From Patescibacteria group bacterium (GTDB taxonomy: Bacteria > Patescibacteriota > Patescibacteriia > Patescibacteriales > UBA12465): DNA of 64,000 nt. Positions 1-64,000 of the stretch are shown here, one piece after another. The DNA lies in the NCBI GenBank assembly GCA_041665845.1, contig JBAYIC010000001.1, forward strand, positions 137,531-201,530, read 5' to 3'. Positions within the stretch are counted from its first letter, which is position 1. Every line of letters begins with the position of its first letter. A program made the translations under genes and the position numbers. The notes under the pieces are model-generated. The model did no database searches. It was not told where the DNA came from and saw only the letters and a list, made by a program, of their open reading frames with translations.

Positions 1-432
1 GATAGCAATATAATTTTTTATATTAAAAGTTTTTTTAAAATCATCAGGCATTGAAATGGCTACCCAGCCATCAGCGGTTACGGTTAAGCCAACTACAACC
101 GGCTCATCAAGCTTATAATATTCAGAAGGAGTTGCCTTAGTTTCCGAAACTGTTATTTCCTTAAATATTCCAACCAAAGAGGGCTTGATAGAATTAATTG
201 TTTCACTAACCTTAACATCTTGGCTCACAACAACTTTTTTAGCGTCTTGGATAATTAAATTGGAACGGTTATTACTGATGCCTGCTAAATTAACTTCATT
301 ATTAAAATAAGGAACCGAGAAATCCTTCAGAAAATAAACTCTGGTTACAATTTCTCCAGTAACTCCAGCAACTAGACCACATAACACTGATAGAATTATA
401 ACTGGCAAAAGACGATTAGGAGTTTTTGACAT
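1..432 (-). CDS. Hypothetical membrane-anchored protein, N-terminal 144 codons only. The gene runs off the left edge. It may be the N-terminus of a trypsin/HtrA-like protease.
   Basis: Not in the ORF track. By hand, the ATG at 430-432 (minus) opens a frame that stays open to base 1: MSKTPNRLLPVIILSVLCGLVAGV... with an N-terminal TM helix. The segment TINSIKPSLVGIF resembles the pre-catalytic segment of HtrA-like proteins. No catalytic motif lies inside the window. Confidence 0.55.
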   Translation of the reverse strand, partial: MSKTPNRLLPVIILSVLCGLVAGVTGEIVTRVYFLKDFSVPYFNNEVNLAGISNNRSNLIIQDAKKVVVSQDVKVSETINSIKPSLVGIFKEITVSETKATPSEYYKLDEPVVVGLTVTADGWVAISMPDDFKKTFNIKNYIAI

Positions 433-465
433 ATTTGGTATATTAAAATAGATTATTGAGTAAAA

Positions 466-1230
466 TTAAAACCATCTGGCAGTTAATAATAATATCGTGA
501 TTATCACGGAACTAAAAATAAGCGGCCAACGCATAGTATGAACCGAGAAATTATTCTTTAAGGTTAAACGTAGTGCCATTAAAATTAAATAATAAAAGAT
601 AGCGACAAAAAAACCAAGGATGTTAAAACTTAATGGTAAAAAATAAAGAACTAAAGTTAATTCGGCTAAAATAAAAATACTAGCTAGAAAGAATGGCCAT
701 TTTTCCAAAATATTTAAACGACCAAGAACAAAGGATTGAAAAAACAAAGGGGTTGTAAAAATAATAAATAAAACAAACAACGGCCAAAAGCTTAAACCCA
801 AAAACGTTGGCAAGCCATAAATAGTTGCCGCTAAGGTAAACACCGATAAAAAACCAGAAATTGTCATTAAATTATTTAATTTCTCCGCTCTTTCTAAAGC
901 GCCATAATTCAAAAAATAGTATATATTTCTGAGATAATAAAAAGTAAAACTAGCTGATAAAAATAAGATGAATTGAATCCAATAATAATCCGAGATGAGG
1001 GCGGCGTACAAAGAGACCCCTAAAAATAAAATAGCGGGGAAAAAAAAGAAAAGTGGCCAATTCTTACTCCCCTGTTCTTTCTCCATTCCTTTAATAGCAA
1101 ACGCTAATAACAAAAAACTAAAAGCAATGGAAATATAAAAAAATCTTGGCTCTAGCAGAAAAAGTTGGCTAAAAAGCCAAATTAATATTGGAACTAAGAA
1201 AATTGTTTTTCTACTCTTAAAAAAATTCAT
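466..1230 (-). CDS. Polytopic integral membrane protein, unknown function
   Basis: 254-aa ORF that is almost entirely hydrophobic helices. It is tightly packed with the upstream gene (9-nt gap). Confidence 0.75.
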   Translation of the reverse strand: MNFFKSRKTIFLVPILIWLFSQLFLLEPRFFYISIAFSFLLLAFAIKGMEKEQGSKNWPLFFFFPAILFLGVSLYAALISDYYWIQFILFLSASFTFYYLRNIYYFLNYGALERAEKLNNLMTISGFLSVFTLAATIYGLPTFLGLSFWPLFVLFIIFTTPLFFQSFVLGRLNILEKWPFFLASIFILAELTLVLYFLPLSFNILGFFVAIFYYLILMALRLTLKNNFSVHTMRWPLIFSSVIITILLLTARWF

Positions 1231-1238
1231 AATATAAT

Positions 1239-3608
1239 CTAAGGATTCATGTCCGTGGAAGTTGCACTGGTCGAGGTTGAGGTTGCTGGAGTGGAGTTTG
1301 CTGGAGTGGAGCTTGAAGTTGAACTTGCTGGAGTGGAGCTTGCTGGAGCTGAAGATGAGTCTATGGTACTAGAAGCAGGGGTTTCAACAGGAAGAGCGGC
1401 CGGGATAGTCGGCTCAACCACCGGAGTAATAATATAGTCCTCTTGACCAGGAGTCAATATCAAGGATTTTACTTCGCTTAAATCTGTGAGATTATTGATC
1501 TTTAAAAATTTATTAGAAAAAGTAAATAAGTTGCTATCAACATACAAACTTCTGCTAACAGTATTGTTATTATAACTTTGCCAAGAACTAATTGCTGAAG
1601 AATTGGCTGGCAAATGATTTATTTTTCCATTCAACTTTAAAAGATCATTCTCAATGGAAAAAACTAAAGAACCGGAAAATAAAAGCTTACCATCTTCTCG
1701 CAAAACAGCGGGAACAGAAATTAAATTCTTCCCTTCTGAGTATAAGAAAGCTCGATGATCATTTAAAGCAACGGAATCGCTATATTCATTTCCAATAATA
1801 TAACTGCTTAATTCTTTGGGTTTACTTAAATCTGTAAGATCAAATAAGGATAGTTTCAAACCTTTAATCTTCACGCCACCATCAGTTGCCTCCTCGGCAT
1901 CCCGACCAAAACCAATTATCTTAGTACCGGCCTCATTGGCGGGATGAAGATATGTAGAAAATCCGGGTATTTTTATGGCTCCTAAAATAGCTGGTTTGGT
2001 TTTGTTGGTCAAATCAATAACATAAAGAGGGTCAGTTCTTTTAAAAGTAACTATATAAACTCGATTATTCATGAACCGAGTAGAGTATATTTGCTCATCA
2101 GTCGCAATATTCTCCAAACTACCAACCAGCCGCAAATTCTCATCCAAAACATAAACATTGCTATACGATTTTGTTGAATCAGTAAAAAGTCGAGACCACA
2201 TTTCATTCCTAGTAGTTGCTAAGCGTAAACTACCCGAGTTCTCATCCATGGAAAATTGATTCAATATTTTTCCTTGGACCTCACCCTTAGCTTGATACTC
2301 TGCTTTACCCGCCTTAATAGCTATCCTATAGATTACTGTCTTTTCTAAATCTTTCATTCTTGCTTTAATCTTGTTTAGCAAAGCAGAATCGATTTCCGCT
2401 TGAATTGCTTTGCGCCCAGTATCGTCCAAAGAATAAAAATAATGATTAACAATATTTGCGACCTTCATCGCTTTTTCCTCTTTACTGAGAATAAACGATG
2501 CCACTGCTTCTATTTGTTTTATCTTATCTTGTTCCGCTTGCTCTAATTTAGAAAAAATATTTTCTTGCTTAACTTCTTGCTCGAGTTCGTATTCGCTTAT
2601 GTATTCTGTATTAGCGATATAGATATTATTGGTTGAAACATAAATATTTTCTCCGGAATTGATAAGATAAACCTGCCCCCCGACTAATTCACTTGGGTCG
2701 CTGATATTAATAGAATTTACCGAGGTAAAATTATAATTATCATAAGGCGCATCAAAGTAAAATACTTCTGGAGAAAAACATTTACCTGTTCCTAAACCAC
2801 AGCCACCGCTAATTATTTTATCATTTTCTAGAATTCTAGGCGTAAGCGGTTCACCCTCGCTATAATAAGCGTAATTATTGGTAATAAAATAAACATAATT
2901 ACCAATTAGTCTAGCTGATACATAGTTTCCTTCAAAATCTAAACTGCGAGTCTCTTTTGGCTCGGCCGGATTAGATATATCAAACACCTTGAAAAAAATA
3001 TAACCATTACGACGCTTGAAGGAATCAGTAATAGACTTTTCATAAATTCGATAATCATTTCCAAAGACTACCAATTTATCATCAGAAACAAAAATATCAC
3101 TTGGAGTAGACTTAAAAGTTATTCTACTTATTTCCTTGGTCTGGTCAGCCGGAGTAACATTAATAATTAATAACTCATTCTTTACTACAGCATAAATATA
3201 TTTTCCATCAGTTTTAATAATATCCGCCTCATCAACACCAAAAACTTGATTATTGGTAGTTGAATAATCTGAACCGGAACCAACTGCACTGGCCGACGCT
3301 GAGTCCATCGATAAACTCGATAAATTTTTTGTCATTGAACTAAAAACTTCTCTATTTACGGTCATTCCTCTTTCCGAGGTATTGCTTTGTAAAAAATTCT
3401 TTAATTCTTCATCATTTTTAAATTTTTTTATCTCATTGGTTTTTACTGATTCATTTTCCGTAGGCACTGTTGATTTTTCTGATTGATTAACAGTTTCCGC
3501 ATTCCTAGATTTTTCCCAAGGGAAAGTACAACCGCTTAGAATAAGGGTTGATAAAATAAAAAGAAAACTGAGCTTAAATACTTTTTTAAACATATAATTA
3601 TAATTCAA
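1239..3608 (-). CDS. Secreted beta-propeller domain lipoprotein (Beta_propel-type) with a Ser/Thr/Pro-rich C-terminal tail
   Basis: The signal peptide carries the lipobox LILSGC. The motif YSTTNNQVFGVDEADIIKTDGKYIYAV is characteristic of the bacterial/archaeal beta-propeller family. The C-terminus is APASSTPASSTSSSTPANSTPATSTSTSATST. Confidence 0.8.
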   Translation of the reverse strand: MNYNYMFKKVFKLSFLFILSTLILSGCTFPWEKSRNAETVNQSEKSTVPTENESVKTNEIKKFKNDEELKNFLQSNTSERGMTVNREVFSSMTKNLSSLSMDSASASAVGSGSDYSTTNNQVFGVDEADIIKTDGKYIYAVVKNELLIINVTPADQTKEISRITFKSTPSDIFVSDDKLVVFGNDYRIYEKSITDSFKRRNGYIFFKVFDISNPAEPKETRSLDFEGNYVSARLIGNYVYFITNNYAYYSEGEPLTPRILENDKIISGGCGLGTGKCFSPEVFYFDAPYDNYNFTSVNSINISDPSELVGGQVYLINSGENIYVSTNNIYIANTEYISEYELEQEVKQENIFSKLEQAEQDKIKQIEAVASFILSKEEKAMKVANIVNHYFYSLDDTGRKAIQAEIDSALLNKIKARMKDLEKTVIYRIAIKAGKAEYQAKGEVQGKILNQFSMDENSGSLRLATTRNEMWSRLFTDSTKSYSNVYVLDENLRLVGSLENIATDEQIYSTRFMNNRVYIVTFKRTDPLYVIDLTNKTKPAILGAIKIPGFSTYLHPANEAGTKIIGFGRDAEEATDGGVKIKGLKLSLFDLTDLSKPKELSSYIIGNEYSDSVALNDHRAFLYSEGKNLISVPAVLREDGKLLFSGSLVFSIENDLLKLNGKINHLPANSSAISSWQSYNNNTVSRSLYVDSNLFTFSNKFLKINNLTDLSEVKSLILTPGQEDYIITPVVEPTIPAALPVETPASSTIDSSSAPASSTPASSTSSSTPANSTPATSTSTSATSTDMNP
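1262..1365. repeat. Short tandem-like nucleotide repeat (TTGCTGGAGTGGAG seen 3 times plus variants) encoding the S/T/P-rich tail
   Basis: Direct reading of 1283-1345 shows repeated gctggagtggag(c/t)tt units. This is the antisense of the low-complexity coding tail. Confidence 0.7.
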
Positions 3609-3647
3609 TTCAATTATATCATATTTATTACTTTAATTCACGGTTGT

Positions 3648-4367
3648 TTATTTCACAATTAAAACTTGCGTTCCCGCGTTAATTCTATCAAAAACGTATT
3701 GGGCGGAACCAATTCCTAATCTTATGCACCCATGAGAAACTGGTTTTCCTAAATGATCCTCCCCCTCGCGATAACCATTGGGCCAAACCGGAAGTTCATG
3801 AATACCAATCCCGCCTCTATCGAGCCCAAGCCAAAAAGGCATCCATAAGCCATAAGTTTTAGACCAAGCCTTCTTATTCTTATTAGCAACTTTAAAATTT
3901 CCCGTTGGCGTCGGCGTACTTTTTTTCCCAGTGGAGACAACGAATTCCTTCCATTTTTGATCACCAACATAATAAAATAATTTTTGACTGCTAAGTATTA
4001 TCTCTATTTTTTGAACAAGTTTAACAGTCGAACTTGATAAAGGATTAAACCCTCTATCTATTTCTTCAAAATCAGAATATCCATCCTGATCGGTATCGGC
4101 TACGAAAGAATCGGTTTTAAATTTAAGTTCAAAATAATCACTTAAACCATCCTTGTCCATATCACTTTTTTCTATTTTTATTGGTTCAGGATTAAAAGGT
4201 GAATACCCTTTCTCAATTTCTAAAACATCGCTATAACCATCATTATCCGAATCTAAAGACCTAACTTCAACGGTAGGCATTTCTTGGGCAGAGACTAACA
4301 GTGGAGAAAAACACAGCAAAAAAGCTAATATCAACAAGCCAAAGGATACAATATTTTTTTTAATCAT
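3648..4367 (-). CDS. L,D-transpeptidase (YkuD domain) with N-terminal Asp-rich calcium-binding-type repeats
   Basis: Signal peptide present. Three D-x-D-x-D-G-x-S-D repeats (DSDNDGYSD, DMDKDGLSD, DTDQDGYSD). The C-terminal catalytic motif is SHGCIRL. Confidence 0.88.
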   Translation of the reverse strand: MIKKNIVSFGLLILAFLLCFSPLLVSAQEMPTVEVRSLDSDNDGYSDVLEIEKGYSPFNPEPIKIEKSDMDKDGLSDYFELKFKTDSFVADTDQDGYSDFEEIDRGFNPLSSSTVKLVQKIEIILSSQKLFYYVGDQKWKEFVVSTGKKSTPTPTGNFKVANKNKKAWSKTYGLWMPFWLGLDRGGIGIHELPVWPNGYREGEDHLGKPVSHGCIRLGIGSAQYVFDRINAGTQVLIVK

Positions 4368-4377
4368 TATAATAATA

Positions 4378-5943
4378 TTAATTGCGAATTGAATATTTAC
4401 AACCGCAGAATTTTTGACGATAGATTCCTAGTTCCTTAGCTAATTCTTGAGATTTTCTATAACCATCATTAGCTTGAAAATCTTCTTCTATAAATTTAAC
4501 TCCAAAACTTAAAGACAAATCAGTCGACATCTTGATGATTGCCTCTTTGTCTTTATAGGGGCTAGTTAAAAGGGTTGTCCCAAAAAAATTAAAATCTTTT
4601 TCTTTAGCTAGTTTTACTGTTTCACGCAAACGATCTAAATAACAAATTTGGCAACGAGCACCTCTTTCTGGATCAGTTTCTCGCCCTTTAATTTTTTGAG
4701 ACCAACGCTTATTATCATAAGGAACAACGATGAGTTGAATACTAAATTTTTCCGCCATTAATTTAACCGCTTCTAAGCGCTTATCGTATTCTTCCTGAGA
4801 AACAAGATTGGGATTATAAAAAAACCAAGTTAAACGATAACGAGGAAGCAACAAATCACGACTAACATAAGTTCCACACGGCGCACAACAAATATGTAAC
4901 AACAGAGAGGGTTTTTTTAATTCTTGACGCCGATCTAATAACCTGAAAGAAATAATAATAATTAACATCAAGAATAATAAAACAATCAAAACTAAAACCT
5001 TTCCGCGACTTTGTAAAAATAAACCACTCAAACCAAAGACTAAAGAAAATAAATAAAAAATCAAAACGGTTTTTTTCTGTCCGAAACCTAAATTAAGTAA
5101 ACGATGATGGAGATGCTTATTATCGGAGAATTTGAAAGGGTTTTTGCCTTGTGATAAGCGCCTAATTATGGTCCAAGCAACATCGAGAATCGGTATGCCC
5201 ATAATAAGTAAGGCAATCGCAATTTTACCCCCAGAAATTATGGCTAAGACGCCAAGAGCAAAACCAAAAAATAATGAACCGCCTTCTCCTAAAAATATTT
5301 TTGCCGGATGAAAATTAAAAATTAAAAAACCTAGTGCTGCCCCGGCTAAAATTAAAGCTCCCAAAGCGATATCGGGCTGATAATATTTCGTAGTAAGCGT
5401 AAATAAAAAAATAACTAAAGCGCCGATTGCTCCAACACCACTCACCAATCCGTCAACCCCATCTAAAAGCTTAGTGGTATACATCATGCCTAATAACCAA
5501 ACGGCAATAAGTATCGGACTAATTAAAAGCCAGTCTTTAAGATAAATAAAACCACCCAAGGGATTGGTAATTTTATCAATTTCTACGCCACCAATAATAA
5601 CCGCAATAATTGCCAACAACGGAAAAATAATTTGCTTAGTGGGGGCTAGATTATATTTATCATCTAAGGCGCCACCAATAATAATTATCAGTGCACCGAT
5701 AAAAAAACCTAAGAGATGTCGCCATTCTAAATCACCGGCTAAAAAACGCTCAGAGAAAAAAAATAAAACTGCGAAAAAAGATATAAAAATAGCGATGCCA
5801 CCTAAAAGCGGTATTGCCTGATTATGAATTTTTCTCTCCCCTGGCTTATCAACAATATTAAAATAAACAGCGATTTTTTTAATGCCAATAGTTAAAATGA
5901 CTGATAATAAAAAACTGGCTAAAAATGGGTAAATATAGGACAT
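4378..5943 (-). CDS. Fusion protein. The N-terminal part is a polytopic MraY/WecA-family (GT4) polyprenyl-phosphate sugar-1-phosphate transferase. The C-terminal part is an epoxyqueuosine reductase QueH (DUF208) domain.
   Basis: The N-terminal ~340 aa has about 10 TM helices with LDGVDGL and DDKYN motifs. The C-terminal ~175 aa reads LLLHICCAPCGTY...FFYNPN...RCQICY...TTLLTSPYKD...YRQKFCGCKYS, which is colinear with QueH. Confidence 0.85.
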   Translation of the reverse strand: MSYIYPFLASFLLSVILTIGIKKIAVYFNIVDKPGERKIHNQAIPLLGGIAIFISFFAVLFFFSERFLAGDLEWRHLLGFFIGALIIIIGGALDDKYNLAPTKQIIFPLLAIIAVIIGGVEIDKITNPLGGFIYLKDWLLISPILIAVWLLGMMYTTKLLDGVDGLVSGVGAIGALVIFLFTLTTKYYQPDIALGALILAGAALGFLIFNFHPAKIFLGEGGSLFFGFALGVLAIISGGKIAIALLIMGIPILDVAWTIIRRLSQGKNPFKFSDNKHLHHRLLNLGFGQKKTVLIFYLFSLVFGLSGLFLQSRGKVLVLIVLLFLMLIIIISFRLLDRRQELKKPSLLLHICCAPCGTYVSRDLLLPRYRLTWFFYNPNLVSQEEYDKRLEAVKLMAEKFSIQLIVVPYDNKRWSQKIKGRETDPERGARCQICYLDRLRETVKLAKEKDFNFFGTTLLTSPYKDKEAIIKMSTDLSLSFGVKFIEEDFQANDGYRKSQELAKELGIYRQKFCGCKYSIRN

Positions 5944-6051
5944 AAATTGATTACTGCGTACTTATTGACGACAAAGAAATAAAGTGATATTTTATCTAAA
6001 TATAAATCGCACCTTTTATTATTAACCTAAAAAAAACAGGAGGAACAACTC

Positions 6052-6264
6052 ATGGGTTCTACAGCAGATGAAATTAAAAGAGTGATAATATGCATTAATA
6101 TCACCCTAAAGGCCGTAAAAGACAAGCTTACGGCAGAAGGAAATAATGCAACTCCGAGCCAATATAAAATATTGGTCTGGGAAAAAGAAATACGGCACCT
6201 TAGACGTGCTCTGGAAAAAAAGAACAAAGAATTAAAACAAAAAAGAACAAGAGTAATGGCCTAA
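6052..6264 (+). CDS. Small hypothetical protein (70 aa) with a basic coiled-coil-like C-terminus
   Basis: AGGAGG ribosome-binding site sits 10 nt upstream of the ATG. A terminator hairpin follows. Confidence 0.55.
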   Translation: MGSTADEIKRVIICINITLKAVKDKLTAEGNNATPSQYKILVWEKEIRHLRRALEKKNKELKQKRTRVMA

Positions 6265-6285
6265 CCCACAAAAGGTTCGACTCTC

Positions 6286-6320
6286 AAAACGCGTTCGGGT
6301 AACTGGCGCGTTTTTTTATT
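6286..6320. terminator. Bidirectional intrinsic terminator between convergent genes
   Basis: AAAACGCG (6286-6293) pairs with CGCGTTTT (6307-6314). A T-run follows. Confidence 0.6.
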
Positions 6321-9010
6321 TAAAGTGCTTCGGCTTTTTCAATCAATACTTCCGCCTTGTTGTTAATTATCACTTGATCGCGACGTTTTAATTCACCGGC
6401 TAAAAGTTTATTAGCGATCATATCTTCAACTTTATCTTGCAATAATCTCCTTAAAGGTCGGGCGCCGAATTTCGGGTCATATCCGGCCTTGGCTAAAATC
6501 ATGACGCCATCTCTATCAGCTTTAAGGCCAATTCCTTTTTCGGCTAACACCTTCTTAATTTTCTTCAACATTAAGGTTGTAATGGTAAAAATATTTTCTT
6601 CATCAAGCGGTTTAAAAACAATAATTCCATCAAAACGATTAATAAGCTCCGGACGCATATGCTCACGTAGCTGATTATCGATTAACTCTTGTTTAATAAT
6701 ATTTAAATTAGTTTTTGCCTTGATTTGATCCTGAATAAATATCGCGCCGATATTAGAAGTTGCGATAATAATCGATTCGGCAAAACTAATTGTTCTTCCC
6801 TGCCCATCCGTTAAACGCCCATCGTCTAAAAGCTGTAAGAAAAGATTCAAAATATCAGGGTTAGCTTTCTCTATTTCATCAAGTAGAACTAAAGCAAACG
6901 GTTTTTTTCTAACCGCCTCAGTTAAATAACCAAGCGTTCCATCCACATCACCGATCATTTTTCTAATACTATCTGCTTGCTGATATTCACTCATATCCAA
7001 GCGAATGAGATAATCTTCACTTCCAAAGTATATTTGCGAAACTGCTTTAGCGAGTTCAGTTTTACCAACACCAGTCGGTCCGAGAAATAAAAAACTAGCA
7101 ATTGGACGATGACTATCTTTCATGGCCGCTCGCGCTCGACGTAAACTAGCCGATACTGCTTTAACGGCCTCATCTTGCCCAACTAATCTTTCATGTATCT
7201 CATGTTCTAAATTAAGCAGTTTTTGCCCTTCATCAACGCCAACTTTGCTAGTCGGAATACCGGTTAGTTCAGCAATCGCTAAAGCGACATCTTCTTTTGA
7301 ACAAAATAATCTTTCGGGATTATTTTTACTCGCAGCTACAGCAATTGTAACTGCTTTTTCTAGTAAATTAATCGCTTTAAGTGGTAACGCCTTATCATGC
7401 AAATATCGCATCGACATCTTTACTGCCTGTTCAATAGCACTGTAAACAATGTAGATATCATACTTAGATTCCAAAAAACCAACCCTGCTCTCTAATATTT
7501 GAATTGCTTCATTAACATCCGGCTCTTTAATGCCAATAGTCGTCATCGCCTCGCCCAAGGCTTTATTTTCAATATAATGAGTATAATTTTCCGTCGTCGC
7601 TGAAGCTAAACAAAAAATTCCTTTACGACCTATTGTTTCAGCTAAAACTTCCGATAAATCCAAACTTTCTTTACTACCAGCGCTAACCCCAATTAAATTT
7701 TCAATATTATCAATGTATAAAATTATATTACCGGAACGTCGAGCTTCATTCATACAACCTAAAAGTCTTTCTTCAGCCGCGGAGGGATCGGCGCCACTTA
7801 TTAGTTTAGAAACGTCTAATTCAACTAATCTTTTATCTTTCAAAAAGGCCGGGACATCTTCTTCGACCATCATCTGAGCTAGTCCTCCAATAATAGTACT
7901 TTTTCCGACTCCATTTGGCGAAACCAATAAAACGCCATTATGGCCACCGGCAAAAGCCTCAAAAATTGAAGTAATTTCCTTAGTTCTTCCGACACAAAGA
8001 TCAAGCTCACCATTTTTAGCTTTTAACGTTAAATCGCGAGAAAAATGATCTAAAGAAGGGGTCGCGATTGCCGTATAAGAACGATTCATCCCCGAATTCG
8101 GCTTAAACAAGGCTGAGCGTTTATATTCATAATAACGATCCATTAATTTTTTATTTACTCGAAACCACTCAACCGCATTTATCATCTTATCTTCATCAAC
8201 TTCTAGCTCATACATTATTTCTGCTAGATTTTTATCTTGACCATAACAAAAAATAATAACGTTCAACAAATCAACCCCGTTTTGTTTTAAATTATAAGCA
8301 TTAATAAACGCCGAAATGAGCGCTTCTTGCAAATTTTCAGAAATATTTTCTTCAGCATCAGCCTTTTTGCTAGCTGATTTTACTAATTGCCTATCGACCA
8401 TTTCAATCATCCGTTTAGCATCAACATTAAGGCGTATAAAAAGACTTTGAACTTCTTTAGTTTTTAAAGCCGCTCGAAAAAAATGGATAATTTCAACCTG
8501 GTTGCAACCCAGTTTATTAGCTAAAAGAAAAGCGTCTTCTAAAACTCTAGTTGTTTCTTCAGAAAAAGCTTGAGCCGTATTATAACGCCGTCCCGAATCA
8601 TTCTTAAACTTCTTATCTGTTTTAAAAAGCTTATAATTTATTTTTTTAATTGCAGCTGCGGCCGCCCTAGTTTTATAAACAAGAAACAAGTCAAACCATA
8701 AAGAAAGAAGAAAAAAAGCAATCAAAATATCTGGTTTAACCCAAGAAAAAAGAATATTAAGTGGGTCAGCTTGTAATTCCGTTCGATTTATAAAAATCCA
8801 AACAGCAAAGACTGCCCAACCAGCAAAAATGATTAACCAAGAAAAAAAACTTAAAATTTTGTTTATTTGCAATCTGGATCGTTCAAGAGCAATTAAAGAT
8901 TTTTTAATAGTTTTATTCCAATATAAAAAGCGTCCCAAAAACCAAGCTCCTTGCCCCTTGCCGCCGCTATCTGGTATAAATTCGATTTTATCATCTTGCT
9001 GCTTACTCAT
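6320..9010 (-). CDS. Membrane-anchored Clp/Hsp100-family double AAA+ ATPase, ClpA/C-like architecture without an M-domain, with a degenerate NBD1
   Basis: N-terminal TM helices are followed by two Clp_N-like repeats. NBD1 has Walker A SPNGVGKST and Walker B ILYIDNIE (Asn where the catalytic Glu is expected). NBD2 is canonical ([27 protein letters not shown]). The start was chosen at MSKQQ (9010), which abuts the upstream stop at 9012. The track start is 9040. Confidence 0.85.
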   Translation of the reverse strand: MSKQQDDKIEFIPDSGGKGQGAWFLGRFLYWNKTIKKSLIALERSRLQINKILSFFSWLIIFAGWAVFAVWIFINRTELQADPLNILFSWVKPDILIAFFLLSLWFDLFLVYKTRAAAAAIKKINYKLFKTDKKFKNDSGRRYNTAQAFSEETTRVLEDAFLLANKLGCNQVEIIHFFRAALKTKEVQSLFIRLNVDAKRMIEMVDRQLVKSASKKADAEENISENLQEALISAFINAYNLKQNGVDLLNVIIFCYGQDKNLAEIMYELEVDEDKMINAVEWFRVNKKLMDRYYEYKRSALFKPNSGMNRSYTAIATPSLDHFSRDLTLKAKNGELDLCVGRTKEITSIFEAFAGGHNGVLLVSPNGVGKSTIIGGLAQMMVEEDVPAFLKDKRLVELDVSKLISGADPSAAEERLLGCMNEARRSGNIILYIDNIENLIGVSAGSKESLDLSEVLAETIGRKGIFCLASATTENYTHYIENKALGEAMTTIGIKEPDVNEAIQILESRVGFLESKYDIYIVYSAIEQAVKMSMRYLHDKALPLKAINLLEKAVTIAVAASKNNPERLFCSKEDVALAIAELTGIPTSKVGVDEGQKLLNLEHEIHERLVGQDEAVKAVSASLRRARAAMKDSHRPIASFLFLGPTGVGKTELAKAVSQIYFGSEDYLIRLDMSEYQQADSIRKMIGDVDGTLGYLTEAVRKKPFALVLLDEIEKANPDILNLFLQLLDDGRLTDGQGRTISFAESIIIATSNIGAIFIQDQIKAKTNLNIIKQELIDNQLREHMRPELINRFDGIIVFKPLDEENIFTITTLMLKKIKKVLAEKGIGLKADRDGVMILAKAGYDPKFGARPLRRLLQDKVEDMIANKLLAGELKRRDQVIINNKAEVLIEKAEAL

Positions 9011-9011
9011 A

Positions 9012-9380
9012 TTAATAACTAATCTGATAAAATAAGGCAATTATTAAAAATAAAGGTAGGGCTAACCATAATCCCGCCCCAGCAATAAGTACTAATAACC
9101 ATAATATTAAAACTAAACCTCTAAAAATAATTTGAAGAAAACGAATAAAAAAACTAATTACTCGACCAGCCAAATCATATTGGCCGTACATTGGAACAAA
9201 AATATTCTTCAGCCAAATATTAAATCCTAAACTTTTTTCTTGATTACGCAAAAAATTGAGCTCCTTTTTTAAGGTCTCAATAAAACCAACACTATACCAC
9301 CAAAGAGGAAAATAAATAATTTCTCCCAAAGTCTTAAGGATTATTTTTCCGCCGTAAGTCAAAAAATTATGTCTAAACAT
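9012..9380 (-). CDS. Small integral membrane protein, unknown function, first gene of a two-gene operon with the membrane Clp ATPase
   Basis: The ORF has 3-4 TM helices. The start was chosen at MFRHNF (9380), because the longer track ORF to 9443 would run through the clpB promoter. The stop is 1 nt from the next gene's start. Confidence 0.6.
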   Translation of the reverse strand: MFRHNFLTYGGKIILKTLGEIIYFPLWWYSVGFIETLKKELNFLRNQEKSLGFNIWLKNIFVPMYGQYDLAGRVISFFIRFLQIIFRGLVLILWLLVLIAGAGLWLALPLFLIIALFYQISY

Positions 9381-9436
9381 AGATAATTTTATCAATTTTA
9401 TTTTAACATAAAAATATCGACCTGACCAATTTAAGA

Positions 9437-9465
9437 TTGACAAGAGTTAGGTCTTATATTATTAT
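9437..9465 (+). promoter_or_regulatory. Sigma70-type promoter of clpB
   Basis: TTGACA (9437-9442), 17-nt spacer, TATTAT (9460-9465). Confidence 0.7.
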
Positions 9466-9469
9466 TTGA

Positions 9470-9496
9470 TTAGCACTCTAATATTATGACTGCTAA
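9470..9496 (+). promoter_or_regulatory. CIRCE operator (HrcA binding site)
   Basis: The sequence is TTAGCACTC-N9-GACTGCTAA. The consensus is TTAGCACTC-N9-GAGTGCTAA, so there is one mismatch. It lies just downstream of the -10 box and 28 nt before the clpB ATG. Confidence 0.85.
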
Positions 9497-9523
9497 AATA
9501 ATCAATTAGTCCAATTAAATAAT

Positions 9524-12163
9524 ATGTTCAATAAATTTACTGACAAGTCCCAAGAGGCAATCATCAATGCTCAAACAATTGCTTCAAATTACGGTCAACC
9601 TAATATAGAAGCAATTCACATCTTTCTAGCTCTTCTAGAGCAAAGCGAGGGATTAGTTAAGCCTGTTTTAGAAAAAATGAAAATTGACCCGGAAATAATA
9701 GAGGAAGAAGTAATTAAAGTTATCAAAAGTTTGCCAAGAACAAAAATTTTTCCACAAAACGGACCGGTTCAGGCTGTATCAGGAACGGCAGAAACCGCGG
9801 CTGTTTTAGAAAGAGCCCAGAAAGAAGCCGACGGAATGAACGATGAATTTATTTCCACAGAACATATTCTACTTGCGCTCATCGGTATTCCCTCTCCCGC
9901 ACAAAAGATTCTGCTTGATTTTAAAGTAGAATATAAAATTATTAAAGATATTCTAAAAGAACTGCGTGGCTCACAAACTGTTAACGATCAATTCCCAGAA
10001 AATAAATTTCAAGTCTTAGAAAAATACACAACCAATTTAACAGAGATGGCTAGACAAGAAAAACTTGATCCAGTTATCGGACGCGATATGGAAATAAGGC
10101 GTATTATGCAAGTCCTTTTGCGTCGTACTAAAAATAATCCGGTTTTAATTGGTGAAGCTGGTACTGGAAAAACAGCCGTCGTTGAAGGATTAGCACAAAG
10201 AATAGTTTCGGGAGATGTTCCAGAAAATTTAAAAAACAAAGAAATCATTTCTCTAGATTTAGGCGCTATTGTTGCTGGAGCAAAATTTCGAGGCGAATTT
10301 GAGGACCGGTTAAAAGCAATTTTAAAAGAAGTTAAATCGCAAAATGGCCGTCTGATTCTATTTATTGATGAACTACATACTCTCATTGGCGCTGGCGCCT
10401 CTGAAGGTTCAATGGACGCCTCTAATATGTTAAAACCAGCTTTAGCGAGAGGTGATTTACGAACTATCGGCGCAACCACAACCAAAGAATATCAAAAATA
10501 TATTGAAAAAGACGCCGCCCTAGAAAGAAGATTTCAACCAATTTATGTTTCCGAGCCTAGCGTTGAAGATACTATTAGTATGCTCCGCGGTTTGAAAGAA
10601 AAATATGAAGTCCATCACGGTGTAAGAATAACTGATAATGCTTTAATTGCCGCCGCCAAATTATCGCATCGTTATATAAGCGATCGTTTTCTTCCTGATA
10701 AAGCAGTTGATCTTATTGATGAAGCAACCTCTTCTCTGCGCATGGAAATAGATTCTATGCCCGATGAACTTGATCAATTAAAAAGAAAAATAAACCAGCT
10801 TGAATTAAATAAGGCTGGACTCATGACGACTGATAAGAAATCTCCTAAAATAAGAGCAATTAATCAAGAATTAGCTAAATTGAAAGAAAAATCCAATCAA
10901 TTAGAACTTCATTGGAACAATGAAAAAAACATTATTTCTCAAATTAGAAATTCTAAAAAAGAAATTGAAGATTTAAAAATAAAATCAGAAATCGCTCAAA
11001 GACAAGGAGCGGATTTAACCGAGGTCGCAAAAATAAAATATGGCTTAATTCCTGAATTAGAAAATAAAATCAATCAATCTCAAGAAGAATTGTTAAAAAT
11101 TCAAAAAAGAGGGCAAAGAATACTGAAAGAAGAGGTTGATGAAGAAGATATCGCTAAAGTAGTTGCCCGTTGGACCGGTATCCCGGTTAATAAAATGCTT
11201 CAAGATGAAATTAAAAAATTAAGTGATGCCGAGAAAAACTTAAACCAAGAAGTAGTCGGCCAAGAAGATGCAATTAAAGCAGTAGCGAATGCCCTTAGAA
11301 GGTCGCGCGCCGGAATAAATGAAGAAAAAAGACCAATCGGTTCTTTCTTATTTGTTGGACCAACCGGAGTTGGGAAAACTGAACTAGCAAAAACTTTAGC
11401 GCAATTTATGTTTGATGACGAAAAATCTCTCATTAGACTAGATATGAGTGAATTCATGGAGAAACATTCAGTCGCTAAATTAATCGGTTCACCTCCTGGA
11501 TATATTGGTCATGATGATGGCGGACAATTAACAGATAAGGTTCGTCGCCATCCTTACAGTGTTGTTTTATTTGATGAAATAGAAAAAGCTCATCCCGATA
11601 TGTTTAACGTCTTATTGCAAATATTGGATGATGGGCGCTTAACTGATTCTAAAGGGAGAACGATAAACTTTAAAAACACAATCATCATTATGACCTCCAA
11701 TCTAGGGAATGAGGTCATAAAAAATTATTCTATTGGCTTTAATGATGAAAGTGATAAAAAGCAAGCAACCAAAACAAGAGTTAGCGAAATGAAAGAGAAA
11801 ATCGATAAAATTCTCAAAGATCATTTCAAGCTTGAATTTTTAAATCGCATTGATGAGGTTGTTCTCTTCCATAGCTTATCGCCTGAAGCTCTAGAAAAAA
11901 TAGTCGACTTGGAACTCAGTAAAGTAGAAAAGAGATTGGCCGCTAAAAATATTAATGTTAAAGTCGGCTCTAAGGTTAAAAAAATGTTAGCGGAAAAAGG
12001 CTATGATATAACCTATGGCGCAAGACCACTAAAAAGAATTATCCAAAATCTCATTTTAGATGAACTTGCTCTAGAAATAATTGAGGGTAAAATAAAAGAA
12101 GGTGAAAAAGTAAAAATAGATTTAGAAGGAAAAGAAAAAATTACCATTGAAATAATAAAATAA
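9524..12163 (+). CDS. clpB: Chaperone/disaggregase ClpB
   Basis: 879 aa with Clp_N repeats. NBD1 has GEAGTGKT and LFIDELH. A long coiled-coil M-domain is present. NBD2 has [12 protein letters not shown] and LFDEIEKAH. Confidence 0.97.
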
Positions 12164-12175
12164 TTTAAATCAGAG

Positions 12176-12200
12176 AACTCGTTAAACAACGAGTTTTTTG
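12176..12200 (+). terminator. Intrinsic terminator of clpB
   Basis: AACTCGTT-AAAC-AACGAGTT hairpin followed by TTTTT. Confidence 0.8.
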
Positions 12201-12201
12201 G

Positions 12202-12230
12202 TTGCCGAACAGGAAAAAATATATTATAAT
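12202..12230 (+). promoter_or_regulatory. Sigma70-type promoter
   Basis: TTGCCG, 17-nt spacer, TATAAT. Confidence 0.65.
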
Positions 12231-12273
12231 TAGAATCAATCCAACTTATAAAACATTCTAAAACAATATCAAC

Positions 12274-13818
12274 ATGAAAAATAAAAAAATAATGGCTATT
12301 TCTCTAATTTTAGCTTTTTTTACGCCATTTTTCAGTTTTAACGTCAACCAAGCAAAGGCCCAGATAAATACTGATGCTATTTTTAATCCCAATCGCATCG
12401 TTGAAGATAATGAATTACTAAATTCTAATGCAATGGGACTTTTAGAAATTCAAAATTTCTTAAAGAATAAAGGTAGTTATTTAACAAATTATAGTACGCA
12501 GAATACTCATGGTGACGTTAAAACTGCCGCTGAAATAATTTATGATGCAACTCATAATAATTATGATTGCGATGAAGCTAAAAAAAATAATTTATTAAGC
12601 GATAAACCAACTGAAGCGGAGAAAAAAGCTAAATGTCGACAAATAACGACCGTTAATCCTAAATTCTTGCTTGTGCTTTTACAAAAAGAAGCAAGTTTAG
12701 TAACTGATAGTTCTCCTTCCCAAGGACGACTAGATTGGGCGACTGGCTATGGTTGTCCCGATAGCTGGGTTTGCAATCCCTATTATAAAGGTTTTGGCAA
12801 ACAAGTTAACAGCGCTTCCCTCCAATTTCTAGCCTACATGAAGGAACCGCAAAACTATGGCTTTAAAGTCGGACAAACTTATATCGCTAAAGATAAGTAT
12901 GGTATTTTAAAATCAACTGCTAGAGCAATGAACGACGGTGACTATACCGCTATAATCAATTCACCAGAAATGGTTAGTGTTACTCCGGAGAATCAAGCAA
13001 CTGCCGCTCTATATAATTATACTCCACATATTTATAATGGTAATTACAACACTTTTAGACTCTGGAATGACTACTTCCCTAAAGTATCTCGTTTATATCC
13101 GGACGGTTCAATCATTAAAGCAGCCGGAGACGCTAAGGTTTGGCTGATTTCGGGCGGTAATAAAAGACCTTTTGCTAATTGGTCGGCTTTTGCTTCCCGA
13201 TTTAGCCCCAATCAAATCGTTGAAGTTAGCAGCGCTGATTTAGAAAATTATCCTCTCGGAGGAGAAATAAAGTTTGCCAATTATTCTATTGTCCAGACTC
13301 CGGATAAAAAAATCTATTTATTGGTCGATAAAGAAAAAAGATTATTTACCAGTACGGCGACTTTCAAAACTATCGGCTTTAATCCGGCCGAAATTGAACC
13401 AGCGACCGTTGATGACTTAAGTAGTTATATTACCGGAAAATCAATAACCGCTACTTCTACCTATATAACCGGCGCCCTGCTTCAAGACTCAAAAACTGGA
13501 GAAATATTTTATGTTGAAAATGGTACTCGCTCTTTGGTGGATAATATATTGCTAAAAATTAAATTCGGCGACAAAAAAATAACCAAAAAAACTACTAAAG
13601 AATTAAAAGTGTACGCTACTTCTACTCCCGTTCTTTTAGATGATGGGGCGCTTGTGCAAACTAATAGTTATCCAACAATTTATTTAATTTCTAATGGACA
13701 AAAACGCCCCTTTGCAAACATAGAAGCTTTCAATAAATTAAACTATAATTCAGCGAATATTATCACTGTTACTTCTAAGTTTCTGTATAATTACTCTCAA
13801 GGGGAAATAATAAACTAA
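12274..13818 (+). CDS. Secreted protein, unknown function, with a C-terminal array of ~70-aa repeat modules
   Basis: Signal peptide present. Repeated modules include KVWLISGGNKRPFANWSAFA, KIYLLVDKEKRLFTSTATFKTIGF and TIYLISNGQKRPFANIEAFNKLNY. The same module type occurs in the ORF at 20060-21589. Confidence 0.8.
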   Translation: MKNKKIMAISLILAFFTPFFSFNVNQAKAQINTDAIFNPNRIVEDNELLNSNAMGLLEIQNFLKNKGSYLTNYSTQNTHGDVKTAAEIIYDATHNNYDCDEAKKNNLLSDKPTEAEKKAKCRQITTVNPKFLLVLLQKEASLVTDSSPSQGRLDWATGYGCPDSWVCNPYYKGFGKQVNSASLQFLAYMKEPQNYGFKVGQTYIAKDKYGILKSTARAMNDGDYTAIINSPEMVSVTPENQATAALYNYTPHIYNGNYNTFRLWNDYFPKVSRLYPDGSIIKAAGDAKVWLISGGNKRPFANWSAFASRFSPNQIVEVSSADLENYPLGGEIKFANYSIVQTPDKKIYLLVDKEKRLFTSTATFKTIGFNPAEIEPATVDDLSSYITGKSITATSTYITGALLQDSKTGEIFYVENGTRSLVDNILLKIKFGDKKITKKTTKELKVYATSTPVLLDDGALVQTNSYPTIYLISNGQKRPFANIEAFNKLNYNSANIITVTSKFLYNYSQGEIIN

Positions 13819-13822
13819 CGAT

Positions 13823-14644
13823 ATGCCTTTAATAAAAGCCTACCTATTACCCCATTCTCCCCTTTTAATACCAGAAATAGGCCGAGCAAACCATAGCTTT
13901 TTAGATAAAACAAACGTCGCTTATCAAAAAATTAAAGAAGATCTTATTTCTTCTGCGATTGAAACAATTATTATTGTTTCTCCTCATAACCAAATCGGGG
14001 ATAAGTTTTTTATTTTAAATGCGGCTCCGGAAATGGAATTAAGTTTTTCTGACTTCGGCTTCATTCCACCCAAGAATTTTTTTAAAGGCGATATTTTGCT
14101 TTGTGATCACATAAAGAATCAATTAAAAAATGAATCGTTAATTAAAATTATATCAGAAAAAAATCTTGACTACGGAAGTGCTATCCCCTTGCATTTATTA
14201 AAAACTCCGGAAACAGCCTTGAAAGTATTAATTATTTCTCCAGCCGAGAAATTAGAGTTGGAAGAACATTTCAACTTTGGATTAAAGCTGGCAGAAATAA
14301 TTAAAAATAGTGATAAAAAAATTGCTATCATCGCTTCAGGGGACTTGTCTCATCGCTTAAAGCGCAAATCTCCGGGAGGTTATTCTCCTAAGGGGGCAAA
14401 ATTTGATAACAAATTAATTGAATATTTAAGCGAATCAAATACCGCTAAAGAAAATATCTTAAAGATGGATAAAAAATTAATTTTAGAAGCTAGCGAGTGC
14501 GGCTTAAAGCCAATTATTATAACTTTGGGGATTTTAGAAGAAAATAATTGGGACGCGAATATTCTAGCTTATCAAACAGATTTTGGTGTCGGTTATTTGA
14601 GCTTAGAATTTATTCTTACTAACAAAACTGAAGCTGAGAAATAA
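13823..14644 (+). CDS. Class III extradiol dioxygenase-like (LigB/MEMO superfamily) protein
   Basis: The N-terminal LLPHSPLLIPE and the later ASGDLSHRL resemble metal-ligand segments of LigB-type proteins. The family assignment is moderate. Confidence 0.6.
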   Translation: MPLIKAYLLPHSPLLIPEIGRANHSFLDKTNVAYQKIKEDLISSAIETIIIVSPHNQIGDKFFILNAAPEMELSFSDFGFIPPKNFFKGDILLCDHIKNQLKNESLIKIISEKNLDYGSAIPLHLLKTPETALKVLIISPAEKLELEEHFNFGLKLAEIIKNSDKKIAIIASGDLSHRLKRKSPGGYSPKGAKFDNKLIEYLSESNTAKENILKMDKKLILEASECGLKPIIITLGILEENNWDANILAYQTDFGVGYLSLEFILTNKTEAEK

Positions 14645-14653
14645 ATATGAAAT

Positions 14654-14941
14654 ATGAAGGCTGATTTTCAATCATTTTCTGATATTTTTAAAAACCGCCA
14701 ACTAGTAAAGGCGCCAGCTTATCCTTGGCAAGATTTAGCTTTACGAATTATTAAAGAACTAGATATCCCCGGGTTCAAACGCTCTTCAGTTTTTAAGGCT
14801 TGTAAAGACTTGCCTCAAAATGTAGTGGAGTTAGCTTTAAACGATACTAAAGAGCTTTGTAAAAGTGGAATGAAATGGAAATACTTTTTTAAAGTATTAG
14901 ACGTAAAAAAAATAAATAAAAAAATAGACGAAAAAAAATAA
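14654..14941 (+). CDS. Hypothetical protein (95 aa)
   Basis: The ORF is tightly packed between neighbours on the same strand. No motif was recognised. Confidence 0.6.
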   Translation: MKADFQSFSDIFKNRQLVKAPAYPWQDLALRIIKELDIPGFKRSSVFKACKDLPQNVVELALNDTKELCKSGMKWKYFFKVLDVKKINKKIDEKK

Positions 14942-14942
14942 T

Positions 14943-15446
14943 ATGGCAAAAAAATTAGAAATACTAATACACCCCAATCCGATTTTAAGAACAAAATCGA
15001 CCGAGATACAGATAAATGAACTCTTGAATAAAAAAATGAAAGAACTGCTTTTAGATATGGAAGAAACCATGAAAGAAAAAGATGGCGCTGGCTTAGCGGC
15101 TCCGCAGATCGGAAAAAATATTAGATTAATCGTTATTAGTCATGAAAAAAAGACCATTTTTCTAATCAATCCGACTATAACTAAAAAATCATGGGCGCGT
15201 AAAACAGAAGAAGAGGGCTGTTTGTCTGTTGTTAACGAAAAAGGAGAAATAATATATGCCCCAGTTTCAAGACATAGACGAATAAATTGTGTTTATCTTG
15301 ATGAAACTGGTAATAAAAAAACTCTAGCCGCCGAAGATATGTTAGCTAGAGTAATCCAACATGAAATAGATCATTTAGATGGAATTCTTTTTATTGATCG
15401 TCTTAACGATTTTCCAGCCAAGCCAACAAAGACCAAAACCAAGTAG
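14943..15446 (+). CDS. def: Peptide deformylase
   Basis: Motifs GAGLAAPQIG, EGCLS and QHEIDHLDG. Confidence 0.96.
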   Translation: MAKKLEILIHPNPILRTKSTEIQINELLNKKMKELLLDMEETMKEKDGAGLAAPQIGKNIRLIVISHEKKTIFLINPTITKKSWARKTEEEGCLSVVNEKGEIIYAPVSRHRRINCVYLDETGNKKTLAAEDMLARVIQHEIDHLDGILFIDRLNDFPAKPTKTKTK

Positions 15447-15998
15447 CACCCAAGAAATTTCTTGATAATATTTTAAAAGTAAATCTTGGTTAGCGCCAAT
15501 AAAATAACCTAGAGCCGCTAAAATAGAGACCCAGAGCGCTGAGCCAAGAGTCGTATAAAAAAGAAAAGGTAAAAATGGCATCTTAGAAAACCCAGCCGGA
15601 AGAGAAATTAGTTGTCTAATAACTGGAACTAAACGACCAATAAAAGTAGCGGAGATTGAATTATCCAAAAAATATTTTTCGGCTCTTGCAACGCTTTCAG
15701 GACTAACCAAAAAAAATTTAGCTATTCTATGACCAGCCAATTTATAAATTAAAGGTCTCCCTAAATAATAAGCTAAAACATAATTAAAAATAGCGCCTAT
15801 TACACTTCCGATTACGCCTGCTAAAATAACTAACCAAATATCTAACCTACCCTGACTAGCTAAATAAGCAGCTGGAGGGACGATTATTTCTGATGGCATC
15901 GGAATAAAAGAACTTTCAATCGCCATCAATAACCCCACGCCTAAATAACCCATCCCTTGAGTAATATTGAGAAAAAAATTAAAAAAATCGGTTAACAT
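15375..15998 (-). CDS. DedA-family membrane protein
   Basis: YLGVGLLMAIESSFIPMPSEIIV and GRLVPVIRQLISLPAG are typical of DedA/SNARE-associated proteins. Its 3' end overlaps the 3' end of def by 72 nt. Confidence 0.88.
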   Translation of the reverse strand: MLTDFFNFFLNITQGMGYLGVGLLMAIESSFIPMPSEIIVPPAAYLASQGRLDIWLVILAGVIGSVIGAIFNYVLAYYLGRPLIYKLAGHRIAKFFLVSPESVARAEKYFLDNSISATFIGRLVPVIRQLISLPAGFSKMPFLPFLFYTTLGSALWVSILAALGYFIGANQDLLLKYYQEISWVLLGFGLCWLGWKIVKTINKKNSI

Positions 15999-16025
15999 AA
16001 TCTAAATATATCATATTGCCATACT

Positions 16026-16967
16026 ATGTCCAGTCAGAAAGAAGTAAAAAAAATCAGAATTATTTTCATGGGAACGCCCGAATTTTCTTTGCCTGGGCTT
16101 AGAGCATTAATTAAAGATGAGTCTTTTGAAATTGTCGGCGTACTCACACAACCAGATAAACCCTTCGGCCGTAAACAAATATTAACTCCTCCATCCGTCA
16201 AAGTCCTAGCGCTTGAAAATAATTTAGAAATATTTCAACCAGATAAAATAAAAACTGAAATTGAAAATATTAAAAGTTTAGAGCCTGATTTGATCGTTGT
16301 CATTGCTTATGGCAAAATAATCCCTCAAGAGATATTAGATATACCAACATTCGGCTGTATTAACGTTCATGCCTCCCTGTTACCTAAATATCGCGGAGCG
16401 GCTTGTTTAAATGCACCCATTTTAAATGGCGATAAAGAAACTGGAGTAACAATTATGAAAATGGAGGCTGGTCTTGACACTGGTCCAATTTTACAACAAT
16501 CTAAAATGGAATTAAACGGACAAGAAACTTTAGGCGATGTTCATGATAGATTATCGGAACTTGGAGCAAAAGAGCTACCTAGTACTCTTCATGATTGGAT
16601 AGCGGGCAATATAGAAGCGCAAGTTCAAGATAATTTTCAGGCAAGTTTTGTAAAAACTTTGACTAAAGAAGATGGGCAAATTAACTGGGAAAAACAAGCA
16701 GAAGAAATTGAAAGGATGATTCGTGCTTTTACTCCTTGGCCGGGAGTTTGGACTGAGTTGAATGGAGAAATATTAAAAATAATTTCAGTCGAACATAAAA
16801 TCGCTAAGGTAAATAAAGTTAAAACTGGACAATTATTTTTAGATAACGGAAGACTGTTAATTCAATGTAGACAAAATGCTCTTGTTATATTAGAATTGCA
16901 ATTGGCCGGTAAAAGAGCGATGGACTCTAGTGAATTTATAAATGGATACAAAGACAAATTAAAATAA
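16026..16967 (+). CDS. fmt: Methionyl-tRNA formyltransferase
   Basis: FMGTPEFS, NVHASLLPKYRGAA and a C-terminal Fmt domain. Confidence 0.96.
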   Translation: MSSQKEVKKIRIIFMGTPEFSLPGLRALIKDESFEIVGVLTQPDKPFGRKQILTPPSVKVLALENNLEIFQPDKIKTEIENIKSLEPDLIVVIAYGKIIPQEILDIPTFGCINVHASLLPKYRGAACLNAPILNGDKETGVTIMKMEAGLDTGPILQQSKMELNGQETLGDVHDRLSELGAKELPSTLHDWIAGNIEAQVQDNFQASFVKTLTKEDGQINWEKQAEEIERMIRAFTPWPGVWTELNGEILKIISVEHKIAKVNKVKTGQLFLDNGRLLIQCRQNALVILELQLAGKRAMDSSEFINGYKDKLK

Positions 16968-16971
16968 AAAT

Positions 16972-17043
16972 GGTCTCTTCGTCTAACGGTTAGGACGCCA
17001 GGTTCTCATCCTGGTAACAGGGGTTCGATTCCCCTAGGGACTA
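16972..17043 (+). tRNA. tRNA-Glu (anticodon CTC), no encoded CCA
   Basis: Hand-folded cloverleaf. The acceptor stem is GGTCTCT/AGGGACT. The anticodon arm is CCAGG-TTCTCAT-CCTGG. The T arm is AGGGG-TTCGATT-CCCCT. Confidence 0.9.
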
Positions 17044-17048
17044 CTAAT

Positions 17049-17082
17049 AAAAATAGACTTAACGAATGTTGAGTCTATTTTT
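17049..17082 (+). terminator. Intrinsic terminator after tRNA-Glu
   Basis: AAAAATAGACT pairs with AGTCTATTTTT across a 12-nt loop. Confidence 0.7.
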
Positions 17083-17089
17083 ATTAATT

Positions 17090-17258
17090 TGGGCAAACTA
17101 GGAGAATCGAACAAGCGGCGAGCGAAATACGAGGATGAACGAAGCGAGTCCGAGTAATTGAGCGACGATAAGCGCGAGCTAGCGTAGCGCTTAGCGGCCG
17201 GTCTGGACAAGTGAGCTTTTCGGAAGAAAAGCGAGCGCGAAATTCCCCTAGGGACTAC
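17090..17258 (+). other. GC- and purine-rich structured block of unknown nature, ending in a duplicate of the tRNA-Glu 3' end. It is either a candidate ncRNA or a remnant of an integrated element.
   Basis: The block is markedly more GC-rich than its surroundings. It holds two perfect 7-bp hairpins: TAAGCGC...GCGCTTA and GCTTTTC-GGAA-GAAAAGC. Its left end, read on the minus strand, is GTTCGATTCTCCTAGTTTGCCCA, which looks like a tRNA T-loop/acceptor fragment. Its right end is ATTCCCCTAGGGACTAC. Confidence 0.4.
17242..17258 (+). repeat. 17-nt exact direct repeat of the tRNA-Glu 3' end (first copy at 17028-17044)
   Basis: ATTCCCCTAGGGACTAC occurs at both positions, 197 nt apart. Confidence 0.9.
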
Positions 17259-17264
17259 GAATTT

Positions 17265-17293
17265 AAAAGGACATGTTTGGTGCATGTCCTTTT
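17265..17293. terminator. Bidirectional intrinsic terminator
   Basis: GGACATG-TTTGGTG-CATGTCC hairpin flanked by an A-run and a T-run. Confidence 0.75.
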
Positions 17294-17315
17294 GTTTAAG
17301 TTGTTATTAAAAAAT

Positions 17316-17858
17316 TTATTTTTTCGCTTCGGATAATTCTCTTTGACGGTCGCTTAACCAATTATCCCAAGTAGCCAAATATTGAGGAAAATTCATTTTG
17401 TTTTCTACAATATGATTCAGCCATTTTTCAGCTGTTTGAATATCACTTTGAAGAGCATTCCTAAAACCTTTGGTATCAGTGAAGCCAAATTTTTCTTTTA
17501 GCTCGGCCTGTGCCTCCTCCTTAGTGCGATGTTCCATTTTTTCTAAGAATCCATCACTCTTTAAATTTTTATAGAGTTCAACGTCTTTTTGACGGTCACT
17601 TAACCAGGAATCCCAAGTGGATGCATATTGCGGGAAACTTTCTTTGTTTTCTACAATATATTTTAGCCATTCTTCAGCTAATTCAATTTTACCTTGTTGC
17701 AAGGCCAACTGAAAGTCTGAAGTTTTTCTCAGCCCGAATTTTTCAATCAATTCTTGCTGAGCTTCTTCTTTAGTTCTTTTCGTTTCCATTTTTACCTCCG
17801 GTTTTTGTTGATTTATAAAAGAATCTTCATTTATTGATTTATCCCCAAATAGTCCCAT
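17316..17858 (-). CDS. Hypothetical protein built from two tandem ~75-aa repeats
   Basis: Repeat 1 is KRTKEEAQQELIEKFG...AEEWLKYIVENKESFPQYASTWDSWLSDRQ. Repeat 2 is HRTKEEAQAELKEKFG...AEKWLNHIVENKMNFPQYLATWDNWLSDRQ. Confidence 0.75.
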   Translation of the reverse strand: MGLFGDKSINEDSFINQQKPEVKMETKRTKEEAQQELIEKFGLRKTSDFQLALQQGKIELAEEWLKYIVENKESFPQYASTWDSWLSDRQKDVELYKNLKSDGFLEKMEHRTKEEAQAELKEKFGFTDTKGFRNALQSDIQTAEKWLNHIVENKMNFPQYLATWDNWLSDRQRELSEAKK

Positions 17859-18007
17859 AGTTTTGTAATTTAGTTTATTTACTTAACTTATATTAACACT
17901 TAGCATAAACCCATAGTCTTAATTATATAACATTTTGCAATAAAAGTAACTGTTTTTTGACTTTCTACTCTTTATTGATTAGTATTTAGAGATAAACAAT
18001 ATAAAAT

Positions 18008-18409
18008 ATGGAAAATGAATTAACAAAAGCATCCTTCGTTTATATGACTCAAGATGATAAAGTTTTGCTTTTACAAGAAAGTGGGCGGCTTTCAAGAGGC
18101 CGTTGGTCTTTTCCGGGTGGGCATGTCGAACCAGGAGAAAGTTTTGAACAAGGAGCGATTCGGGAAGCTTTTGAGGAAAGCGGATATCAAGTTAAACTAG
18201 ATAAAATAATATACCACAAAATAATTCCCAATACGGAATATTTAGGAAATTCAAGAGATACCGATGGAGTAGAGCTCACTATCTTTGCCGGAACCATAAT
18301 CGGCGGAGCAATGCAAATAGATAATGAAGCCTTAGATTTACAATGGTTTAATAAAAAAGATGCTCTCACCCTTCCCCTTCGTTGGGAATTTCTAAAAGAC
18401 TTGATATAA
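18008..18409 (+). CDS. Nudix hydrolase
   Basis: Nudix box GGHVEPGESFEQGAIREAFEESG. Confidence 0.9.
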   Translation: MENELTKASFVYMTQDDKVLLLQESGRLSRGRWSFPGGHVEPGESFEQGAIREAFEESGYQVKLDKIIYHKIIPNTEYLGNSRDTDGVELTIFAGTIIGGAMQIDNEALDLQWFNKKDALTLPLRWEFLKDLI

Positions 18410-18430
18410 AATTAAACATTTTCTATAAGA

Positions 18431-18464
18431 AAAAAGATACTTGAATTCAAGCATCCTTTTTTTG
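18431..18464. terminator. Bidirectional intrinsic terminator between convergent genes
   Basis: GATACTTGA/TCAAGCATC hairpin with one mismatch, flanked by A6 and T7 runs. Confidence 0.7.
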
Positions 18465-18471
18465 TTTGTCC

Positions 18472-19962
18472 TTATTTACTCTTCTGCAAAACTTTAACTA
18501 AACCCCTATCAGCATCAACTTCCACCAAATCTCCATCTTTAAAATTGGTCATCGCGTTTTTCAGGGCTATGACGCAAGGGATTCCAAATTCCCGAGAAAC
18601 AACCGCCGCGTGGCAAGTTAAGCCGCCAACCTCAGTAATAATAGCCGCCGCCCGTTTCATGGCTGGTAAATAATCAACTGTAGTTGCATAGCTCACTAAA
18701 ATATCACCAGCTTTAACTTTATCATTATAATCGGGAGATGGGATAATTCTAATTGTCCCCTTTGCCTTCCCTGAGCTAGCACAAATTCCTTGAATTTCAT
18801 CATTTCCCTGGGCATTGCTAGAATTTTTTTCAATATATTTAAACATCTTGGCTGCTTCTGACCCCGAAAAGATAAATCGTTTAGACATTTCTCTATTAAA
18901 ACCAAAGCCTCTTACTTTACCAAAAGAATTTAATATTTTATTAATATCTTTTTTACCATTTAAACAATCTTCTAATTCATCTTCAAACAACATTCTAACT
19001 TGATTAACCGAAACGCTTAATCTTTTTGCAATTTCTTTATGAAGTGGTAAAAGATAAAATCCGGAAAAACTTACAAAATACTCCGCTTCATTGCGGCCAT
19101 CCAGCGCTAAACCAAAATCAATAAACTTCTGTAAATCTTGAGCCTTAATCTTATATCTAACAACAAGGTGAGCAATCTCATTATTCCTATTTCTTTTATA
19201 ATCTTTTAGTTTAAGATAATCCTTTTCTAGTTTTTGTAAATTATTTTTCAGTACAACCGTTAACTCTTTTTGATAATAAATATCGTCCCAAGGTATTCCA
19301 TAGCAAAAAACCGGCATCCAACCAAATTTTTTTGCTAACACTTTACTAGCTTTTTCCAAACTAGTCTTTTTATTTTTTATATCTATCGCTTTTCTAAGAA
19401 TAAATCTTTTTTCTGATAAAGTTGTAGAAATTGCTTCCGGCTTAGTAAGCGCAAAAAGTACTTCATTATACGCAGGTGATTTTTTTACTAAATTAAGTTT
19501 ATTTACTAAAATCTCTTCCGCTAAAGATAATAAAAAATCTTCACCAATAAAACCAAACTGATCAAAAATAGTAACTTTTCTTACCCAATCTCTAATAAAT
19601 AAAAATCGATTAGCTAACTGCTTATTAGATAATTTAGAGTATTGTAATTTTGAATCAGAAGTAATCGCTAGTTGAGCGGATTTTTTAAGAGTATAAAAGA
19701 ATTGAAGTTTTTTCTCCAAAGCCTGATAGTTTTTTTTATTTATTCCAATAATCCGTCGCTTTAAATTTTCAAATAAGTCTTTAGCTAAATAGCCATGAAA
19801 TAAACCGTCGGAACATAAATACAATCCGCCCTTATAAATGCCGAAGTATTTTTTAAAATAATCCGATGATTTATTACCAAACCAAGTTTCACCGTCAAGT
19901 GGCAATAAAGCCCATTTTCCGACTTTTACGACTTTTGTTTTATAATAATGTTTTCCATTCAT
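18472..19962 (-). CDS. Protein with a C-terminal PEP-utilizing-enzyme mobile (phosphohistidine swivel) domain and an unrecognised ~400-aa N-terminal region
   Basis: The C-terminus reads GDILVSYATTVDYLPAMKRAAAIITEVGGLTCHAAVVSREFGIPCVIA, where TCH holds the phospho-accepting His. No ATP-grasp/PPDK_N motifs were recognised. Confidence 0.8.
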   Translation of the reverse strand: MNGKHYYKTKVVKVGKWALLPLDGETWFGNKSSDYFKKYFGIYKGGLYLCSDGLFHGYLAKDLFENLKRRIIGINKKNYQALEKKLQFFYTLKKSAQLAITSDSKLQYSKLSNKQLANRFLFIRDWVRKVTIFDQFGFIGEDFLLSLAEEILVNKLNLVKKSPAYNEVLFALTKPEAISTTLSEKRFILRKAIDIKNKKTSLEKASKVLAKKFGWMPVFCYGIPWDDIYYQKELTVVLKNNLQKLEKDYLKLKDYKRNRNNEIAHLVVRYKIKAQDLQKFIDFGLALDGRNEAEYFVSFSGFYLLPLHKEIAKRLSVSVNQVRMLFEDELEDCLNGKKDINKILNSFGKVRGFGFNREMSKRFIFSGSEAAKMFKYIEKNSSNAQGNDEIQGICASSGKAKGTIRIIPSPDYNDKVKAGDILVSYATTVDYLPAMKRAAAIITEVGGLTCHAAVVSREFGIPCVIALKNAMTNFKDGDLVEVDADRGLVKVLQKSK

Positions 19963-20059
19963 AATTTAATAATATCGTATAACAAAAATAAAGAAAAGAA
20001 AATATATGATTTCGACAATCAAAATAGGATATGATATAATCTAAAAATAATAATATAAT

Positions 20060-21589
20060 ATGACAAACAAACTTTTATCAATTTTTTTGTTAATCTTCGG
20101 CATAAATCTACTAATAGTGACCGCCGCTAAAGCCGACCTTGAGATTTATGACATTAAAATGGAACCTATTCAAGAAGGTGCAGTAAGAATTGTCTGGTCA
20201 ACTAACGAATCCAGTACTGGATATGTCTTTTTCGGTAAAACTCAAGAGAATCTACCTTTATATGTTGGCGATGTAACTCTTAGTCGCCTACACTCCGCTG
20301 ATTTAACTGGCCTCAGAAAAGGCCAGGATTGTTATTATAAAATTACGGCAACCGGCCAAAATGGAGATCAGGCTGAATCCTTTGTAAATTATATTGATAC
20401 CAGCAAAATGTTAGATACCCATGGGGCAGTAATTTCTAATATTAAAAAACTACAAATTATCGATACTGCTTTTGCCCTTTCTTTTTCAACTGACGAACTA
20501 GTGAAAGCTAGCGTAAAATATGGTACCGCTGCGAATGCTTTGAGTAAAACTTGGAGCAATAGCAGTTTTAAACAGGAACACACAGCGATTATCTCTGGTT
20601 TAAAAACTAATACTCGTTATTTTTTTGAAATTTCAGTAAAAGATAAAGATAATAATATTTCGACTAATACTGGCGATGTTACCACTACCAACCAAAAATA
20701 TAATGAAATAAAAATAAGTAATCTCGTCCCAATCGGAACAAACCAAACGGCGATAATGCCGGAAGCCGCAACTATAACTTGGAATAGTAATGTTTTAGCG
20801 ACGGCCGATATTTCTTATGGAGTTTCTCCTAAAAGCTTAAATAAAACAGTTAAAATTACGACTACCGCAAGTTTAAGCCATAAAGCTAGTTTAAGTAAAT
20901 TGGAATCAAATACAACCTATTACTATAAAATTAAGATGAAAAGCGATTTAAACAAAAAGAGTTTTGAAAGCCAAATATATTCTTTTAAAACCGCGGCGAT
21001 GAATAGCGAATATCTCAAGCTTTATTTTAATAATGGCGATTTAGTAAAATTCAAATCTATTACTTATTTAATATATAATAATACCAAGACTCCTATAAAC
21101 AATAGTGAAAAAGTAAAAAGCATTTCGTTAACACCCGCTAAGGCTATCGAGGAAAAATATTTTAAACAATACAAAGATAGTCTACCTTATTATGGAATAT
21201 TCCATGATGGGCAACTTGTTAAAGAAGCAAAAGGTAGTACAGTTTATTTAATCGATGGGAAATATAAAAGACCGATTGCAAAATGGGAACTTGTAAAGGC
21301 TCTAAATTATACCAGTAAAGATATAGCTATAGCTAGCAAGACTCAATTAAACGCTTATAAAAATGGAACTATTATTAAAGCGGCCAAAGAAGTAACAAAT
21401 AATATCGCTTTAAATAATAAACTAGTTAAATCAACTAGCGGATCTGCTGTTTATCTAGTTGCTAACGGATTAAAAATGGTTTTTCCCAACCAAGAAACAT
21501 TTTTGAAGTATGGTTATAGTTTTTCAGAAATAAAAACAATTACCGATAAAGAATTAAAAAATATAAAAGACGGGCAAGTAATAATCTAG
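20060..21589 (+). CDS. Secreted protein with three FN3-like/purple-acid-phosphatase-N-like domains and C-terminal repeat modules
   Basis: Signal peptide present. There are three W-x-T/S...Y-G domains (VRIVWSTNESSTGYVFFG, ALSFSTDELVKASVKYGT, ATITWNSNVLATADISYG). The C-terminal modules STVYLIDGKYKRPIAKWELVKALNY and SAVYLVANGLKMVFPNQETFLKYGY are related to those in 12274-13818. Confidence 0.8.
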   Translation: MTNKLLSIFLLIFGINLLIVTAAKADLEIYDIKMEPIQEGAVRIVWSTNESSTGYVFFGKTQENLPLYVGDVTLSRLHSADLTGLRKGQDCYYKITATGQNGDQAESFVNYIDTSKMLDTHGAVISNIKKLQIIDTAFALSFSTDELVKASVKYGTAANALSKTWSNSSFKQEHTAIISGLKTNTRYFFEISVKDKDNNISTNTGDVTTTNQKYNEIKISNLVPIGTNQTAIMPEAATITWNSNVLATADISYGVSPKSLNKTVKITTTASLSHKASLSKLESNTTYYYKIKMKSDLNKKSFESQIYSFKTAAMNSEYLKLYFNNGDLVKFKSITYLIYNNTKTPINNSEKVKSISLTPAKAIEEKYFKQYKDSLPYYGIFHDGQLVKEAKGSTVYLIDGKYKRPIAKWELVKALNYTSKDIAIASKTQLNAYKNGTIIKAAKEVTNNIALNNKLVKSTSGSAVYLVANGLKMVFPNQETFLKYGYSFSEIKTITDKELKNIKDGQVII

Positions 21590-21708
21590 TTCTAAACCGA
21601 GATTGAAGCAATAAAGACCATAAAGATAATAAAGGGCTTGTCAAAATAAAAATCTTTTGTTATTATCAAAAACATAAAATATATAGCTTCATAAGCTAGT
21701 ATTTGTTT

Positions 21709-21781
21709 GCGCCTATAGCTCAGCTGGTAGAGCAGATCCCTTTTAAGGATAAGGTCGCAGGTTCGAGCCCTGCTGGGCGCA
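21709..21781 (+). tRNA. tRNA-Lys (anticodon TTT), no encoded CCA
   Basis: The acceptor stem is GCGCCTA/TGGGCGC. The anticodon loop is CTTTTAA. The T arm is GCAGG-TTCGAGC-CCTGC. An upstream TTGTCA-N17-TATTAT promoter lies at 21648-21676. Confidence 0.9.
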
Positions 21782-21789
21782 CAAGCAAC

Positions 21790-21816
21790 AAAAAAGACTC
21801 CTGAGGAGTCTTTTTT
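21790..21816 (+). terminator. Intrinsic terminator after tRNA-Lys
   Basis: AAAAAAGACTC-CTGAG-GAGTCTTTTTT. Confidence 0.85.
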
Positions 21817-21835
21817 GTTTATGGATTAGAATGGA

Positions 21836-21995
21836 TTAGACATGACTTAAAAAAGCAATTAAAAGCCAAAGTAGGCCACCAACAACAATCGCAACTCCGC
21901 TCTTATTAATAATGCGTCTTATGCTCTAGAGCAATAAAAGCATAACCCGGAATAAAGATCGCGGAAAAAATTAAAAACAACATGTTAGTGTCCAT
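21836..21995 (-). pseudogene. Frameshifted, truncated N-terminal remnant of an NhaD/ArsB-type ion transporter gene
   Basis: The minus strand reads MDTNMLFLIFSAIFIPGYAFIALEHKTHY and then a stop. After a 1-nt frame change it continues INKSGVAIVVGGLLWLLIAFLSHV and stops again. Joined together, the two pieces read as a continuous hydrophobic transporter-like N-terminal segment. Confidence 0.5.
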
Positions 21996-22099
21996 AAATT
22001 TTTTTAAGTTTATAAAAAGTGTCCTTATAAATAACTAACAGAAAGCATAAACGGCTTATCCTAAAAAATCAAGACTCTTAAAAAATAAGCTGGTATCTC

Positions 22100-23260
22100 T
22101 TAGCCAACCCAAGCCCCAACAGAAAATAGATAAACATTAAAAACAAAGAAAACAAAAAACAAAGCTAAAATACTATAAAAAAGCCAATTAATCTTTTTTG
22201 TCGCAATAGCTAAAAATATAAAAATTGGAAAAACAACAACCACATAACGATTAACGGAAACCATCGGGTACATACAGGAAAAAAGTAAAGTATTCAACAG
22301 ACAAAACACTGCGTATGGCCAGTGCTTTTTCATTATCCAATAAATTGCTGTTATAAGAAGAACCAAAAAACTTCCACCTTCGATAATAACTATTCTTAAA
22401 AAATTATATAAACCAGTTTGACTGATCGGATCAATAAAAATAATTTTATAAAAATGATATAACGTAGCGCCAGGCCACATAAATGTCCGCCACTCAGCCC
22501 AGCCCTTTTGTCCGCTGACAAAGGCTAAAAAATCACCAAATTTAAAATAACTAAAAAAACAATATGTTAAAAGCCCAGCTGGAATTATTAGAGAATACCA
22601 AAATTCTTTCTTTTTAATAAAATTAATAATTTGTTTGCCCACCTCTCTATCATTAGTAGAGTAAAAAGATATAAAAATATAAACTAAATAAACTGGCCAT
22701 AAAAAAATACCAACATTTCTAGTCAAAGTGGCAAAGAAGCCAATAATAACCACTGCTAACCATTGTCTTTTTTGAGCATAATAGAAAAAGGTAACCAGAA
22801 GAGCTAAAAATAATGATTCCGTATAGATGAGGGGGAAAAACATGGCCGCAGGGAAAAATAGCATAAGTAATAAACTTCTATGGGATATTTCTTGATTATT
22901 ATCTTTTTTTATTAATTTGCTTAAATAATACAAAGCTATGGAGAGTGACAAAAAGCTAACAAAAAATCCAGAAAAAACAGGAGAAAAAAATATTGAAATC
23001 CCTGCTACTAACAATGGATAAAGGGGAAAAAGAACTGATGGACCACTATAACCCTTTAAAATGACATCTAAATAATGCAAGGAGTCCCATCGAATCAATA
23101 AGTAAAAAGGGTTGGTTTTTTGAGACCAAGCTAAAGAACTAGGGTTATAGTAGTTAAATAGAAAAACAATTAATAAGATCAACAAAAAATATAAACCACT
23201 AAGACCAAGAAACGGAGAAAACTTTTTAAACCAATGTAAAAATATTTTTGCTTGCAACAT
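22100..23260 (-). CDS. Polytopic GT-C-type glycosyltransferase (PIG-V/mannosyltransferase-like)
   Basis: About 11 TM helices. The early loop motif RWDSLHYLDVILKGY resembles the WD..WY..IA..GY motif of PIG-V-like mannosyltransferases. Confidence 0.6.
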   Translation of the reverse strand: MLQAKIFLHWFKKFSPFLGLSGLYFLLILLIVFLFNYYNPSSLAWSQKTNPFYLLIRWDSLHYLDVILKGYSGPSVLFPLYPLLVAGISIFFSPVFSGFFVSFLSLSIALYYLSKLIKKDNNQEISHRSLLLMLFFPAAMFFPLIYTESLFLALLVTFFYYAQKRQWLAVVIIGFFATLTRNVGIFLWPVYLVYIFISFYSTNDREVGKQIINFIKKKEFWYSLIIPAGLLTYCFFSYFKFGDFLAFVSGQKGWAEWRTFMWPGATLYHFYKIIFIDPISQTGLYNFLRIVIIEGGSFLVLLITAIYWIMKKHWPYAVFCLLNTLLFSCMYPMVSVNRYVVVVFPIFIFLAIATKKINWLFYSILALFFVFFVFNVYLFSVGAWVG

Positions 23261-23277
23261 AATCTAAATTTAACAAA

Positions 23278-23934
23278 TTATAATTTTAAGTAATTCCCTT
23301 CGCTAATAACCGTAACCGTTCCGTCAACGACTTTGAGGGCTGACTCATCATCCAGACCATAGACAGTCTTTTTAGTTTCTTCAGCTATTTTCTTTAAAGT
23401 TTCCTCTCTAGAATGTAAATGCTTCGGAGAATTAAAATGAGGATAAATATAAAAATCAACAAAGTTTAAAGCGGTTTCATCTGTATAACTAAAATTCTCT
23501 TCATAATATTTCTTTTTATCTTCACTTGTATAAGCTATACTTGGATTCGTTACAATACTTCCGGCACTGATTCCAGCATACACTCTAGTTTTTAATAAGC
23601 CAGGTAATAATTCAGATAAACCTGATTTTTGTAGCCAATACATTAAATGATAATTATTCCCTCCCGAGAAGAATAAAACATCTCCATTTTCTAGTTTTGG
23701 TAACCAAACTTCTTTCGGGAGCGCGGAAATATCGACAATATCAATAAATTTAAATCCTTGTTTTTTAATATTACAAAGGTCATTTATAAACCAGTCTTTA
23801 CTCCCTCTAGCAACATTCATGGCGGTCGGGATAAAAACAATTACAGTTTCCGACGCGGGTTTTCCTGTTAATTCAAATAAAGCATTGGCGATTGATTGAT
23901 TCGAAAGACCATTGGAAGTTAATAATAATTTCAT
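23278..23934 (-). CDS. Peptidase S51 (dipeptidase E-like) / type 1 glutamine amidotransferase-like protein
   Basis: MKLLLTSNGL, FIPTA, FFSGGN and the nucleophile segment YAGISAGS. Confidence 0.8.
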   Translation of the reverse strand: MKLLLTSNGLSNQSIANALFELTGKPASETVIVFIPTAMNVARGSKDWFINDLCNIKKQGFKFIDIVDISALPKEVWLPKLENGDVLFFSGGNNYHLMYWLQKSGLSELLPGLLKTRVYAGISAGSIVTNPSIAYTSEDKKKYYEENFSYTDETALNFVDFYIYPHFNSPKHLHSREETLKKIAEETKKTVYGLDDESALKVVDGTVTVISEGNYLKL

Positions 23935-23984
23935 AAAGTTAGTTAAATAAATTTATAGCCTCATGATTAATATGAACGCTGTGT

Positions 23985-24251
23985 TTAAGAAGAATATAAT
24001 TGACTATGTGTGCCAATAGCTACAAAATAAATAATTTGACCGCCATCTATTTCTTCAAAAATAGCTCGCCAATCACCATTAATATTAATGCTTCGATAAT
24101 TCCTTAATTCGCCAATCAACGGATGATTATTCAGCATGGAATTATATTGGTAATTAATGAAAATCTCTAATCTTGATTTAAAATTAATTTTTACATTGAC
24201 TGGACATTTTTTGAATTCTTTAATAAATTTTTTGGAATATTCAATCTGCAT
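23985..24251 (-). CDS. Type II toxin, RelE/YafQ family mRNA interferase
   Basis: 88 aa. HPLIGELRNYRSININGDWRAIF...IGTHSQLY is typical of the RelE/ParE superfamily. It lies immediately downstream of the antitoxin. Confidence 0.85.
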   Translation of the reverse strand: MQIEYSKKFIKEFKKCPVNVKINFKSRLEIFINYQYNSMLNNHPLIGELRNYRSININGDWRAIFEEIDGGQIIYFVAIGTHSQLYSS

Positions 24252-24254
24252 ATG

Positions 24255-24530
24255 TTATTTATTGTCCAAAAAACTGATAGCGGCCTGACTATTTTTAAAG
24301 GAATGAAAATTGCCTGCCTTTCTTTCAGCTCTTGATTCTTTGATGGAAGACAATAAATAATCACTCGGAGTATCCTCATTTAAAGTAAACGTAACCGCTT
24401 TATTGCGAATAAGTTGTTTTAAGAATCCATTAATTACTCCACTCAAACTTAAGCCTAAATCAGCGGCTATTTTTTGAGCTTCCTTTTTTACTTTAATATC
24501 TGTTTTTATATTGATAACTGTTGAGTTCAT
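24255..24530 (-). CDS. Type II antitoxin, RelB/DinJ family
   Basis: 91 aa with an N-terminal ribbon-helix-helix-like segment INIKTDIKVKKEAQKIAADLGLSLSGVINGFLKQ. Confidence 0.85.
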   Translation of the reverse strand: MNSTVINIKTDIKVKKEAQKIAADLGLSLSGVINGFLKQLIRNKAVTFTLNEDTPSDYLLSSIKESRAERKAGNFHSFKNSQAAISFLDNK

Positions 24531-24572
24531 ATTTTTATTATTTATAAATTAATATATACATTGTATACACTT

Positions 24573-24601
24573 AGTATATACTATACTAGGAACCTTGTCA
24601 A
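24573..24601 (-). promoter_or_regulatory. Promoter of the toxin-antitoxin operon with overlapping palindromic operator candidates
   Basis: The minus strand has TTGACA-N17-TATACT. The 10-bp palindrome AGTATATACT overlaps the -10 box. The 8-bp palindrome TGTATACA lies just downstream. Confidence 0.65.
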
Positions 24602-24675
24602 TATATATTAATTAAATTTTAGGGTACCGTTGCTTTGTTTATATAGCGAGGAGGGCGGGACGCACTGAGAGGCGC

Positions 24676-25272
24676 TTATTGTTCAATAACAACAAAATCG
24701 CCTTCCTCTAAAGCATAAATTGGCAAAGATTCATTTCCACACTCCTTTAATTCTTTATAGGCCCTTTCCCAATCTATTGGTCCCCTGGGGTCATCTTGTC
24801 CATATGATGATTTATAATGGGGAATAAACTTAATTGGCAATATTCCTAGGCCATCCATAATCAGGCGCCAATCACAAGTCCAAAATTGCTTAACTAAGAC
24901 ATCCGAACCAGCAGAACTACCAGCAACGATTTTACCTTCCCAAATTTCTGGCAAATTATACTGTTTTAGCCAGGACAATAGTAGTTTGTCGTCTCCACCG
25001 TGTATTATAATGGCGTCATTATTTTTTATTTGGTCAATAAATTTATCAGGATATGCTAATTCAAACTTTGGCTTAATATCCCTATCCATTGATTCTAAAA
25101 AATTCTTTGTGTAGTTAGCAAATTTTTCTTCCCAATACTCACGAGCGGCTGCAAAATGACAAAATAAAATACTGGGTTCTTTGCCCAGGCCCTTCACTAT
25201 TTCCTTATTAAATTTACCAGCCTTCTCTTGATTATTTTTTAATCCCCCAGAATTAAGTATATATTTTGTCAT
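24676..25272 (-). CDS. Peptidase S51-like / type 1 glutamine amidotransferase-like protein (second paralogue)
   Basis: IIIHGGDDKLLLSWL and VAGSSAGSDVL. The architecture parallels that of 23278-23934. Confidence 0.7.
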   Translation of the reverse strand: MTKYILNSGGLKNNQEKAGKFNKEIVKGLGKEPSILFCHFAAAREYWEEKFANYTKNFLESMDRDIKPKFELAYPDKFIDQIKNNDAIIIHGGDDKLLLSWLKQYNLPEIWEGKIVAGSSAGSDVLVKQFWTCDWRLIMDGLGILPIKFIPHYKSSYGQDDPRGPIDWERAYKELKECGNESLPIYALEEGDFVVIEQ

Positions 25273-25307
25273 AAATATTAATATAGATGAAAATAAATTA
25301 ATAATGG

Positions 25308-25781
25308 TTACAATTCTATATATATGCTATTTTTGTTTTCAATTTTCTCGGTATAAAAAGACAGCCAACGCTTTTGTTTTTCGTTCAGCAAAATACTCGC
25401 TTCAGAAATTTCTACGAATCGGAATTCACTATGTTCATTCCTGTCCAATATAATCTTATCAACTTCATTTGCCTCCAGATTTCCGCTATAAAAAACAAAT
25501 TGCAGAGTCTCCGGTTTTATTCCTTGAACTGGAGTATAGCCGACACCGACTAAAGTTATATTTTTAAAATCCAGACCCACTTCTTCTTTTACTTCTCGTA
25601 TAGCCGCCATCTTCGGAGATTCGTCAGTATCAACACCGCCACCAGGAATTGACCACCCCTCTTTATAAGTAGGTTTTACTATTAGTAATTTTTTATTTTT
25701 ATTAAAAATAAGAACGCAGGCTCCAATATGTTTCTTCGGAAGATTGCCATAATATTCTTCATCAGATATTAATTTTTGCAT
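25308..25781 (-). CDS. Nudix hydrolase
   Basis: Nudix box GGGVDTDESPKMAAIREVKEEVGL. Confidence 0.9.
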   Translation of the reverse strand: MQKLISDEEYYGNLPKKHIGACVLIFNKNKKLLIVKPTYKEGWSIPGGGVDTDESPKMAAIREVKEEVGLDFKNITLVGVGYTPVQGIKPETLQFVFYSGNLEANEVDKIILDRNEHSEFRFVEISEASILLNEKQKRWLSFYTEKIENKNSIYIEL

Positions 25782-25794
25782 AATATTGAAGATA

Positions 25795-26190
25795 TTAATT
25801 TTTATTTATCCTGTCAAAATGTTCGCTGCCATCAGGATATATTTCAAGATAATCTTGAAGTAATTCCTCTTCCTTAAATATAGCCCTTTTTGCCGTCATT
25901 ATCATATCTTCATCTTGCGTAACGTTGGCTATATTGCCAGCACCATGATTTAGGATTCTTATGGCATCAAAAGCAACATGCCATCTATTTGTTTTCTTAT
26001 TGAAATATCCATAATACATTACTTCTCTTTTTTCACTCGGAGCTAAACTCTCAAATTCTTCTGGTGTTATATCAGTATCTAATAATGGACTTGGGGTATA
26101 GATTAAATCTCCACTCTTTATATCTTGTCCAGCGAAAAGACCAATGCCATGAGTTTTGGAAGATTGGATTTTATAAGCAATATGCATCAT
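25795..26190 (-). CDS. Minimal SET-domain protein (putative protein-lysine methyltransferase)
   Basis: HGIGLFAGQDIKSGDLI matches the GxG motif. RILNHGAGNIANV sits at the NHSCxPN position. EELLQDY matches the ELxxDY motif. Confidence 0.75.
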   Translation of the reverse strand: MMHIAYKIQSSKTHGIGLFAGQDIKSGDLIYTPSPLLDTDITPEEFESLAPSEKREVMYYGYFNKKTNRWHVAFDAIRILNHGAGNIANVTQDEDMIMTAKRAIFKEEELLQDYLEIYPDGSEHFDRINKN

Positions 26191-26197
26191 AATTTTA

Positions 26198-27130
26198 TTA
26201 TTTTTTAAAAACTAATAAATAGTGCCTATCTTTAATGGTTGGCTGGTCAAAACCTAAATCTTCCTCGCTATCTAATTGCCAACCATGCTGGGAAAAGCGT
26301 TCAATCCATTTCTGGGGAGTTTCAAAAGTACCAGGCACGGGCACATCAGCACTATGAAAGAGACGATTATATAAGTAATCGTTCATAAAGGTCCTGTCTT
26401 TATCTTGTTCCATAATCTCTTCTGTTTTACCGACCGGAACTGTTTCAAGAACTACAAGTTTATTTTTTACAATTCTATCAAGTTCGTTAAGTATTTTTTC
26501 GTTTTCTTTCTCATGATGAAGAACGTTTGTAAGTAATCCTGATCCATATTCTTTGTCGGCCACATCTACATGGCTACCATTGAAAAGTTTTATAGGAACA
26601 GTGATATTAGAGGCTTTATATAGACGAACATCCACGCCTTCAATATTTAAACCTAGCTTATCATGTAATATTTGCGTTATTTGACCATCTCCAGCTCCAT
26701 AATCAATAACCTTGTCCCCAGTATTTTTTAAATATGGTGAAACCTGCGTAGCAATTATTTTTGCCCTATCTATTAATTTTTCATGTAAAATCTCAATGAG
26801 ATTCTGCTCTTTATCGCCATTATCCAACTTTATATTTTCAAACACGCGCAAAGTCTCTTGCTCAATATCTAATAATGGTTTGCCGCCTAAAAGTAATTCA
26901 AAAACACGATTGCAAATTTTTTTTGCTTCGTCTGATGAAAGTCCTAGCTGTTCAAAGGTGTGCAAAAAATCTTTAGTCACCTTTTCTCGTGTTTCAATAT
27001 TATTAAGAGATTGTTCGATACGCTCTTTCATTACACTTAGTTCTTTCTCTTTTTCAAATGATTGTCCCGGCTCCATATTTAACTGTTCATTTCTCATAAT
27101 ATTTATTCTTTTATATGTATAAGCTATCAT
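26198..27130 (-). CDS. Class I SAM-dependent methyltransferase with an unrecognised N-terminal ~130 aa
   Basis: Motif I is VIDYGAGDGQITQIL. The post-I acidic residue is in IEGVDV. The start is uncertain, with alternative Met codons near the N-terminus. Confidence 0.8.
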   Translation of the reverse strand: MIAYTYKRINIMRNEQLNMEPGQSFEKEKELSVMKERIEQSLNNIETREKVTKDFLHTFEQLGLSSDEAKKICNRVFELLLGGKPLLDIEQETLRVFENIKLDNGDKEQNLIEILHEKLIDRAKIIATQVSPYLKNTGDKVIDYGAGDGQITQILHDKLGLNIEGVDVRLYKASNITVPIKLFNGSHVDVADKEYGSGLLTNVLHHEKENEKILNELDRIVKNKLVVLETVPVGKTEEIMEQDKDRTFMNDYLYNRLFHSADVPVPGTFETPQKWIERFSQHGWQLDSEEDLGFDQPTIKDRHYLLVFKK

Positions 27131-27278
27131 AAAGCAGCAATAAAATCAAAAAATAAGGCATTTAGGGGCTGTCCCAGTTAGGGCTATTTTAAATCCGCGG
27201 AAAGGGCGCAAACCAAGTCTTACTATTCAATTTATAAGCAAGATCTAAGGGGTCTTTTTAATAATTATCTTCTAGCTC

Positions 27279-27307
27279 TTGCCAAACCAAAAAAAATCTT
27301 TTATATT
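27279..27307 (+). promoter_or_regulatory. Sigma70-type promoter of tRNA-Thr
   Basis: TTGCCA, 17-nt spacer, TATATT, 16 nt upstream of the tRNA 5' end. Confidence 0.65.
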
Positions 27308-27323
27308 AACTATGTTAACAAAT

Positions 27324-27396
27324 GCCGACTTAGCTCAGCTGGTAGAGCAGCTGTCTTGTAAACAGCAGGTCGTCGGTCCGAGCCCGACAGTCGGCT
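27324..27396 (+). tRNA. tRNA-Thr (anticodon TGT), no encoded CCA, unusual T-loop
   Basis: The acceptor stem is GCCGACT/AGTCGGC. The anticodon arm is GCTGT-CTTGTAA-ACAGC. The T arm is GTCGG-TCCGAGC-CCGAC, with C at position 55. Confidence 0.88.
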
Positions 27397-27402
27397 CTAA
27401 AC

Positions 27403-27428
27403 AAAAACCGTCTCTTGACGGTTTTTTG
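27403..27428 (+). terminator. Intrinsic terminator after tRNA-Thr
   Basis: CCGTC-TCTT-GACGG hairpin followed by TTTTTT. Confidence 0.8.
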
Positions 27429-27544
27429 TTATTGTTAGTGTGGAAAAACAGCGTACAAACTGTGCTTTAAATTAGCTTGAAAAAAACAACTTATTAAGTT
27501 AAGATGATAAAACAAAGCAATTAGAAAATCTCACTTATACTAAT

Positions 27545-28942
27545 ATGGCTAACGAACAGAATTTGCTAGAAAAGGTTCCACCTAATAGTTTAGAGGCCGA
27601 AGAGTCTCTACTCGGTGCTCTTTTAATAGATAAGGATGCAATTGTTAAAGTAGCTGATAATTTAACCTCGGATGACTTTTATCGTGACGCTCATAAGATA
27701 ATCTTTGAGGCCATGCGAGAGCTATACAGCAATCAAGAGCCGATTGATATTATTACTCTTTCTAATCGTTTGGAAGATAAAAAACAATTAACGGTAATCG
27801 GCGGAAGAAGCTATTTAGCAAAACTTTCTAATACCGTTGCTACCTCCGGTAATATCGTTCACTATTCAAACATCATTCAAAAAAAAGCAACGCTTAGAAG
27901 ATTACAACAAGCGGCGGCGGAAATTTCTAACATCAGCTTCAATGAAGATCGAGATATAGACGAAATTTTGGATGAAACTGAAAAAAAAGTTTTTGGAGTT
28001 TCAAGAAAATATTTAAAGAACGCCTTTGTCCCAATTGATAATTTACTAACCGACGCTTTTGAACGAATTGATGATTTGCATAAACAAAGCGGTAAATTAC
28101 GTGGACTATCTACCGGCTTCCCTGATTTAGATAATGTTTTAGCGGGTTTGCAAAAATCTGATTTAATTATTTTAGCTGCTCGTCCTTCGGTCGGAAAAAC
28201 TTCATTTGCCCTTGATATCGCTCGCCAAGCCGCGATAAAAAGTAAGGAGGGCGTCGGTATATTTTCTTTAGAAATGAGTAAAGAACAATTAGTCGATCGT
28301 ATGCTTTGTTCTCAAGCTAATGTTAGTTTATGGAAAATGAGAACCGGGAATTTATCTGATAAGGAGGGTGATAATGATTTTGCTAAAATCGGTGAAGCGA
28401 TGGGTAAGCTAGCCGAAGCGCCTATATATATTGATGATTCTGGAACTTTATCAATTATGGAAATAAGAGCTAAAGCAAGACGCTTACAGATGGAAAAAGG
28501 CTTAGGCTTGATAGTTATCGACTATTTACAATTAATGGAAGGACGGGGCAAATACGGCGATAATCGAGTTCAGGAGATCGCCGAGATAAGTCGTGGTTTA
28601 AAATCTATTGCGCGCGAATTAAATATTCCGATTTTAGCCCTGGCGCAGTTATCTCGGGCGGTTGAAGCAATCAGTCCGGCAATTCCTAAACTTTCTCATT
28701 TACGTGATTCCGGTTCAATTGAACAAGACGCTGATATCGTAATGTTTATTTATCGTAAAGCGGCTGATCGTAGCTTTAATCCAAATGACTTACCAATGGA
28801 TGAAAGACATAAAGCTGAAATTCATATTGCTAAACACCGAAATGGCCCGACCGGAAAAGTTGATTTATTCTTTGATGAAAATACTGTTAGCTTTAAGAGT
28901 TTAAGTCGTCAACCAGAAGGGCCAGCTCCAGTAGAATTTTAA
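27545..28942 (+). CDS. dnaB: Replicative DNA helicase DnaB
   Basis: PPNSLEAEESLLGALL N-terminus, Walker A ARPSVGKTSFAL, and the IVIDYLQLM and RDSGSIEQDAD motifs. Confidence 0.97.
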   Translation: MANEQNLLEKVPPNSLEAEESLLGALLIDKDAIVKVADNLTSDDFYRDAHKIIFEAMRELYSNQEPIDIITLSNRLEDKKQLTVIGGRSYLAKLSNTVATSGNIVHYSNIIQKKATLRRLQQAAAEISNISFNEDRDIDEILDETEKKVFGVSRKYLKNAFVPIDNLLTDAFERIDDLHKQSGKLRGLSTGFPDLDNVLAGLQKSDLIILAARPSVGKTSFALDIARQAAIKSKEGVGIFSLEMSKEQLVDRMLCSQANVSLWKMRTGNLSDKEGDNDFAKIGEAMGKLAEAPIYIDDSGTLSIMEIRAKARRLQMEKGLGLIVIDYLQLMEGRGKYGDNRVQEIAEISRGLKSIARELNIPILALAQLSRAVEAISPAIPKLSHLRDSGSIEQDADIVMFIYRKAADRSFNPNDLPMDERHKAEIHIAKHRNGPTGKVDLFFDENTVSFKSLSRQPEGPAPVEF

Positions 28943-28977
28943 TTTAATAAAACTTTAAAAAATAATTATAAATAAAT

Positions 28978-29253
28978 ATGTTCAGTAAATTAAAACAATT
29001 TCGCGATCTAAGAAGCCAAGCTAAAACTATGCAAGATGCTCTTGCTCAAGAAACAATAACCGAAGAAAGAAATGGCGTTAAAATAGTATTAAATGGTAAC
29101 ATGGAAGTTGTTAGTATAAACTTAAATGAAAGTTTAAATAAATCAGCCCAAGAAGAAGCGACTAAGAATTGCTTTAACGAAGCCGTAAAAAAAGCCCAAC
29201 GCTTAATGGCTAAAAAGCTTCAAGATATGGGAGGAATCCCGGGCCTAAACTAG
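28978..29253 (+). CDS. ybaB: YbaB/EbfC-family nucleoid-associated protein
   Basis: 91 aa. The N-terminus MFSKLKQFRDLRSQAKTMQDAL and the position upstream of recR are both typical. Confidence 0.85.
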   Translation: MFSKLKQFRDLRSQAKTMQDALAQETITEERNGVKIVLNGNMEVVSINLNESLNKSAQEEATKNCFNEAVKKAQRLMAKKLQDMGGIPGLN

Positions 29254-29272
29254 AGTTACAAATTTAAATTAA

Positions 29273-29869
29273 ATGAGATACCCGCTAGCTATTCAAAATT
29301 TAATAGAAAGACTATCTTTTTTACCAAGCGTCGGCCCTAAAACAGCCGAACGCTATGCTTTCTATCTTTTAAATCAAAGCGAGGAAAGATTAGATAACTT
29401 AGCACAAGCGATAAAAGAACTAAAACAAAAAACCACTCTTTGCAAAACCTGCTTCTCGGTTTCAACTAATAATCCCTGCCCTATTTGCGCCGACCCTTTG
29501 CGTCATAAAAATTTTTTATGTATTGTGGAAAATATCCAAGACTTAGCCGCAATTGAATCGACTAAACAATATGATGGTTTATATTTTGTATTAGGAGGTT
29601 TGATAAATACCATTGAAGGTGTGGGACCGGAAGATTTGAATATTGACAAGCTAGCTAAACTGATACAAACCGAGGAAATTAAAGAAATTATTTTAGCTCT
29701 TAATTTCACCTTAGAGGGCGAAACAACCTCGTTATACCTAAGCAAAATTCTTAAAAATCATGTTAAGATTACTAGACTAGCAAAAGGACTACCGGCTGGA
29801 TCGGATTTAGAGTATGCTGATGAAACTACTTTATCCAGTGCTTTAAAATATCGTAATGAAATAAAATAA
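29273..29869 (+). CDS. recR: Recombination protein RecR
   Basis: Helix-hairpin-helix LPSVGPKTAERYAF, Cys4 zinc finger CKTC...CPIC, and a Toprim domain. Confidence 0.96.
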   Translation: MRYPLAIQNLIERLSFLPSVGPKTAERYAFYLLNQSEERLDNLAQAIKELKQKTTLCKTCFSVSTNNPCPICADPLRHKNFLCIVENIQDLAAIESTKQYDGLYFVLGGLINTIEGVGPEDLNIDKLAKLIQTEEIKEIILALNFTLEGETTSLYLSKILKNHVKITRLAKGLPAGSDLEYADETTLSSALKYRNEIK

Positions 29870-29900
29870 ATATATAACACCTAAGAAAGGAGAAAGAACA

Positions 29901-30173
29901 ATGGTAACATTAACAATTATCGGGATTATAATTTTTTTAGCTTTAACGCTTGGGATATTTTATATTATTGGGCTCTTTAGTACTAGGGTATCAGGTCATG
30001 TAGACTTGGTGCTATTTGCTATCACCAATTTAAACCCTAATCTGAAAAATGCCCGCCAAGTGCCAAAAAAATTAACAAAATTAGTCAAAGTCTTGTTTTA
30101 CAAAAAACGACTATTTATAAGTAAAGTAAAAACAAGAAGAATACTAAAAGCCAAACAAAAAAACCGCCTATAA
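29901..30173 (+). CDS. Small hypothetical membrane protein with a highly basic C-terminus
   Basis: A GGAGA ribosome-binding site lies upstream. One TM helix is followed by a Lys/Arg-rich tail. Confidence 0.5.
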   Translation: MVTLTIIGIIIFLALTLGIFYIIGLFSTRVSGHVDLVLFAITNLNPNLKNARQVPKKLTKLVKVLFYKKRLFISKVKTRRILKAKQKNRL

Positions 30174-30218
30174 AAATAAATCAAAGCGGTTTTTTATTTA
30201 TAAATCTAATTAACGAGT

Positions 30219-30527
30219 TTAAGCGATTTTAACAATTTTTAAAGCAGTAAATCTTTGACGATGGCCAACGGTCTTCTTGTAACGAGTTTTGTTCTTGTAT
30301 TTAACAACTGTTACTTTATCTCCCTTACCACTTTCTAGAACTTCAACCTCGACTTTCTCGCCGAGTGATGGCTGGCCAATTTCAATCTTATCACCATCAG
30401 CAATTAAAAGAGTGTCCAATAAAATTTTGGCTCCATTTTCTGCTTCTAGCTTTTCAACTTTTAAAGTTTCACCTTCTGCGACTTTATATTGTTTGCCACC
30501 AGTTTTGATGACTGCGATTTTTGACAT
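30219..30527 (-). CDS. rplU: 50S ribosomal protein L21
   Basis: MSKIAVIKTGGKQYKVAEGETLKVEKL...GHRQRFTALKI. Confidence 0.96.
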   Translation of the reverse strand: MSKIAVIKTGGKQYKVAEGETLKVEKLEAENGAKILLDTLLIADGDKIEIGQPSLGEKVEVEVLESGKGDKVTVVKYKNKTRYKKTVGHRQRFTALKIVKIA

Positions 30528-30728
30528 ATGTCTTGTAAACGCGCTAACTTAAGTCTAAGTTTTAAATCAGCGTCTTTTATAATAAAAAATCAGAGTTAAT
30601 TTCTGAACAAGTTAATATTATACAAATATTTGAAAAATGTCAACAAATGATTTATAGTGATTATGATAATAAGGTTTAAAGCTCAAAAGTCATAAACAAC
30701 AACTTATTAAGATTTTGTCAATATAATT

Positions 30729-31988
30729 ATGCCTAAATTCATTATTAACGGAGGGAAAGCCTTATCAGGAGAAATATCGGTCGGCGGCGCTAAAAACAAT
30801 GCTCAAATCATGCTACCCGTTTCCCTGCTTTCTACAGAAACCATCAAAATAACCAATTTACCTGATATAGACGGGGTGGATAAGTCCTTGGAATTATTAC
30901 AAGATTTAGGGGCGGAAATCGTTAGGGGTAAGAATACGGTTGAAATTAATACCGCTAAAATAACTAAAACTGAATTAGATGCTAAGATTGCTGACAAATT
31001 CAGAACTTCAGTCATGTTTGTCGGACCGCTTTTAGCACGTTTTGGAAAAGTTAGTTTCCCTCATCCGGGGGGATGTGTTATCGGCGCTAGTGGCCGTCCG
31101 ATAGATTTATTTATTGAAGGTTACGAAGCGATGGGAGCAAAAGTCGAAATAGGAGAAAAATTCTATTATATTAGTGCTGATAAACTTCATAACTGCGAAT
31201 ATTTTTTTACAACCGTTAGTGTAACTGGGACTCAGAGTCTTATAATGACTGCATGTCTTATACCAGGAAAAACTATTCTGAAAAATTGTGCTATGGAACC
31301 GGAAATTGAAGCACTAGCTATATACTTAAATAACCAAGGAGCAAATATCCAGGGCGCAGGAACGCCGACTATTATTATTGAAGGAGTAGAAAAAATAAAA
31401 GCTGGTGATTGTAAAATTATTCCTGATCGAATGGAGACTGGATCTTTTGCTTTACTTGCCGCGGCAACTAAATCAGAAATTAAAATAACAAATTGTTGTC
31501 CAGACCATATTCTTAATCTCTTAAATATATTTAAAAAAATCGGAGTTAATTACGAAGTCGGTTTAGATTGGTTACTAATTAAAAAATCAAATAATATAAA
31601 ATCATACGGAATCAAAACCCATGAGTATCCCGGCTTTCCAACCGACCTTCAATCGCCCTACGCCGTTTTGATGACTCAAACCCATGGCGTTGCGTTAATT
31701 CAAGAAACTATTTATGATAGGAGATTAATTTGGACCGATATGCTTTCCCAAATGGGCGCTAATATTATTATGTGCGACCCACATCGAGTGGTAATTAGTG
31801 GTCCAACTCAATTATTTGGCAAAAAAATTATCAGTCCAGACATCCGTGCTGGTATTGCCCTGGTTATTGCCGCCCTGACCGCTGCCGGAACAACAGAAAT
31901 AGATAACATCTATCAAATCGACCGCGGTTATGAAAAACTCGATGAAAGATTGAGACTTATCGGCGCCGATATTAGCCGCGTAGAATAA
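30729..31988 (+). CDS. murA: UDP-N-acetylglucosamine 1-carboxyvinyltransferase
   Basis: GGAKNNA, the active-site segment HPGGCVIGASGRPIDL, and length and colinearity with MurA. Confidence 0.96.
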   Translation: MPKFIINGGKALSGEISVGGAKNNAQIMLPVSLLSTETIKITNLPDIDGVDKSLELLQDLGAEIVRGKNTVEINTAKITKTELDAKIADKFRTSVMFVGPLLARFGKVSFPHPGGCVIGASGRPIDLFIEGYEAMGAKVEIGEKFYYISADKLHNCEYFFTTVSVTGTQSLIMTACLIPGKTILKNCAMEPEIEALAIYLNNQGANIQGAGTPTIIIEGVEKIKAGDCKIIPDRMETGSFALLAAATKSEIKITNCCPDHILNLLNIFKKIGVNYEVGLDWLLIKKSNNIKSYGIKTHEYPGFPTDLQSPYAVLMTQTHGVALIQETIYDRRLIWTDMLSQMGANIIMCDPHRVVISGPTQLFGKKIISPDIRAGIALVIAALTAAGTTEIDNIYQIDRGYEKLDERLRLIGADISRVE

Positions 31989-31992
31989 CTTT

Positions 31993-33321
31993 ATGTCAAA
32001 AAAAACTAGAGATTTTCTGTTTTTCGCTTTTGTTACCATATTTATTGTGATGACCGTTCTTATTTCCTTATACGCCTCGGGATACAAATTTAATTTAACT
32101 TGGCCCCTTAAATTTAATCGCCTTTTACAAAAAACCGGGATGCTTAATGTTTCTACTCTACCAAAAAATGCAACTATATTTTTAAACGATAAACCGCAAA
32201 AAAAATCTCCTTTCAGCCTTTTGAAAAAAGACTTTATTGCTACACCGGCGAAGATAAAAAATATCTTACCGGGCGAATATACCCTTAAGCTAGAAAGAGA
32301 AAATTATTGGCCGTTTGAAAGAAAAATCAAAATTGAATCAGGCCAAACAACATTTGCTGAAGATATAAATCTATTTCGTTCGGATATTCCTTTATTAGTC
32401 TATCCTGATGAAAATAATAATCCCATACTAAGTGATAATGGTCGCTACCTATATTTAAGCGAGCAAGGAAAAATAATTAATCTAAAGGATGGATCTGTAT
32501 CGTCTCTTACGGCTGGGGAAAATATGATTGGCCGTTGGATAAAAAATAGTAATAGACTTTTTATAAATGGAAAAATATTAGATCCTGAAAAAAATAATGA
32601 AAATAATATTGCCGCTACCTTAGGCCAAAAAATAGCGATTTGGTATTATAACGACTTCGATGGACTAGTTTATTATTCTAACGGAGAATCAATTAACCGC
32701 TTAGAGGCTGATAATCGTACTATTTCAACCTTAATAAAAGGTGAGAAATATTTAGATTTTGAACCAAGAAATGATAATATTTTTGTAATTGTAAAAAATG
32801 AAAACAAAATAACATTAAAAAGCTATTTGATAAAAACTGGAACAAAAATTGGTGAAATAGAATTGCCGGCAATTGGAAATTATATTTTTAAACAAGAGAA
32901 CGAAAAAAGAATTTGTCTTTACGATCAAAAGAATTTAACTCTTTATCTTATTGATCCAGCTAATCTGAAGGACTACTATGTTATTAAGGGAATAAAAAGT
33001 TGGGCTTGGATTAGCGATGAAGATTTGATTTATAACAGCGATTGGGAAATAAATGTTTTTAGCCTTAAAAATGGGCAAGCAACTTTAGTGACTCGTGTTA
33101 GTGAGGCAATTGATAATCTTGTTTGGCATAAAAATGGGCGTTACTTTATTTTTTCAACCGAGACTTCATTAAATGCCTCTGATCTGCAGACTGGAACAAC
33201 TATAAAAATATTTAATTCTGAAAAAATCTCCGCGCCGGTTCTAGATGAAAAAAATAACCTATTATACTTTTACGCTAAAATCGGTCAACAGTCGGGAGTA
33301 TATAAATTATTATTGCAGTAA
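31993..33321 (+). CDS. Membrane-anchored PEGA-domain protein with a probable beta-propeller-like C-terminal region
   Basis: N-terminal TM helix. The PEGA-like segment is NATIFLNDKPQ...TPAKIKNILPGEYTLKLERENYWPFERKI. Confidence 0.7.
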   Translation: MSKKTRDFLFFAFVTIFIVMTVLISLYASGYKFNLTWPLKFNRLLQKTGMLNVSTLPKNATIFLNDKPQKKSPFSLLKKDFIATPAKIKNILPGEYTLKLERENYWPFERKIKIESGQTTFAEDINLFRSDIPLLVYPDENNNPILSDNGRYLYLSEQGKIINLKDGSVSSLTAGENMIGRWIKNSNRLFINGKILDPEKNNENNIAATLGQKIAIWYYNDFDGLVYYSNGESINRLEADNRTISTLIKGEKYLDFEPRNDNIFVIVKNENKITLKSYLIKTGTKIGEIELPAIGNYIFKQENEKRICLYDQKNLTLYLIDPANLKDYYVIKGIKSWAWISDEDLIYNSDWEINVFSLKNGQATLVTRVSEAIDNLVWHKNGRYFIFSTETSLNASDLQTGTTIKIFNSEKISAPVLDEKNNLLYFYAKIGQQSGVYKLLLQ

Positions 33322-33411
33322 TGGTTAGCTAGTTATCATATTATCACCCTACATTCGTTAGAAAAATATACTGATTATAAATACGAAAAAGAACCTTTAA
33401 AATTTAAGAAA

Positions 33412-34098
33412 ATGGATTTGCAAAAACCAAAAGTACTTATTTTTGCCTCCGGAACTAAAAACGGCGGCGGCTCAGGATTTAGAAATTTAATCCTACAAAA
33501 TCGCCGAGGCGTAACTTCAATAAATTACGTCGGCGTAGTCTCAAATCATGAAAATGGAGGCGTGCGAGATATTGCCGAAGAACTGGGCATACCTTTCTAC
33601 TATTCTCCAACATCTTCTTGGACGGCGGAAAAATATCAAGAAGTTGCCGCTAGATCAGGCGCTGATTATTTTGCGCTTTCTGGTTGGATGATTAAAATAA
33701 AAGGCTTGGATTTAAATACCAAGTTTAATCAAAAAACTGTTTTTAATATCCACCCCGCTCCTCTTCCTCGCTTCGGCGGTCAAGGAATGTATGGCATACA
33801 TGCTCATGAAGCTGTTTGGGCTTCATTTCTTATGGGCGAAATAACCGAAACGGAAATTACTATGCATTTTGTGGATGAAGAATTTGACCACGGATTAGTA
33901 ATTTTTCGTTTACATATCTCATTTGAAGGGGTAAATAGTCCTGAAGAACTGGCTCAAAAAGTAAACAAATACGAACACATGTACCAGGCCTATATTACCA
34001 ATCTAATAGTAAACGGATTACTATCCTGGGACGGAATAAACCCAGAATCACTAATCGTTCCGCTATCCTATCAAATCGATCATAAAGTTGCAGCATGA
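33412..34098 (+). CDS. PurN-like formyltransferase (phosphoribosylglycinamide formyltransferase family)
   Basis: KVLIFASGTKNGGGSGFRNL and NIHPAPLPRFGG...HFVDEEFDHGLVI, which contains the formyltransferase catalytic His/Asp segment. Confidence 0.75.
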   Translation: MDLQKPKVLIFASGTKNGGGSGFRNLILQNRRGVTSINYVGVVSNHENGGVRDIAEELGIPFYYSPTSSWTAEKYQEVAARSGADYFALSGWMIKIKGLDLNTKFNQKTVFNIHPAPLPRFGGQGMYGIHAHEAVWASFLMGEITETEITMHFVDEEFDHGLVIFRLHISFEGVNSPEELAQKVNKYEHMYQAYITNLIVNGLLSWDGINPESLIVPLSYQIDHKVAA

Positions 34099-34107
34099 CA
34101 AATTAAA

Positions 34108-34139
34108 CAAAAAGGAGGCCCAACCAGCCCCCTTTTTTA
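34108..34139. terminator. Bidirectional intrinsic terminator between convergent genes
   Basis: AAAAAGGAGGC...GCCCCCTTTTTT, an imperfect 6-bp GC stem flanked by A and T runs. Confidence 0.55.
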
Positions 34140-34166
34140 ATCTTTAAATGAGTATATTTTAAATGT

Positions 34167-35045
34167 TTATTTCTTCGTGCTTAATTCATTAATTAATGCT
34201 TGCAGTCTATCTTTTACTTCTTCGTGCTTTAAGCCAAGCTTAAGCGTCGCTTTAATAAAATTAAATTTATTGCCAGTATCCAACCACTCGCCTTCGATCT
34301 TTTTACCGTAAAGCGGTTTATTTTGTTGAAGCATCTCATCATAAGCATCGGCTAATCTTATTTCACCAGATTTACCACTTTTCATTTTACTTAAAATTTC
34401 CATTACCTCCGGAGTAATAATATTAATCCCAACTTGAACTAAATTAGACGGTGCTTCGCTAATTTTTGGCTTTTCAATAAATTCTTTTACCTCATAAACT
34501 CCACCACCTAAATCAGTTCCGCCCATTACTCCAAATTGACTAACTTCTTCCGGATTCACTTCAGATAAACCAATAACCGTACTACCATATTTTTCATAAA
34601 CATCGATCACTTGTTTTACCGGTGAAATTTCTGCATCATATAAAGTATCGCCGAACATTACTAAAACCGCTTCATCTTTACCAATTAAATGAGACGCACA
34701 TAAAACTGCATGCCCGTCTCCTAGAGGAATCGGTTGGCGTACATAAGAAAATTTTGCTAAATTTTCAATTTCTTGTACTTTTTTCACTAAATCTAACTTA
34801 TTCTTTTCTACTAAAGTTTTCTCGAGTTCAAAAGAGTAATCAAAATGATCTTCAATCGCCCTCTTACCGCGTCCGGTTACAAAAATTATTTCTTCAATCC
34901 CAGCTGCCACTGCTTGTTCAACTAAATATTGAATAACTGGCTTATCAACGACTGTCAACATCTCTTTGGGCTGAGCTTTAGTTGCTGGTAAGAAACGAGT
35001 ACCAAAGCCGGCGACGGGAAAAATTGCTTTTTTTATCTTTTGCAT
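34167..35045 (-). CDS. galU: UTP-glucose-1-phosphate uridylyltransferase
   Basis: KAIFPVAGFGTRFLPATKAQPKEML and VEKP-type motifs. Confidence 0.95.
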   Translation of the reverse strand: MQKIKKAIFPVAGFGTRFLPATKAQPKEMLTVVDKPVIQYLVEQAVAAGIEEIIFVTGRGKRAIEDHFDYSFELEKTLVEKNKLDLVKKVQEIENLAKFSYVRQPIPLGDGHAVLCASHLIGKDEAVLVMFGDTLYDAEISPVKQVIDVYEKYGSTVIGLSEVNPEEVSQFGVMGGTDLGGGVYEVKEFIEKPKISEAPSNLVQVGINIITPEVMEILSKMKSGKSGEIRLADAYDEMLQQNKPLYGKKIEGEWLDTGNKFNFIKATLKLGLKHEEVKDRLQALINELSTKK

Positions 35046-35066
35046 ATTATTTAAATTAATTAAAAT

Positions 35067-35870
35067 TTAAAGTTTAAACCCCCATTTTATAAAATACTTT
35101 AACCAAGACTCAATATGAATCCAAGTTATTTTATCGGTAAAAATTGCGATATACCAAGAATGCTTTGCGCTTTCTCGCGCATGATCATGAATTACTACGG
35201 CCTCAGGATTATAAACAACTTTTAAACCTCGACTTTTAAAAGTTCGGCCCAAATCAGTATCTTCAAAATACATAAAATATCTTTCATCAAAACTTGGCGA
35301 AAAACTTTTTCCCTCATTATCAACTTGATTTTTTTTAAACATGAGACATGATCCCATCAACCAATCGACTTCACGAATTGAATTATGATCAAAGTCTTTC
35401 ATCATAAAGCTATCACGAATCTTTTTAAAATATTCGCCCAAAAATGTTCGACGCAAAATTGGAATGAAAAAATTCGGAAAACGAGAACAAGATAATTGCA
35501 AAGTTCCATCTGGATATAATAATTTAGGGCCCACCAGACCAACTCTTAAATTATTCTTTAAATAGGATAATAAAATATCAATTGCCCCCTCGCGTAAAAC
35601 GGTATCTGGATTGAGAATTAAGACATATTCGCCCGTCGCAGCTTTAATACCGAGATTATTTCCGCCTCCCATACCTAAATTATGTTCGCTTAATATTATT
35701 TTTACATTAGAAAATTTAACTTCTAGATCCGCCAAATCATCGCCGGAATTATTTTCGATAACAATAATCTCATAATTTGTATTTTGTAATTTGCCATTTA
35801 AAATAGACACCAAACAATTTTCCAGTTTAATCTTACTCTTATAATTAACGATTATAATTGATAAATCCAT
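35067..35870 (-). CDS. Glycosyltransferase family 2
   Basis: SIIIVNYKS...ENNSGD...LNPD is the GT-A DxD-type pattern. Confidence 0.88.
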   Translation of the reverse strand: MDLSIIIVNYKSKIKLENCLVSILNGKLQNTNYEIIVIENNSGDDLADLEVKFSNVKIILSEHNLGMGGGNNLGIKAATGEYVLILNPDTVLREGAIDILLSYLKNNLRVGLVGPKLLYPDGTLQLSCSRFPNFFIPILRRTFLGEYFKKIRDSFMMKDFDHNSIREVDWLMGSCLMFKKNQVDNEGKSFSPSFDERYFMYFEDTDLGRTFKSRGLKVVYNPEAVVIHDHARESAKHSWYIAIFTDKITWIHIESWLKYFIKWGFKL

Positions 35871-35871
35871 A

Positions 35872-36939
35872 TTAAATTATTTTTCTTACTAAACGCCAAT
35901 ACAAATCAAGTATATTATTACCAAAGTGTTTTAGAAATAAATTATCTATTTCCGGAAAATCGACTCTTCCCTCTATATCTTTAGCTAAATCGGAAAAATT
36001 AAGCTTACTTATTTTTTTTATATTTAATCTTGCATGTTTAATTTCTCGCCAAGAAGAGACTTGAAAAAAATAAGCTAGAGTTTTAAACCAAGTGCCAAGC
36101 CAGCCCTTGAATAAAGCAAAAACAAATAAACCTGAACCCATTATTATAAAGGCTGGCAATAATAAAAACAATACTCTCAAAGGATAAAAGCTAAAGACCA
36201 ATAAATAACGATTTCGTTCCATGTAATAAAGCATGCGTACACTTCGAGAAAATTCGTATTTGTGAAAAATGATTGATTTTGGCGCTAAAATAATCTTATA
36301 TCCCGCCAATCTAACTTTCAAACTAAATTCAATATCGTCATGATACATGTAATAATTTTCATCCCAACCGCCGACATTTTTAAAGACTTCCGGCGTCGTG
36401 ATAAAACAACAACCGCTGGCATAACCTTTAATTTCAGGATAGCCTCCAATAACTGCATCAGGTAGGCCATAACCAGAGGTAAAACCAAAACCTAAAAAAT
36501 GCAAACGATTACCCAGAGTATTGATTTTAGGATGAAGTTTTTCATTGGCATTTTGTGGATAAAGTAGAATTTTAGACTGAGCTATTCCTAATTCAGAATT
36601 GTTTTCTAAAACATATACTAATTCTTGCAGCCAATTAGGATCCATTTCGGTATCCATATTAGCCGCAATTAGATAATCGCAACCATCTTTAATGGCCTCA
36701 ACAAAACCCAAATTATTAGCCGCGCAGTAATTCCCATCATGACGAGCTAAAATTTTAGCTTCCGGATAGTTTTCAACTAAAAATGAAAAACTTGAATCTG
36801 AAGATGAGTTATCAACGATATATACTTTAAATTTATCAACTTGATAATTTTGAGCGCGCAAAGAATTGCGGCAAGCAAGTAAATATTTGTTCGCGTAATC
36901 TTTATAATTAACTAGAATTATTCCGACCATTTTATTCAT
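35872..36939 (-). CDS. Glycosyltransferase family 2 with a C-terminal TM region
   Basis: GIILVNYKD...DNSSSD...NMDTE. The start is taken at MNKMVG (36939). The track alternative at 36975 would overlap the upstream gene by 31 nt. Confidence 0.85.
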   Translation of the reverse strand: MNKMVGIILVNYKDYANKYLLACRNSLRAQNYQVDKFKVYIVDNSSSDSSFSFLVENYPEAKILARHDGNYCAANNLGFVEAIKDGCDYLIAANMDTEMDPNWLQELVYVLENNSELGIAQSKILLYPQNANEKLHPKINTLGNRLHFLGFGFTSGYGLPDAVIGGYPEIKGYASGCCFITTPEVFKNVGGWDENYYMYHDDIEFSLKVRLAGYKIILAPKSIIFHKYEFSRSVRMLYYMERNRYLLVFSFYPLRVLFLLLPAFIIMGSGLFVFALFKGWLGTWFKTLAYFFQVSSWREIKHARLNIKKISKLNFSDLAKDIEGRVDFPEIDNLFLKHFGNNILDLYWRLVRKII

Positions 36940-36944
36940 AAAAA

Positions 36945-37781
36945 CTATCTCAAAATTGAATTCACTATTTTCCAAGCGATTACTAAAATTTGCGTTTGAA
37001 AATTATTTTCCCATTTTCTAAAATATTTTAACATTGAATCACTAAAATATTGTTGTGTTTTTATTCTTTCGACCTGCTTGAAACTTTGTCCAATATAATC
37101 AAGGCACTCAGCTACTGGTGTATACCAAACTTCCCCGCCTAATTTATAAACTTGGCGACAAAAATCAACTTCTTCAAACCAAATAAAATAACGCTCATCA
37201 AGATATGGTTTGTTTCCCCCGCCAATTTTCTGATAACTTTCTAAATTGATTAAGAAAAAAGCACCTCTAATTGAATCAACCCTACTAGGTTGGTTATAAT
37301 CAAAATTAACGCATAAATATTTATTAAGTAAAACCGGAAAAAGATGAGGTAGCTTTAAAATTATCATTAACTCATCAAACAATTTTGGAAAATGTCTAAC
37401 CTGTTTAACAATTAATCCTTTTTCATCTACTAATCTAATTCCTGTTACTACCGCTTGTTGATTTTCTCTGGCCCAAACTAGTGCCTTAAACAAAGTATCT
37501 TGATTTACTCTCATATCAGGATTAAGCAGTAAAATAAACTTTCCGGCCGCTAACTTGATAGCCTGATTATTAGCTTTCGCAAAGCCAAGATTCTCTAAAT
37601 TAGCAAGCAAATTAACTTGAGGAAAATTTTCTTGCACCATCAAAGGACTTCCGTCTTCAGAATTATTATCAACAACAAAAATTTCAAATTTAAAATCGCC
37701 CTCTGAATTATAGAGAGCTTCAAGATTCGCTTTCAATTTTTCTTTCACGTTCCAAGAAACGATGATAACTGATAAGTCCAT
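36945..37781 (-). CDS. Glycosyltransferase family 2
   Basis: SVIIVSWNV...DNNSEDGS...LNPDM. Confidence 0.88.
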   Translation of the reverse strand: MDLSVIIVSWNVKEKLKANLEALYNSEGDFKFEIFVVDNNSEDGSPLMVQENFPQVNLLANLENLGFAKANNQAIKLAAGKFILLLNPDMRVNQDTLFKALVWARENQQAVVTGIRLVDEKGLIVKQVRHFPKLFDELMIILKLPHLFPVLLNKYLCVNFDYNQPSRVDSIRGAFFLINLESYQKIGGGNKPYLDERYFIWFEEVDFCRQVYKLGGEVWYTPVAECLDYIGQSFKQVERIKTQQYFSDSMLKYFRKWENNFQTQILVIAWKIVNSILR

Positions 37782-37787
37782 AAAATA

Positions 37788-38054
37788 TCAGCGACCAACC
37801 TTGATCACTTTAAACCGATCAGAAGCGCCGCTCACTATTTCAAGTTGATATCTTCTTACTCCTAACTCATCGGCTAAGAACTTTATCAAAGCAATATTTG
37901 CTTTATTATCTTCAGCCTGAGCCGATACCCCTATTTTAAGGGTACCATCTACCATCTGGCCTTTTAATTCATTATGTGGAGCATTAGGAAAAACCTTCAC
38001 TTTTAGAAAAAGTTCTTTATTATTAGCCAAATCTTCTCTGAATTTACTTAACAT
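37788..38054 (-). CDS. DUF167 (YggU-like) protein
   Basis: 88 aa. LKVKVFPNAPHNEL...NKANIALIKFLADELGV...LEIVSGASDRFKVIKV is typical of UPF0235. Confidence 0.8.
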   Translation of the reverse strand: MLSKFREDLANNKELFLKVKVFPNAPHNELKGQMVDGTLKIGVSAQAEDNKANIALIKFLADELGVRRYQLEIVSGASDRFKVIKVGR

Positions 38055-38230
38055 AAAGGTAATAAAGCTGATTTAAAAAATTAGGTTCGACTCTATTATC
38101 ATTTTATCCCCTTTTTCTGCTTTTTGCCAGGGCGGGAGGACATAAACAACCTTCTGTCAAGATTTATTTTATTATAATAATATACTAAAATGTAAGCACA
38201 AGAATACTAATTTTTTTGACTTACAAATAT

Positions 38231-38758
38231 ATGAGTGAGCAACAATCACCGACTATAGATAATAAGCAGGAAGAGGGCTACAAGCGCCCTTCTTGGGATG
38301 AATACTTTATGAAGATGGTAGATTTAGTAGGTAGTCGTAGCACTTGTGATAGAGCACGCAATGCCGGTAGTATAATTGCAAAAAATAACCATGTTATTTC
38401 TACCGGGTACGTAGGATCACCAATCGGATTACCGCATTGTGATGAGGCTGGGCATGAGATGCATACTGTAATCCACGAAGACGGCGCACAAACTCGCCAT
38501 TGCATTCGTACAAACCATCATGAACAAAATGCTATTTGTCAGGCAGCTCGTTATGGGATAGCTCTAGACGGAGCTACTTTATATTGCAAAATGACCCCTT
38601 GTTATACCTGCGCAAAAATAATTATTAATGCCGGAATAAGACGCATTGTCTGCGCTCAAGATTATCACGCCGGAACCAGAAGCAAAGAGATTTTTAAAGA
38701 AGCGGGGATAGAGTATGTTCTATTAGACGAAACTATACTAAAATACGAGGATCAATAA
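38231..38758 (+). CDS. Deoxycytidylate (dCMP) deaminase
   Basis: RPSWDEYFM, HCDEAGHE...HHEQNAI (zinc/catalytic HxE) and PCYTCAKIIINAGIRRIV (PCxxC). The start is taken at the first ATG. The track ORF begins at an upstream TTG (38216). Confidence 0.9.
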   Translation: MSEQQSPTIDNKQEEGYKRPSWDEYFMKMVDLVGSRSTCDRARNAGSIIAKNNHVISTGYVGSPIGLPHCDEAGHEMHTVIHEDGAQTRHCIRTNHHEQNAICQAARYGIALDGATLYCKMTPCYTCAKIIINAGIRRIVCAQDYHAGTRSKEIFKEAGIEYVLLDETILKYEDQ

Positions 38759-38769
38759 TTATAAACTTT

Positions 38770-40059
38770 ATGTCCAATATTTTTATTTATGATGAATTTA
38801 ATCCGGAAGATGTCGCAATGATGCAAGCGCTTTATTCTAGAAGTCCAAAAAGTGTAACTGAACATGTTGAAAAAGTAAAACAAAGCGGTTCCGGAAAATT
38901 CATGGCAACATTTTACGTCGGCTATGGCCATGCTAGTATTGCTGACTGCGGTAGCACAACAATTTTTATTGAAAATATCAGTATTTTAGGAGACAAGGCT
39001 ATCCAGGATTGGCAATTATATAGCGGCCAGGAAACCAGCACTCGTTATATTGATATGGGAAAGCAAGAAATTGTTGATCCTTTAAATACGATTGAATCAA
39101 AAACCGTTCTTAATAACTGGATGAATTTTTATATAAATAACCAAGAAAAAATTCAACAATATTTAATGACAAAATATCCTCGCCAAGAAAGTGAGGATGA
39201 GGGCGTTTATATAAAGGCGATTAAAGCGCGCGGATTCGACGTGATGCGCGGATTTCTTCCGGCTGGCGTTACCACTCAACTTAGTTGGCATACCAATTTG
39301 CGCCAAGCTTGGGATCATTTAGTATTACTGCGCCATCATCCTTTACTTGAAGTCCGTCAAAACGCTGAAGTGATTCTGGAAAAATTAAAAGAAAAATATT
39401 CTCATAGCTTCTCTCATGTTTTAAATGAAGACCAAGAGAATTATCGAGCTCAAACAGTTGGAAAATATACCTACTTCTCGCCATCAGATTCAAATGAATT
39501 TTTGATGACAACAACTGTAAAAGAAGATGAATTAGCTAATTATCAAGAAATAATCGATACTCGCCCACCTCGAATCGGCTTACCAAATTTCTTGGGCGAT
39601 TTAGGAACTTTTACTTTTGATTTTCATTTAGATTTTGGTTCTTTCCGTGATATTCAACGTCATCGCAATGGTATTGGCCGCATGCCCCTTCTTACCATTG
39701 AACTAGGATTTGGAAACTGGTACTTAGAACAATTACCGGAAGATTTACGCACTGAGGCAATAAATTTAATTGCAGCGCAAAAAATATTGATTGCTAAATT
39801 GGAAACTACTCCGGAGATTAAACAATATTATATTGCTATTGGATTTAATGTCGCTTGTCATTTTACCTTTCCGTTACCGGCCGCTATTTATGTAATTGAA
39901 CTTCGTTCCAACAAAACTGTTCATCCATCGCTCCGCGGTATTGCCCATAAGATGTACCGAGCTGTAAAAACAAAATTTCCTAATTTAAAATTATATGCCG
40001 ATCTTGATCTTGATGATTGGGATGTAAGACGCGGCCTAGCTGATATTATAAAAAAGTAA
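38770..40059 (+). CDS. Long, divergent ThyX-like (FAD-dependent thymidylate synthase family) protein, apparently two fused ThyX-like halves
   Basis: The first half, YGHASIADCGSTTIFIENISILGDKAIQDWQLYSGQETSTRYI, is colinear with the ThyX core GHxSxxEH..F.I.giSR...Q..RHR..S..Q.SqRY but lacks RHR. The second half carries FRDIQRHRNG. The gene sits between dCMP deaminase and thymidylate kinase genes. Confidence 0.55.
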   Translation: MSNIFIYDEFNPEDVAMMQALYSRSPKSVTEHVEKVKQSGSGKFMATFYVGYGHASIADCGSTTIFIENISILGDKAIQDWQLYSGQETSTRYIDMGKQEIVDPLNTIESKTVLNNWMNFYINNQEKIQQYLMTKYPRQESEDEGVYIKAIKARGFDVMRGFLPAGVTTQLSWHTNLRQAWDHLVLLRHHPLLEVRQNAEVILEKLKEKYSHSFSHVLNEDQENYRAQTVGKYTYFSPSDSNEFLMTTTVKEDELANYQEIIDTRPPRIGLPNFLGDLGTFTFDFHLDFGSFRDIQRHRNGIGRMPLLTIELGFGNWYLEQLPEDLRTEAINLIAAQKILIAKLETTPEIKQYYIAIGFNVACHFTFPLPAAIYVIELRSNKTVHPSLRGIAHKMYRAVKTKFPNLKLYADLDLDDWDVRRGLADIIKK

Positions 40060-40061
40060 TT

Positions 40062-40616
40062 ATGGCAAAAATAATCATCGGCCTTGTCGGCCCATTAGCT
40101 AGCGGTAAAGATGTTAGCAAAAAATATATCGAAGAAAAACATGGTGCTTCTAGCTATAAGTTCTCTGCTGTTTTGAGAGATATCTTAAATCGCTTATATC
40201 TCCCTATTAATCGGGAAAATATGCAAGATTTATCGCTTGATTTAAGAACTCGTTTTGGAAGCGATATTTTAGCAAAAGTAATTACTGAAGATGCTAAAAA
40301 CGATAATGGAGACGTTGTGATTGTTGACGGCGTTAGGCGAATGGACGATATAACTCATTTAAGTGGTTTACCGGAATTTAAATTAATAAGCATTGACGCT
40401 GATACCAATATCCGCTATGAAAGAACAAAGACACGTAACGAAAACATTGGCGATGCTGAAAAAACTTTTCCTGAATTTCTAGCTGATTGTAATAAAGAAG
40501 CGGAACTAGAGATACCAACCGTAATGAATCATTCCTTTTATCATTTGGATAATAATGGAACGTTGGAAGATCTTTATAAACAAATAGATGTTATCCTTTT
40601 GGAAATAAAAAAATAA
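40062..40616 (+). CDS. P-loop nucleotide/nucleoside kinase (dNMP kinase / dephospho-CoA kinase-like)
   Basis: Walker A is IIGLVGPLASGKDV. The size is ~180 aa. The gene lies in the nucleotide-metabolism cluster. Confidence 0.65.
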   Translation: MAKIIIGLVGPLASGKDVSKKYIEEKHGASSYKFSAVLRDILNRLYLPINRENMQDLSLDLRTRFGSDILAKVITEDAKNDNGDVVIVDGVRRMDDITHLSGLPEFKLISIDADTNIRYERTKTRNENIGDAEKTFPEFLADCNKEAELEIPTVMNHSFYHLDNNGTLEDLYKQIDVILLEIKK

Positions 40617-40620
40617 ACTT

Positions 40621-41952
40621 ATGGAAAATTATTCGGGAAAATTCATCGTAATTGACGGTACAGATGGAAGTGGAAAAACCACTCAGCTTAACTTACTCAA
40701 AGAAAAATTAGAATTTGAAGGTTATGCGGTTGAAGTTGCTGATTTTCCACAATACAATACTAAGTCCTCAGGATTAGTCGAAGAATATCTTTCCGGTAAA
40801 TACGGCCAAGCCGATGATGTTGATCCTTACAAAGCTTCAATCTTTTATGCAGTTGATCGTTTTGATGCGAGCGCGAGAATAAAAAAATGGCTCCAAAACG
40901 GAAAAATCGTTTTAGCTAATAGATACACTAGCGCAAGTTTGGGCCATCAAGGCTGTAAAATAGATAATCCCCTAGAAAGAAAAGTCTTTTTTAATTGGCT
41001 ATATGATTTAGAATATAAAATCTTTGAAATACCAAAACCGGATTTAACTATTGTTTTGCAAGTAGAACCGGAAATATCTTATGCACTCGCCCAAGAAAGG
41101 GTGCGCGAAGATTGGACGGGGAAAACTAATGATATTCATGAGAATAATTTTAATCATCTTAAGAAAGCGGAACAGACTTATTTAGATATAGCGAACACTA
41201 TCCCTGGTTTTAAATTAATAAAGTGCACTCATAACGGACAAATTTTAAGCAGAGAGTCAATTCATTTCTTGGTTTGGTTGGCCGCTAGCCAGTTAATCGT
41301 CCATCAAGTTAAAACTGGACATGGCTTTGAACAGATTGGTAATTTAATGGGTTCTAACGAACAAATATTAAAAAACCGCGATTTAATTTTTAATAATAGC
41401 ATTAATCCGCCTATTAATGCACCGATAATTAGTAGGGAAAATCAGCCTGAAGCAAGACCGGAAATAAGAACCGAACCAATATCTATTCCTGCTACGAACA
41501 TTATTCCTACTCCGCCCACACCAATATCAATAAAGTTAAAAGTGGAAAAGGTTTCTCCCGAAGCAAAGATTCCACAAAAGGCTCATACAGGCGACGCCGG
41601 TTACGACTTGTATGCTAATGATTATTATTCAATAACCGCTTATGGCCAAGCCTTGGTGCAAACTGGAATAAAAATGGCGATACCCGACGGACATGTTGGT
41701 TTGATTTGGGATAAAAGCGGATTAGCAAATGAAGGAATAACAACCATGGGTGGCGTAATAGACGCTAATTATCGCGGAGAAATAAAAGTAATTGTTAAAA
41801 ATTTAAGTGAGGATATTTTTAATATTGTTCCCGGTCAAAAAATAGCCCAAATTATTATTCAAAAAATAGCTAATTCTGAGCTAGAAGAAGAAAAAATAAC
41901 AGAAATCACCACTCGTCATGATTCCGGTTTTGGTAGCTCGGGGAAATTTTAA
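40621..41952 (+). CDS. Fusion of thymidylate kinase (N-terminal) and dUTP diphosphatase (C-terminal)
   Basis: The Tmk part has FIVIDGTDGSGKTTQ and DRY-like NRYTSAS. A Pro-rich linker follows. The Dut part has TGDAGYDLYA, GVIDANYRGEIKVIVKN, GQKIAQIII and the C-terminal GFGSSG. Confidence 0.9.
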   Translation: MENYSGKFIVIDGTDGSGKTTQLNLLKEKLEFEGYAVEVADFPQYNTKSSGLVEEYLSGKYGQADDVDPYKASIFYAVDRFDASARIKKWLQNGKIVLANRYTSASLGHQGCKIDNPLERKVFFNWLYDLEYKIFEIPKPDLTIVLQVEPEISYALAQERVREDWTGKTNDIHENNFNHLKKAEQTYLDIANTIPGFKLIKCTHNGQILSRESIHFLVWLAASQLIVHQVKTGHGFEQIGNLMGSNEQILKNRDLIFNNSINPPINAPIISRENQPEARPEIRTEPISIPATNIIPTPPTPISIKLKVEKVSPEAKIPQKAHTGDAGYDLYANDYYSITAYGQALVQTGIKMAIPDGHVGLIWDKSGLANEGITTMGGVIDANYRGEIKVIVKNLSEDIFNIVPGQKIAQIIIQKIANSELEEEKITEITTRHDSGFGSSGKF

Positions 41953-41969
41953 ATTAAGCTTTTTAATAT

Positions 41970-43475
41970 ATGACCTATCAAACAATTATCGGCTTAGAAA
42001 TTCATGCCGAACTAAAAACCAAGAGTAAAATGTTCTGTGCTTGTAACAATGACTCTGAAAATAAGCCGGCGAACACAACTGTTTGTCCAATTTGCCTTGG
42101 CCATCCCGGAACCCTTCCCGTCCCCAACAAACAAGCAATCGAATCGGTAATTGCCGTCGGCCTCGCTCTTAACTGTAATATTAACCGCCTCTCAAAGTTC
42201 GATCGTAAAAATTATTTTTATCCCGATTTACCAAAAGGATATCAAATTTCTCAATATGATCAGCCCTTGGCTTACTCAGGCTACCTGGAAATTAATGATG
42301 AAAAAATTACTATCACTAGAATTCATCTTGAAGAAGATACTGGAAAGTCTTTGCATCCCAAAGGCTCAGATAATACTTTAATTGATTTTAATCGAGCCGG
42401 AACACCTTTGATGGAACTAGTAACCGACCCAGTAATTAAAGACGCCGCTGAAGCTAAAAAATTCTGCCAAAAATATCAGCAGATACTACGTTATCTTGAA
42501 GTTAGCGATGCCGATATGGAAAAAGGCCAAATGCGTTGTGAAGCAAACGTTAGCGTCCAAAAAGAAGGCCATTTTAAATATGAAAACGGAGAAATAAGGC
42601 CAATTAAAAAATATAGGCTCAATAACAAGGTTGAAGTAAAAAATATAAATTCTTTCAAAGCTTTGGAAAAAGCTATTAATTTTGAAAGCAAACGTCAAAC
42701 CGAAGTCTTAGAAAGAGGTGAAGAAATTCAAGGAGAAACTCGCGGCTGGGACGATAAAACGAATGAAACAGTTAGCCAAAGAAAAAAAGAAACTTCAGCT
42801 GATTATCGTTATTTCCCCGAACCAGATATTCCGCCACTAGAAATTGACGGCGAATGGCTAGCTAAAATAAAAGCTAGCTTACCTGAATTGCCTAACGATA
42901 AACTAAAAAGATTCCAACAGGAATACGGATTAAACGATGAAATTTCAGAAATTTTAACTAGCGATAAAAACTTAGCTAACTGGAGTGAGAATGTTATCTC
43001 CGAACTTGATGCTTGGATAGAGGCAAATGGTGATACCTCTGACCGCCAAGATAAAAAACTAGCTAAAATGGCTGGTAACTGGATTGCGGGGGAATTAATG
43101 AAACATCTTAAAGCAAATAATGAAGATATAACCAAAACAAAAATCACCGCTGAAAACCTAGCAGAGCTTATTTGTTTAATATACCAAAACAAAATAAATT
43201 CTTCCGCCGGCCAAACAATTTTAGATTTTATGTATAACCAGGGCGGCGACCCCACCGATATTATGGCAAAAATGGGGCTAGAACAAGTAGATGATCTTGC
43301 TGTTTTAAAAACAACTATCAGTAAAATAATAACCGACAACCAAGGACAGGTAGAACAATACAAAAAAGGCAAAACGAATGTTTTGCAATTTCTCTTAGGG
43401 AAAGTAATGGCAGAAACTGGTGGTAAGGCGAACCCTAAAATTACTAAAGAATTATTAGAAAAGATGCTTAAATAA
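41970..43475 (+). CDS. gatB: Asp-tRNA(Asn)/Glu-tRNA(Gln) amidotransferase subunit B
   Basis: IGLEIHAELKTKSKMFC, CPICLGHPGTLP and a C-terminal GatB/YqeY domain. Confidence 0.96.
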   Translation: MTYQTIIGLEIHAELKTKSKMFCACNNDSENKPANTTVCPICLGHPGTLPVPNKQAIESVIAVGLALNCNINRLSKFDRKNYFYPDLPKGYQISQYDQPLAYSGYLEINDEKITITRIHLEEDTGKSLHPKGSDNTLIDFNRAGTPLMELVTDPVIKDAAEAKKFCQKYQQILRYLEVSDADMEKGQMRCEANVSVQKEGHFKYENGEIRPIKKYRLNNKVEVKNINSFKALEKAINFESKRQTEVLERGEEIQGETRGWDDKTNETVSQRKKETSADYRYFPEPDIPPLEIDGEWLAKIKASLPELPNDKLKRFQQEYGLNDEISEILTSDKNLANWSENVISELDAWIEANGDTSDRQDKKLAKMAGNWIAGELMKHLKANNEDITKTKITAENLAELICLIYQNKINSSAGQTILDFMYNQGGDPTDIMAKMGLEQVDDLAVLKTTISKIITDNQGQVEQYKKGKTNVLQFLLGKVMAETGGKANPKITKELLEKMLK

Positions 43476-44403
43476 AATTAGCAATTTTTTTAACAGCCTC
43501 ATCTAAACTTTTAAGCCATTCAATTTTTCTTCCCTGCTTTTCCCAACGTCTAAACCAAGTCTTTTGCTTTTTAGCAAAACGGTAAATGGCCGTCCCCAGT
43601 TTTTCTGTTAATTCCTCGCGATTTATTTTACCCTGCAAAAAATAACTAACGAATTTATACTCTAAACCAAAGGAAATTAAGCGGCGATAAGAAACGCCGC
43701 TTTTTTTTAAAGCCTCAACTTCAGCAATCATTCCTTCATTATCTAAACGAGTATTAAGACGCTTAAAAATTTTTTCCTTCATCTTATCATCACTGATATC
43801 TATTCCTAAAACCAAAAAATCAAACGGCGACTCGCCTTTCTTTTGTAGCATTTTTCCAGAGCTAGAAATTATTTCTAAATATCTAACTAAACGACGAGGA
43901 TTATTTCTATCACTATTATTGAGCTTAGCGGCAAAGTCCGGCTTTAAAGCGGTTAGCTCAGTTAATAACTGAACCACCGTTTTCTTTTCCAGTTCTTCTC
44001 TTATTTTATTATCTATTTTAACGTTAGATAGCTGATAATTATCAACTATTGCTTGAAGATATAACCCGGTTCCACCAACAATAATAGGCAATTTTTTTCG
44101 CTCTAAAATATCAGTAATCGTCTTAAAAGCTAATTTCTGATAACGAGCCAAGTTAAACTTAGTATTGGGTTGAATAATATCTATTAAATGATAAGAGATT
44201 TTTTTTCGTCCAATGCTATATTCAGCTAAATCTTTTCCGGTTCCAATATCCATGCCGCGATATACTTGACGGCTATCCGCACTTATAATCTCGCCGTTAA
44301 AGCGAGTCGCTAATTTAACCCCTAAAGAAGTCTTGCCGCTTGCTGTCGGGCCTAAAATAACAACAATTTTCGGTTGAGAGATTTTTATTTTTTTTATCGG
44401 CAT
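43468..44403 (-). CDS. miaA: tRNA dimethylallyltransferase
   Basis: GPTASGKTSL and DSRQVYRGMDIGTGK. Confidence 0.95.
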   Translation of the reverse strand: MPIKKIKISQPKIVVILGPTASGKTSLGVKLATRFNGEIISADSRQVYRGMDIGTGKDLAEYSIGRKKISYHLIDIIQPNTKFNLARYQKLAFKTITDILERKKLPIIVGGTGLYLQAIVDNYQLSNVKIDNKIREELEKKTVVQLLTELTALKPDFAAKLNNSDRNNPRRLVRYLEIISSSGKMLQKKGESPFDFLVLGIDISDDKMKEKIFKRLNTRLDNEGMIAEVEALKKSGVSYRRLISFGLEYKFVSYFLQGKINREELTEKLGTAIYRFAKKQKTWFRRWEKQGRKIEWLKSLDEAVKKIANFI

Positions 44404-44415
44404 ACCAAAAAATTA

Positions 44416-45717
44416 CTATAAAATTTTTCCTTCGAACCCAAATTTTTCAATTTTTTCAATCTTCAAAGTAGCAAAAGTTCCAATTAAAGATTTATTTATT
44501 TTTTCAGATGGCTGGGCTAAGAACATTTTGTAAGCTCCGGTTTTGCCATAATATTTATTCCTTTTATTTACTCCTTCAATTAAAACTTTTTCTGAATTAC
44601 CAATGAGCTTTAAATTATTATCATGGGCGGTTCGTTTAAGGATTACATCCAATTCTTCTTCCCTATTTTTTTTATCTTCTGCGCTCACATTATCCGTCAT
44701 ATCATAAGAAACTGTACCAGGCCGCGGACTATACCGGGAAATATAAGCTAAATCAAATTTCATTTTTTTAAACAGTTTAACGGTATTTTGAAATTGTTTT
44801 TTAGTTTCACCGGGAAACCCAACAATAACATCGGTGGTAATCGCTATCTCCGGTCTCGCTTTTCTTAATTTTTCTACTACATAGGTAAAATGAGCAACTG
44901 TATATTTTCTATTCATAGCTATCAACATCTTATCATCGCCTGATTGCACGGCCAAATGAAGATGCGGACAAATTTTCTTATTCTTAGCAATTACTGATAT
45001 TAATTCAGCGCTAACATCTTTAGGGTGGCTAGAAGAAAAACGTATCCAAAAATCTCCAGGAAGATTACTGATTTCTTTTAATAAACCAGGAAAATTTATT
45101 TTTTTGTCATGATAACTATTAACATTTTGCGCAATTAAAATTATTTCTTTATAACCCTTAGCAATTAAATCTTTAACTTCTTTTATTATTTCCATTTTTG
45201 AGCGATAAACTTCTCGCCCTCTAGCATAAGGGACGACGCAATACGAACAAAAATTATTACAACCGTTACCAATCGGAACAAAAGCGCTAAATTTGCTCTG
45301 GTATTTAGGAATAATTGATAAATACTTTTCTCCTTGCAATAACCGAACTTCGTCTAAACTTAATCTGGTCTTTACTTCCCGTCCGGCTAACAAATCTAAA
45401 ATATTTGGTATCTCGTTAATCGGCATAAAAATATCAACTCTCTCAAATAATCTTTTTTTAACATCTTGTCGGCGGCTCAAACAACCGGTAACTACTACTT
45501 TAGAATTTTTATTATATTTCTTAATCTGATTAACTAGGCCATAGAGCCTATCTTCGGCTGATTGTCTAATTCCGCAGGTATTTATTATTATTAAGCCGGC
45601 CTTATTTAAATCAGTCTCTTCTTTAAAATTTTTACTTTCTAAAAAAGCAGCCAATCGTTCACTATCAGTCTTATTCATTTGGCAACCAATTGTTATAATA
45701 AAAAAAGATTTTTTCAT
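44416..45717 (-). CDS. miaB: tRNA (i6A37) methylthiotransferase
   Basis: The N-terminal cluster is GCQMN...TCGIR...GC. The radical-SAM motif is GCNNFCSYCVVPYARG. A TRAM-like C-terminus is present. Confidence 0.93.
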   Translation of the reverse strand: MKKSFFIITIGCQMNKTDSERLAAFLESKNFKEETDLNKAGLIIINTCGIRQSAEDRLYGLVNQIKKYNKNSKVVVTGCLSRRQDVKKRLFERVDIFMPINEIPNILDLLAGREVKTRLSLDEVRLLQGEKYLSIIPKYQSKFSAFVPIGNGCNNFCSYCVVPYARGREVYRSKMEIIKEVKDLIAKGYKEIILIAQNVNSYHDKKINFPGLLKEISNLPGDFWIRFSSSHPKDVSAELISVIAKNKKICPHLHLAVQSGDDKMLIAMNRKYTVAHFTYVVEKLRKARPEIAITTDVIVGFPGETKKQFQNTVKLFKKMKFDLAYISRYSPRPGTVSYDMTDNVSAEDKKNREEELDVILKRTAHDNNLKLIGNSEKVLIEGVNKRNKYYGKTGAYKMFLAQPSEKINKSLIGTFATLKIEKIEKFGFEGKIL

Positions 45718-47558
45718 ATTTTATCAAGTTTTTCTTCAATTTTATCAGCCGATCTTTCTAATTTATACAACCCAAAATTTCTATTAATTTTTTTAATCAG
45801 AGTTATCTTTAATTTATAAGGCGCTAATTTCCTTTCATTTAAATAATTAACATCCTGCTCATTAAGAAAAAAATTATAATAATAAACTGGGTAATACATA
45901 ACTAACTTAGAGGCGGCGGTTAATATTTCTTCGTTAGGAATTGTTCCCATTATTATTCTTCTGTCGGGGAAAAAGAATTTATCGTAATACTTTGTGATAA
46001 TAATTGCGCCTGGTTCAGTTAAACTAAAAACCAGTTGAGCGTTTTCTTTTTCCGCTAAATTATTATAGTACAAATAAGCAACTCCTTCTTCCGAACCGTA
46101 CATCACAAAAAATAAACTTGAAATAATTACACCAAAAACGATTACCGCCTGCACCCCGCTAATAATAATTCGGCGCCAACGCTGCCTTACCTCTCTGCCC
46201 GCTAACAGCAAGGCGTTGCTCACCCTCACAATCGCAAGTGAAGCAATCGGCATCATCATTAAATAAATCGGTAGCCAATATCTAGTATAGGAGTTACCGA
46301 TGGTAAACCGACTAGGATCAGGGTTATCGTTAAATTTCCAACTACCATAATAAAATATCAAAACCGAACTTAAAAAAATAAAGGCTAAGAAATAAGCTAA
46401 ATATTTTTTTTGTGTATTTCTAATATTTGAAACTAATAAAATTAAAAATCCGAGTAAAAAAGCAAAAGTTAAAATAGGAAACATTTCTGGAATATAATGT
46501 TTAGCCATAGTGATTGATTGCTCAGGATTAAAACCAAAATAAAAAACATTATGATAAATTGTTTCCAAGTATTTGCTATATTCTCCTCCTCCCTTAAGGA
46601 CTGATTGAATTATCGCCGAGCCAGTTTTAGATAAATCATCTATTGAACGATTCATTTCATTATAACCTCCATAAATAGGGGCTGAATATAAGATTTGGTT
46701 AAAATAAGCGTTTGGAATAAGACTAAGAAAAAATCCACAAAACACAAGAATAAACTTTATTATCCCTAATCGTTTAGCATAAAAAACCCAAACAATAAAA
46801 GCCGCCGGCGCTAACCAGATAATTTCAGAAGATCTAGTAATAAGCGCTAAACCAAAAAATAATCCGCTTAAAAAAGCGGCTAACATCTTAAACCAAACGG
46901 CTAAACCTAAACGAAATGATAAAAATTTACGGCTAACAGCGACTTTAACCGCCTCTTCAGATTTAATTAATTTATCTCCAGCCGCTAAAACTATCAGGTA
47001 AACTCCTAGCATGGCCAAAACAATAAACAATACATTATGGAACATGCTTCTCACAGAATAATAAATGTATACCGGGAAAAAGGCTAACAAAAATGAAGAA
47101 ATTAAAGCAACTCGAGAAGATATTATTTTTTTAATCAGTAGATAAAAAATAATAATTCCTAAAGCCGCAAAAAATGGGGTTAGATACGGAATAACAGCCG
47201 AACCAAAAATCGAACCGATACTCCCGTACATAAGTATTATTCCCAAGAAACTAACTGGTTTAAGCCAGCCAACATCACTCCTAACACTCCTCGGCATCAC
47301 CATATTATCGCCAATAATCGCCGCCGGATCGAACATGGCGATGTTCTCACCTTCACTATAACGCTTAGCAAAAAAATAATTTGCTGTTTCGTCGGGAGAA
47401 GACCATTTAATATAAGTATTTTCTTGGGTAAGATAGTTAAAACTAGAAGTCGAAATGAAAAAGACGGCTGCTAAGATAACAACAATTAATAGATTAAAAT
47501 GTGGTTTTAAGTTTATTTTCATCAATTTAATGTTAGCCTTAATTGCCAATTTTAGCAA
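45714..47558 (-). CDS. Large polytopic membrane protein, GT-C/ArnT/PMT-like glycosyltransferase candidate
   Basis: 614 aa with about 12 TM helices plus a C-terminal soluble domain. The early SPDETANYFFAKRY loop resembles the acidic first loop of GT-C enzymes. An alternative start lies at 47522. Confidence 0.6.
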   Translation of the reverse strand: MLKLAIKANIKLMKINLKPHFNLLIVVILAAVFFISTSSFNYLTQENTYIKWSSPDETANYFFAKRYSEGENIAMFDPAAIIGDNMVMPRSVRSDVGWLKPVSFLGIILMYGSIGSIFGSAVIPYLTPFFAALGIIIFYLLIKKIISSRVALISSFLLAFFPVYIYYSVRSMFHNVLFIVLAMLGVYLIVLAAGDKLIKSEEAVKVAVSRKFLSFRLGLAVWFKMLAAFLSGLFFGLALITRSSEIIWLAPAAFIVWVFYAKRLGIIKFILVFCGFFLSLIPNAYFNQILYSAPIYGGYNEMNRSIDDLSKTGSAIIQSVLKGGGEYSKYLETIYHNVFYFGFNPEQSITMAKHYIPEMFPILTFAFLLGFLILLVSNIRNTQKKYLAYFLAFIFLSSVLIFYYGSWKFNDNPDPSRFTIGNSYTRYWLPIYLMMMPIASLAIVRVSNALLLAGREVRQRWRRIIISGVQAVIVFGVIISSLFFVMYGSEEGVAYLYYNNLAEKENAQLVFSLTEPGAIIITKYYDKFFFPDRRIIMGTIPNEEILTAASKLVMYYPVYYYNFFLNEQDVNYLNERKLAPYKLKITLIKKINRNFGLYKLERSADKIEEKLDKI

Positions 47559-47584
47559 GAATTTGCTATGATTATAGTAAATAT

Positions 47585-49576
47585 ATGAAAATTCAGTTAA
47601 TAGCGGAAATAATTACAAAATTGTTCAAGAATAGTACTATTTTTATTAGTCTTTTAATAATATTTAGTGCTCTTATTTATTATTTTTACGCCCTAAACCT
47701 AATTGGGGTCATTTTATCAATTATTTTATCAATTATTAGCCTAATTATTTTAAATAAATATCGGCTTTTATCGAGCGAAGAAGAAACAAACGTTTTATCA
47801 TTAACGTTCCCGAAAAGGGTTTCAAGCCAAAGTTGGATAATTACTATAAGCTACATCATTCTGCTACTCATCACCGAGTCTCAGCTTATAATGGCTAGTA
47901 GCGATCAAGCCTTTATCTCTCCTTGGGAAATGGTAGATAAACTATTCTTTTTATTTTATATCCTCAGTTCCCTAGTCTTAATCGCGGCTGTCTACCAAAA
48001 AGATTTAAACAAAACAACTAAACTAATGTTAATCGGCGGCCATTATTTTGTAAGTTTATCGGTTGCAGTTATAGTTTATAAGATTAGCTACGGATTTGAT
48101 CCTTTTATTCACCAAGCGGCTTTAGAGGTAATCGATAAAAATGGATTTATCTTTCCAAAAACTCCTTATTATCTAGGCGAGTATGGATTAATTATTAGCC
48201 TTCATAAATTACTAAATATCTCGATTGAATTTTTAAACAAGTTTTTAGTTCCCATTTCCGCCGCCCTGCTACTACCAGGTATAATATTTAAATTTCTAGA
48301 TTTACAGCAAATAAAAAAGGATTCGAATTATTGGCTATCATTTTTAGAGACAATATTTATTTTAGTTTTTAGTTTCCCTCTATTTATTATTAGCACTCCA
48401 CAAAATTTAAGTTATCTATTTATCATCCTAGCAATTATCAGTGGCCTAACAGATAAAAAACCAACTAGGGCCATAATTTTTTCAGTCGCCACGGCCTCTA
48501 TCCATCCTATATCTGGTATTCCGGCAATAATTTGGAGTATTTGGCTGATTGTACAATATTATCGTAAACGTCTAAAAGTACAAATGAAAAAAATAATTTC
48601 TATTATTATTGCTGTTAGTAGCGCCTTATTTCTTCCGCTCACGCTCCTTTTTATTAGCGGTGAAAAAATAAATAGCTTTCATTTAAGTTTTAGCGCTTTG
48701 AGCAATCAAATCAAAGGAATATCTATCTTATCGTTAGCGGGAAGTGAAAATTGGTTATTGAATTTAACTTATTTAATTTTTTGGGGTAATAAATTTATAT
48801 TAATCATCTTGATTATTACGGGAGTAATTTTATTTTATAAAAAATATCAAAAAAATTTAACTGAAAGTCAAACAGGTATTTGGAAAGGACTTCTTGTTAT
48901 CGGGACTTCATTAATTTTTGCTTTTTTACTTAGCGGTCAAATTTCTTTTAAACAACTTATCACTTATGAACAAGCTGATTATACTAACCGTCTAATAATT
49001 ATTATCGTGATATTCTTTATGCCTTTCATCGGCTTAACAATTAAGGAATTAATAAAAAAAATTATCACCACTGAGGAGGGAGTGATAAAATTTATTTGGT
49101 TAATCTTAGGGATTATTTTTTTAGCAACCTCTTTATATTTAGCCTACCCTCGTTTTGATAGATATTTTAATTCCCGAGGTTATAGTACGGGCCGCTTAGA
49201 TTTGGAGGCCGTTCAAAAAATCGATAAACAAACTAAACAAAATTATGTTGTTCTCGCTAACCAACAAGTATCGGCAGCGGCCTTAAAACTTTTAGGGTTC
49301 AATCATTATTATGAAAGTAGCTATGGACTGATATATTTTTACCCAATTCCAACTGGCGGGATTTTATATCAATACTATTTAGATTCCGTATACAAAACTC
49401 CAAGCCGTGAAACGATGCTGAGGGCGATGGATTTAGCCGGAGTTGACGAGGCCTACCTAATAATAAATAAATATTGGAATAACAGCAGTAAAATAATTGA
49501 AGCTGCGAAACTTTCGGCTGATAGCTGGGAAATGCTAGGTAAAGAAGAAATTTTTATCTTTAAATATAAACGCTAA
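47585..49576 (+). CDS. Large polytopic membrane protein with a C-terminal soluble domain, unknown function
   Basis: About 660 aa with 14 or more hydrophobic helices. The start is taken at MKIQL (47585), because the track start at 47543 overlaps the divergent neighbour. Confidence 0.7.
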   Translation: MKIQLIAEIITKLFKNSTIFISLLIIFSALIYYFYALNLIGVILSIILSIISLIILNKYRLLSSEEETNVLSLTFPKRVSSQSWIITISYIILLLITESQLIMASSDQAFISPWEMVDKLFFLFYILSSLVLIAAVYQKDLNKTTKLMLIGGHYFVSLSVAVIVYKISYGFDPFIHQAALEVIDKNGFIFPKTPYYLGEYGLIISLHKLLNISIEFLNKFLVPISAALLLPGIIFKFLDLQQIKKDSNYWLSFLETIFILVFSFPLFIISTPQNLSYLFIILAIISGLTDKKPTRAIIFSVATASIHPISGIPAIIWSIWLIVQYYRKRLKVQMKKIISIIIAVSSALFLPLTLLFISGEKINSFHLSFSALSNQIKGISILSLAGSENWLLNLTYLIFWGNKFILIILIITGVILFYKKYQKNLTESQTGIWKGLLVIGTSLIFAFLLSGQISFKQLITYEQADYTNRLIIIIVIFFMPFIGLTIKELIKKIITTEEGVIKFIWLILGIIFLATSLYLAYPRFDRYFNSRGYSTGRLDLEAVQKIDKQTKQNYVVLANQQVSAAALKLLGFNHYYESSYGLIYFYPIPTGGILYQYYLDSVYKTPSRETMLRAMDLAGVDEAYLIINKYWNNSSKIIEAAKLSADSWEMLGKEEIFIFKYKR

Positions 49577-49625
49577 AATATAAATCGGCAGCAAAATAGG
49601 CGTCCGACTGCATCATCGATTACTT

Positions 49626-51980
49626 CTACCTACTTTCTTGGTAATCCCAAATTGGACCAACAGAAATTACTTTATTCCCCTTAAACTGATGGACGACCAA
49701 CAAAAGTTTTAAATTACCGATATTTTCTTTGAGCAAAAGCTTAGTTTTAGTTGAAGGAATTGTAAGGATTTTAGTTTTTTCTTCTTTTTGATTAATTGAA
49801 AATTTTCTAGCAAAATCAGTAATCGCCTCGCTATCCTTTTCATTTAAAGGCTCTGAAACTAATTCTTTTTTAATTATATCTCTTAGAATTTTCAAATCAC
49901 TATCGATTGATTGGATATTTTGTGAAGCTAGGTTTAATTCTTCGTTAAGTCTCAGCGCCGTAAACATTTGCGCAAGCATGTTATTTGTTGCAATCAACTC
50001 ATTAACTAATGGTAAATTAGGCTCAATATAAACATTCTCATTATACCGAGAATAATTATTTAGACTTTGCCCTTTAAAAACAGGGGTTAAAGAAAATTTA
50101 TCTACAGGAAGTTGAAGACTTATCCAGGCGGAAATAGCCGTTTTAAGATTCTTTTGCTTCCATTCTTCAGATTTAGCAAAAACTGGGACTTTTTCCGGGT
50201 CTGTTTTTAAAATAGTTTCCATTAAACTAAAGGTTGACCAATAGTTAGAGGTATGCCAAAGACCGTCACGATTAAGTTGTTCAATTAGTTTAGTCGAGAC
50301 TTGTTTATAATTTGCGTATTGAGTATTTTTCTCAAAAAAAGTATTTCCCTCCATCGGTTCTACTAAATTAGCAATATCCAAAGAGAATCCATTACAGCGA
50401 GAAACAACTTTTTTAATTTCGCAGGCAGTAATATCATTAACTTTTGTAGATGTCCCTTGATAGCTACCAACGGCCGGCGAAGTTAAACTATCAAACAGAT
50501 ATTCATTCGGCCAATATGACTCCGTTAGCATTTTGAAACCGATTAATTTTTTCATGTTCTTATCGGTTTTATTAATTGCTCCTCGTATAGGAGAATATTC
50601 ATATTTTTCTAAATCAGCTTTCAATTTTTCCAAATTATTCTTTGCTTCCTTGTTTTTATCATCAAAAATATTTTCGATATTATACTCTTTACCAAAAACC
50701 TTTACTAAAGAATCGCGATAATCAATGTAATCCAGTTCGTCCCTAAGACCCTTAAAAAAAGACATTAATTTATAAATTCTTGCCCAACGATTTTTTAAAT
50801 CAGGGCGACTAGAAAAATCCGTAGCAATGAAGCTAGAGGCAATCATGCTTAAGCGCCAGTCTTCTTTATCCAACAAACAATCAGGACAGGCATCACTTTT
50901 ATATTCAAGCGGAAAAACCGAATTAAGCCATTTAGCCGCTAAATAAAAATTATTTAACTTAGCATCTTCTTTATATTCTTTAGGGACAATAAACTCAGCA
51001 TAGTTCCTTTGATAAAGTAAATTTGGAGATTTAACATTACCCTTGCCGGCTTTTATCAATGCTACTTCTCGGGCAACATCGTCTTTTAAATAAGGCGGAA
51101 CGGTTAAATGAAATTTCTCGACGTCAACGTCGTTAAACTTGCTAATGTTATCAATCGCCGTTGAAGAAACTTGGTCAGGAGTAGGTTTTAAGAGCTCTAA
51201 TGAAACTGCAAAGAAAGCCATCTCTAAACGTTGGCCCTCTAAAATTGAATCATTTACTTCACCAATAGCCGCTAATCTACTTTCATAACGATTTTTAGCA
51301 AGGGTATAAAGTTCTTTATTTATCAACCAAAGATTATCATAAAAAATATTAGCTTCGATATCTTTAAATACCTTTTTAGTCATGTTCTGATAATAATAAG
51401 TAATAAAATCGGAGGTAATTAAGAAAGGTATTTGTTTTTCTTCTAGCCGGGCATAGATTGAGTAAAAATCAGTAATTTCATTTTGCCAGGGGTTGTTGAT
51501 AATTGTAAATCCCCGACTGTTAAGATCAGAAATTCCTGATTCTAAGTTTAATTTGCGGGAAAGATCATAATAATTCATCCCATCCAACTTAATATTTAAA
51601 GGTAAATCATAATTATCAAGACTAACTGTAAAATTATTATTGGGCGGTTGATAAAATTCGGTAAAAGATAGGTACTCAACGGCTAAATCAGAGATAGTCG
51701 TGGTTGCTGAAGTAGATGAAGCTTCTTGGGGAACTTCTAGATTAGGAAGAATGATTTGAATGTTTTCTTCAACTTTATTTTCCGCAACGACTGGACGCTG
51801 TTGCCTATTGCTGATATATTTTTTAAAGCCAAAAAACACCGCTAAAACAAAAACTACAATCGCTAAAATTAACGATATTGTTAAAATGATTTTTTTTATC
51901 GGTTTTTTCATCGGGAAATTCGGTTCAACATATTCTTGTTCTTGTTCAGACGATAAAACCGTCGGCTGCTCTGAAAACAT
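49626..51980 (-). CDS. Membrane-anchored large extracytoplasmic protein, unknown function
   Basis: 784 aa with a single N-terminal TM helix followed by a long soluble region. No motif could be named with confidence. Confidence 0.75.
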   Translation of the reverse strand: MFSEQPTVLSSEQEQEYVEPNFPMKKPIKKIILTISLILAIVVFVLAVFFGFKKYISNRQQRPVVAENKVEENIQIILPNLEVPQEASSTSATTTISDLAVEYLSFTEFYQPPNNNFTVSLDNYDLPLNIKLDGMNYYDLSRKLNLESGISDLNSRGFTIINNPWQNEITDFYSIYARLEEKQIPFLITSDFITYYYQNMTKKVFKDIEANIFYDNLWLINKELYTLAKNRYESRLAAIGEVNDSILEGQRLEMAFFAVSLELLKPTPDQVSSTAIDNISKFNDVDVEKFHLTVPPYLKDDVAREVALIKAGKGNVKSPNLLYQRNYAEFIVPKEYKEDAKLNNFYLAAKWLNSVFPLEYKSDACPDCLLDKEDWRLSMIASSFIATDFSSRPDLKNRWARIYKLMSFFKGLRDELDYIDYRDSLVKVFGKEYNIENIFDDKNKEAKNNLEKLKADLEKYEYSPIRGAINKTDKNMKKLIGFKMLTESYWPNEYLFDSLTSPAVGSYQGTSTKVNDITACEIKKVVSRCNGFSLDIANLVEPMEGNTFFEKNTQYANYKQVSTKLIEQLNRDGLWHTSNYWSTFSLMETILKTDPEKVPVFAKSEEWKQKNLKTAISAWISLQLPVDKFSLTPVFKGQSLNNYSRYNENVYIEPNLPLVNELIATNNMLAQMFTALRLNEELNLASQNIQSIDSDLKILRDIIKKELVSEPLNEKDSEAITDFARKFSINQKEEKTKILTIPSTKTKLLLKENIGNLKLLLVVHQFKGNKVISVGPIWDYQESR

Positions 51981-51984
51981 AAAT

Positions 51985-52920
51985 TTATTTCAAATATTTA
52001 TATTTGTTTTTTAAATGCTCTTCATAAGTTCTAGCATAATAAATATTTTCACCGTCTAAGCTAGTTAAGAAATAATTATAGTCCGTCTTAATTGGATAAA
52101 TTGCCGCTTCGATTGCCTTAATCCCCGGATTACAAATTGGAGTTGGGGGTAAACCGCGATATTTATAACTATTATATGGGGAATCGATTTCTAAATCGCT
52201 CCCAGAATGACTAGCGTTTTTATCATTTAACAAATACGATAAGGTCGCATCAGATTGCAAGGCCTGGTTGCTTTTAATCCTTCCCCAAAAAATATCTGAT
52301 ACTATCCTAGCACTACGGTTATCTTGATCGTTATAATCTATCGGTGCTTCTTTTTCAATCAAAGAAGCCATAATAATTATTTCATAAATTGTTTTCCCTT
52401 GCGAAATAATATCTTGGCGCATTTTATCGGTCAGCTTTTTATCAAAATTTTCTAACATCTTAACAACAATATCTTTGGCACTAGCATCAGTATAAATTCG
52501 ATAGGTATCGGGGAATAAATAGCCTTCTAAGCTATAGTAATTTGGCTTATCTTTTAAAAAAGAAAATTGATTTGAGAAATCATATGGTAATTCTAAATTA
52601 TCGTTACGACGATAATCTATTTTTGATTGACCATATGTTTTCTCTAGAGTCTCTTTGCTCCATTTTCCGGTAGAAATAAGGTACTTATTTACATCATCCA
52701 ATGTCCAGCCTTCTAGAATTTTAATAGTTTCTTCTGGTCTATAACTTATAGTGCTTGGTTTTTGACGGCCCTCTCTTCGGTCGATTAATTTTTCGATAAA
52801 GGATGGAAAATATTGTTTATTGTTTTTAATGAAACCCCTATAAATTGTACGACTAAAAAATAAACCGATAACAAGAACGGCTAGAATAATAATTACTATT
52901 GGTTTTAAAAATCTAGCCAT
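51985..52920 (-). CDS. mltG: Endolytic murein transglycosylase MltG (YceG-like)
   Basis: N-terminal TM helix, SLIEKEA and YRGLPPTPICNPGIKAIEAAIYP. Confidence 0.92.
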   Translation of the reverse strand: MARFLKPIVIIILAVLVIGLFFSRTIYRGFIKNNKQYFPSFIEKLIDRREGRQKPSTISYRPEETIKILEGWTLDDVNKYLISTGKWSKETLEKTYGQSKIDYRRNDNLELPYDFSNQFSFLKDKPNYYSLEGYLFPDTYRIYTDASAKDIVVKMLENFDKKLTDKMRQDIISQGKTIYEIIIMASLIEKEAPIDYNDQDNRSARIVSDIFWGRIKSNQALQSDATLSYLLNDKNASHSGSDLEIDSPYNSYKYRGLPPTPICNPGIKAIEAAIYPIKTDYNYFLTSLDGENIYYARTYEEHLKNKYKYLK

Positions 52921-52923
52921 AAT

Positions 52924-53436
52924 TTATTTTTTCTTTTTCTTTTTACCCTCAGACTCATTTTCTATTTTTAAAGCGGCCGCGCGAGCAATCATTTCTGAAC
53001 TAGCTCTAATTTTTTTACCCAAGCCATCAACCATTTTAATCCCAAGCTTTTGACAAATTGGATATTCAGGAACATTAATAATGCTATGGCGATCGCCGCC
53101 ATTAGCAAAAATATCCGGATGAACTTTAGCTAACGATTTTATGCACGGTATTTCCCCATTATCAAGTCTATAATCATCAATCGCCAAGAAAACTTCATCA
53201 ACATCGCGTAAAGCGGCGATAATTCTCATACGATCTTTTTCCGGCATGAAAGGTACTCTGTTTTTTAGCTTAACCTGCTTATCATTATTAATAATAACAA
53301 CTAGCTTATCGCCTAATTTCTTAGCTTTTTCAATCATATCCAAATGGCCAACATGAAGTGGATTAAAAAAACCAGAAACAGCAACTATAATTGGTTTTTT
53401 AGAGATTTTTTTATTTTTTTTTATAACTTTTGACAT
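52924..53436 (-). CDS. Cytidylyltransferase-like nucleotidyltransferase (HxGH family)
   Basis: VAVSGFFNPLHVGHLDMIEKAKKLGD. The size is ~170 aa. Confidence 0.8.
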   Translation of the reverse strand: MSKVIKKNKKISKKPIIVAVSGFFNPLHVGHLDMIEKAKKLGDKLVVIINNDKQVKLKNRVPFMPEKDRMRIIAALRDVDEVFLAIDDYRLDNGEIPCIKSLAKVHPDIFANGGDRHSIINVPEYPICQKLGIKMVDGLGKKIRASSEMIARAAALKIENESEGKKKKKK

Positions 53437-53581
53437 AATAATATAGTATTAATTGATTACCTATATTATAGCAAAATTACTGATAAAATAAAAACGAGAA
53501 TATTGATGAATTAGCAATTTTATGTCAATATATCGTATAAATTATTTTTATAGTAAAATAATAAGGTAATAGATAAAGATT

Positions 53582-54382
53582 ATGAATATTTTTCAAAGCT
53601 TAATTTTAGGAGTAATTGAAGGATTAACAGAATTTCTTCCGATTTCTTCAACTGCCCATTTAATTATTTCCGCTAAATGGCTTAAAATCCCCGATTCAAC
53701 TTTTCTAACTAGCTTTCTAATTTCTATCCAATTAGGAGCGATTCTCTCAGTCGCAGTTTTGTATGCTAAAAAGATTATTAAAACGCCTAGTTTGATTTTT
53801 AAAATTGCCGCCGCTTTTATTCCAACGGCAATTATCGGTTTAGCCTTATATAAGATTGTAAAAAATTATTTAATGGAGAGCCTCCCTCTCATTGCCGGCG
53901 CACTTATTGTCGGCGGGATAATCTTAATCATCTTAGAAAAGTATTTTTCTAATAAAAAAACCTCTGCAAAAGGCGTTATTCAACAACCTAATTATACCGA
54001 ACTAAATGCTATTTCTTATCGCCAAGCCGCTTTAATCGGCATTTTTCAATCCCTAGCTATTGTTCCCGGAGTTTCTCGTTCAGCTGCAACTATCATGGGC
54101 GGTCTTTCACTCGGTATCTCTAGAAAAAATATAATCGAATTTTCCTTCTTACTAGCCATGCCCACTATGTTAGCGGCAACCGTTTTTGATTTATATAAAA
54201 CACCGCCGATTTTAAACGGTCAAGAAATTATTGTTTGGGGAGTTGGGTTTATTACTGCTTTTATTACGGCAATAATCGGAATAAAATTCTTTCTTAAATT
54301 TATTCAAAAGAATAATTTTGTTCCATTCGGCTGGTATAGAATAATCTTGGGGATAATATTACTAGCCTGGTTATATATTTAA
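53582..54382 (+). CDS. uppP: Undecaprenyl-diphosphate phosphatase
   Basis: GVIEGLTEFLPISSTAHL and PGVSRSAATI. Confidence 0.95.
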   Translation: MNIFQSLILGVIEGLTEFLPISSTAHLIISAKWLKIPDSTFLTSFLISIQLGAILSVAVLYAKKIIKTPSLIFKIAAAFIPTAIIGLALYKIVKNYLMESLPLIAGALIVGGIILIILEKYFSNKKTSAKGVIQQPNYTELNAISYRQAALIGIFQSLAIVPGVSRSAATIMGGLSLGISRKNIIEFSFLLAMPTMLAATVFDLYKTPPILNGQEIIVWGVGFITAFITAIIGIKFFLKFIQKNNFVPFGWYRIILGIILLAWLYI

Positions 54383-55140
54383 CTGAAATCAAGCATCAAG
54401 GGCAAATGATCGGAAACATCATCTTGAAAAACTTTAAAATCTACTACGTTGATATTAGTCGATACTAAAATGTAATCAGCAAATCTTGGTCCATTTTGAT
54501 AGAACTTACTGCGCGTAGATTGAATATTATATTCTTTTACCAAGTTCTTCATTCCCTGCTCCAATATTTCAATACTCTTGCCATCCGGCAATAAATTAAA
54601 ATCTCCACAAATAATTTGCCTCCCCTTTTTCGTAGCTAAAAAGTCTTTTATTTTTTTAGATTGGACAAGCCTCTCTGGAGTATCCAATTTTTTTGTATCT
54701 TTTTGCCAAAGTCCATGAAGATTAGCGATAGTCATCACTTCATCATTAATTTCTAAATCAATCCATTGCAGATTGCCCGTTATTTTACCTCCAGCATCAG
54801 TATTATACGGAATTTCATCATAGCAAAGGAAACCACCTCCATCTTTTACTTTAATACCCTTTCTAACAAAAATAGCTTGACCGCCCGCAAATTCTATCGG
54901 TTCATGTTCAAAATGCTTAGTTGGAGAAATATGTTTATAAGCAGTAAACTCGGGAAGCAACAAAGATATTTCATCAAACAGATTTTCCCTCGCTCGAGCT
55001 ACTGGAGTAACTTGAGGATGACTACCAAAAAGCATCTCTTGAAAACAAAAAACATCAGTTTCTTCGGCATGACTAATAATAAATTCAATTAGTGGTTCAT
55101 AAACGACGCCACCCCAAAGATTTAAAGTAATTAGTTTCAT
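54379..55140 (-). CDS. Endonuclease/exonuclease/phosphatase (EEP) family protein
   Basis: LITLNLWGG, FCFQEM, GDFN and SDHLPL. The start is taken at MKLITL (55140), because the track start at 55167 overlaps the upstream gene. Confidence 0.85.
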   Translation of the reverse strand: MKLITLNLWGGVVYEPLIEFIISHAEETDVFCFQEMLFGSHPQVTPVARARENLFDEISLLLPEFTAYKHISPTKHFEHEPIEFAGGQAIFVRKGIKVKDGGGFLCYDEIPYNTDAGGKITGNLQWIDLEINDEVMTIANLHGLWQKDTKKLDTPERLVQSKKIKDFLATKKGRQIICGDFNLLPDGKSIEILEQGMKNLVKEYNIQSTRSKFYQNGPRFADYILVSTNINVVDFKVFQDDVSDHLPLMLDFS

Positions 55141-55144
55141 ATTA

Positions 55145-55711
55145 TTATTTAAAAATTTTTCCCTCAATACTTTTTAAAGCAGAAATCACAAAATCAAAAT
55201 GCACATCTTTCTCGATTCCTAATTCCCTAACTCCCTGCTCAATATCATCTCGACTAACCTTGGCGGCGAATTTTTTATCCTTCAATTTTTTAATTACCGC
55301 GGCAGCGTTTAAAGACACGAAATGATCAGGTCGCATATAAGCACAGGCAACTAAAAAACCACAAAGTTCGTCGCAAGCAAATAAGCATTTAGCCATTTGC
55401 GAGTTGCGAGGAACTCCAGAATACTCAGCATGGCCTAAAATAGCTTCAATTATTTCTAGCTCATAGCCTTGCTCCTGTAAAATCCTAACCCCTTCGTAGG
55501 GATGGCCAGTTTTTAACTCGACATCATAGGTAGGATATTTCTCATAATCAAAGTCATGCAGCAGTCCGCAGATACTCCAAGCTTCTTCATTTTCGTTATA
55601 CTTCTTAGCATAGGCCGCCATCGCCGCTTCAACGCATAGCATATGCTTGCGCAAGCTTTCAGACTGCACCCATGATTGCATTAAATTCAAAGCTTCTTCC
55701 CGATTTAACAT
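55145..55711 (-). CDS. HD-domain (HDIG-like) phosphohydrolase
   Basis: H...LLHDFDYEKYP...GH..EG...H. Confidence 0.85.
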   Translation of the reverse strand: MLNREEALNLMQSWVQSESLRKHMLCVEAAMAAYAKKYNENEEAWSICGLLHDFDYEKYPTYDVELKTGHPYEGVRILQEQGYELEIIEAILGHAEYSGVPRNSQMAKCLFACDELCGFLVACAYMRPDHFVSLNAAAVIKKLKDKKFAAKVSRDDIEQGVRELGIEKDVHFDFVISALKSIEGKIFK

Positions 55712-55788
55712 AAATTTATAAAACCTAAATTAATCAAAAGTTTACTCTAAAATACCATAGAATCAGCAAAAAATCAAAATTTATATTT

Positions 55789-55816
55789 AAAAAGGAGCCT
55801 CAAAAGTGAGACTCCT
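55789..55816 (-). terminator. Intrinsic terminator downstream of the 533-aa gene
   Basis: The minus strand has a GGAGTCTCA-CTTT-TGAGGCTCC hairpin with one mismatch, followed by TTTTT. Confidence 0.65.
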
Positions 55817-55853
55817 TATACAAAAACGTTTATTTTTTTTGCTTGTTATACAA

Positions 55854-57455
55854 TTAATACCCATTTATTAAAAATGGTAACAAAGCGATAGTTTTTCTAT
55901 TGGGGCCAGCCAATATAAAAACGGGAATAATTCTTCCATCGAGCATTAGTTCTGTGGATGATAATCCTGGTTGGAACAAAGTGATAGCCTGCTTGCGTAA
56001 GTTATTTATTGCACTTGCAGCTACCATAGATAAATCAGAAATTTTCTTACTCAGATAATCTCGACGAAACTGATCATCGGACATATTAATCCAATCTATT
56101 TTTACCAAATCAGACCAATCTATCTGCATTAGTTTTTTGGTTTCTAGCACAGAAAGTTCTTCCCAAGTTCTTTCAAAAAACATGGCGAGAACAGGATTGT
56201 TGACGTATTCTTGAAAGTTACCATCAAACACTTGTTCAACTGCTTTTCTTTCATAAGATGACATCCTTTTTTCCGCTCTGTTTTTACGAACAAGATTATA
56301 ACCAAACACTAAATCCGAAGGCAAGGTAGAAGATTTTGGATCTAACGCAAAAGAAGTCGCCCGATCAAATGGATCTTTACCGCTAATTGTTACGGCTATA
56401 ACCGATTCGTTATGAACGTTATAAAGATAGCTCTTAGCCGAACCGTCAGCAAAAAAATTATGCAAAAATGCATTATACGCATTTGCCATTAAAAATAAAG
56501 TTGTTTGTTCTAACTCCTCAGGAGCCATCGAGCCAATAATTCTTTTAACTTCTTTTTCAAAAATTTGATACAACTTAGAACGCATTTTTTTAATATTGTT
56601 CCAAAATTGTAAAGAAGATTCTCTGTAATCAGCCAAATAATCGCAATTAAAATAATGTTGAATGAATAATTCTTTAACTGCTTTCATTGCGACTAATTTC
56701 TCTGTGGATATAATTTTATCCTCAGAAGAAAGGGCTGATAAGATTTCGTCCGTATAACCCTGAGAAATAACTCTCCCATCATATAGACATTCCTCCTTAT
56801 CCAAACCAAGGTAGCAATAACCATTTATCGGATTAAAAGAAGTTTGAATAACAAAAAGTTGTTTGCGATTTCCATATTTTTGAGTAACATGCTCAATGGC
56901 CGCCCTTTTCATTTTTGTTTTTCTAATAACATCATCACGCAGCCCACTGTCAAGCACCTTCATCGCATGAAAATCATTAGCTCTTAGCCCTCCAGCTGCG
57001 CAATACAAATGAGAATCAAAGATCTGATTTACAAAGTCTTGATCTTTAAATGCTTCATCCAGCATATCAGAAAAAGCGCCAGAGATTAGAAACAGATTAC
57101 CAGGACTATTTTTACTTGGCAAAAATTCGTTTCTAATATCACCAGCGGGCGTACAGAATGCATGCCCGTGGAAACAACCAATTAATTTTGGACGTACGCG
57201 TACATCCATACATAGAACAAAATACGGAACGCCATACGGGAATAAAGAATTCTTGATCCTAATAGCTTTTTGGACTTCTGGAGACTTAACGTCATCCAAA
57301 CGTAACTCGCGAGAATAAATGAACTGGCCGAGTTTAAAAGCGGCCATTTCAAAGGCTTTACTTTTATTAGAGCGCCCTTCAAAATAAACATTGAAGGCTT
57401 GTTCTAAATAATTAAGAACACCTTGAGTTTCTGGAATTTCAGGAAATTTTACCAT
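55854..57455 (-). CDS. Uncharacterised 533-aa protein with a beta-carbonic-anhydrase-like CxDxR...HxxC signature, a distant paralogue of the adjacent 356-aa protein
   Basis: C82-M-D84-V-R86 and H149-L-Y-C152-AAGG. Colinear blocks are shared with the 57634-58704 product. No other family was recognised. Confidence 0.8.
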   Translation of the reverse strand: MVKFPEIPETQGVLNYLEQAFNVYFEGRSNKSKAFEMAAFKLGQFIYSRELRLDDVKSPEVQKAIRIKNSLFPYGVPYFVLCMDVRVRPKLIGCFHGHAFCTPAGDIRNEFLPSKNSPGNLFLISGAFSDMLDEAFKDQDFVNQIFDSHLYCAAGGLRANDFHAMKVLDSGLRDDVIRKTKMKRAAIEHVTQKYGNRKQLFVIQTSFNPINGYCYLGLDKEECLYDGRVISQGYTDEILSALSSEDKIISTEKLVAMKAVKELFIQHYFNCDYLADYRESSLQFWNNIKKMRSKLYQIFEKEVKRIIGSMAPEELEQTTLFLMANAYNAFLHNFFADGSAKSYLYNVHNESVIAVTISGKDPFDRATSFALDPKSSTLPSDLVFGYNLVRKNRAEKRMSSYERKAVEQVFDGNFQEYVNNPVLAMFFERTWEELSVLETKKLMQIDWSDLVKIDWINMSDDQFRRDYLSKKISDLSMVAASAINNLRKQAITLFQPGLSSTELMLDGRIIPVFILAGPNRKTIALLPFLINGY

Positions 57456-57552
57456 AAATACGATTTTTTTGGTTTTTGGATTAATTTATTTTTATTTTTT
57501 AATTTTTCAAAGGACTTAATTATTGATTACAAAACTTTATAACCAAGGGCTT

Positions 57553-57581
57553 ATTATAATACGGAAAATCATTTATGTCAA
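57553..57581 (-). promoter_or_regulatory. Perfect-consensus sigma70 promoter for the 533-aa gene
   Basis: The minus strand reads TTGACA (57581-57576), 17-nt spacer, TATAAT (57558-57553). The -10 box lies ~95 nt upstream of the ATG. Confidence 0.75.
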
Positions 57582-57585
57582 GATA

Positions 57586-57616
57586 ACAAAAAAACCTCTA
57601 AACTAGAGGTTTTTAT
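57586..57616 (-). terminator. Intrinsic terminator at the end of the atp operon plus 356-aa gene
   Basis: CCTCT-AAACT-AGAGG hairpin flanked by an A-run and a T-run. On the minus strand a T7 run follows it. Confidence 0.75.
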
Positions 57617-57633
57617 CTTACTTTAAACAAAAT

Positions 57634-58704
57634 TTACCAAGCTATTTCTTCAAATTCACGAGTATGAAAGTTGATAACAACTGATAAGATATGCATTTTC
57701 TTGGCTAATTCAGGATTGTAAGCTTCAATGGTTTTCTTAGCAAAATCTTTCAAAAATCTCACTCTTTCAATCGCTTTATTTCTTTCCGAGCCTAGTTCTT
57801 TAAATGTGGCCGAAGTAAGCAGAACAAAACCATCATCACTAATTCTACCCGCTTCCATATTAGACTGAATAATCCCCGCAGCTTTCTTAATCGGCTCTTC
57901 TAAGCTATCGCCATACGGACCAATAATTAAACTAATATTAGGAATATGGAGCCAATCAAAACCGTTCCCTAAACCTAAAATCCATTCCTGATGTTGAGTT
58001 TCAACAATTGGTCTATTCTCGGCAGCAATTTCTTTAATATGTTCAATGTTCCCTTTAATAAGCGGTAAGATATCATCCAACACTTGATCGGACATATTAG
58101 GATACAAATCACGAAGGGCAATTAAAAATTCCTGTTCGGTTTTATTTTTTTCTTTTACTAAATCAAGTATTTGATTATGATCTTCGCCATGAAAAATTAA
58201 AGAATCGTTATCAGTTTCTACGCCGACAATAATAGGAAAAACAATTGAATTATTTTTACCATAAATTCTTTCTACCTGTGCCCTTAAACTAATAGCATGT
58301 TGAAAGGCGGCAACTTTATCATAATTAAAACCAGCACAACCGCGATGAACATCACCGCAAGAAAAATGATAAGTTACTAAAATTAAAGATTTTCTGCCTC
58401 GGCTAATAGAATAATCTATCCAACCATTTAAATCTTCGGCTAAATAAGGCCAACCTAAATCAAAACGACCGCCTAAACTTCGATAAGGTCGGATGATTCC
58501 TAGCGGAGTACGTGTCATCAGCGGAATATGAATACGGCCATCCATACATTTAAAGGCTGAAATTTCCGTTGGATGTTGAGCACGATAAAAACGACGCACT
58601 AAACGTTCATTATTATATTTTTCCGAATGAAACTTATTGAGTTCAAACAACCATTTAATTTTTTGCTCCAAAGAAGCCTTAACCATTTCTTTAGCACGAT
58701 GCAT
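57634..58704 (-). CDS. Divergent beta-carbonic-anhydrase-like protein (356 aa) with an unrecognised C-terminal ~170-aa extension
   Basis: C53-M-D55-G-R57. G69-x5-R75-x2-G78 has the same spacing as the GDxFVxRNxGN segment of beta-CAs. H113-F-S-C116-G lies 60 residues after the first Cys. The gene starts 29 nt after the atpC stop, and no terminator lies between them. Confidence 0.8.
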   Translation of the reverse strand: MHRAKEMVKASLEQKIKWLFELNKFHSEKYNNERLVRRFYRAQHPTEISAFKCMDGRIHIPLMTRTPLGIIRPYRSLGGRFDLGWPYLAEDLNGWIDYSISRGRKSLILVTYHFSCGDVHRGCAGFNYDKVAAFQHAISLRAQVERIYGKNNSIVFPIIVGVETDNDSLIFHGEDHNQILDLVKEKNKTEQEFLIALRDLYPNMSDQVLDDILPLIKGNIEHIKEIAAENRPIVETQHQEWILGLGNGFDWLHIPNISLIIGPYGDSLEEPIKKAAGIIQSNMEAGRISDDGFVLLTSATFKELGSERNKAIERVRFLKDFAKKTIEAYNPELAKKMHILSVVINFHTREFEEIAW

Positions 58705-58733
58705 ATAAAAATTTAATTATTTCTTATGAATTA

Positions 58734-59180
58734 TTATTTCCCTGGATTTATACTTTTAAGACGGCGCCATTTATTTAGTGCCCGTTCTCTAGCTAATTCC
58801 TTTTCAATCTTAGCGGCAATATTGGTAAATTGAACTTCATCTAAATTCTTAGCCTCCACTTTCAATTTCTCCGCTTTTTCTCGAGCTTCCTTAATTCTAG
58901 TTTCATCAAGCTCTTCAGCTCTTTCCGCTGTATCAGCTAAGATAACCACCTTATCTTTCATAACCTCTAAAAAACCACCGGAAACGGCCATGATTTCTAC
59001 AACATTATCAGCTCTTTTAATTTCAATTACGCCTGATTTCAAAATTGAAACCAGAGGGATATGGTCCGGTAAAACAGTTATTTCCCCGCTCGCGGTTGGA
59101 ACAGTAATTTGTAAAATTTCCTGTTTTAAAACCACTCTTTCGGGAGTAACGATTTCAAATTTTATCGTTTTGTTAGACAT
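58734..59180 (-). CDS. atpC: F1 ATP synthase subunit epsilon
   Basis: The N-terminus FEIVTPERVV...PDHIPL is typical. It sits downstream of atpD. Confidence 0.92.
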   Translation of the reverse strand: MSNKTIKFEIVTPERVVLKQEILQITVPTASGEITVLPDHIPLVSILKSGVIEIKRADNVVEIMAVSGGFLEVMKDKVVILADTAERAEELDETRIKEAREKAEKLKVEAKNLDEVQFTNIAAKIEKELARERALNKWRRLKSINPGK

Positions 59181-59190
59181 GGGTTAAAAA

Positions 59191-60588
<1,398 letters not shown>

Positions 60589-61539
60589 TTATTCTGCTAA
60601 AGCGTTAGCGCCGGCGGAAATTTCCGCAATTTCCGCGGTAATACCAGCCTGACGAACTTTATTATAAAATAAGGTTAATTCATTTACCATATCATTCGCC
60701 GCTTCGGTTGCTTGATGCATCGCACTCATACTCGCACTATGCTCAGAAGCATTAGCTTCTAAAAAGGCTTGATATAATTGAATCTCTAATAAACGTGGAA
60801 TCATTTTATCTAAAACTTCAGGCGCAGACGGTTCAAAAGTATATTCATAAACATAATCGCCTGTTCTTAAATGTTTTTCTTGCTTAGAAGCAATAAATTC
60901 AGAAGTAACGCCAACTTTTGATTCTTCGCTGATAACCCCTAAATACTCATCAATTTTATCTATTTCTATCGGTAATAATTGTTTAACTCGCGGTACTTGC
61001 TTGGCGGCGCTGATAAAATCAGTATAGGCTACTAAAATCTTATCGTATTTTCCTGAAAGATAATCATCTAAGACCATCTTAACAAGCGGATAAATTTCGC
61101 GCGCATCGGTTAGAATATCACTTTTTTCAAACTCGGCAGCAATTTCATAATCTTGATTGCGAATAATTGTTCCTTTCTTTCCAGATAAAATAAAATCCGT
61201 CGGAATGGGATGCTGAGTAACTGATTCTTTCGCCTTGGTAATCACTGCTGAATTATAAGCGCCACACATCCCGCGGTTAGAGGCAATTAAAATAATGGCG
61301 ACTTTAGAAATGTTAGTGCGCGGGGATAATAAAGGATGTAAATTTTCATTCTTACTCTTAGAAATTTCAGCTAAACGCAAAACCGTCTCCCAACTTAAAT
61401 TAGCATAAGTGCGAGTCTTTAAAACGGCTTCAATTGCCTTTCTCATCTTAGCCGCCGCTACCATTTCCATCGCCTTAGTAATCTTTTTGGTGCTAGAGAC
61501 GGATTTGATGCGCCTAGATATTTCCTTAGTTTTTGCCAT
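60589..61539 (-). CDS. atpG: F1 ATP synthase subunit gamma
   Basis: The N-terminus IKSVSSTKKITKAMEMVAAAKMRKA and the C-terminus ITAEIAEISAGANAL. Confidence 0.96.
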   Translation of the reverse strand: MAKTKEISRRIKSVSSTKKITKAMEMVAAAKMRKAIEAVLKTRTYANLSWETVLRLAEISKSKNENLHPLLSPRTNISKVAIILIASNRGMCGAYNSAVITKAKESVTQHPIPTDFILSGKKGTIIRNQDYEIAAEFEKSDILTDAREIYPLVKMVLDDYLSGKYDKILVAYTDFISAAKQVPRVKQLLPIEIDKIDEYLGVISEESKVGVTSEFIASKQEKHLRTGDYVYEYTFEPSAPEVLDKMIPRLLEIQLYQAFLEANASEHSASMSAMHQATEAANDMVNELTLFYNKVRQAGITAEIAEISAGANALAE

Positions 61540-61542
61540 ACC

Positions 61543-63066
61543 TTATTTAATTAGGTAATCTACAGTCATTTTATAATCAGCAACCAATTTCTTTAAACCG
61601 GCTTCAACTTCTTCACTCAATTCTTTCTTGTCTTCAATTAATTTCAAAACAGCATCATTTAAATCAGCATATTTATATAAACCAGCTTCAAATTCTCTAA
61701 CACGTTCTACGGGAACATCATCCATTAATCCGTTAATCAGAGCATAATAAGCTAAAACCTGTTTAGCGACTGAAAGCGGTTGATATTGATCTTGTTTAAA
61801 TATTTCATATAATCTTTGACCTCTTGCCAATTTCTTTTTAGTTTCCGGATCCAAATCAGAACCAAATTGCGCAAAAGCCGCGAGTTCACGATATTGAGCA
61901 GCTTCAAGACGCATTTTTCCGGCTACTTTTTTCATCGCCTTAATCTGAGCGCTAGAACCAACACGAGAAACCGATAGACCGGCATTAACCGCTGGACGAT
62001 TTCCTTTATAAAATAAGTCTGGTTCCAAAAAGATTTGACCGTCAGTAATAGAAATAACGTTAGTCGGAATATATGCTGATAAATCCCCCGCCTGAGTTTC
62101 AATAATAGGTAAGGCCGTAATTGAACCACCACCGTACTCTTTATTTAATTTACAAGCGCGTTCTAGTAACCTGGAGTGTAGATAAAAAACATCGCCCGGA
62201 TAAGCCTCGCGTCCTGGTGGACGACGAAGTAATAACGAAATTTCACGATAGGAAACGGCGTGCTTAGATAAATCATCATAAATAATTAAAACATCTTCGC
62301 CCTTATCTAAAAAGTATTCAGCCATCGCACAACCAGCGTAAGGAGCAATATATAATAACGAGGCTGGAGTAGAGGCGCCCGCTAAAACAATTGTTGTATA
62401 TTCCATGGCACCGGCTTCAGTTAATTTGGTAACGATATTAGCAACCTTGGATTCTTTTTGACCAATAGCGACATAAACGCATTTCATGTTCTGCCCTTTC
62501 TGATTAATAATAGTATCAACGGCAATTGCAGTTTTTCCTAATTGGCGGTCACCAATAATAAGTTCTCTCTGACCGCGACCAATTGGAATCATGGCATCAA
62601 TCGCTTTAATTCCAGTCTGAACCGGCTCTTTAACAGAAGCACGAGTGATAACACCCGGAGCAATTTTTTCTACCGGATAAAATTTAGTAGTTTCAATCTT
62701 GCCTTTACCATCCAAGGGTTCTCCTAGTGGATTAACCACGCGGCCAATCATATTTTCACCAACCGGAACTTCCAAAATTCTTTTAGTAGCGACAACCTCA
62801 TCACCTTCTTTAATTGCGGTATAATCTCCCAAAACAATAACGCCAACTTGGCTTTCTTCCAAATTTAAAGCGACGCCAGTGATTTCTCCCTTTTCGGTTT
62901 TAAAAATTAAAATTTCACTCATCATCGCTTCAGCTAAACCAGAAACCAGCGCGATACCATCAGATACTTTTAAAACTTTACCGACTGATTTTTCGCTCAC
63001 TTCGGCTTTAAAGCCGGATATTTCTTCTTTTAGCTGCTCAACAATGAAATCCTTTGTAGTTGACAT
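61543..63066 (-). CDS. atpA: F1 ATP synthase subunit alpha
   Basis: [11 protein letters not shown] Walker A, and length and colinearity with AtpA. Confidence 0.98.
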
Positions 63067-63087
63067 ACATTTATGCTAAATTTATTT

Positions 63088-63489
63088 TTAATTACTAATT
63101 TTATTTTTAAGACTATTTAAACTATTTTTTAAACTACCATCTAGAACTTTAGAACCGTACCTAAGAATAAAACCACCAATAATTTCCGGGTTAATTTTTG
63201 TATCTAAAATCACTTTCTGGGCACCGGTTTTTTTCTTAAGATAATCAACAACAACTTCCCGAGTTGCGGCTGAAAGTTCACGCGCACTAGCAAGAGTTGC
63301 ATCAACTTCGCCATAAACCTTATTCCAAATCTCATTAAAGGCGATAGCGATTGCCTCCGCTTTATTAAAATCATGATTCTTGTGCAAAACCATTACTAAA
63401 CTTTTAATTACCGCCTGCGCTTCTTTTTTTGATTTATCAGCGACTAAATCAAATAAAGCAGTGGCATATTGAGAAACAGATATTTTCAT
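63088..63489 (-). CDS. atpH: F1 ATP synthase subunit delta (OSCP)
   Basis: YATALFDL...GGFILRYGSKVLDGSLKNSL. The start is taken at MKISVSQ (63489), because the track start at 63534 overlaps atpF. Confidence 0.9.
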   Translation of the reverse strand: MKISVSQYATALFDLVADKSKKEAQAVIKSLVMVLHKNHDFNKAEAIAIAFNEIWNKVYGEVDATLASARELSAATREVVVDYLKKKTGAQKVILDTKINPEIIGGFILRYGSKVLDGSLKNSLNSLKNKISN

Positions 63490-63493
63490 AATC

Positions 63494-63982
63494 TTACTTA
63501 ACCAATTTACTAATAAGTTCCTTATCTTTTTCACCAGTCATTTTTTCTTCTAATAATTTTTCTACTGTTAATATAACCAATTCCGCTACTTCTTTTTTAA
63601 TTTCCTTAAGCATTTCCGTTTTCTCACTCACTAATTTAGCCTTTTCTCCGCTAATTACTTGAGCAACTTCTTCTTTAGCCTTAGTAACCAAGGAGGTTTT
63701 ACGTTCTTCACCACGCTTATCAGCTTCTTCAATTATTAAATTAGCTTGTTTTTTAGCGGCCGTAATAATATCTATCTGTTCTTTTTCTGTTAACTCTAGA
63801 CGTTTTTCAATCGCATCAGCATCCTTCAAGCTTTTTTCAATCGTTTTACTTCTTTCAGTCATCGTCTTTAAGAGCGGCTTAAAGATTAAATAATATAAAA
63901 CCGAAAAAACAATCGCAAAGTTAATAAGCTGAGCGATAAAAAGCTTATAATCAATGTGAAAGGTGGAGATTAATGATTCCAT
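63494..63982 (-). CDS. atpF: Fo ATP synthase subunit b
   Basis: An N-terminal TM helix is followed by a long charged helix (KPLLKTMTERSKTIEKSLKDA...). It sits upstream of atpH. Confidence 0.9.
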   Translation of the reverse strand: MESLISTFHIDYKLFIAQLINFAIVFSVLYYLIFKPLLKTMTERSKTIEKSLKDADAIEKRLELTEKEQIDIITAAKKQANLIIEEADKRGEERKTSLVTKAKEEVAQVISGEKAKLVSEKTEMLKEIKKEVAELVILTVEKLLEEKMTGEKDKELISKLVK

Positions 63983-64000
63983 AAAATAAAAATTAAAAAT

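Follow-up and report, generated by a model that had tools for sequence, protein, structure and literature searches.

A GT4-type membrane transferase fused to full-length QueH in a clade of Patescibacteria, likely holding the queuosine enzyme at the membrane

We analyzed a window of 64,000 nucleotides from a Patescibacteria group bacterium (the whole stretch of DNA examined), in which one gene encodes a membrane transferase and a tRNA-modification enzyme on a single chain. This gene and its neighbors, all on the same strand, are:

466..1230, minus strand: 254-aa polytopic membrane protein without a Pfam family, last gene of a conserved co-directional block
1239..3608, minus strand: secreted beta-propeller protein (PF09826; Pfam), a member of that block
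3648..4367, minus strand: YkuD L,D-transpeptidase gene (signal-anchor, TSP3 repeats and YkuD; Pfam), 10 nt past the fusion stop
4378..5943, minus strand: the whole fusion ORF, with an ATG start, 521 aa and its stop codon at 4378-4380
6320..9040, minus strand: ClpB/ClpC-like double-AAA+ protein with an N-terminal membrane segment, directly upstream in nearly all loci

No terminator was predicted between the fusion gene and the L,D-transpeptidase gene, in a promoter and terminator scan that did no better than chance, and no riboswitch or other RNA element was found upstream of the fusion gene. Other neighbors are joined in the window genome too (for example, Tmk-dUTPase).

The 521-aa chain carries two domains, a GT4/PNPT membrane domain (aa 1-340) and then a full-length QueH (aa 347-520). 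The preliminary description of this DNA had reported a single uninterrupted 521-aa frame, without giving its strand, and the ORF list agrees (4378..5943, minus). All the motifs it quoted are present in the translation: DDKYN (aa 94-98), LDGVDGL (160-166), LLLHICCAPCGTY (347-359), FFYNPN (374-379), RCQICY (430-435), TTLLTSPYKD (456-465), and FCGCKYS (512-518). The junction, which it had placed near nt 4900-4930, does lie there, at aa ∼337-346 (nt ∼4906-4935). The parts of the fusion are:

4924..5943, minus strand: GT4 / polyprenyl-phosphate N-acetylhexosamine-1-phosphate transferase (PNPT) domain, aa 1-340 (Pfam PF00953)
5650..5664, minus strand: DDKYN motif (D94, D95), the cytoplasmic-loop Mg2+/catalytic aspartates of PNPTs (sequence)
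5446..5481, minus strand: YTTKLLDGVDGL, aa 155-166, counterpart of the canonical NxxNxxDGxDGL (alignment to MraY 5JNQ)
5275..5289, minus strand: GEGGS, aa 219-223 (alignment to E. coli MraY 8G01, "fmgdvgs" against "flgeggs")
4906..5001, minus strand: TM11 (aa 315-336) and the short basic connector DRRQELKKPS (hydropathy, model)
4384..4905, minus strand: QueH (DUF208) domain, aa 347-520, cytoplasmic, full-length (Pfam PF02677)
4876..4890, minus strand: CCAPC (C352, C353, C356), first cluster/iron-ligand motif (sequence, alignment)
4642..4653, minus strand: CQIC (C431, C434), second Cys pair, kept in 71/71 relatives
4399..4407, minus strand: CGC (C513, C515), third Cys pair, kept in 71/71 relatives

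The QueH half matches PF02677 over aa 347-520 and nearly the whole profile (positions 1-174 of 175; E 7.9e-59; 199.1 bits against 23.5; Pfam), and a phmmer comparison with Thermotoga maritima QueH (7LC5) spans the entire chain (E 8e-29). In the AF2 model (pLDDT ∼88-97 over most of aa 341-500), this half superposes on 7LC5 with a TM-score of 0.90 and an rmsd of 1.5 A; the pTM of the fusion model is 0.67, so the pose of the two domains relative to each other is uncertain. The three cysteine motifs CCxPC/D, CxxC, and CxC, which we take to be the ligands of the [4Fe-4S] cluster and neighboring iron of QueH, are all present, and the seven cysteines are kept in 71/71 relatives. We base this ligand assignment on alignment with 7LC5 and on the fact that entries for C9S and D13N mutants exist. 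Eleven more family-invariant residues (N377, N379, E385, R389, E426, R430, R438, L458, S461, K464, and Q510) are also kept in 71/71 relatives, fused and split, and the same positions are near-invariant among 150 diverse QueH representatives. The fused QueH domains are as basic as standalone ones (median pI 8.86 and net charge +6 in the former, 8.78 and +6 in the latter; 8.98 and +6 in T. maritima QueH). The two founding papers on QueH are those of Zallot in 2017 and Li in 2021.

The GT4 half matches PF00953 (Glycos_transf_4) over aa 78-237 (E 1.3e-27; 97.2 bits against a cut-off of 27; Pfam). Hydropathy and positive-inside analysis predict 11 transmembrane (TM) helices, with the N-terminus outside and the C-terminus cytoplasmic; the catalytic loops are all predicted to be cytoplasmic, as is the exit of TM11. 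The model of this half superposes on MraY (TM-score 0.73-0.78) and on DPAGT1 (∼0.67); the preliminary description had proposed modeling the fusion, and the two halves of the model match MraY and T. maritima QueH. The scores of the GT4 half fall below the NCBIfam equivalog cut-offs for WecA (TIGR02380; 129.6 against 326) and MraY (TIGR00445; 63.9 against 192), and also below the cut-off of the archaeal MraY profile (83.2 against 450). The DDxxD/N pair and the DGxDGL aspartates of PNPTs are present, whereas the canonical Asn, Asn, and catalytic Asp of (V/I)F(M/L)GDxGS are absent: the two Asn are replaced by Tyr155 and Lys158 (alignment to MraY 5JNQ), and Glu220 occupies the position of the MraY/WecA catalytic Asp of GDxGS. 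D94, D95, and E220 are invariant in 111 homologs (56/56 in fused ORFs selected by the pattern H.CC..C), and Y155, T156, T157, K158, D161, and D164 are family-invariant. The earlier assignment of the protein as WecA/MraY-type plus QueH thus stands for the Pfam domains and falls for a WecA or MraY equivalog, given the sub-cut-off scores and the three differing PNPT positions. Since Glu220 is a conservative replacement, activity is still plausible, and we regard this half as putatively active despite Y155, K158, and E220. Both halves are complete and constrained, with catalytic or cofactor residues kept.

In the structure model, a single unbroken helix (aa 315-343) leads straight into the first QueH strand (346-350), and the region of TM11 and the connector is the end point of standalone GT4 orthologs. 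Because the connector is short and helical, the N-terminal Cys motif of QueH is expected to lie near the membrane.

The fusion protein is found identical in at least three assemblies (the NCBI contig of 206,756 bp, ENA k141_1145503, and Logan SRR6484324_36468). An ORF-level check of 81 species-level loci found 60 fused in an unbroken frame (53-80% identity) and eight split; one of the fused loci is on the complete 977-kb chromosome CP066698.1 (GCA_016432645.1). Large fusion-bearing contigs also include JBAZKQ010000001.1 (809 kb) and CAYYDR010000001.1 (678 kb). The 120 best database homologs (protein clusters) all carry both domains as well. The search for the same architecture in other genomes, suggested in the preliminary description, succeeded. 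Of its two conditions against novelty, an architecture that is widespread and one already described, the first holds: the fusion is not rare but occurs throughout its clade, and databases list it under automatic names. We found no paper describing a GT4-QueH architecture in the literature searchable here.

Relatives with separate genes show how the fusion formed. A standalone GT4 ortholog in locus L008 (7658-8734) shares 61% identity and the same odd motifs with the GT4 half and ends exactly at the junction, and the QueH adjoining it is 47% identical to the QueH half. The gene order in L008 and L091 is GT4-DJ-1-VanZ-QueH; in L088, which is sister to the single fused clade, GT4, VanZ, and QueH are three overlapping ORFs. 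The comparison shows a single origin of the fusion, by merger of neighboring genes in a Falkowbacteria-type clade of ultra-small Patescibacteria; VanZ was lost once, so that the last helix of GT4 took over as the membrane anchor of QueH. Within the fused clade the arrangement has continued to change. Eight genomes nested in it have re-split ORFs whose stop and start codons overlap, and their QueH copies are acidic, mostly with His350Gln; L076 and L081 have lost QueH from the locus with GT4 intact, and 10 genomes keep GT4 in a locus that lacks QueH. In all, there were at least two departures of QueH from the locus and at least two fusions of the downstream L,D-transpeptidase onto the protein; the latter gave triple proteins of 731-794 aa whose in-TM-out topology runs onward to an extracytoplasmic YkuD. 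The covalent GT4-QueH link is dispensable. Divergence is faster in the QueH half: distant members, for instance, share 39-50% identity there, compared with 58-66% in the GT4 half.

QueH is prone to fusion generally, with VanZ as its foremost partner. Among the 150 closest QueH representatives, the partners are VanZ (18), UDG (3), RNase HII (2), HAD (2), and methyltransferase (2), with single cases of Alr, Amidase_3, 5-FTHF cyclo-ligase, radical SAM, and GNAT. The closest relatives of the window QueH are mostly membrane-anchored already, via a VanZ-like module. Since other VanZ-QueH genes adjoin MgsA/RarA-type AAA genes, the adjacency to GT4 is lineage-specific. In databases, VanZ-QueH proteins are named either "QueH" or "VanZ family protein."

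We also looked for the partner genes of the queuosine pathway. Tgt is encoded in Patescibacteria (NCBI label "Candidatus Paceibacterota"), according to a database search with a CPR Tgt clade that we recovered by searching metagenomes for low-GC tgt with TTTGATTGTGTNNNNCCWACWMGW; none of the CPR Tgt matches is labeled Falkowbacteria or lies on a fusion-bearing contig. The contigs listed for Tgt and those listed for VanZ-QueH have no length in common. The tgt-queA pairs from that metagenome search are not CPR-type, and the result for Patescibacteria concerns Tgt, not QueA. The neighbor of the tgt in L163 that looked Falkowbacteria-like is MreB and is uninformative. Neither tgt nor queA occurs in ∼84 kb of the window genome and 1.6 Mb of related loci, which represent the same syntenic region or <10% of a genome. 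Likewise, tblastn with Zymomonas mobilis Tgt and E. coli QueA (both validated as probes) gave no match in the window or in 91 loci, a null result that is uninformative because all 91 loci share one syntenic region. The ∼20 kb added beyond the window ends contain no queuosine genes, and no tgt or queA lies beside QueH among the QueH genes inspected.

We consider it likely that the fusion is bifunctional and combines two complete enzymes, which most likely work independently, with QueH as a membrane-held epoxyqueuosine reductase. The N-terminal half would be a divergent polyprenyl-phosphate sugar-1-phosphate transferase that initiates an envelope glycopolymer at the cytoplasmic membrane face; the C-terminal half would be a canonical [4Fe-4S]/Fe QueH that converts oQ34 to Q34 on tRNA; and the last helix of the transferase would keep QueH at the inner membrane surface. 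Ancestrally, the genes for GT4, VanZ, and QueH were adjacent and translationally coupled, and in one Falkowbacteria-type clade VanZ was deleted and QueH was joined to TM11 of GT4, an anchor swap. The analysis shows the anatomy of the fusion, its conservation, topology, folds, and evolutionary series; that each half is enzymatically active and functionally independent of the other, and that anchoring brings any benefit, is inferred. Of the two readings in the preliminary description, a tether for QueH or a redox role on a lipid-linked substrate, the tether is favored by the VanZ-anchored closest relatives of QueH, by the sister lineage in which GT4, VanZ, and QueH are separate, by the retention of all family-invariant QueH residues, and by a basic surface like that of standalone QueH; the redox role found no positive support. 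Its view that initiation of envelope glycans and reduction of oQ are unconnected also agrees with the literature searchable here, in which no link is described. The association of QueH with VanZ, GT4, YkuD, and (singly) Alr and Amidase_3, together with the coupled split forms, could nevertheless reflect a real functional link between the halves. Also counting against this reading are the failure to find tgt or queA in the sampled parts of fusion-bearing genomes, the short helical connector, which may limit access of a tRNA anticodon loop to QueH, and the noncanonical Y155, K158, and E220 of the GT4 half.

Several other explanations have to be weighed against this one. An assembly or frameshift error joining two adjacent genes, the artifact that the preliminary description advised checking for, has some initial appeal, since split adjacent versions with overlapping stop and start codons occur in related genomes and a one-base error could mimic a fusion; the chance of this is negligible, because the identical protein is in at least three assemblies and the same continuous frame is in 60 species-level genomes, a closed chromosome among them, while the best 120 protein clusters are all fused. 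It is also very improbable that the queuosine pathway was lost and that the QueH half is a non-functional passenger on an essential transferase. The missing partner genes in the sampled parts of the window genome would fit such a relic, as would the loss of QueH at L076 and L081, the faster divergence of the QueH half, and the acidic re-split copies with their His350Gln. However, 18 positions, the seven metal-ligand cysteines included, are kept in 71/71 relatives at identities down to ∼40%, which is incompatible with neutral decay, and none of the 60 fused ORFs has a stop codon or frameshift.

A tethered QueH fold that serves envelope biogenesis instead of, or besides, tRNA maturation is unlikely. 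It might carry out a two-electron reduction (epoxide to alkene) on a polyprenyl-linked or nucleotide-sugar substrate, or act as an Fe-S redox or iron sensor that gates glycan initiation; we note that the deoxygenation of an epoxide to an alkene by QueH would in principle fit oxidized polyprenyl chains. Repeated fusion or coupling of QueH to envelope proteins points this way (VanZ in a large Patescibacteria family, GT4, the overlapping GT4/VanZ/QueH ORFs, the YkuD triple fusions, and the single Alr and Amidase_3 fusions), as do the near-rigid connector, which holds QueH against the membrane on the side that carries the GT4 active site, and the finding of no tgt or queA beside any QueH fusion or coupled gene. 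On the other hand, all the invariant residues of bona fide QueH are kept, including the polar and basic ones that are not ligands, along with the basic surface charge, and the fold is identical to that of the tRNA enzyme. Moreover, the partners of QueH include unrelated nucleic-acid and housekeeping enzymes, its adjacency to GT4 is lineage-specific, 10 genomes have GT4 in a locus that lacks QueH, re-splitting of the fusion is frequent and free, and Tgt is present in Patescibacteria. That QueH was recruited to the membrane (by VanZ first and a PNPT later) because it has something to act on or to sense at that site is quite unlikely; the possible roles would be reductive repair of oxidized undecaprenyl-phosphate, or Fe-S redox or iron gating of glycan initiation. 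If true, GT4-QueH and VanZ-QueH would reveal a new connection between lipid-carrier metabolism and an Fe-S reductase.

If instead the two enzymes simply work side by side, the fusion would be a clean, datable case of streamlined CPR genomes collapsing neighbors into multifunctional proteins, with topology-compatible partners joined in-TM-out. It also carries a warning for annotation: NCBI names the protein "QueH" and JGI "UDP-GlcNAc:undecaprenyl-phosphate GlcNAc-1-P transferase," and either name overlooks half of the fusion. The PNPT subfamily with altered catalytic-motif residues is large (at least 569 species genomes) and bears on the construction of the CPR envelope. QueH is membrane-anchored across much of Patescibacteria, mainly by VanZ, which is unreported in the literature searchable here. 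This raises the question of why the final queuosine step should be at the membrane: electron supply, salvage coupling, or a second function?

Compared with known systems, the QueH half resembles T. maritima QueH (PDB 7LC5, 7LC7, 9DEU; PF02677/IPR003828) at ∼34% identity, with the same fold, size, and basic charge, and with the Cys motifs and family-invariant residues all in place. It differs in following a polytopic membrane protein on the same chain, with hardly any linker between them, and in having Cys356 where T. maritima QueH has the aligned Asp13; CCAPC is the family consensus and Cys the family-majority state. QueG, the cobalamin-dependent epoxyqueuosine reductase, is a non-orthologous alternative to QueH; it catalyzes the reaction proposed for the QueH half, but its fold and cofactors are unrelated and it has no sequence similarity. 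The GT4 half has the fold of the PNPT/GT4 superfamily (WecA/TagO/MraY/DPAGT1), as seen in MraY and DPAGT1, and the DDxxN, DGxDGL, HxHH, and PxxRKxH loops, all cytoplasmic. WecA has 11 helices and MraY 10; with its 11 predicted TM helices and cytoplasmic C-terminus, the GT4 half is like WecA and unlike MraY. It departs from WecA and MraY in that invariant Tyr155, Lys158, and Glu220 replace Asn, Asn, and Asp and in equivalog scores that are far too low, and from known PNPTs in bearing a soluble enzyme at its C-terminus. The nearest relatives of the window QueH are the VanZ-QueH proteins of Patescibacteria (PF04892 plus PF02677, ∼300 aa), which belong to the same phylum-level group, share its ancestry, and are 44-49% identical to it; in these, too, QueH begins a few residues past the last TM helix (…KPKLLLHxCC…), but the anchor is a four-helix VanZ-like module rather than a glycosyl-phosphate transferase.

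The fusion gene is a single uninterrupted ORF, and each motif quoted in the preliminary description was found in its translation. As that description held, two unrelated parts are joined, a membrane transferase domain and a full-length QueH (DUF208) module; both Pfam matches are well over threshold, and the CCAPC, CxxC, and CxC motifs of the QueH half are intact:

window 4378-5943, minus strand: GT4-QueH fusion ORF, 521 aa
aa 78-237: Glycos_transf_4 (PF00953), E 1.3e-27
aa 347-520: QueH (PF02677), matched end to end, E 7.9e-59

An assembly artefact is an unlikely source of this ORF. The identical protein is present in three places (a 206,756-bp NCBI contig and one contig each from ENA and Logan), the 120 best database clusters (61-100% identity) all have both Pfam domains, and a species-level scan (one genome per GTDB species, giving 80 loci; 81 with the related locus L008 added) showed, by an ORF-level check, a continuous fused frame in 60 of the 81 loci, including that on the closed 977-kb chromosome CP066698.1; the junction was thus upheld and the same architecture found in other genomes. 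Records of related loci are titled Candidatus Falkowbacteria or Patescibacteria group; among the TPA bins bearing the gene, dozens (loci L015, L017-L019, L021, and many others) go under “uncultured Gammaproteobacteria bacterium” and isolated ones under “Planctomycetota” or “Bacillota”. We took these latter GTDB record titles as mislabels, because of sequence identity (53-80%) and the common gene order.

By NCBIfam the N-terminal half is nearest WecA, at 129.6 bits against an equivalog cut-off of 326, and it scores 63.9 bits against MraY (cut-off 192). Since these scores are far under both cut-offs, it is a divergent PNPT-superfamily protein, so that of the WecA/MraY-type label first given to it the superfamily stands and WecA or MraY proper does not. 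The modelled half superposes on MraY with a TM-score of 0.73-0.78 and on DPAGT1 with about 0.67. Three canonical PNPT positions are altered in the alignment to solved MraY chains:

window 5446-5481: NxxNxxDGxDGL, both Asn replaced (Tyr155, Lys158)
window 5275-5289: GDxGS, Asp replaced (Glu220)

These three residues are invariant across the family. The corresponding MYTTKLLD / PAKIFLGE patterns, present in 569 or more GTDB species genomes and in both standalone and QueH-fused proteins, mark a large PNPT/GT4 subfamily that carries invariant Tyr, Lys, and Glu for the canonical Asn, Asn, and Asp. Hydropathy predicts 11 TM helices, with the catalytic or Lys/Arg-rich loops (PGERKIH, DDKYN, LDGVDG, FLGEGGS, and HLHH) all on the same side; the chain exits TM11 on the cytoplasmic side (DRRQELKK), that of the predicted catalytic loops, which would place QueH on the side required for an Fe-S enzyme. 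In the AlphaFold2 model (from 111 sequences; mean pLDDT 85.8, pTM 0.67), a single helix (315-343) leads directly into QueH strand 346-350, and a flexible linker appears to be essentially absent.

When the QueH domain by itself was searched exhaustively against representatives of 50%-identity clusters, the GT4-QueH fusion, a tight clade, collapsed to two or three of them. Next in similarity (44-49% identity) are QueH proteins that mostly measure about 300 aa and carry an N-terminal four-helix VanZ-like module (PF04892), with QueH starting a few residues past the last TM helix (…KPKLLLHxCC…). A profile search showed VanZ-QueH to be a large family (database proteins P0126-P0166 and P0408-P0521), whose members, where named, are labelled Patescibacteria, Parcubacteria, or Falkowbacteria. 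Examples of this architecture, and of loci in which the parts are separate genes within the same syntenic block (ClpC-like … beta-propeller … membrane protein … PDZ), are:

L005:10001-11020: VanZ-QueH
L010:2594-3520: VanZ-QueH
L088:11049-11968: VanZ-QueH
L008 and L091: separate genes for GT4, DJ-1, VanZ, and QueH
L088: GT4 (361 aa), VanZ (122 aa), and QueH (184 aa) as three overlapping ORFs

The standalone GT4 of L008 shares 61% identity with aa 1-341 of the window protein, has the same odd motifs, and ends at the exact point where the window protein runs on into QueH; its adjoining QueH is 47% identical to that of the window.

In a neighbour-joining tree of the GT4 domain (no bootstrap), VanZ-bearing and GT4-only lineages are basal, and the fused loci fall in a single large clade that has L088 as its sister, a placement pointing to one origin of the fusion. 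Nested late within this clade are eight re-split genomes, in which the start codon of QueH (ATG) lies against or overlaps the stop of GT4 and QueH is anchorless. Two further nested genomes (L076 and L081) retain GT4 with QueH absent from the locus. The simplest history would be that VanZ was deleted from a GT4/VanZ/QueH operon, leaving TM11 of the transferase to serve as membrane anchor of QueH, the covalent link being later made and broken through small junction changes. Among the re-split copies, L019, L074, L077, L079, L080, and L083 have QueH ORFs beginning MKKLLLQICC… (L020 and L078 are further split copies); without the anchor these domains are acidic (median pI 5.6 vs about 8.9), and six of the eight carry His350Gln, so their function may be relaxed or altered after separation. 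GT4-QueH-YkuD triple fusions arose at least twice, in two separate groups (L018 and L038; L035, L050, and L051; ORFs of 763-783 aa), and are also seen in P0011, P0014, P0017, P0018, P0023, P0026, P0065, and P0122. Their order, GT4, QueH, TM anchor, TSP3 repeats, and YkuD L,D-transpeptidase, gives a coherent predicted topology, from cytoplasmic QueH through the TM helix to an extracytoplasmic transpeptidase.

Several other features were recorded in passing:

window 6052-6264, plus strand: basic 70-aa ORF, divergent from the fusion gene, whose ribosome-binding site (AGGAGG) is strong; related genomes retain a small ORF here (60-70 aa, without Pfam family)
window 6320-9040, minus strand: ClpB-type double-AAA+ gene (906 aa) beside the fusion gene, its N-terminal segment hydrophobic and membrane-like and its first AAA domain weak; almost every related locus keeps it upstream of GT4
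window 9524-12163, plus strand: second ClpB-type double-AAA+ gene, divergent from the first
window 40621-41952, plus strand: thymidylate kinase-dUTPase fusion, 443 aa (PF02223, aa 11-204; PF00692, aa 314-441); its linker is long and of low complexity
window 55854-57455, minus strand: 533-aa protein without family, adjoining the next
window 57634-58704, minus strand: 356-aa protein weakly matching the carboxysome-shell carbonic anhydrase catalytic domain (PF20686, E 1.4e-6); this gene and the one listed before it lie just downstream of the ATP synthase operon
L213:1722-2750, about 7-8 kb past the window's high-coordinate end: DUF1653-NUDIX-GrpE protein, 342 aa

Neither tgt nor queA was found in the window, in about 20 kb of sequence flanking it, or across 1.6 Mb of related loci, a result of little weight for one region and a small genome fraction; no riboswitch was found upstream of the fusion gene. 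A motif-based metagenome scan recovered an insertion-bearing Tgt clade (L118, L163, L177, L188, L193; P0288-P0407), whose database relatives bear the name [quoted passage not shown] and lie in typical CPR gene contexts; Patescibacteria therefore do retain Tgt. Within the sequences searched, neither Tgt nor QueA turned up in a fusion-bearing genome, nor QueA in any Patescibacterium. These proteins are about 400-495 aa long, vs roughly 370 aa in most other scan loci, the extra length looking like insertions of tens of residues; neither queA nor queH is close by. A survey found tgt usually to be the last Q gene lost, and no case of its loss with other Q genes kept (PMC10723273), so QueH without Tgt is unlikely a priori.

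As to novelty, fusion proteins are already in public databases under automatic names that cover one half only. Neither GT4-QueH nor VanZ-QueH was described in the literature reached by full-text searches that combined QueH, DUF208, or epoxyqueuosine with CPR, Patescibacteria, or VanZ; the nearest literature reports bacterial-type QueA, QueH, and Tgt co-localised in some DPANN archaea (PMC8204110).

QueH readily enters fusions in general. Partners among the 150 closest representatives are VanZ (18), UDG (3), RNase HII (2), GT4 (2), HAD (2), and methyltransferases (2), with single cases of alanine racemase, Amidase_3, 5-FTHF cyclo-ligase, radical SAM, and GNAT (examples are P0148, P0150, P0179, P0183, P0184, P0205, P0207, P0220, P0241, P0258, and the RNase HII-QueH protein of Hippea jasoniae, WP_084675106.1; one methyltransferase is PrmA-like, and Amidase_3 is a MurNAc-L-Ala amidase). 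The conspicuous envelope partners would suit a functional coupling of the two halves, but nucleic-acid and housekeeping enzymes are among the partners too, the GT4 adjacency is lineage-specific (other VanZ-QueH genes adjoin MgsA/RarA-type AAA genes), and the window's genome fuses other neighbouring genes as well, as in the thymidylate kinase-dUTPase and DUF1653-NUDIX-GrpE proteins; no mechanistic link between glycan initiation and queuosine is required by these data. Both readings offered at the outset can be graded: a membrane tether, acquired by an anchor swap from VanZ to GT4, is favoured as the probable one, and a repurposed or coupled QueH, including a redox role, is improbable. GT4-QueH is of modest interest on its own; the data do show membrane-anchored QueH to be an old and widespread preference in Patescibacteria, and the reason for it is the more interesting question.

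A repurposed QueH and a relic domain, the latter also unlikely, are both opposed by the constraint on the QueH half. In 71 QueH domains from species-level loci, the most divergent at about 40% identity, the full set of seven Cys and N377, N379, E385, R389, E426, R430, R438, L458, S461, K464, and Q510 are conserved in 71/71, and these 18 positions are also near-invariant among 150 diverse QueH representatives. The median pI and net charge are 8.86 and +6 for the fused domains and 8.78 and +6 for standalone QueH, values that do not tell the two apart; conservation and basic charge together count against decay and against a change of substrate, and the fused domain has the look that an unchanged nucleic-acid-binding QueH should have. 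The modelled C-terminal half superposes on T. maritima QueH with a TM-score of 0.90 (rmsd 1.5 Å); Asp13 of the T. maritima protein corresponds to Cys356 here, Cys being the family-majority state, and in pI and net charge (8.98, +6) that enzyme is indistinguishable from the fused domains.

Follow-up and report, generated by a model that had tools for sequence, protein, structure and literature searches.

A Patescibacterial membrane-anchored Clp/Hsp100-type ATPase with a degenerate first AAA+ module and a tightly coupled small membrane protein

Hsp100/Clp proteins are, to our knowledge and in the literature that we searched, treated as soluble threading machines. A stretch of 64,000 nucleotides from a Patescibacteria group bacterium (GCA_041665845.1 JBAYIC010000001.1:137531-201530; hereinafter the window) raises the question of what such a machine might do when it is built into the membrane: it codes for a Clp/Hsp100-type ATPase with N-terminal hydrophobic helices (hereinafter A) immediately downstream of a small membrane protein (hereinafter B). 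A preliminary description of this locus had suggested a dedicated module for membrane-protein extraction or quality control with a first ring that probably does not hydrolyze ATP.

The open reading frame of A occupies positions 6320..9040 on the minus strand and, from the ATG at 9010, yields a product of 896 aa, identical to a database protein (P0001) that NCBI, JGI and ENA all call at this length (Table 1). As described earlier, it contains two tandem AAA+ modules, namely D1 (NBD1), followed by an AAA_lid_9 domain (PF17871), and D2 (NBD2), with AAA_2 (PF07724) and ClpB_D2-small (PF10431), each of these Pfam matches being above cut-off. The best solved relative is Bacillus subtilis ClpC (437 bits); the top Foldseek matches are ClpC as well, with ClpC and ClpB being the best structural matches overall; the AlphaFold2 model of A is moderately confident (pLDDT 72, about 50–60 in D2). 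A nevertheless falls below the cut-off of every NCBIfam Clp model, scoring 464 bits versus 993 for ClpA, 544 versus 1232 for ClpB (TIGR03346, a partial match) and 426 versus 885 for ClpV/TssH (TIGR03345). Among its neighbors, which are housekeeping genes, no T6SS genes were identified. We regard A as a class-I Clp/Hsp100 derivative.

Table 1. Features of the A–B locus, counted from the first nucleotide of the window.
Feature	Position	Strand	Basis
Gene A, 896-aa membrane-anchored Clp/Hsp100-type ATPase	6320..9010	-	Open reading frame; coordinates include the stop codon
ClpB_D2-small C-terminal domain (aa 802-881)	6368..6607	-	Pfam PF10431, E 3e-21
Sensor 2 GARPLRR, in ClpB_D2-small	6446-6466	-	Invariant columns
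D2 (NBD2), predicted active ATPase module (aa 600-800)	6611..7213	-	Alignment, family counts
D2 Arg finger NRFDG	6626-6640	-	
ClpP-loop position without insertion, in D2	6707-6760	-	
D2 Walker B LLDEIEKA	6863-6886	-	
D2 pore loop IGDVDGTLGY, shortened, without GYVG	6926-6955	-	
D2 Walker A	7058-7081	-	
D1 (NBD1), predicted pseudo-ATPase module (aa 340-560)	7331..7993	-	ClpC alignment, family column counts
D1 lost Arg fingers (ALGEAMT)	7541-7561	-	
D1 Walker B YIDNIE	7700-7717	-	
D1 pore loop, Tyr-less	7769-7798	-	
D1 Walker A SPNGVGKS	7898-7921	-	
Putative diverged Clp_N-type N-domain (aa about 150-300)	8111..8563	-	Weak Pfam match, ClpA model, predicted helices
Transmembrane helix 2 (aa 93-113), with conserved Asp107	8672..8734	-	Kyte-Doolittle maximum 2.05
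Transmembrane helix 1 (aa 52-74)	8789..8857	-	Kyte-Doolittle maximum 2.26; conserved in family
Pre-TM motif GAWFLGRFLYW (aa 21-31), conserved	8918..8950	-	Family alignment
B stop / A start junction: TAA, one base, ATG	9010..9014	-	Sequence; ATG continues to 9008
Gene B, 122-aa small membrane protein upstream of A	9012..9380	-	Identical to P0121
CIRCE operator, intergenic	9470..9496	+	1 mismatch; 0 expected by chance
Divergent ClpB-like chaperone gene	9524..12163	+	TIGR03346, 1209 bits

Kyte-Doolittle profiles place hydrophobic segments at about aa 52–74 and 93–113 of A, where AlphaFold2 predicts helices (aa 37–74 and 95–120), with D107 in the second of these being nearly invariant among close homologs. 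Lys and Arg residues number 10 in aa 1–51, 2 in the loop 75–92 and 10 in aa 114–150, a distribution that fits an N-in/C-in topology. Our family counts are based on 103 full-length representatives that share no more than 50% identity; scored as presence or absence, the anchor is found in all 103 (Kyte-Doolittle >1.6, minimum 1.72), while the canonical ClpB controls, which have no anchor, reach 1.16–1.48. Thus, the membrane tether noted at the outset is a family-wide feature rather than the product of a mis-called start. The loss of several canonical motifs in D1 and of both pore loops, detailed below, might suggest a decaying, functionless Clp paralog, or else that the hydrophobic N-terminus is an annotation artifact. 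This is effectively refuted by conservation: across the Patescibacteria (CPR) the A family comprises over 150 clusters (at 50% identity) whose members are still full-length (about 870–940 aa) and keep both the anchor and the D2 motifs, invariant residues are found ahead of the TM helices and within them, three annotation sources give the same 896-aa product, and the start codon is fixed by the tight junction with B. The family is widespread in these ultra-small bacteria. We found no curated family covering A, and the literature searched, including a CPR protein-family paper (PMC6744442), does not describe any bacterial Hsp100 anchored in the membrane.

Alongside the anchor, the pre-TM motif of A occupies the site where most of its relatives carry a DnaJ-type pair of CxxCxGxG zinc-finger motifs followed by FLYWGK. 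This N-terminal zinc finger, missed in the preliminary description, is ancestral in the A family and has been lost in the lineage represented by the window.

The region following the anchor had been read as two Clp_N-type repeats. The NCBIfam ClpA model aligns to it in one stretch, beginning with position 2 of the model and aa 150 of A, AlphaFold2 predicts eight helices at aa 151–302, and a precomputed PF02861 (Clp_N) match is present in most homologs; however, the Pfam Clp_N match in A itself is weak and sub-threshold (E 0.0045, 17.6 bits versus a cut-off of 20.7), as would fit a diverged Clp_N-type domain. In the alignment to ClpC, aa 557–565 of A stand for residues 402–466 of the former, i.e., the M-domain is missing, and the ‘KYVGF’ insertion forming the ClpP loop of ClpC corresponds to a gap. 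This region is conserved without the insertion across the A family, whereas the neighboring ClpB-like gene, serving as a positive control, shows an IGF at the place of the ClpC loop. Hence, the earlier report of neither a ClpB-type M-domain nor an IGF/LGF loop is borne out by alignment, from which no ClpP-binding loop emerged. A ClpP active-site motif is found nowhere in the 64-kb window, a result that applies to this stretch alone. As ClpP docking is not possible, the generic label ‘ATP-dependent Clp protease ATP-binding subunit ClpC’ misrepresents A, and with neither an IGF/VGF loop nor an M-domain A would not partner a protease, nor would it act as a disaggregase coupled to DnaK.

The two AAA+ modules differ sharply in their state of preservation. 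The Walker B motif of D1 reads YIDNIE in A as compared to FIDELH in ClpC, with the catalytic position occupied by Asn in about 90% of close homologs and, among the 103 distant representatives, by Asn in 42, Asp in 36 (together 78) and Glu in only 2. The previously noted replacement of the catalytic Glu is thus conserved and family-wide. The Ser opening the Walker A motif (SPNGVGKS), pointed out at the same time, is present in A but, going by the alignments, is a local quirk and a minority variant, given that Gly takes this place in about 70–80% of close homologs and in 101 of the 103 distant ones. The P-loop Lys is kept in 90 of the 103 and the following Ser/Thr in only 51; as the Lys is usually retained, nucleotide binding by D1 may persist. 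On average, the distant members share 40% identity with A in D1 as compared to 58% in D2, suggesting that D1 is under constraint, though less so than D2.

As had escaped earlier notice, the degeneration of D1 is not confined to Walker B: the Arg fingers and the pore loop are affected too, as is the Ser/Thr of Walker A in half of the family. Where ClpC has ALERRFQ, the aligned Arg-finger region of A reads ALGEAMT, with the loss of both arginines, and the KYR pore loop of ClpC D1 is lost as well; across the family, the Arg fingers are mostly missing and the pore-loop Tyr is gone. NSF D2 and Pex1/Pex6 D1 are rings that are still folded, and often still bind nucleotide, but no longer catalyze; their role is in assembly. 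The motif pattern of D1 fits such a non-hydrolyzing ring, though NSF and Pex1/Pex6 belong to another AAA+ clade (classical AAA), are soluble and have aromatic pore loops in their active ring. By this analogy, D1 would be a pseudo-ATPase that most likely acts as an assembly or scaffold ring.

In contrast, D2 of A has canonical Walker A and B motifs, sensors 1 and 2, and Arg finger. Conservation among the 103 representatives exceeds 90% for both Walker motifs, sensor 2 and the Arg finger, and the Arg finger R792 is invariant in the alignment of close homologs. Judging by these residues, D2 would be the sole motor. The preliminary description had called it fully canonical, which holds for all catalytic motifs but not for the pore loop: a G-aromatic-hydrophobic-G loop (GYVG) is found in 0 of the 103 representatives. 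The D2 loop that remains varies from 3 to 13 residues as compared to 13 in ClpB and is Gly/Ser-rich and variable in composition, with a few representatives retaining APPG[YF]. At the end of the loop, immediately ahead of the next helix, about 77% of the representatives have a hydrophobic or aromatic residue (Y43, L17, I9, V6, F4), and in A this last loop residue, Tyr695, is invariant among close homologs; accordingly, D2 might still grip in the pore in a non-canonical way.

These observations bear directly on the role proposed earlier for A, that of a membrane-protein extractase or quality-control unfoldase. Spelled out, such a machine would pull its clients from the bilayer much as Msp1 and the ATPase portion of FtsH do, threading them through its central pore via non-canonical pore loops, with B as its adaptor or substrate receptor. 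The anchor, the intact D2 motor, the putative Clp_N domain (with its sub-threshold Pfam match) and the largely hydrophobic or aromatic last D2 loop residue with the invariant Tyr695 are all compatible with such an activity, as are the tail-anchor-like C-terminal helix of B (see below) and the zinc finger of most relatives, given that the CxxCxGxG finger of DnaJ contributes to client binding. However, extraction implies pore threading, and the canonical aromatic-hydrophobic-Gly D2 loop is absent from all 103 representatives, the D1 pore-loop Tyr is missing family-wide, and a protease partner motif is missing in A, while a D2 loop that is Gly/Ser-rich and ranges from 3 to 13 residues suggests relaxed constraint. 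Classical threading is thus doubtful, as is extraction, and we regard the extractase as a rather improbable account. FtsH and Msp1 themselves resemble A in having an N-terminal TM anchor and a cytoplasmic AAA+ ring facing the membrane, but each contains just one AAA module, which is of the classical type and has an aromatic pore loop, and FtsH adds a protease domain; A shows none of these traits.

Any function of A has to be considered together with B. The reading frame upstream of A, from the ATG at 9380, gives a protein of 122 aa identical to a database entry (P0121); its stop codon (TAA, 9014–9012) is separated by one base (9011) from the ATG of A. Homologs of B form 1968 clusters, all of about 121–130 aa, and a profile search recovered only stand-alone proteins of about 122 aa and no fusions. 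B matches no known family in Pfam, NCBIfam or PADLOC, and scanning each member of a 26-sequence alignment returned a single, spurious MurJ match. AlphaFold2 models it as a long helical hairpin (pLDDT 90), for which Foldseek against the PDB gave non-significant helical-hairpin matches only (E above 3). As only aa 88–118 are strongly hydrophobic, B is not clearly the multi-TM protein that it had been taken for; this C-terminal helix resembles a tail anchor. The tip of the hairpin displays an invariant motif, F.PMYGQxDxxGRxISFxxR.

One pattern derived from a 6-sequence alignment retrieved 29 loci, of which 6 are ordinary Fibrobacteres ClpB and 23 belong to the A family, spanning Falkowbacteria, Buchananbacteria, Komeilibacteria and other Patescibacteria. 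An HMM of B places it directly upstream of A on the same strand in 22 of these 23 (the exception, L008, has A without an adjacent B); in all but two of the 22 the genes are spaced by -4 to +11 nt. The tight junction and the co-occurrence anticipated from the single locus therefore recur across the family, and B is a conserved, tightly coupled partner of A. The flanks differ by lineage, variously featuring clpB, TGT, DNA-alkylation repair, FtsA/FtsZ/NrdR, a papain-like protease, GT4 and class II aaRS genes. A DUF4012-DUF11-TGT block is also partly conserved, and part of the adjacency of B and A could reflect general synteny.

In the window, the pair is divergent from what had been called a CIRCE-controlled canonical clpB. 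The divergence and the operator stand, but this gene itself carries a ClpC-type IGF loop that went unnoticed. The adjacency invites the reading that A is a catalytically reduced paralog that tethers or regulates another AAA+ protein (the ClpB/ClpC-like neighbor or FtsH) at the membrane via mixed rings or stacking, comparable to the inactive FtsHi subunits or Pex1/Pex6; a degenerate D1 and lost D2 pore loops are as expected for it, and A adjoins the divergent clpB in the window and in all Falkowbacteria-like loci. However, clpB is absent next to B–A in all other lineages, where the pair persists; the CIRCE lies downstream of the best plus-strand promoter-like site and thus relates to clpB, not B–A; and the more than 90% conservation of the D2 catalytic motifs argues for an autonomous ATPase. 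We consider a regulatory role of this kind quite unlikely. Heat-shock co-regulation with clpB was likewise rejected as a family feature, the adjacency being lineage-specific.

Hence, the reading that we moderately favor is that B and A constitute a ClpP-independent, D2-driven, membrane-integral AAA+ machine that performs non-classical work with B as its dedicated partner. The two genes would form an operon in Patescibacteria, with translational coupling providing B in a fixed ratio to A. The two-helix hairpin would hold A in the cytoplasmic membrane with its N-terminus and AAA+ body in the cytoplasm, where A presumably forms hexamers. B might serve as an adaptor, a regulator or a standing client, the cytoplasmic tip of its hairpin being the likely site of contact with A. 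Given that neither ring has a canonical aromatic pore loop, and that the loop of D2 is short and differs among family members, the work is most likely non-classical, such as ATP-driven remodeling or holding of membrane-associated clients as opposed to processive threading.

Comparison with known systems helps delimit this proposal. A shares with ClpC and ClpA, the ClpP-partnering class-I unfoldases, the order Clp_N (putative in A), D1, D2 and D2-small, and with ClpA also the lack of a long M-domain, but differs in its N-terminal TM hairpin, the absence of the IGL/VGF ClpP loop, the loss of the Walker B Glu, Arg fingers and pore-loop Tyr from D1, and the deletion of GYVG from D2. Like ClpB/Hsp104, it would be a ClpP-independent double-ring Hsp100 with a highly similar D2 module and D2-small domain; unlike them, it is membrane-anchored and has neither pore-loop tyrosines nor a coiled-coil M-domain, and hence no DnaK coupling. 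The closest analogy is offered by the Torsins, Clp/Hsp100-related ATPases that have no aromatic pore loops and act together with membrane cofactors (PMC5425593). Like A, Torsin with LAP1/LULL1 in the eukaryotic ER and nuclear envelope is membrane-associated, devoid of aromatic pore loops and paired with a dedicated membrane cofactor. However, Torsins are single-ring, luminal proteins whose missing Arg finger is supplied by an AAA-like cofactor, whereas A is predicted to be a cytoplasmic double ring and keeps its own D2 Arg finger, R792, and B is modeled by AlphaFold2 as a small helical hairpin rather than an AAA-like fold. The likeness is therefore one of functional analogy, with homology claimed only at the level of the Clp superfamily.

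More tentatively, and with somewhat less conviction, we posit that A–B is an undescribed, Patescibacteria-wide membrane AAA+ complex which arose from a ClpA/C-type unfoldase, abandoned threading and turned to other D2-driven membrane work, be it Torsin-like remodeling, Bcs1-like gating or control of its partner B. If so, bacteria would have evolved, independently, a counterpart of the eukaryotic non-threading Clp-derived ATPases. A large, conserved Hsp100/Clp family that is integral to the membrane, has a first ring of structural function, lacks canonical pore loops and depends on a small membrane protein as its obligate partner would widen the known range of this scaffold. It would also offer a simple two-gene system for studying how an AAA+ ring operates when aromatic pore loops are absent, an unsettled question for Torsins too. 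Moreover, the envelope biology and host dependence of CPR/Patescibacteria are poorly understood, and A–B marks a conserved, apparently housekeeping membrane module in them.

Several other functional links suggested by the neighborhood were considered and set aside. PADLOC returned only generic D2-domain matches for A (PDC-M37B, DolB), and given the housekeeping context and the lack of any defense-model match for B, an anti-phage system was rejected. A role in cell-wall synthesis or division, suggested by MraY-like GT4 or FtsA/FtsZ neighbors, is inconsistent across lineages. The queuosine genes near the pair (TGT upstream and a QueH fusion downstream) are separated from it by variable genes, and their proximity is thus probably residual synteny.

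The ATPase A is a Clp/Hsp100 class-I protein whose nearest relatives by sequence and fold are ClpC and ClpA. Read from the ATG at 9010, it comprises 896 aa and has exactly the sequence of P0001, a protein encoded in a Patescibacteria metagenome-assembled genome and given this length in the NCBI, JGI and ENA calls alike. Its N-domain yields a sub-threshold Pfam match to Clp_N (E 0.0045) and is supported by the alignment of the NCBIfam ClpA model, which begins at aa 150 of A and model position 2, by precomputed Clp_N matches in most homologues, and by eight helices at aa 151-302 in an AlphaFold2 model of moderate confidence (pLDDT 72). The N-terminal TM helices noticed in the preliminary description are recovered as two strongly hydrophobic segments (about aa 52-74 and 93-113) lying inside the AlphaFold2 helices 37-74 and 95-120. 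The distribution of Lys and Arg (10 in the N-terminal tail, 2 in the loop and 10 in the linker after TM2) fits an N-in/C-in hairpin that would place the ATPase in the cytoplasm. A is membrane-inserted by all the sequence criteria at hand, namely hydropathy, charge bias and predicted helices as distinct from a dedicated topology predictor. The hydrophobic anchor is present in the first 200 aa of all 103 full-length family representatives (one per cluster at 50% identity), with a maximal 19-residue hydropathy of at least 1.72 as compared to 1.16-1.48 in ClpB controls. TM2 contains an acidic residue, Asp107, that is nearly invariant among close homologues.

Features of the window and of the A protein
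Feature	Position	Strand	Remark
ORF enclosing A	6320-9040	-	ORF scan
B	ATG 9380, stop TAA 9014-9012	-	122-aa ORF directly 5' of A
ClpB-like gene	9524-12163	+	1209 bits vs NCBIfam ClpB
CIRCE element	9470-9496		5' of ClpB-like gene; one mismatch, 0 expected by chance
Best plus-strand promoter-like site	9437-9465	+	matches 11/12
IGF of ClpB-like protein	about 11732-11740		
GT4-QueH fusion gene	4378-5943	-	immediately 3' of A
Lys-rich ORF	6052-6264	+	70 aa; between A and GT4-QueH gene
TM2 of A	8672-8734		
Helix 1 of B	9285-9344		
Region equivalent to CxxCxGxG pairs of relatives	about 8918-9010		
AAA_lid_9	A aa 499-569		Pfam
AAA_2	A aa 635-794		Pfam
ClpB_D2-small	A aa 802-881		Pfam

Alignment to the best solved relative, Bacillus subtilis ClpC (437 bits), reveals extensive divergence of the first AAA+ module (D1): the Walker A reads VSPNGVGKS vs GEPGVGKT in ClpC, the Walker B YIDNIE vs FIDELH, the pore loop SGADP-SAAE vs AGTKYRGEFE, and the Arg-finger region ALGEAMT vs ALERRFQ. 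Thus, the inactivation of D1 proposed earlier from its Walker motifs was correctly described but understated, as the pore loop and Arg fingers are altered too. The Asn replacing the catalytic Glu holds across close homologues, in which YIDNIE is about 90% conserved, whereas the Walker A Ser, while present, is a local variant, since their consensus is GPTGVGKS. More than 120 proteins show at least 65% identity to A, all of equal length, and an exhaustive search of 50%-identity representatives with aa 1-560 matched more than 150 clusters, with alignments spanning the N-terminal tail through D1 and scores exceeding those of every canonical Clp. Among the 103 representatives, the D1 catalytic position is N in 42, D in 36, G in 7, H in 7, S in 4 and E in only 2; the P-loop Lys is kept in 90 and the P-loop Ser/Thr in 51, the pore-loop Tyr is absent and the Arg fingers are mostly missing. 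The second module (D2) of A is intact in Walker A, Walker B, sensor 1, Arg finger and sensor 2, with Walker A/B, Arg finger and sensor 2 being more than 90% conserved in the representatives. These motifs indicate that D1 is incapable of ATP hydrolysis through the canonical mechanism while D2 is capable of it. The mean identity of distant members to A (40% in D1 vs 58% in D2) likewise suggests that D1 is kept as a fold and not as an enzyme.

In the same alignment, eight residues of A stand in for the ClpC M-domain (402-466) and the ClpP-docking insertion KYVGF falls in a gap; by these motifs A has no M-domain and is unable to dock ClpP, as had been suspected. A therefore differs from ClpA/C/E in missing their defining ClpP loop, from ClpB/Hsp104 in missing their defining M-domain, and from class-I proteins in general in missing an active D1 and aromatic pore loops. 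It scores far under the curated NCBIfam cut-offs of ClpA, ClpB, ClpV, ClpK and ClpG, and we found no curated model for its architecture or for B. Hence, on its sequence features A is best filed within the Clp/Hsp100 superfamily but outside every named subfamily, and its 'ClpC' label in public records is a mislabel. No description of a membrane-anchored bacterial Hsp100 was found in the literature searched, which excludes most subscription journals and in which absence is not proof.

The family also shows a variable N-terminal element. In 70 of the 103 representatives, the protein starts with two CxxC motifs, typically CPxCxGxG-x(5-10)-CxxCxGxG, followed just ahead of TM1 by a conserved FLYWGK motif. 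By sequence, this pair is a DnaJ zinc-finger signature that is ancestral in the A family. A and its Falkowbacteria relatives have lost all four cysteines and keep GAWFLGRFLYW, a region with three short strands in the AlphaFold2 model of A. Relatives with the pair occur among P0245-P0387 and at loci L008, L011, L019 and L022.

B, the 122-aa product of the upstream gene, has 1968 homologous clusters, all stand-alone 'hypothetical' proteins of about 121-130 aa, and those with a source name carry labels of Patescibacteria-group lineages. No Pfam domain was found in these homologues, and no solved structure significantly matched the B model (AlphaFold2, pLDDT 90), which comprises long helices at 6-51 and 70-121 with a PMYGQ loop between them. 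The invariant motifs are YFPxWWYxxG and F.PMYGQxDxxGRxISFxxR. As B is strongly hydrophobic only at aa 88-118, with a weakly hydrophobic N-terminal helix, the number of membrane helices is predicted to be one or two, and the hairpin, which is basic, is presumably cytoplasmic. In helix 1, an Asp or Glu stands five residues ahead of the YFP motif in most homologues of B; like TM2 of A, this hydrophobic segment carries a conserved acidic residue, which would be a buried charge in a membrane anchor.

A single base separates the B stop from the A start, consistent with the translational coupling proposed earlier. A scan with a single peptide pattern, taking one genome per species and hence sampling the family sparsely, picked out 23 loci that encode TM-anchored relatives, of which 21 (L005-L024 and L031) belong to the family and two (L032 and L033) are distant and Saccharibacteria-like, along with six ordinary Fibrobacteres ClpB loci. 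With two extra contigs (L001 and L003) added to the 21, B, detected by its HMM, lies immediately 5' of A on the same strand in 22 of 23 family loci, L008 being the exception, and in 20 of these 22 the distance from B stop to A start is -4 (ATGA), 0, 1-7 or 11 nt. In Falkowbacteria-like genomes the entire neighborhood is syntenic with the window, with the divergent clpB and, downstream, GT4-QueH, YkuD and a beta-propeller protein. In other lineages clpB is absent from the neighborhood, with the upstream flanks featuring DUF4012, DUF11, TGT, DNA-alkylation repair, a pilin-like protein, FtsA/FtsZ/NrdR or a papain-like protease, and the downstream flanks GT4 or a class II aminoacyl-tRNA synthetase. 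Insertions of variable genes occur between TGT and B, but B and A are never split by one. A constant junction amid varying flanks typifies a two-gene operon with jointly acting products, B being co-inherited and, judging from the spacing, translationally coupled with A. The membrane-anchored architecture itself extends beyond the B-linked family within the CPR: the relatives in L032 (7218-9737) and L033 (1416-3884), of 839 and 822 aa and 30-35% identity, combine hydrophobic helices at the N-terminus with an intact D2, whose loop is devoid of Tyr, and with a D1 eroded still further (L033 has lost the P-loop Lys), and no B was found upstream of either. A role in defense was rejected, as the housekeeping neighbors argue against a defense island and PADLOC gave only generic D2 matches for A; its models did not match B.

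The preliminary description of D2 as fully canonical holds for its catalytic motifs but overlooked the missing pore loop: ClpC GSPPGYVGYDEGGQ corresponds to GDVDGTLGY in A, with five residues deleted. None of the 103 representatives has the canonical G-aromatic-hydrophobic-G loop; its length varies from 3 to 13 residues (13 in ClpB), it is often Gly/Ser-rich, and about half have an aromatic residue somewhere in it. One reading is that A threads or extracts clients by a non-canonical grip, in keeping with the mostly hydrophobic or aromatic last loop residue before the next helix, the usual aromatic site (Y43, L17, Q11, I9, H6, V6, F4), and with the DnaJ-type zinc finger of relatives. However, with canonical aromatic pore loops absent from both rings and the D2 loop short and hypervariable, we regard this as rather unlikely. 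Inferring function from sequence, we somewhat favor a non-classical, D2-driven B-A machine, in which A would form a hexamer with the D1 ring as scaffold, for which NSF-D2 and Pex1/Pex6-D1 offer precedents, and D2 as sole motor. B might bind A via membrane helices and/or by its invariant hairpin tip touching the N-domain, with the complex working on membrane-associated clients. Given the same pore-loop features, we think that processive threading is unlikely and that Torsin-like non-threading remodeling or holding is more likely. Torsins, which are related to Clp, likewise have no aromatic pore loops, and they rely on membrane cofactors (PMC5425593). That A instead tethers or regulates another AAA+ protein seems quite improbable, and that it is a functionless relic, scarcely credible.

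The ClpB-like gene begins 143 bp from B on the opposite strand, in line with the divergent, CIRCE-preceded arrangement described earlier. The best plus-strand promoter-like site sits just ahead of the CIRCE, which in turn is upstream of the minus-strand sites of this kind; the CIRCE therefore looks like an operator of clpB rather than of B-A. The encoded 879-aa protein has a full-length ClpB-type M-domain and scores slightly below the 1232-bit cut-off of TIGR03346. Its 'NYSIGFND' aligns with the ClpP-docking AGF loop of Staphylococcus aureus ClpC, at a position where Thermus thermophilus ClpB has a gap, and it may thus be a ClpB/ClpC hybrid capable of ClpP docking.

Queuosine genes recur near B-A, probably as residual synteny: the window has a gene that joins an MraY/WecA-like glycosyltransferase family 4 domain to QueH (epoxyqueuosine reductase; Pfam), while other lineages have an unfused GT4 after A and TGT (queuine tRNA-ribosyltransferase) one to three genes 5' of B. 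Also recurrent 5' of B-A, in non-Falkowbacteria lineages (L009, L010, L012, L013 and others), is a block composed of a DUF4012 protein, a DUF11 repeat protein and TGT; PMC6744442 treats a DUF4012-containing family (fam000574) and mentions the proposal that a DUF4012 gene codes for an auxiliary envelope protein. Many loci (L006, L007, L010, L012, L014-L016, L018, L019 and L022-L024) bear the title 'uncultured Gammaproteobacteria bacterium' in public records; their genes share synteny and up to 70% identity with Falkowbacteria/Patescibacteria genes, and the taxonomy given to these MAG assemblies looks like a placeholder or an error. The ENA and Logan annotations of the window's genome both include the Lys-rich ORF as a gene (L001 12747-12959, L002 2794-3006), with no family assigned, and L005 has a 61-aa ORF at the equivalent place.

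Follow-up and report, generated by a model that had tools for sequence, protein, structure and literature searches.

The window, by which we mean the whole 64-kb stretch of Patescibacteria DNA that was analysed, contains a tRNA-Glu(CTC) gene, with fmt, a VTT-domain gene and def upstream, followed by a GC-rich block that closes with a second copy of the tRNA 3' end (Table 1). The repeated core, ATTCCCCTAGGGACTAC, comprises the last 16–17 nt of tRNA-Glu (T-loop nucleotides 58/59 to the base past the discriminator) and occurs exactly twice in the window, at 17028–17044 and, 214 bp downstream, at 17242–17258, against a chance expectation of 0.08 matches with up to three mismatches allowed; the first-pass annotation had reported this exact 17-nt copy correctly. 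GC content between the two copies is 0.56–0.57, compared with 0.34 for the window, and stretches of 120 nt with at least 0.53 GC are found at only four places in the window, one of them the block, in keeping with the earlier description of a GC-rich segment in an AT-rich genome (56% versus 34%). Other features described there were also recovered: the two perfect 7-bp hairpins are real and correspond to helices P4 (TAAGCGC/GCGCTTA, 17170–17176/17187–17193) and P5 of a conserved fold, the hairpin between the tail copies is a long one with 95% complementary arms (H1), and a terminator-like hairpin (H2) lies past the block. The left edge, which had been taken for a minus-strand fragment of a different tRNA, is not one: CTAGGAGAATCGAAC matches the T-loop and T-stem of tRNA-Glu itself in antisense, and the supposed acceptor part (TTTGCCCA) is non-conserved leader, a piece of this edge (GGCAAAC.AGGAGAA) being kept at locus L009 as a truncated leader without a block. 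No further copy of the block was found within the 64-kb window, and an 83-aa minus-strand open reading frame across it was set aside as coding sequence because it is of low complexity and is overridden by the covariation evidence below.

Table 1 Features of the tRNA-Glu locus in the window (positions are those of the window)
Feature	Position	Strand	Basis or remarks
tRNA-Glu(CTC)	16972–17044	+	ARAGORN; Rfam tRNA model, 60.3 bits
Module hairpin H1	17045–17086	+	Arms 17045–17063 and 17068–17086, 19 nt each; loop GAAT
Leader ATTTGGGCAAA	17087–17097	+	Leaders are 10–14 nt in all copies
P1 5' strand with UCGAAC motif, CTAGGAGAATCGAAC	17098–17112	+	Antisense of tRNA 17023–17037 (14/15)
P2 with enclosed P3 and P4	17114–17202	+	P2, 17114–17119 with 17197–17202; P3, 17122–17163; P4, 17166–17196
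Single-stranded motif GGACAAG	17205–17211	+	Almost invariant in 51 aligned copies
P5 hairpin GCTTTTC-GGAA-GAAAAGC (17215–17232) with GA/GA flank	17213–17234	+	
Scaffold end GCGCGAA and core copy 2 (ATTCCCCTAGGGACTAC, 17242–17258)	17235–17258	+	
Hairpin H2, terminator-like	17264–17294	+	Terminator scan; first element of the orf180 cassette
180-aa open reading frame (orf180)	17316–17858	-	Internal repeat; no Pfam match; cargo of the adjoining cassette

H1 begins directly past the sequence ...ACTAC and is a member of the module, not of the tRNA: ...ACTAC and an H1-type hairpin precede every block, this upstream hairpin moves along with the ~165-nt scaffold (P1–P5) while the downstream flank does not, and the H1 hairpin was also found at L029 and L009. 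A -10-like hexamer (ATTAAT, 17083–17088) stands just 5' of the leader and overlaps the end of H1; among the other copies, leaders of subtype A carry a TAnnAT-like hexamer 6–7 nt 5' of P1, and those of subtype B a covarying mini-hairpin. We regard the leader hexamer as a candidate promoter, although such hexamers sit in AT-rich sequence and could have arisen by chance. In the window, P1 pairs its 5' strand with 17238–17252, with one A.C mismatch (17103/17246), leaving GACTAC as an unpaired tail; TCGAAC is almost invariant among copies, the symmetric GA/GA internal loop bordering P5 (17213–17214 and 17233–17234) is conserved, and in all copies 'GCGA(T)AA' is joined to tRNA sequence from nt 59 onward.

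Structure and conservation of the block

A model search recovered at least 51 copies of the block at E ≤ 1e-15, in approximately 45 genome or metagenome loci; the copy at L019 lies in CP066698.1. Of 13 representative genomes of the Falkowbacteria-like group in which the sequence past the tRNA is long enough, 6 carry the block at the same place, the same tRNA lies 3' of fmt in relatives, and the scaffold keeps its length, architecture and motifs where the Fmt proteins share only 63–68% identity. Presence is patchy, with the block found in some close relatives and absent from others, and the contigs of many relatives break at this tRNA. When the window region and six array loci (with both subtypes and an AT-rich junction motif described below) were scanned against Rfam 15 at gathering and at permissive thresholds, nothing matched the block and only the tRNA passed; a literature search likewise found no published description of the module, and the family is apparently undescribed.

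Covariation analysis gave strong support for structure. Cells of the alignment assigned to P2–P5 were paired in 90% of cases, compared with 33–42% in slid controls (P2, 98%; P3 and P4, 89–91%), and changes on both sides were observed in 31 of the 43 pairs of these helices, including all pairs of P2 and P3 and most of P4; of 43 pairs in the RNAalifold structure, 26 were compensatory. The covariation score was 0.486 versus 0.176 in shuffled alignments, and none of 500 shuffles attained it. At the P5 position, a hairpin of at least 5 bp was present in 39 of 41 distinct copies, built from 31 different stem sequences. Folding energy separated the copies differently: the window copy was no better than shuffled sequence (z = −0.45 and −0.63), and other family members were (z = −3.2 and −3.8). 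The fold has five helices whose length is conserved, loops of the GNRA type, tandem G.A loops and purine-rich single strands that are likewise conserved. Folding belongs to the tRNA-sense strand (118 G.U versus 40 A.C pairs, with 71% purines in unpaired columns); the G.U and A.C counts do not separate RNA from top-strand DNA.

The outermost helix follows the neighbouring tRNA. P1 forms between an antisense copy of the T-arm at the scaffold's 5' end and the downstream copy of the tRNA tail, and it is tRNA positions 59 to 74 that are copied where the scaffold ends. Blocks are known at three different tRNA genes, always in the orientation of the tRNA and 47–53 nt past it; at one locus, beside tRNA-Cys, the 5' strand of P1 is antisense to the Cys T-arm and the 3' end copies the Cys tail. 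Core and tail of the resident tRNA were the same in 19 of the 23 cases, rare variants at L023 and L029 included. At L158, where the core is unlike the resident tail, we asked whether the inserted unit had supplied a new tail and so created a chimeric tRNA; the tRNA proved internally consistent, a result that mildly contradicts a strict model in which the native tail is displaced. Imperfections are frequent in the 5' strand of P1 (the window copy and about seven others have an A.C mismatch), and P1 pairing is therefore not under strict selection.

Units, cassettes and arrays

The repeating unit measures approximately 214–222 bp, consisting of a 42-nt long-stem hairpin, a 10–14-nt leader and the scaffold, and runs exactly from one ...ACTAC to the next. 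One and the same unit was found past three different left contexts, the break falling each time exactly after ACTAC. Occupied and empty sites were also compared: adding exactly one unit to the empty site seen at L021 and L014, and duplicating the tRNA tail, yields the occupied L166.

Units occur singly (as in the window), in tandem or interleaved with accessory cassettes, and the resulting arrays form islands between tRNA-Glu and tRNA-Lys; longer arrays with cargo genes exist at tRNA-Glu in other genomes. Cargo is accessory or defence-like (for example, Fic proteins, methylases, glycosyltransferases and the window's orf180). Some units have no tRNA anywhere near, following AT-motif junctions or lying among cargo genes; a single array may hold different subtypes, and hairpin modules are reshuffled from locus to locus. 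Some cassette junctions consist of a conserved 70-nt AT-rich motif without a scaffold, and a scaffold is therefore not required at every junction. L198, a form of 1,105 bp, has an exact 123-nt terminal repeat, which implies a circle or a tandem array.

The orf180 cassette, which spans roughly 17259–17909, occurs in more than one context. Window positions 16969–17909 are collinear with L133 at 83% identity, where the context is tRNA-Glu(TTC), and H2 and orf180 travel together, lying past a block at that different tRNA gene and past an AT-rich junction at L175, where the cassette stands on its own; it is known at two different tRNA genes.

Searches for an enzyme or parent element

tRNA-Glu is a genuine integration site in this clade: relatives carry integrase, excisionase-like and replicase-like elements there, which at L022, L213 and L217 extend to at least 9 kb. 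In a comparison that took in L213–L218, the L217 element was bounded by a 46-nt exact tRNA repeat that starts in the anticodon arm, compared with the 16–17 nt from T-loop nucleotides 58/59 that flank block units, and had neither block nor AT-motif at either end; an origin of the block as a decayed terminus of such an element was rejected accordingly.

Searches by phmmer and tblastn, in which the query was the tRNA-Glu integrase of this clade, found no integrase or integrase fragment in the block-bearing loci or in the window. All-against-all clustering of 295 open reading frames near blocks, with Pfam searches of the recurrent and adjoining ones and of the window's large open reading frames, gave only housekeeping or accessory genes and no recurrent neighbouring enzyme, and no recombinase adjoining units was found in the loci or in the window. 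A scan of IMG/VR for an autonomous parent, using two scaffold patterns and the AT-motif, returned 77 pattern matches, none of which was real when screened with the family model, and annotated phage and plasmid collections yielded no copy of the module.

Interpretation and alternative explanations

In our interpretation, the block is a single unit of an insertion module, conserved and non-autonomous, whose target is the 3' part of tRNA genes in Falkowbacteria-like Candidate Phyla Radiation (CPR) bacteria, a reading to which we assign a probability of roughly 0.55. Units and cassettes would be inserted, lost and exchanged by site-specific recombination at a shared tRNA-tail core, of which the exact 17-nt repeat would be the duplicated copy, and the reaction would be catalysed by an enzyme encoded elsewhere; homologous recombination between the direct repeats, in place of a dedicated recombinase, could also explain how units are gained and lost. 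Most likely, the scaffold is a small RNA, which would start at the AT-rich edge between hairpin and leader and end at the next cassette's hairpin, and, because it would run that far, the core would form part of its closing helix. Such an RNA would probably act in targeting or maintaining the module itself; its first 15 nt complement the intact target and span T-loop position 58/59.

In a bolder form of this reading, which seems to us unlikely, if worth stating, a new insertion system is programmable by tRNA sequence and has the scaffold as its targeting RNA. There, the 15-nt 5' segment would read the intact tRNA gene across position 58/59, much as an intron's internal guide sequence or a bridge- or omega-type guide reads its target; an unlinked enzyme would be brought in by the scaffold, the tRNA would be restored upon insertion, with the tail copy left behind, and an altered P1 would retarget the module, as the tRNA-Cys copy may illustrate.

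Two other explanations have to be weighed against the insertion module. The block might be a chromosomal small RNA linked to tRNA-Glu and not a mobile element (for example, a 3' external-spacer RNA, or a tRNA-tail decoy or regulator) that is transcribed with or just after the tRNA and forms arrays by tandem duplication. Its fixed orientation and spacing relative to the tRNA, the strong covariation with the tRNA-sense strand folded, the terminator-like hairpins on both flanks, the match to the resident tRNA variants at L023 and L029 and the complementarity to the T-arm all accord with such an RNA; its patchy presence among close relatives, the units far from tRNAs (after AT-motif junctions and between cargo genes), the mixed subtypes and shuffled hairpins, the precise pair of empty and occupied sites and the use of three tRNA genes do not, and we hold this explanation to be unlikely. 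Alternatively, the fold might act in single-stranded DNA as a folded-strand attachment site, with the P1 stem presenting the tRNA-gene core to a recombinase once more in duplex form. Folded-strand sites of this kind are known from integrons (attC) and from CTX phage, whose attP hairpin is the substrate of XerCD, and GCGAAGC-type mini-hairpins, which P3 of subtype A resembles in its GCGAAGC/GCGGAGC-type elements, are very stable DNA hairpins. The identity of P1 with a double-stranded target segment, the conservation of structure in arrays that lack an integrase and the precise junctions also suit a DNA site, and the base-pair counts are indifferent between the two molecules. However, the helices, loops and purine-rich strands go far beyond the needs of known folded attachment sites, AT-motif junctions recombine, or at least exist, without such a fold, and neither an integron-type integrase nor a GTTRRRY core was found in the module loci or in the window, which together make a DNA site quite improbable in our judgement.

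The first-pass annotation had offered two readings, each of which survives in part. Its main one, a decayed attL/attR scar of an integrase-borne element or prophage at tRNA-Glu, rightly anticipated precise insertion (L166 versus L021 and L014), and is favoured by the direct repeat of the tRNA 3' end and by the use of this tRNA by integrase elements in relatives. Decay is another matter: those elements have the 46-nt repeat and no block or AT-motif at their ends, integrase fragments were not found in block-bearing loci or the window, and decay would not preserve length, sequence and structure with compensatory changes in some 45 loci. Because the block is a conserved module placed precisely at tRNA genes and bracketing accessory cassettes, it is not a decayed scar, and we give that origin very little credence. 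The other reading, a structured small RNA with a tRNA-like 3' end, was right about structure, as the covariation indicates, and wrong about tRNA mimicry, there being no acceptor stem. A chance repeat beside ordinary terminators in an intergenic spacer would agree with the poor folding energy of the window copy, but with 0.08 matches expected and 51 homologous copies that covary, its probability is close to nil.

Comparison with known systems

A close parallel in layout is with tycheposons and other additive genomic islands at tRNA genes, whose cargo elements stack beside a tRNA gene with partial tRNA copies between them, new insertions pushing older ones deeper into the island; tycheposons carry tyrosine or serine recombinases and have plain partial tRNAs as boundaries (Hackl et al., bioRxiv 10.1101/2020.12.28.424599). 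The module shares the stacking at a tRNA, the intervening partial tRNA copies and the accessory cargo; it differs in that its arrays have no recombinase in or near them, its repeat is only 16–17 nt, and many of its junctions carry the ~165-nt covarying scaffold or the conserved 70-nt AT-rich motif.

Classic tRNA integrase elements (L022, L213 and L217) use the same tRNA-Glu and also produce direct repeats of its 3' part; features of their own are the 46-nt repeat from the anticodon arm and the integrase, excisionase-like and replicase-like genes, without scaffold or AT-motif.

Integrons collect small, often single-gene cassettes (some without any open reading frame) whose attC sites vary more in sequence than in structure and pair their inverse-core and core ends, and CALINs are such arrays without an integrase. 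A cassette array with structure-conserved sites, whether GC-rich scaffolds or AT-motifs, bears a resemblance to this organization, and no more than that, as do paired attC core ends to P1. In contrast, IntI and GTTRRRY/RYYYAAC cores are missing from module loci and the window, a tRNA tail serves as primary site, junctions end in ...ACTAC with paired ends CTAGGGGAAT/ATTCCCCTAG, the tRNA-sense strand is favoured, and the fold is a five-helix scaffold with conserved loops, whereas attC is a simple hairpin with a variable tip. Elements of the IMEX type (CTX phage at dif), which lack an integrase and make use of a host recombinase by way of a folded site, are likewise non-autonomous and form tandem arrays at one chromosomal site, with a fold of approximately 150 nt that recreates a duplex copy of the target; the module's target is a tRNA tail and not dif, filamentous-phage genes are missing from it, its scaffold is far more elaborate, and a single-stranded DNA stage would be an analogy only.

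Guide RNAs of mobile elements offer a further comparison. The omega RNAs (reRNAs) of IS200/IS605 elements and the bridge RNAs of IS110 elements include a structured scaffold encoded at the very end of the mobile unit, and the module's scaffold, of ~130–150 nt by this measure, similarly runs into ~16 nt of target or flank sequence and then a terminator: it ends in GCGA(T)AA, followed by 16 nt of tRNA tail, 10 nt of which are paired in P1, and a hairpin. Complementarity to the intact target site resides in another segment, of 15 nt. Unlike in those systems, the guide-like 3' segment is partly sequestered in P1; no tnpB, tnpA, iscB or IS110-type gene was found in or near any unit or in the window, and no Rfam omega-RNA, HEARO or similar model matched the module. 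IS110 bridge RNAs adjoin a DEDD/Tnp recombinase and present target and donor guides in two internal loops, whereas the target-complementary segment of the module is a terminal helix and its units have no adjoining recombinase.

Several other identities were considered and dropped. A group I intron ends in G and has a U.G pair where its 5' splice site lies; the last base of the unit is A, the T-loop junction follows A, and no Rfam match appeared even at E = 10, so that the junction-spanning antisense 15-mer is an internal guide sequence by analogy only. A tRNA-like structure or Y-RNA-like mimic fails in that the GGGACUAC tail has no 5' partner and neither ARAGORN nor Rfam calls anything there; in the module, a scaffold of ~125 nt stands in place of the T-loop. 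Retrons and type III antitoxins were dropped, there being no model match, no reverse transcriptase, no toxin partner and a unit of the wrong size.

Implications for CPR genomes

CPR bacteria have tiny genomes with few recognized mobile elements, so that the routes by which accessory and defence genes pass between them are poorly understood. The locus described here belongs to a recurrent, precisely bounded cassette system at tRNA genes in these organisms, the hallmark of which is a strongly covarying ~165-nt element, absent from Rfam, whose closing helix is written in the sequence of the neighbouring tRNA and which has no adjoining recombinase. If an RNA takes part in targeting, the scaffold would provide site-specific insertion with a recognition module that is compact and naturally reprogrammable, and the bolder targeting reading, if true, would make a non-autonomous unit of approximately 215 bp the representative of a new class of RNA-guided (or fold-guided) DNA insertion. 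Either way, a new RNA family is added, and the combination of ...ACTAC, hairpin and scaffold provides a marker for delimiting genomic islands in Patescibacteria, where the module may also account for the breaks in assemblies at tRNA-Glu.

Results

The tRNA-Glu(CTC) gene of this 34% GC genome of the Patescibacteria (CPR) follows def, a VTT-domain gene and fmt, and its last 17 nt (ATTCCCCTAGGGACTAC) have two exact occurrences in the window, where 0.08 matches would be expected by chance, even with three mismatches tolerated. The first-pass annotation had described this duplicated tRNA 3′ end, a GC-rich block between the repeats (56–57% GC by our measure), two 7-bp hairpins within it and a second terminator after it, all of which were recovered, the last as a terminator-like hairpin (H2). 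Its suggestion that the left edge of the block was a piece of another tRNA did not hold, as this segment is a 14/15 inverted copy of the T-loop and T-stem of tRNA-Glu itself. The block occurs once in the window, the other two tRNAs of which have plain terminators directly 3′, and an Rfam 15 search of the region, a check the annotation had proposed, matched no family except tRNA. The window copy shows slight degradation, carrying an A·C mismatch in P1 (the closing helix), and its folding energies are no better than those of shuffled sequence (z = −0.45 and −0.63). Elsewhere in the window, an apparent thymidylate kinase–dUTPase fusion protein is adjoined by a long ThyX-like ORF.

Features of the window and of compared loci (L-numbers; window coordinates unless a locus is named)
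Feature	Position	Strand	Remark
def			Gene order: def, VTT-domain gene, fmt, tRNA-Glu(CTC)
VTT-domain gene			
fmt	16026-16967		
tRNA-Glu(CTC)	16972-17044		
17-mer, first copy	17028-17044		Within tRNA
Long-stem hairpin	17045-17086		42 nt, between the 17-mer copies
Inverted T-arm copy	17098-17112		CTAGGAGAATCGAAC
17-mer, second copy	17242-17258		
H2	17264-17294		Terminator-like, downstream of second 17-mer
orf180	17316-17858	−	180 aa
Internal repeat of orf180	17338-17450 / 17584-17696		
Region collinear with L133	16969-17909		
Possible decayed AT-motif trace	about 17955-17975		TTTTTTGACTTTCTACTC; no match in profile search
ThyX-like ORF	38770-40059	+	429 aa
Thymidylate kinase–dUTPase fusion	40621-41952	+	443 aa
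Divergent scaffold copy	L133:7090-7269	+	Downstream of tRNA-Cys(GCA)
AT-motif example	L175:2004-2078		
Cargo flanked by units	L163		Fic, CYTH
Cargo flanked by units	L170		Glycosyltransferases
Cargo flanked by units	L172		N6-methylase
Cargo flanked by units	L198		Methyltransferase

Among relatives retrieved via Fmt, the block lies at the equivalent position, with 80–88% DNA identity, in six more distant, Falkowbacteria-like genomes (L015, L017, L018, L019, L023 and L029; Fmt 63–68% identical), where complete copies terminate in a second copy of the genome's own tRNA tail. A 78%-identical relative (L003, L004, L013) has fmt, tRNA-Glu, a different terminator and no block, and a 71% relative (L009, L010) retains the first hairpin and some of the leader, diverging beyond. 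Many metagenome contigs of relatives (L002, L005–L008, L011, L012, L016, L020 and L024) end inside or right at tRNA-Glu, which suggests that co-existing strains differ immediately downstream, breaking assemblies there. A metagenome scan with a pattern that demanded a Glu-type core (the 16–17-nt tRNA-tail copy), and so sampled no other tRNAs, matched at least 118 stretches; a covariance model built on nine copies found at least 51 copies in about 45 loci (E ≤ 1 × 10−15), supplying the copies in related genomes for which the annotation had proposed to look. The family is real and conserved and, as far as the resources searched show, undescribed; literature searches turned up no account of the element.

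Downstream of its hairpin and leader, each copy carries a scaffold of about 165 nt with the consensus order P1, a long-range helix (P2) enclosing hairpins P3 and P4, the conserved single strand GGACAAG, hairpin P5, GAGCGCGA(U)AA and the tRNA tail. Across 49 distinct sequences, standard pairs occupied 90% of cells (33–42% when partners were slid by 1–3 columns), 31 of the 43 pairs showed changes on both sides, and the covariation analysis suggested by the annotation gave a score of 0.486, versus 0.176 in shuffles and reached by 0 of 500. The apparent weakness of P5 in the model-based alignment is due solely to variation in its length: when folded separately, 39 of 41 distinct segments formed a hairpin with 5 bp or more, using 31 different stems, in every case flanked by a symmetric GA/GA loop. 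G·U pairs (118) outnumber A·C pairs (40) and purines make up 71% of unpaired columns, so it is the tRNA-sense strand that folds; in other family members, folding is significantly better than in shuffled sequence (z = −3.2 and −3.8). These results show the block to be conserved and structured, with its fold on the tRNA-sense strand.

P1 ties this structure to the neighbouring tRNA. Its 3′ strand is invariant and identical to the tRNA tail, and its 5′ strand varies one-sidedly, yielding many U·G and G·U pairs; the scaffold ends constantly in GCGA(U)AA, and tRNA sequence begins at T-loop position 59. In 19 of 23 cases the core and the resident tRNA tail are identical, among them the variants in L023 (TCTCC...CTGC) and L029 (T66, for which A7 of the tRNA compensates); L158 clearly departs from this rule. 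Blocks occur after tRNA-Glu(CTC) as well as after tRNA-Glu(TTC), in differing chromosomal contexts, and a divergent copy (75 bits) in L133 follows tRNA-Cys, the only non-Glu case found with a scan pattern that demanded a Glu-type core. The 5′ strand of this copy, GGGAGTCGAAC, is the antisense of the Cys T-arm and its 3′ end, CTTCCACTCCAAC, copies the Cys tail from the same T-loop junction; the two form P1 in the predicted fold, and both match tRNA-Cys, not tRNA-Glu.

Comparison of occupied and empty sites revealed insertion with a duplicated tRNA tail. L122 and L166 share 96% identity across the tRNA and first unit as far as ...GGGACTAC, beyond which their divergence is complete; in L166 the single unit is followed by the terminator and flank that directly follow tRNA-Glu in the block-less L021 and L014, and L166 is therefore an empty site plus exactly one unit, its tRNA tail duplicated relative to that site. 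The units run precisely from ACTAC to ACTAC: this motif, supplied by the tRNA, another block's core or an AT-rich junction motif, precedes every block and is followed immediately by a hairpin of about 42 nt and then by a 10–14-nt leader (with a small covarying hairpin in subtype B). Gaps between the tRNA and the first block measure 47–53 nt, and core-to-core spacings 212–222 bp. Hairpin and leader travel with the scaffold, their identity reaching at least 0.9 in many pairs with a scaffold identity of only about 0.6; the downstream flank is not linked to the scaffold (Spearman 0.01), and three different left contexts precede identical units, breaking exactly after ACTAC. Tandem units (L122, L148, L151, L167) and unit-flanked cargo form arrays bearing accessory cassettes. 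The 1,228-nt contig L198 holds one methyltransferase cassette, the AT-motif, the hairpin and the GC scaffold; because its ends carry an exact 123-nt direct repeat, it could be either an excised 1,105-bp circle or a (collapsed) tandem array.

In the window, H2 and orf180 together make up one cassette. The collinear region (83% identity) lies at a different tRNA gene in L133, placing the cassette behind a block at two different tRNA-Glu genes; in L175 it follows an AT-motif junction and begins inside the core. The ORF, orf180, which has no Pfam match and consists of two repeats of about 80 aa (77% DNA identity), behaves as a mobile cassette. A second conserved junction element, the AT-motif, is about 70 nt long (consensus AAAATTTCCGCCCAYTTCTCAATTTCCCCAATAAT..C.T.AAAATTTTGAGAAATTTCAGACTTTAAGACTAC), contains the palindromes TCAAAATTTTGA and GAAATTTC, and ends ...TTTCAGACTTTAAGACTAC; a hairpin follows it in every case, and the final ~25 nt of the motif are similar to the scaffold end plus tRNA tail. 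It occurs in L104, L106, L130, L133, L141, L151, L163, L169, L170, L172, L175, L183, L189, L198, L206 and L009/L010. Regex and profile searches gave 21 and 31 matches, respectively, in the compared loci and none in the window, where cassette homology to L133 and L175 stops at about 17909 and the motif that closes the cassette elsewhere is missing (17859-18007), apart from a possible decayed trace.

No enzyme is linked to the blocks. Neither the window nor any block-bearing locus encodes a tyrosine recombinase, no protein family consistently neighbours the blocks, and the ORFs that adjoin blocks or recur near them, like the large ORFs in the window, have housekeeping or accessory roles; pattern and model searches detected no scaffold in IMG/VR, and collections of annotated phages and plasmids likewise lacked it. 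A check of tRNA-Glu for larger elements, as the annotation had advised, showed that relatives carry both block–cargo arrays and classic integrase elements. The latter, a family of small integrative elements (L022, L213/L214, L215/L216, L217/L218) that is widespread among Patescibacteria (with 2,198 homologues of the integrase at E ≤ 1 × 10−20), encode a tyrosine integrase, an HTH_17 protein and an AAA_25 replicase-like protein, with R-M or Mrr cargo and sometimes a small-terminase-like ORF. L213/L214 and L217 adjoin an intact tRNA-Glu(CTC) beside fmt, at that end of L215/L216 the tRNA is represented by a 3′ fragment alone, and L213 was recovered from the sample that also yielded the window. 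The L217 element is bounded by an exact 46-nt tRNA repeat that begins in the anticodon arm; neither block nor AT-motif occurs in these elements.

Discussion

Of the original interpretation, the precise, tail-duplicating insertion and the structured element stand; the decayed integration scar is contradicted, as the block is conserved and structured, and genuine integrase elements here use a 46-nt repeat and carry no block. We propose that units and cassettes would be moved or exchanged through site-specific recombination, with the shared tail core as its site and an enzyme presumably encoded elsewhere. Two less likely rivals are a non-mobile small RNA linked to the tRNA, with the covarying fold in its favour and the single-unit insertion in L166 against it, and a folded single-stranded DNA attachment site. 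The scaffold is probably RNA; its transcript would have to extend across the core as far as the hairpin of the next cassette, which would explain recruitment of the core into P1.

The 15-nt 5′ segment of the scaffold has complementarity to the intact target that spans T-loop position 58/59, and in this resembles a guide; any direct targeting role is putative, because P1 is often imperfect and AT-motif junctions occur without a scaffold. A new RNA- or fold-guided insertion mechanism seems to us improbable. The closest comparators are tycheposon-type additive islands, integron cassette arrays, element-end guide RNAs (omega and bridge RNAs) and integrase-less elements exploiting a host recombinase, and the module lacks defining traits of each of them. 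We rate it as a variant of tRNA-anchored insertion and cassette systems.
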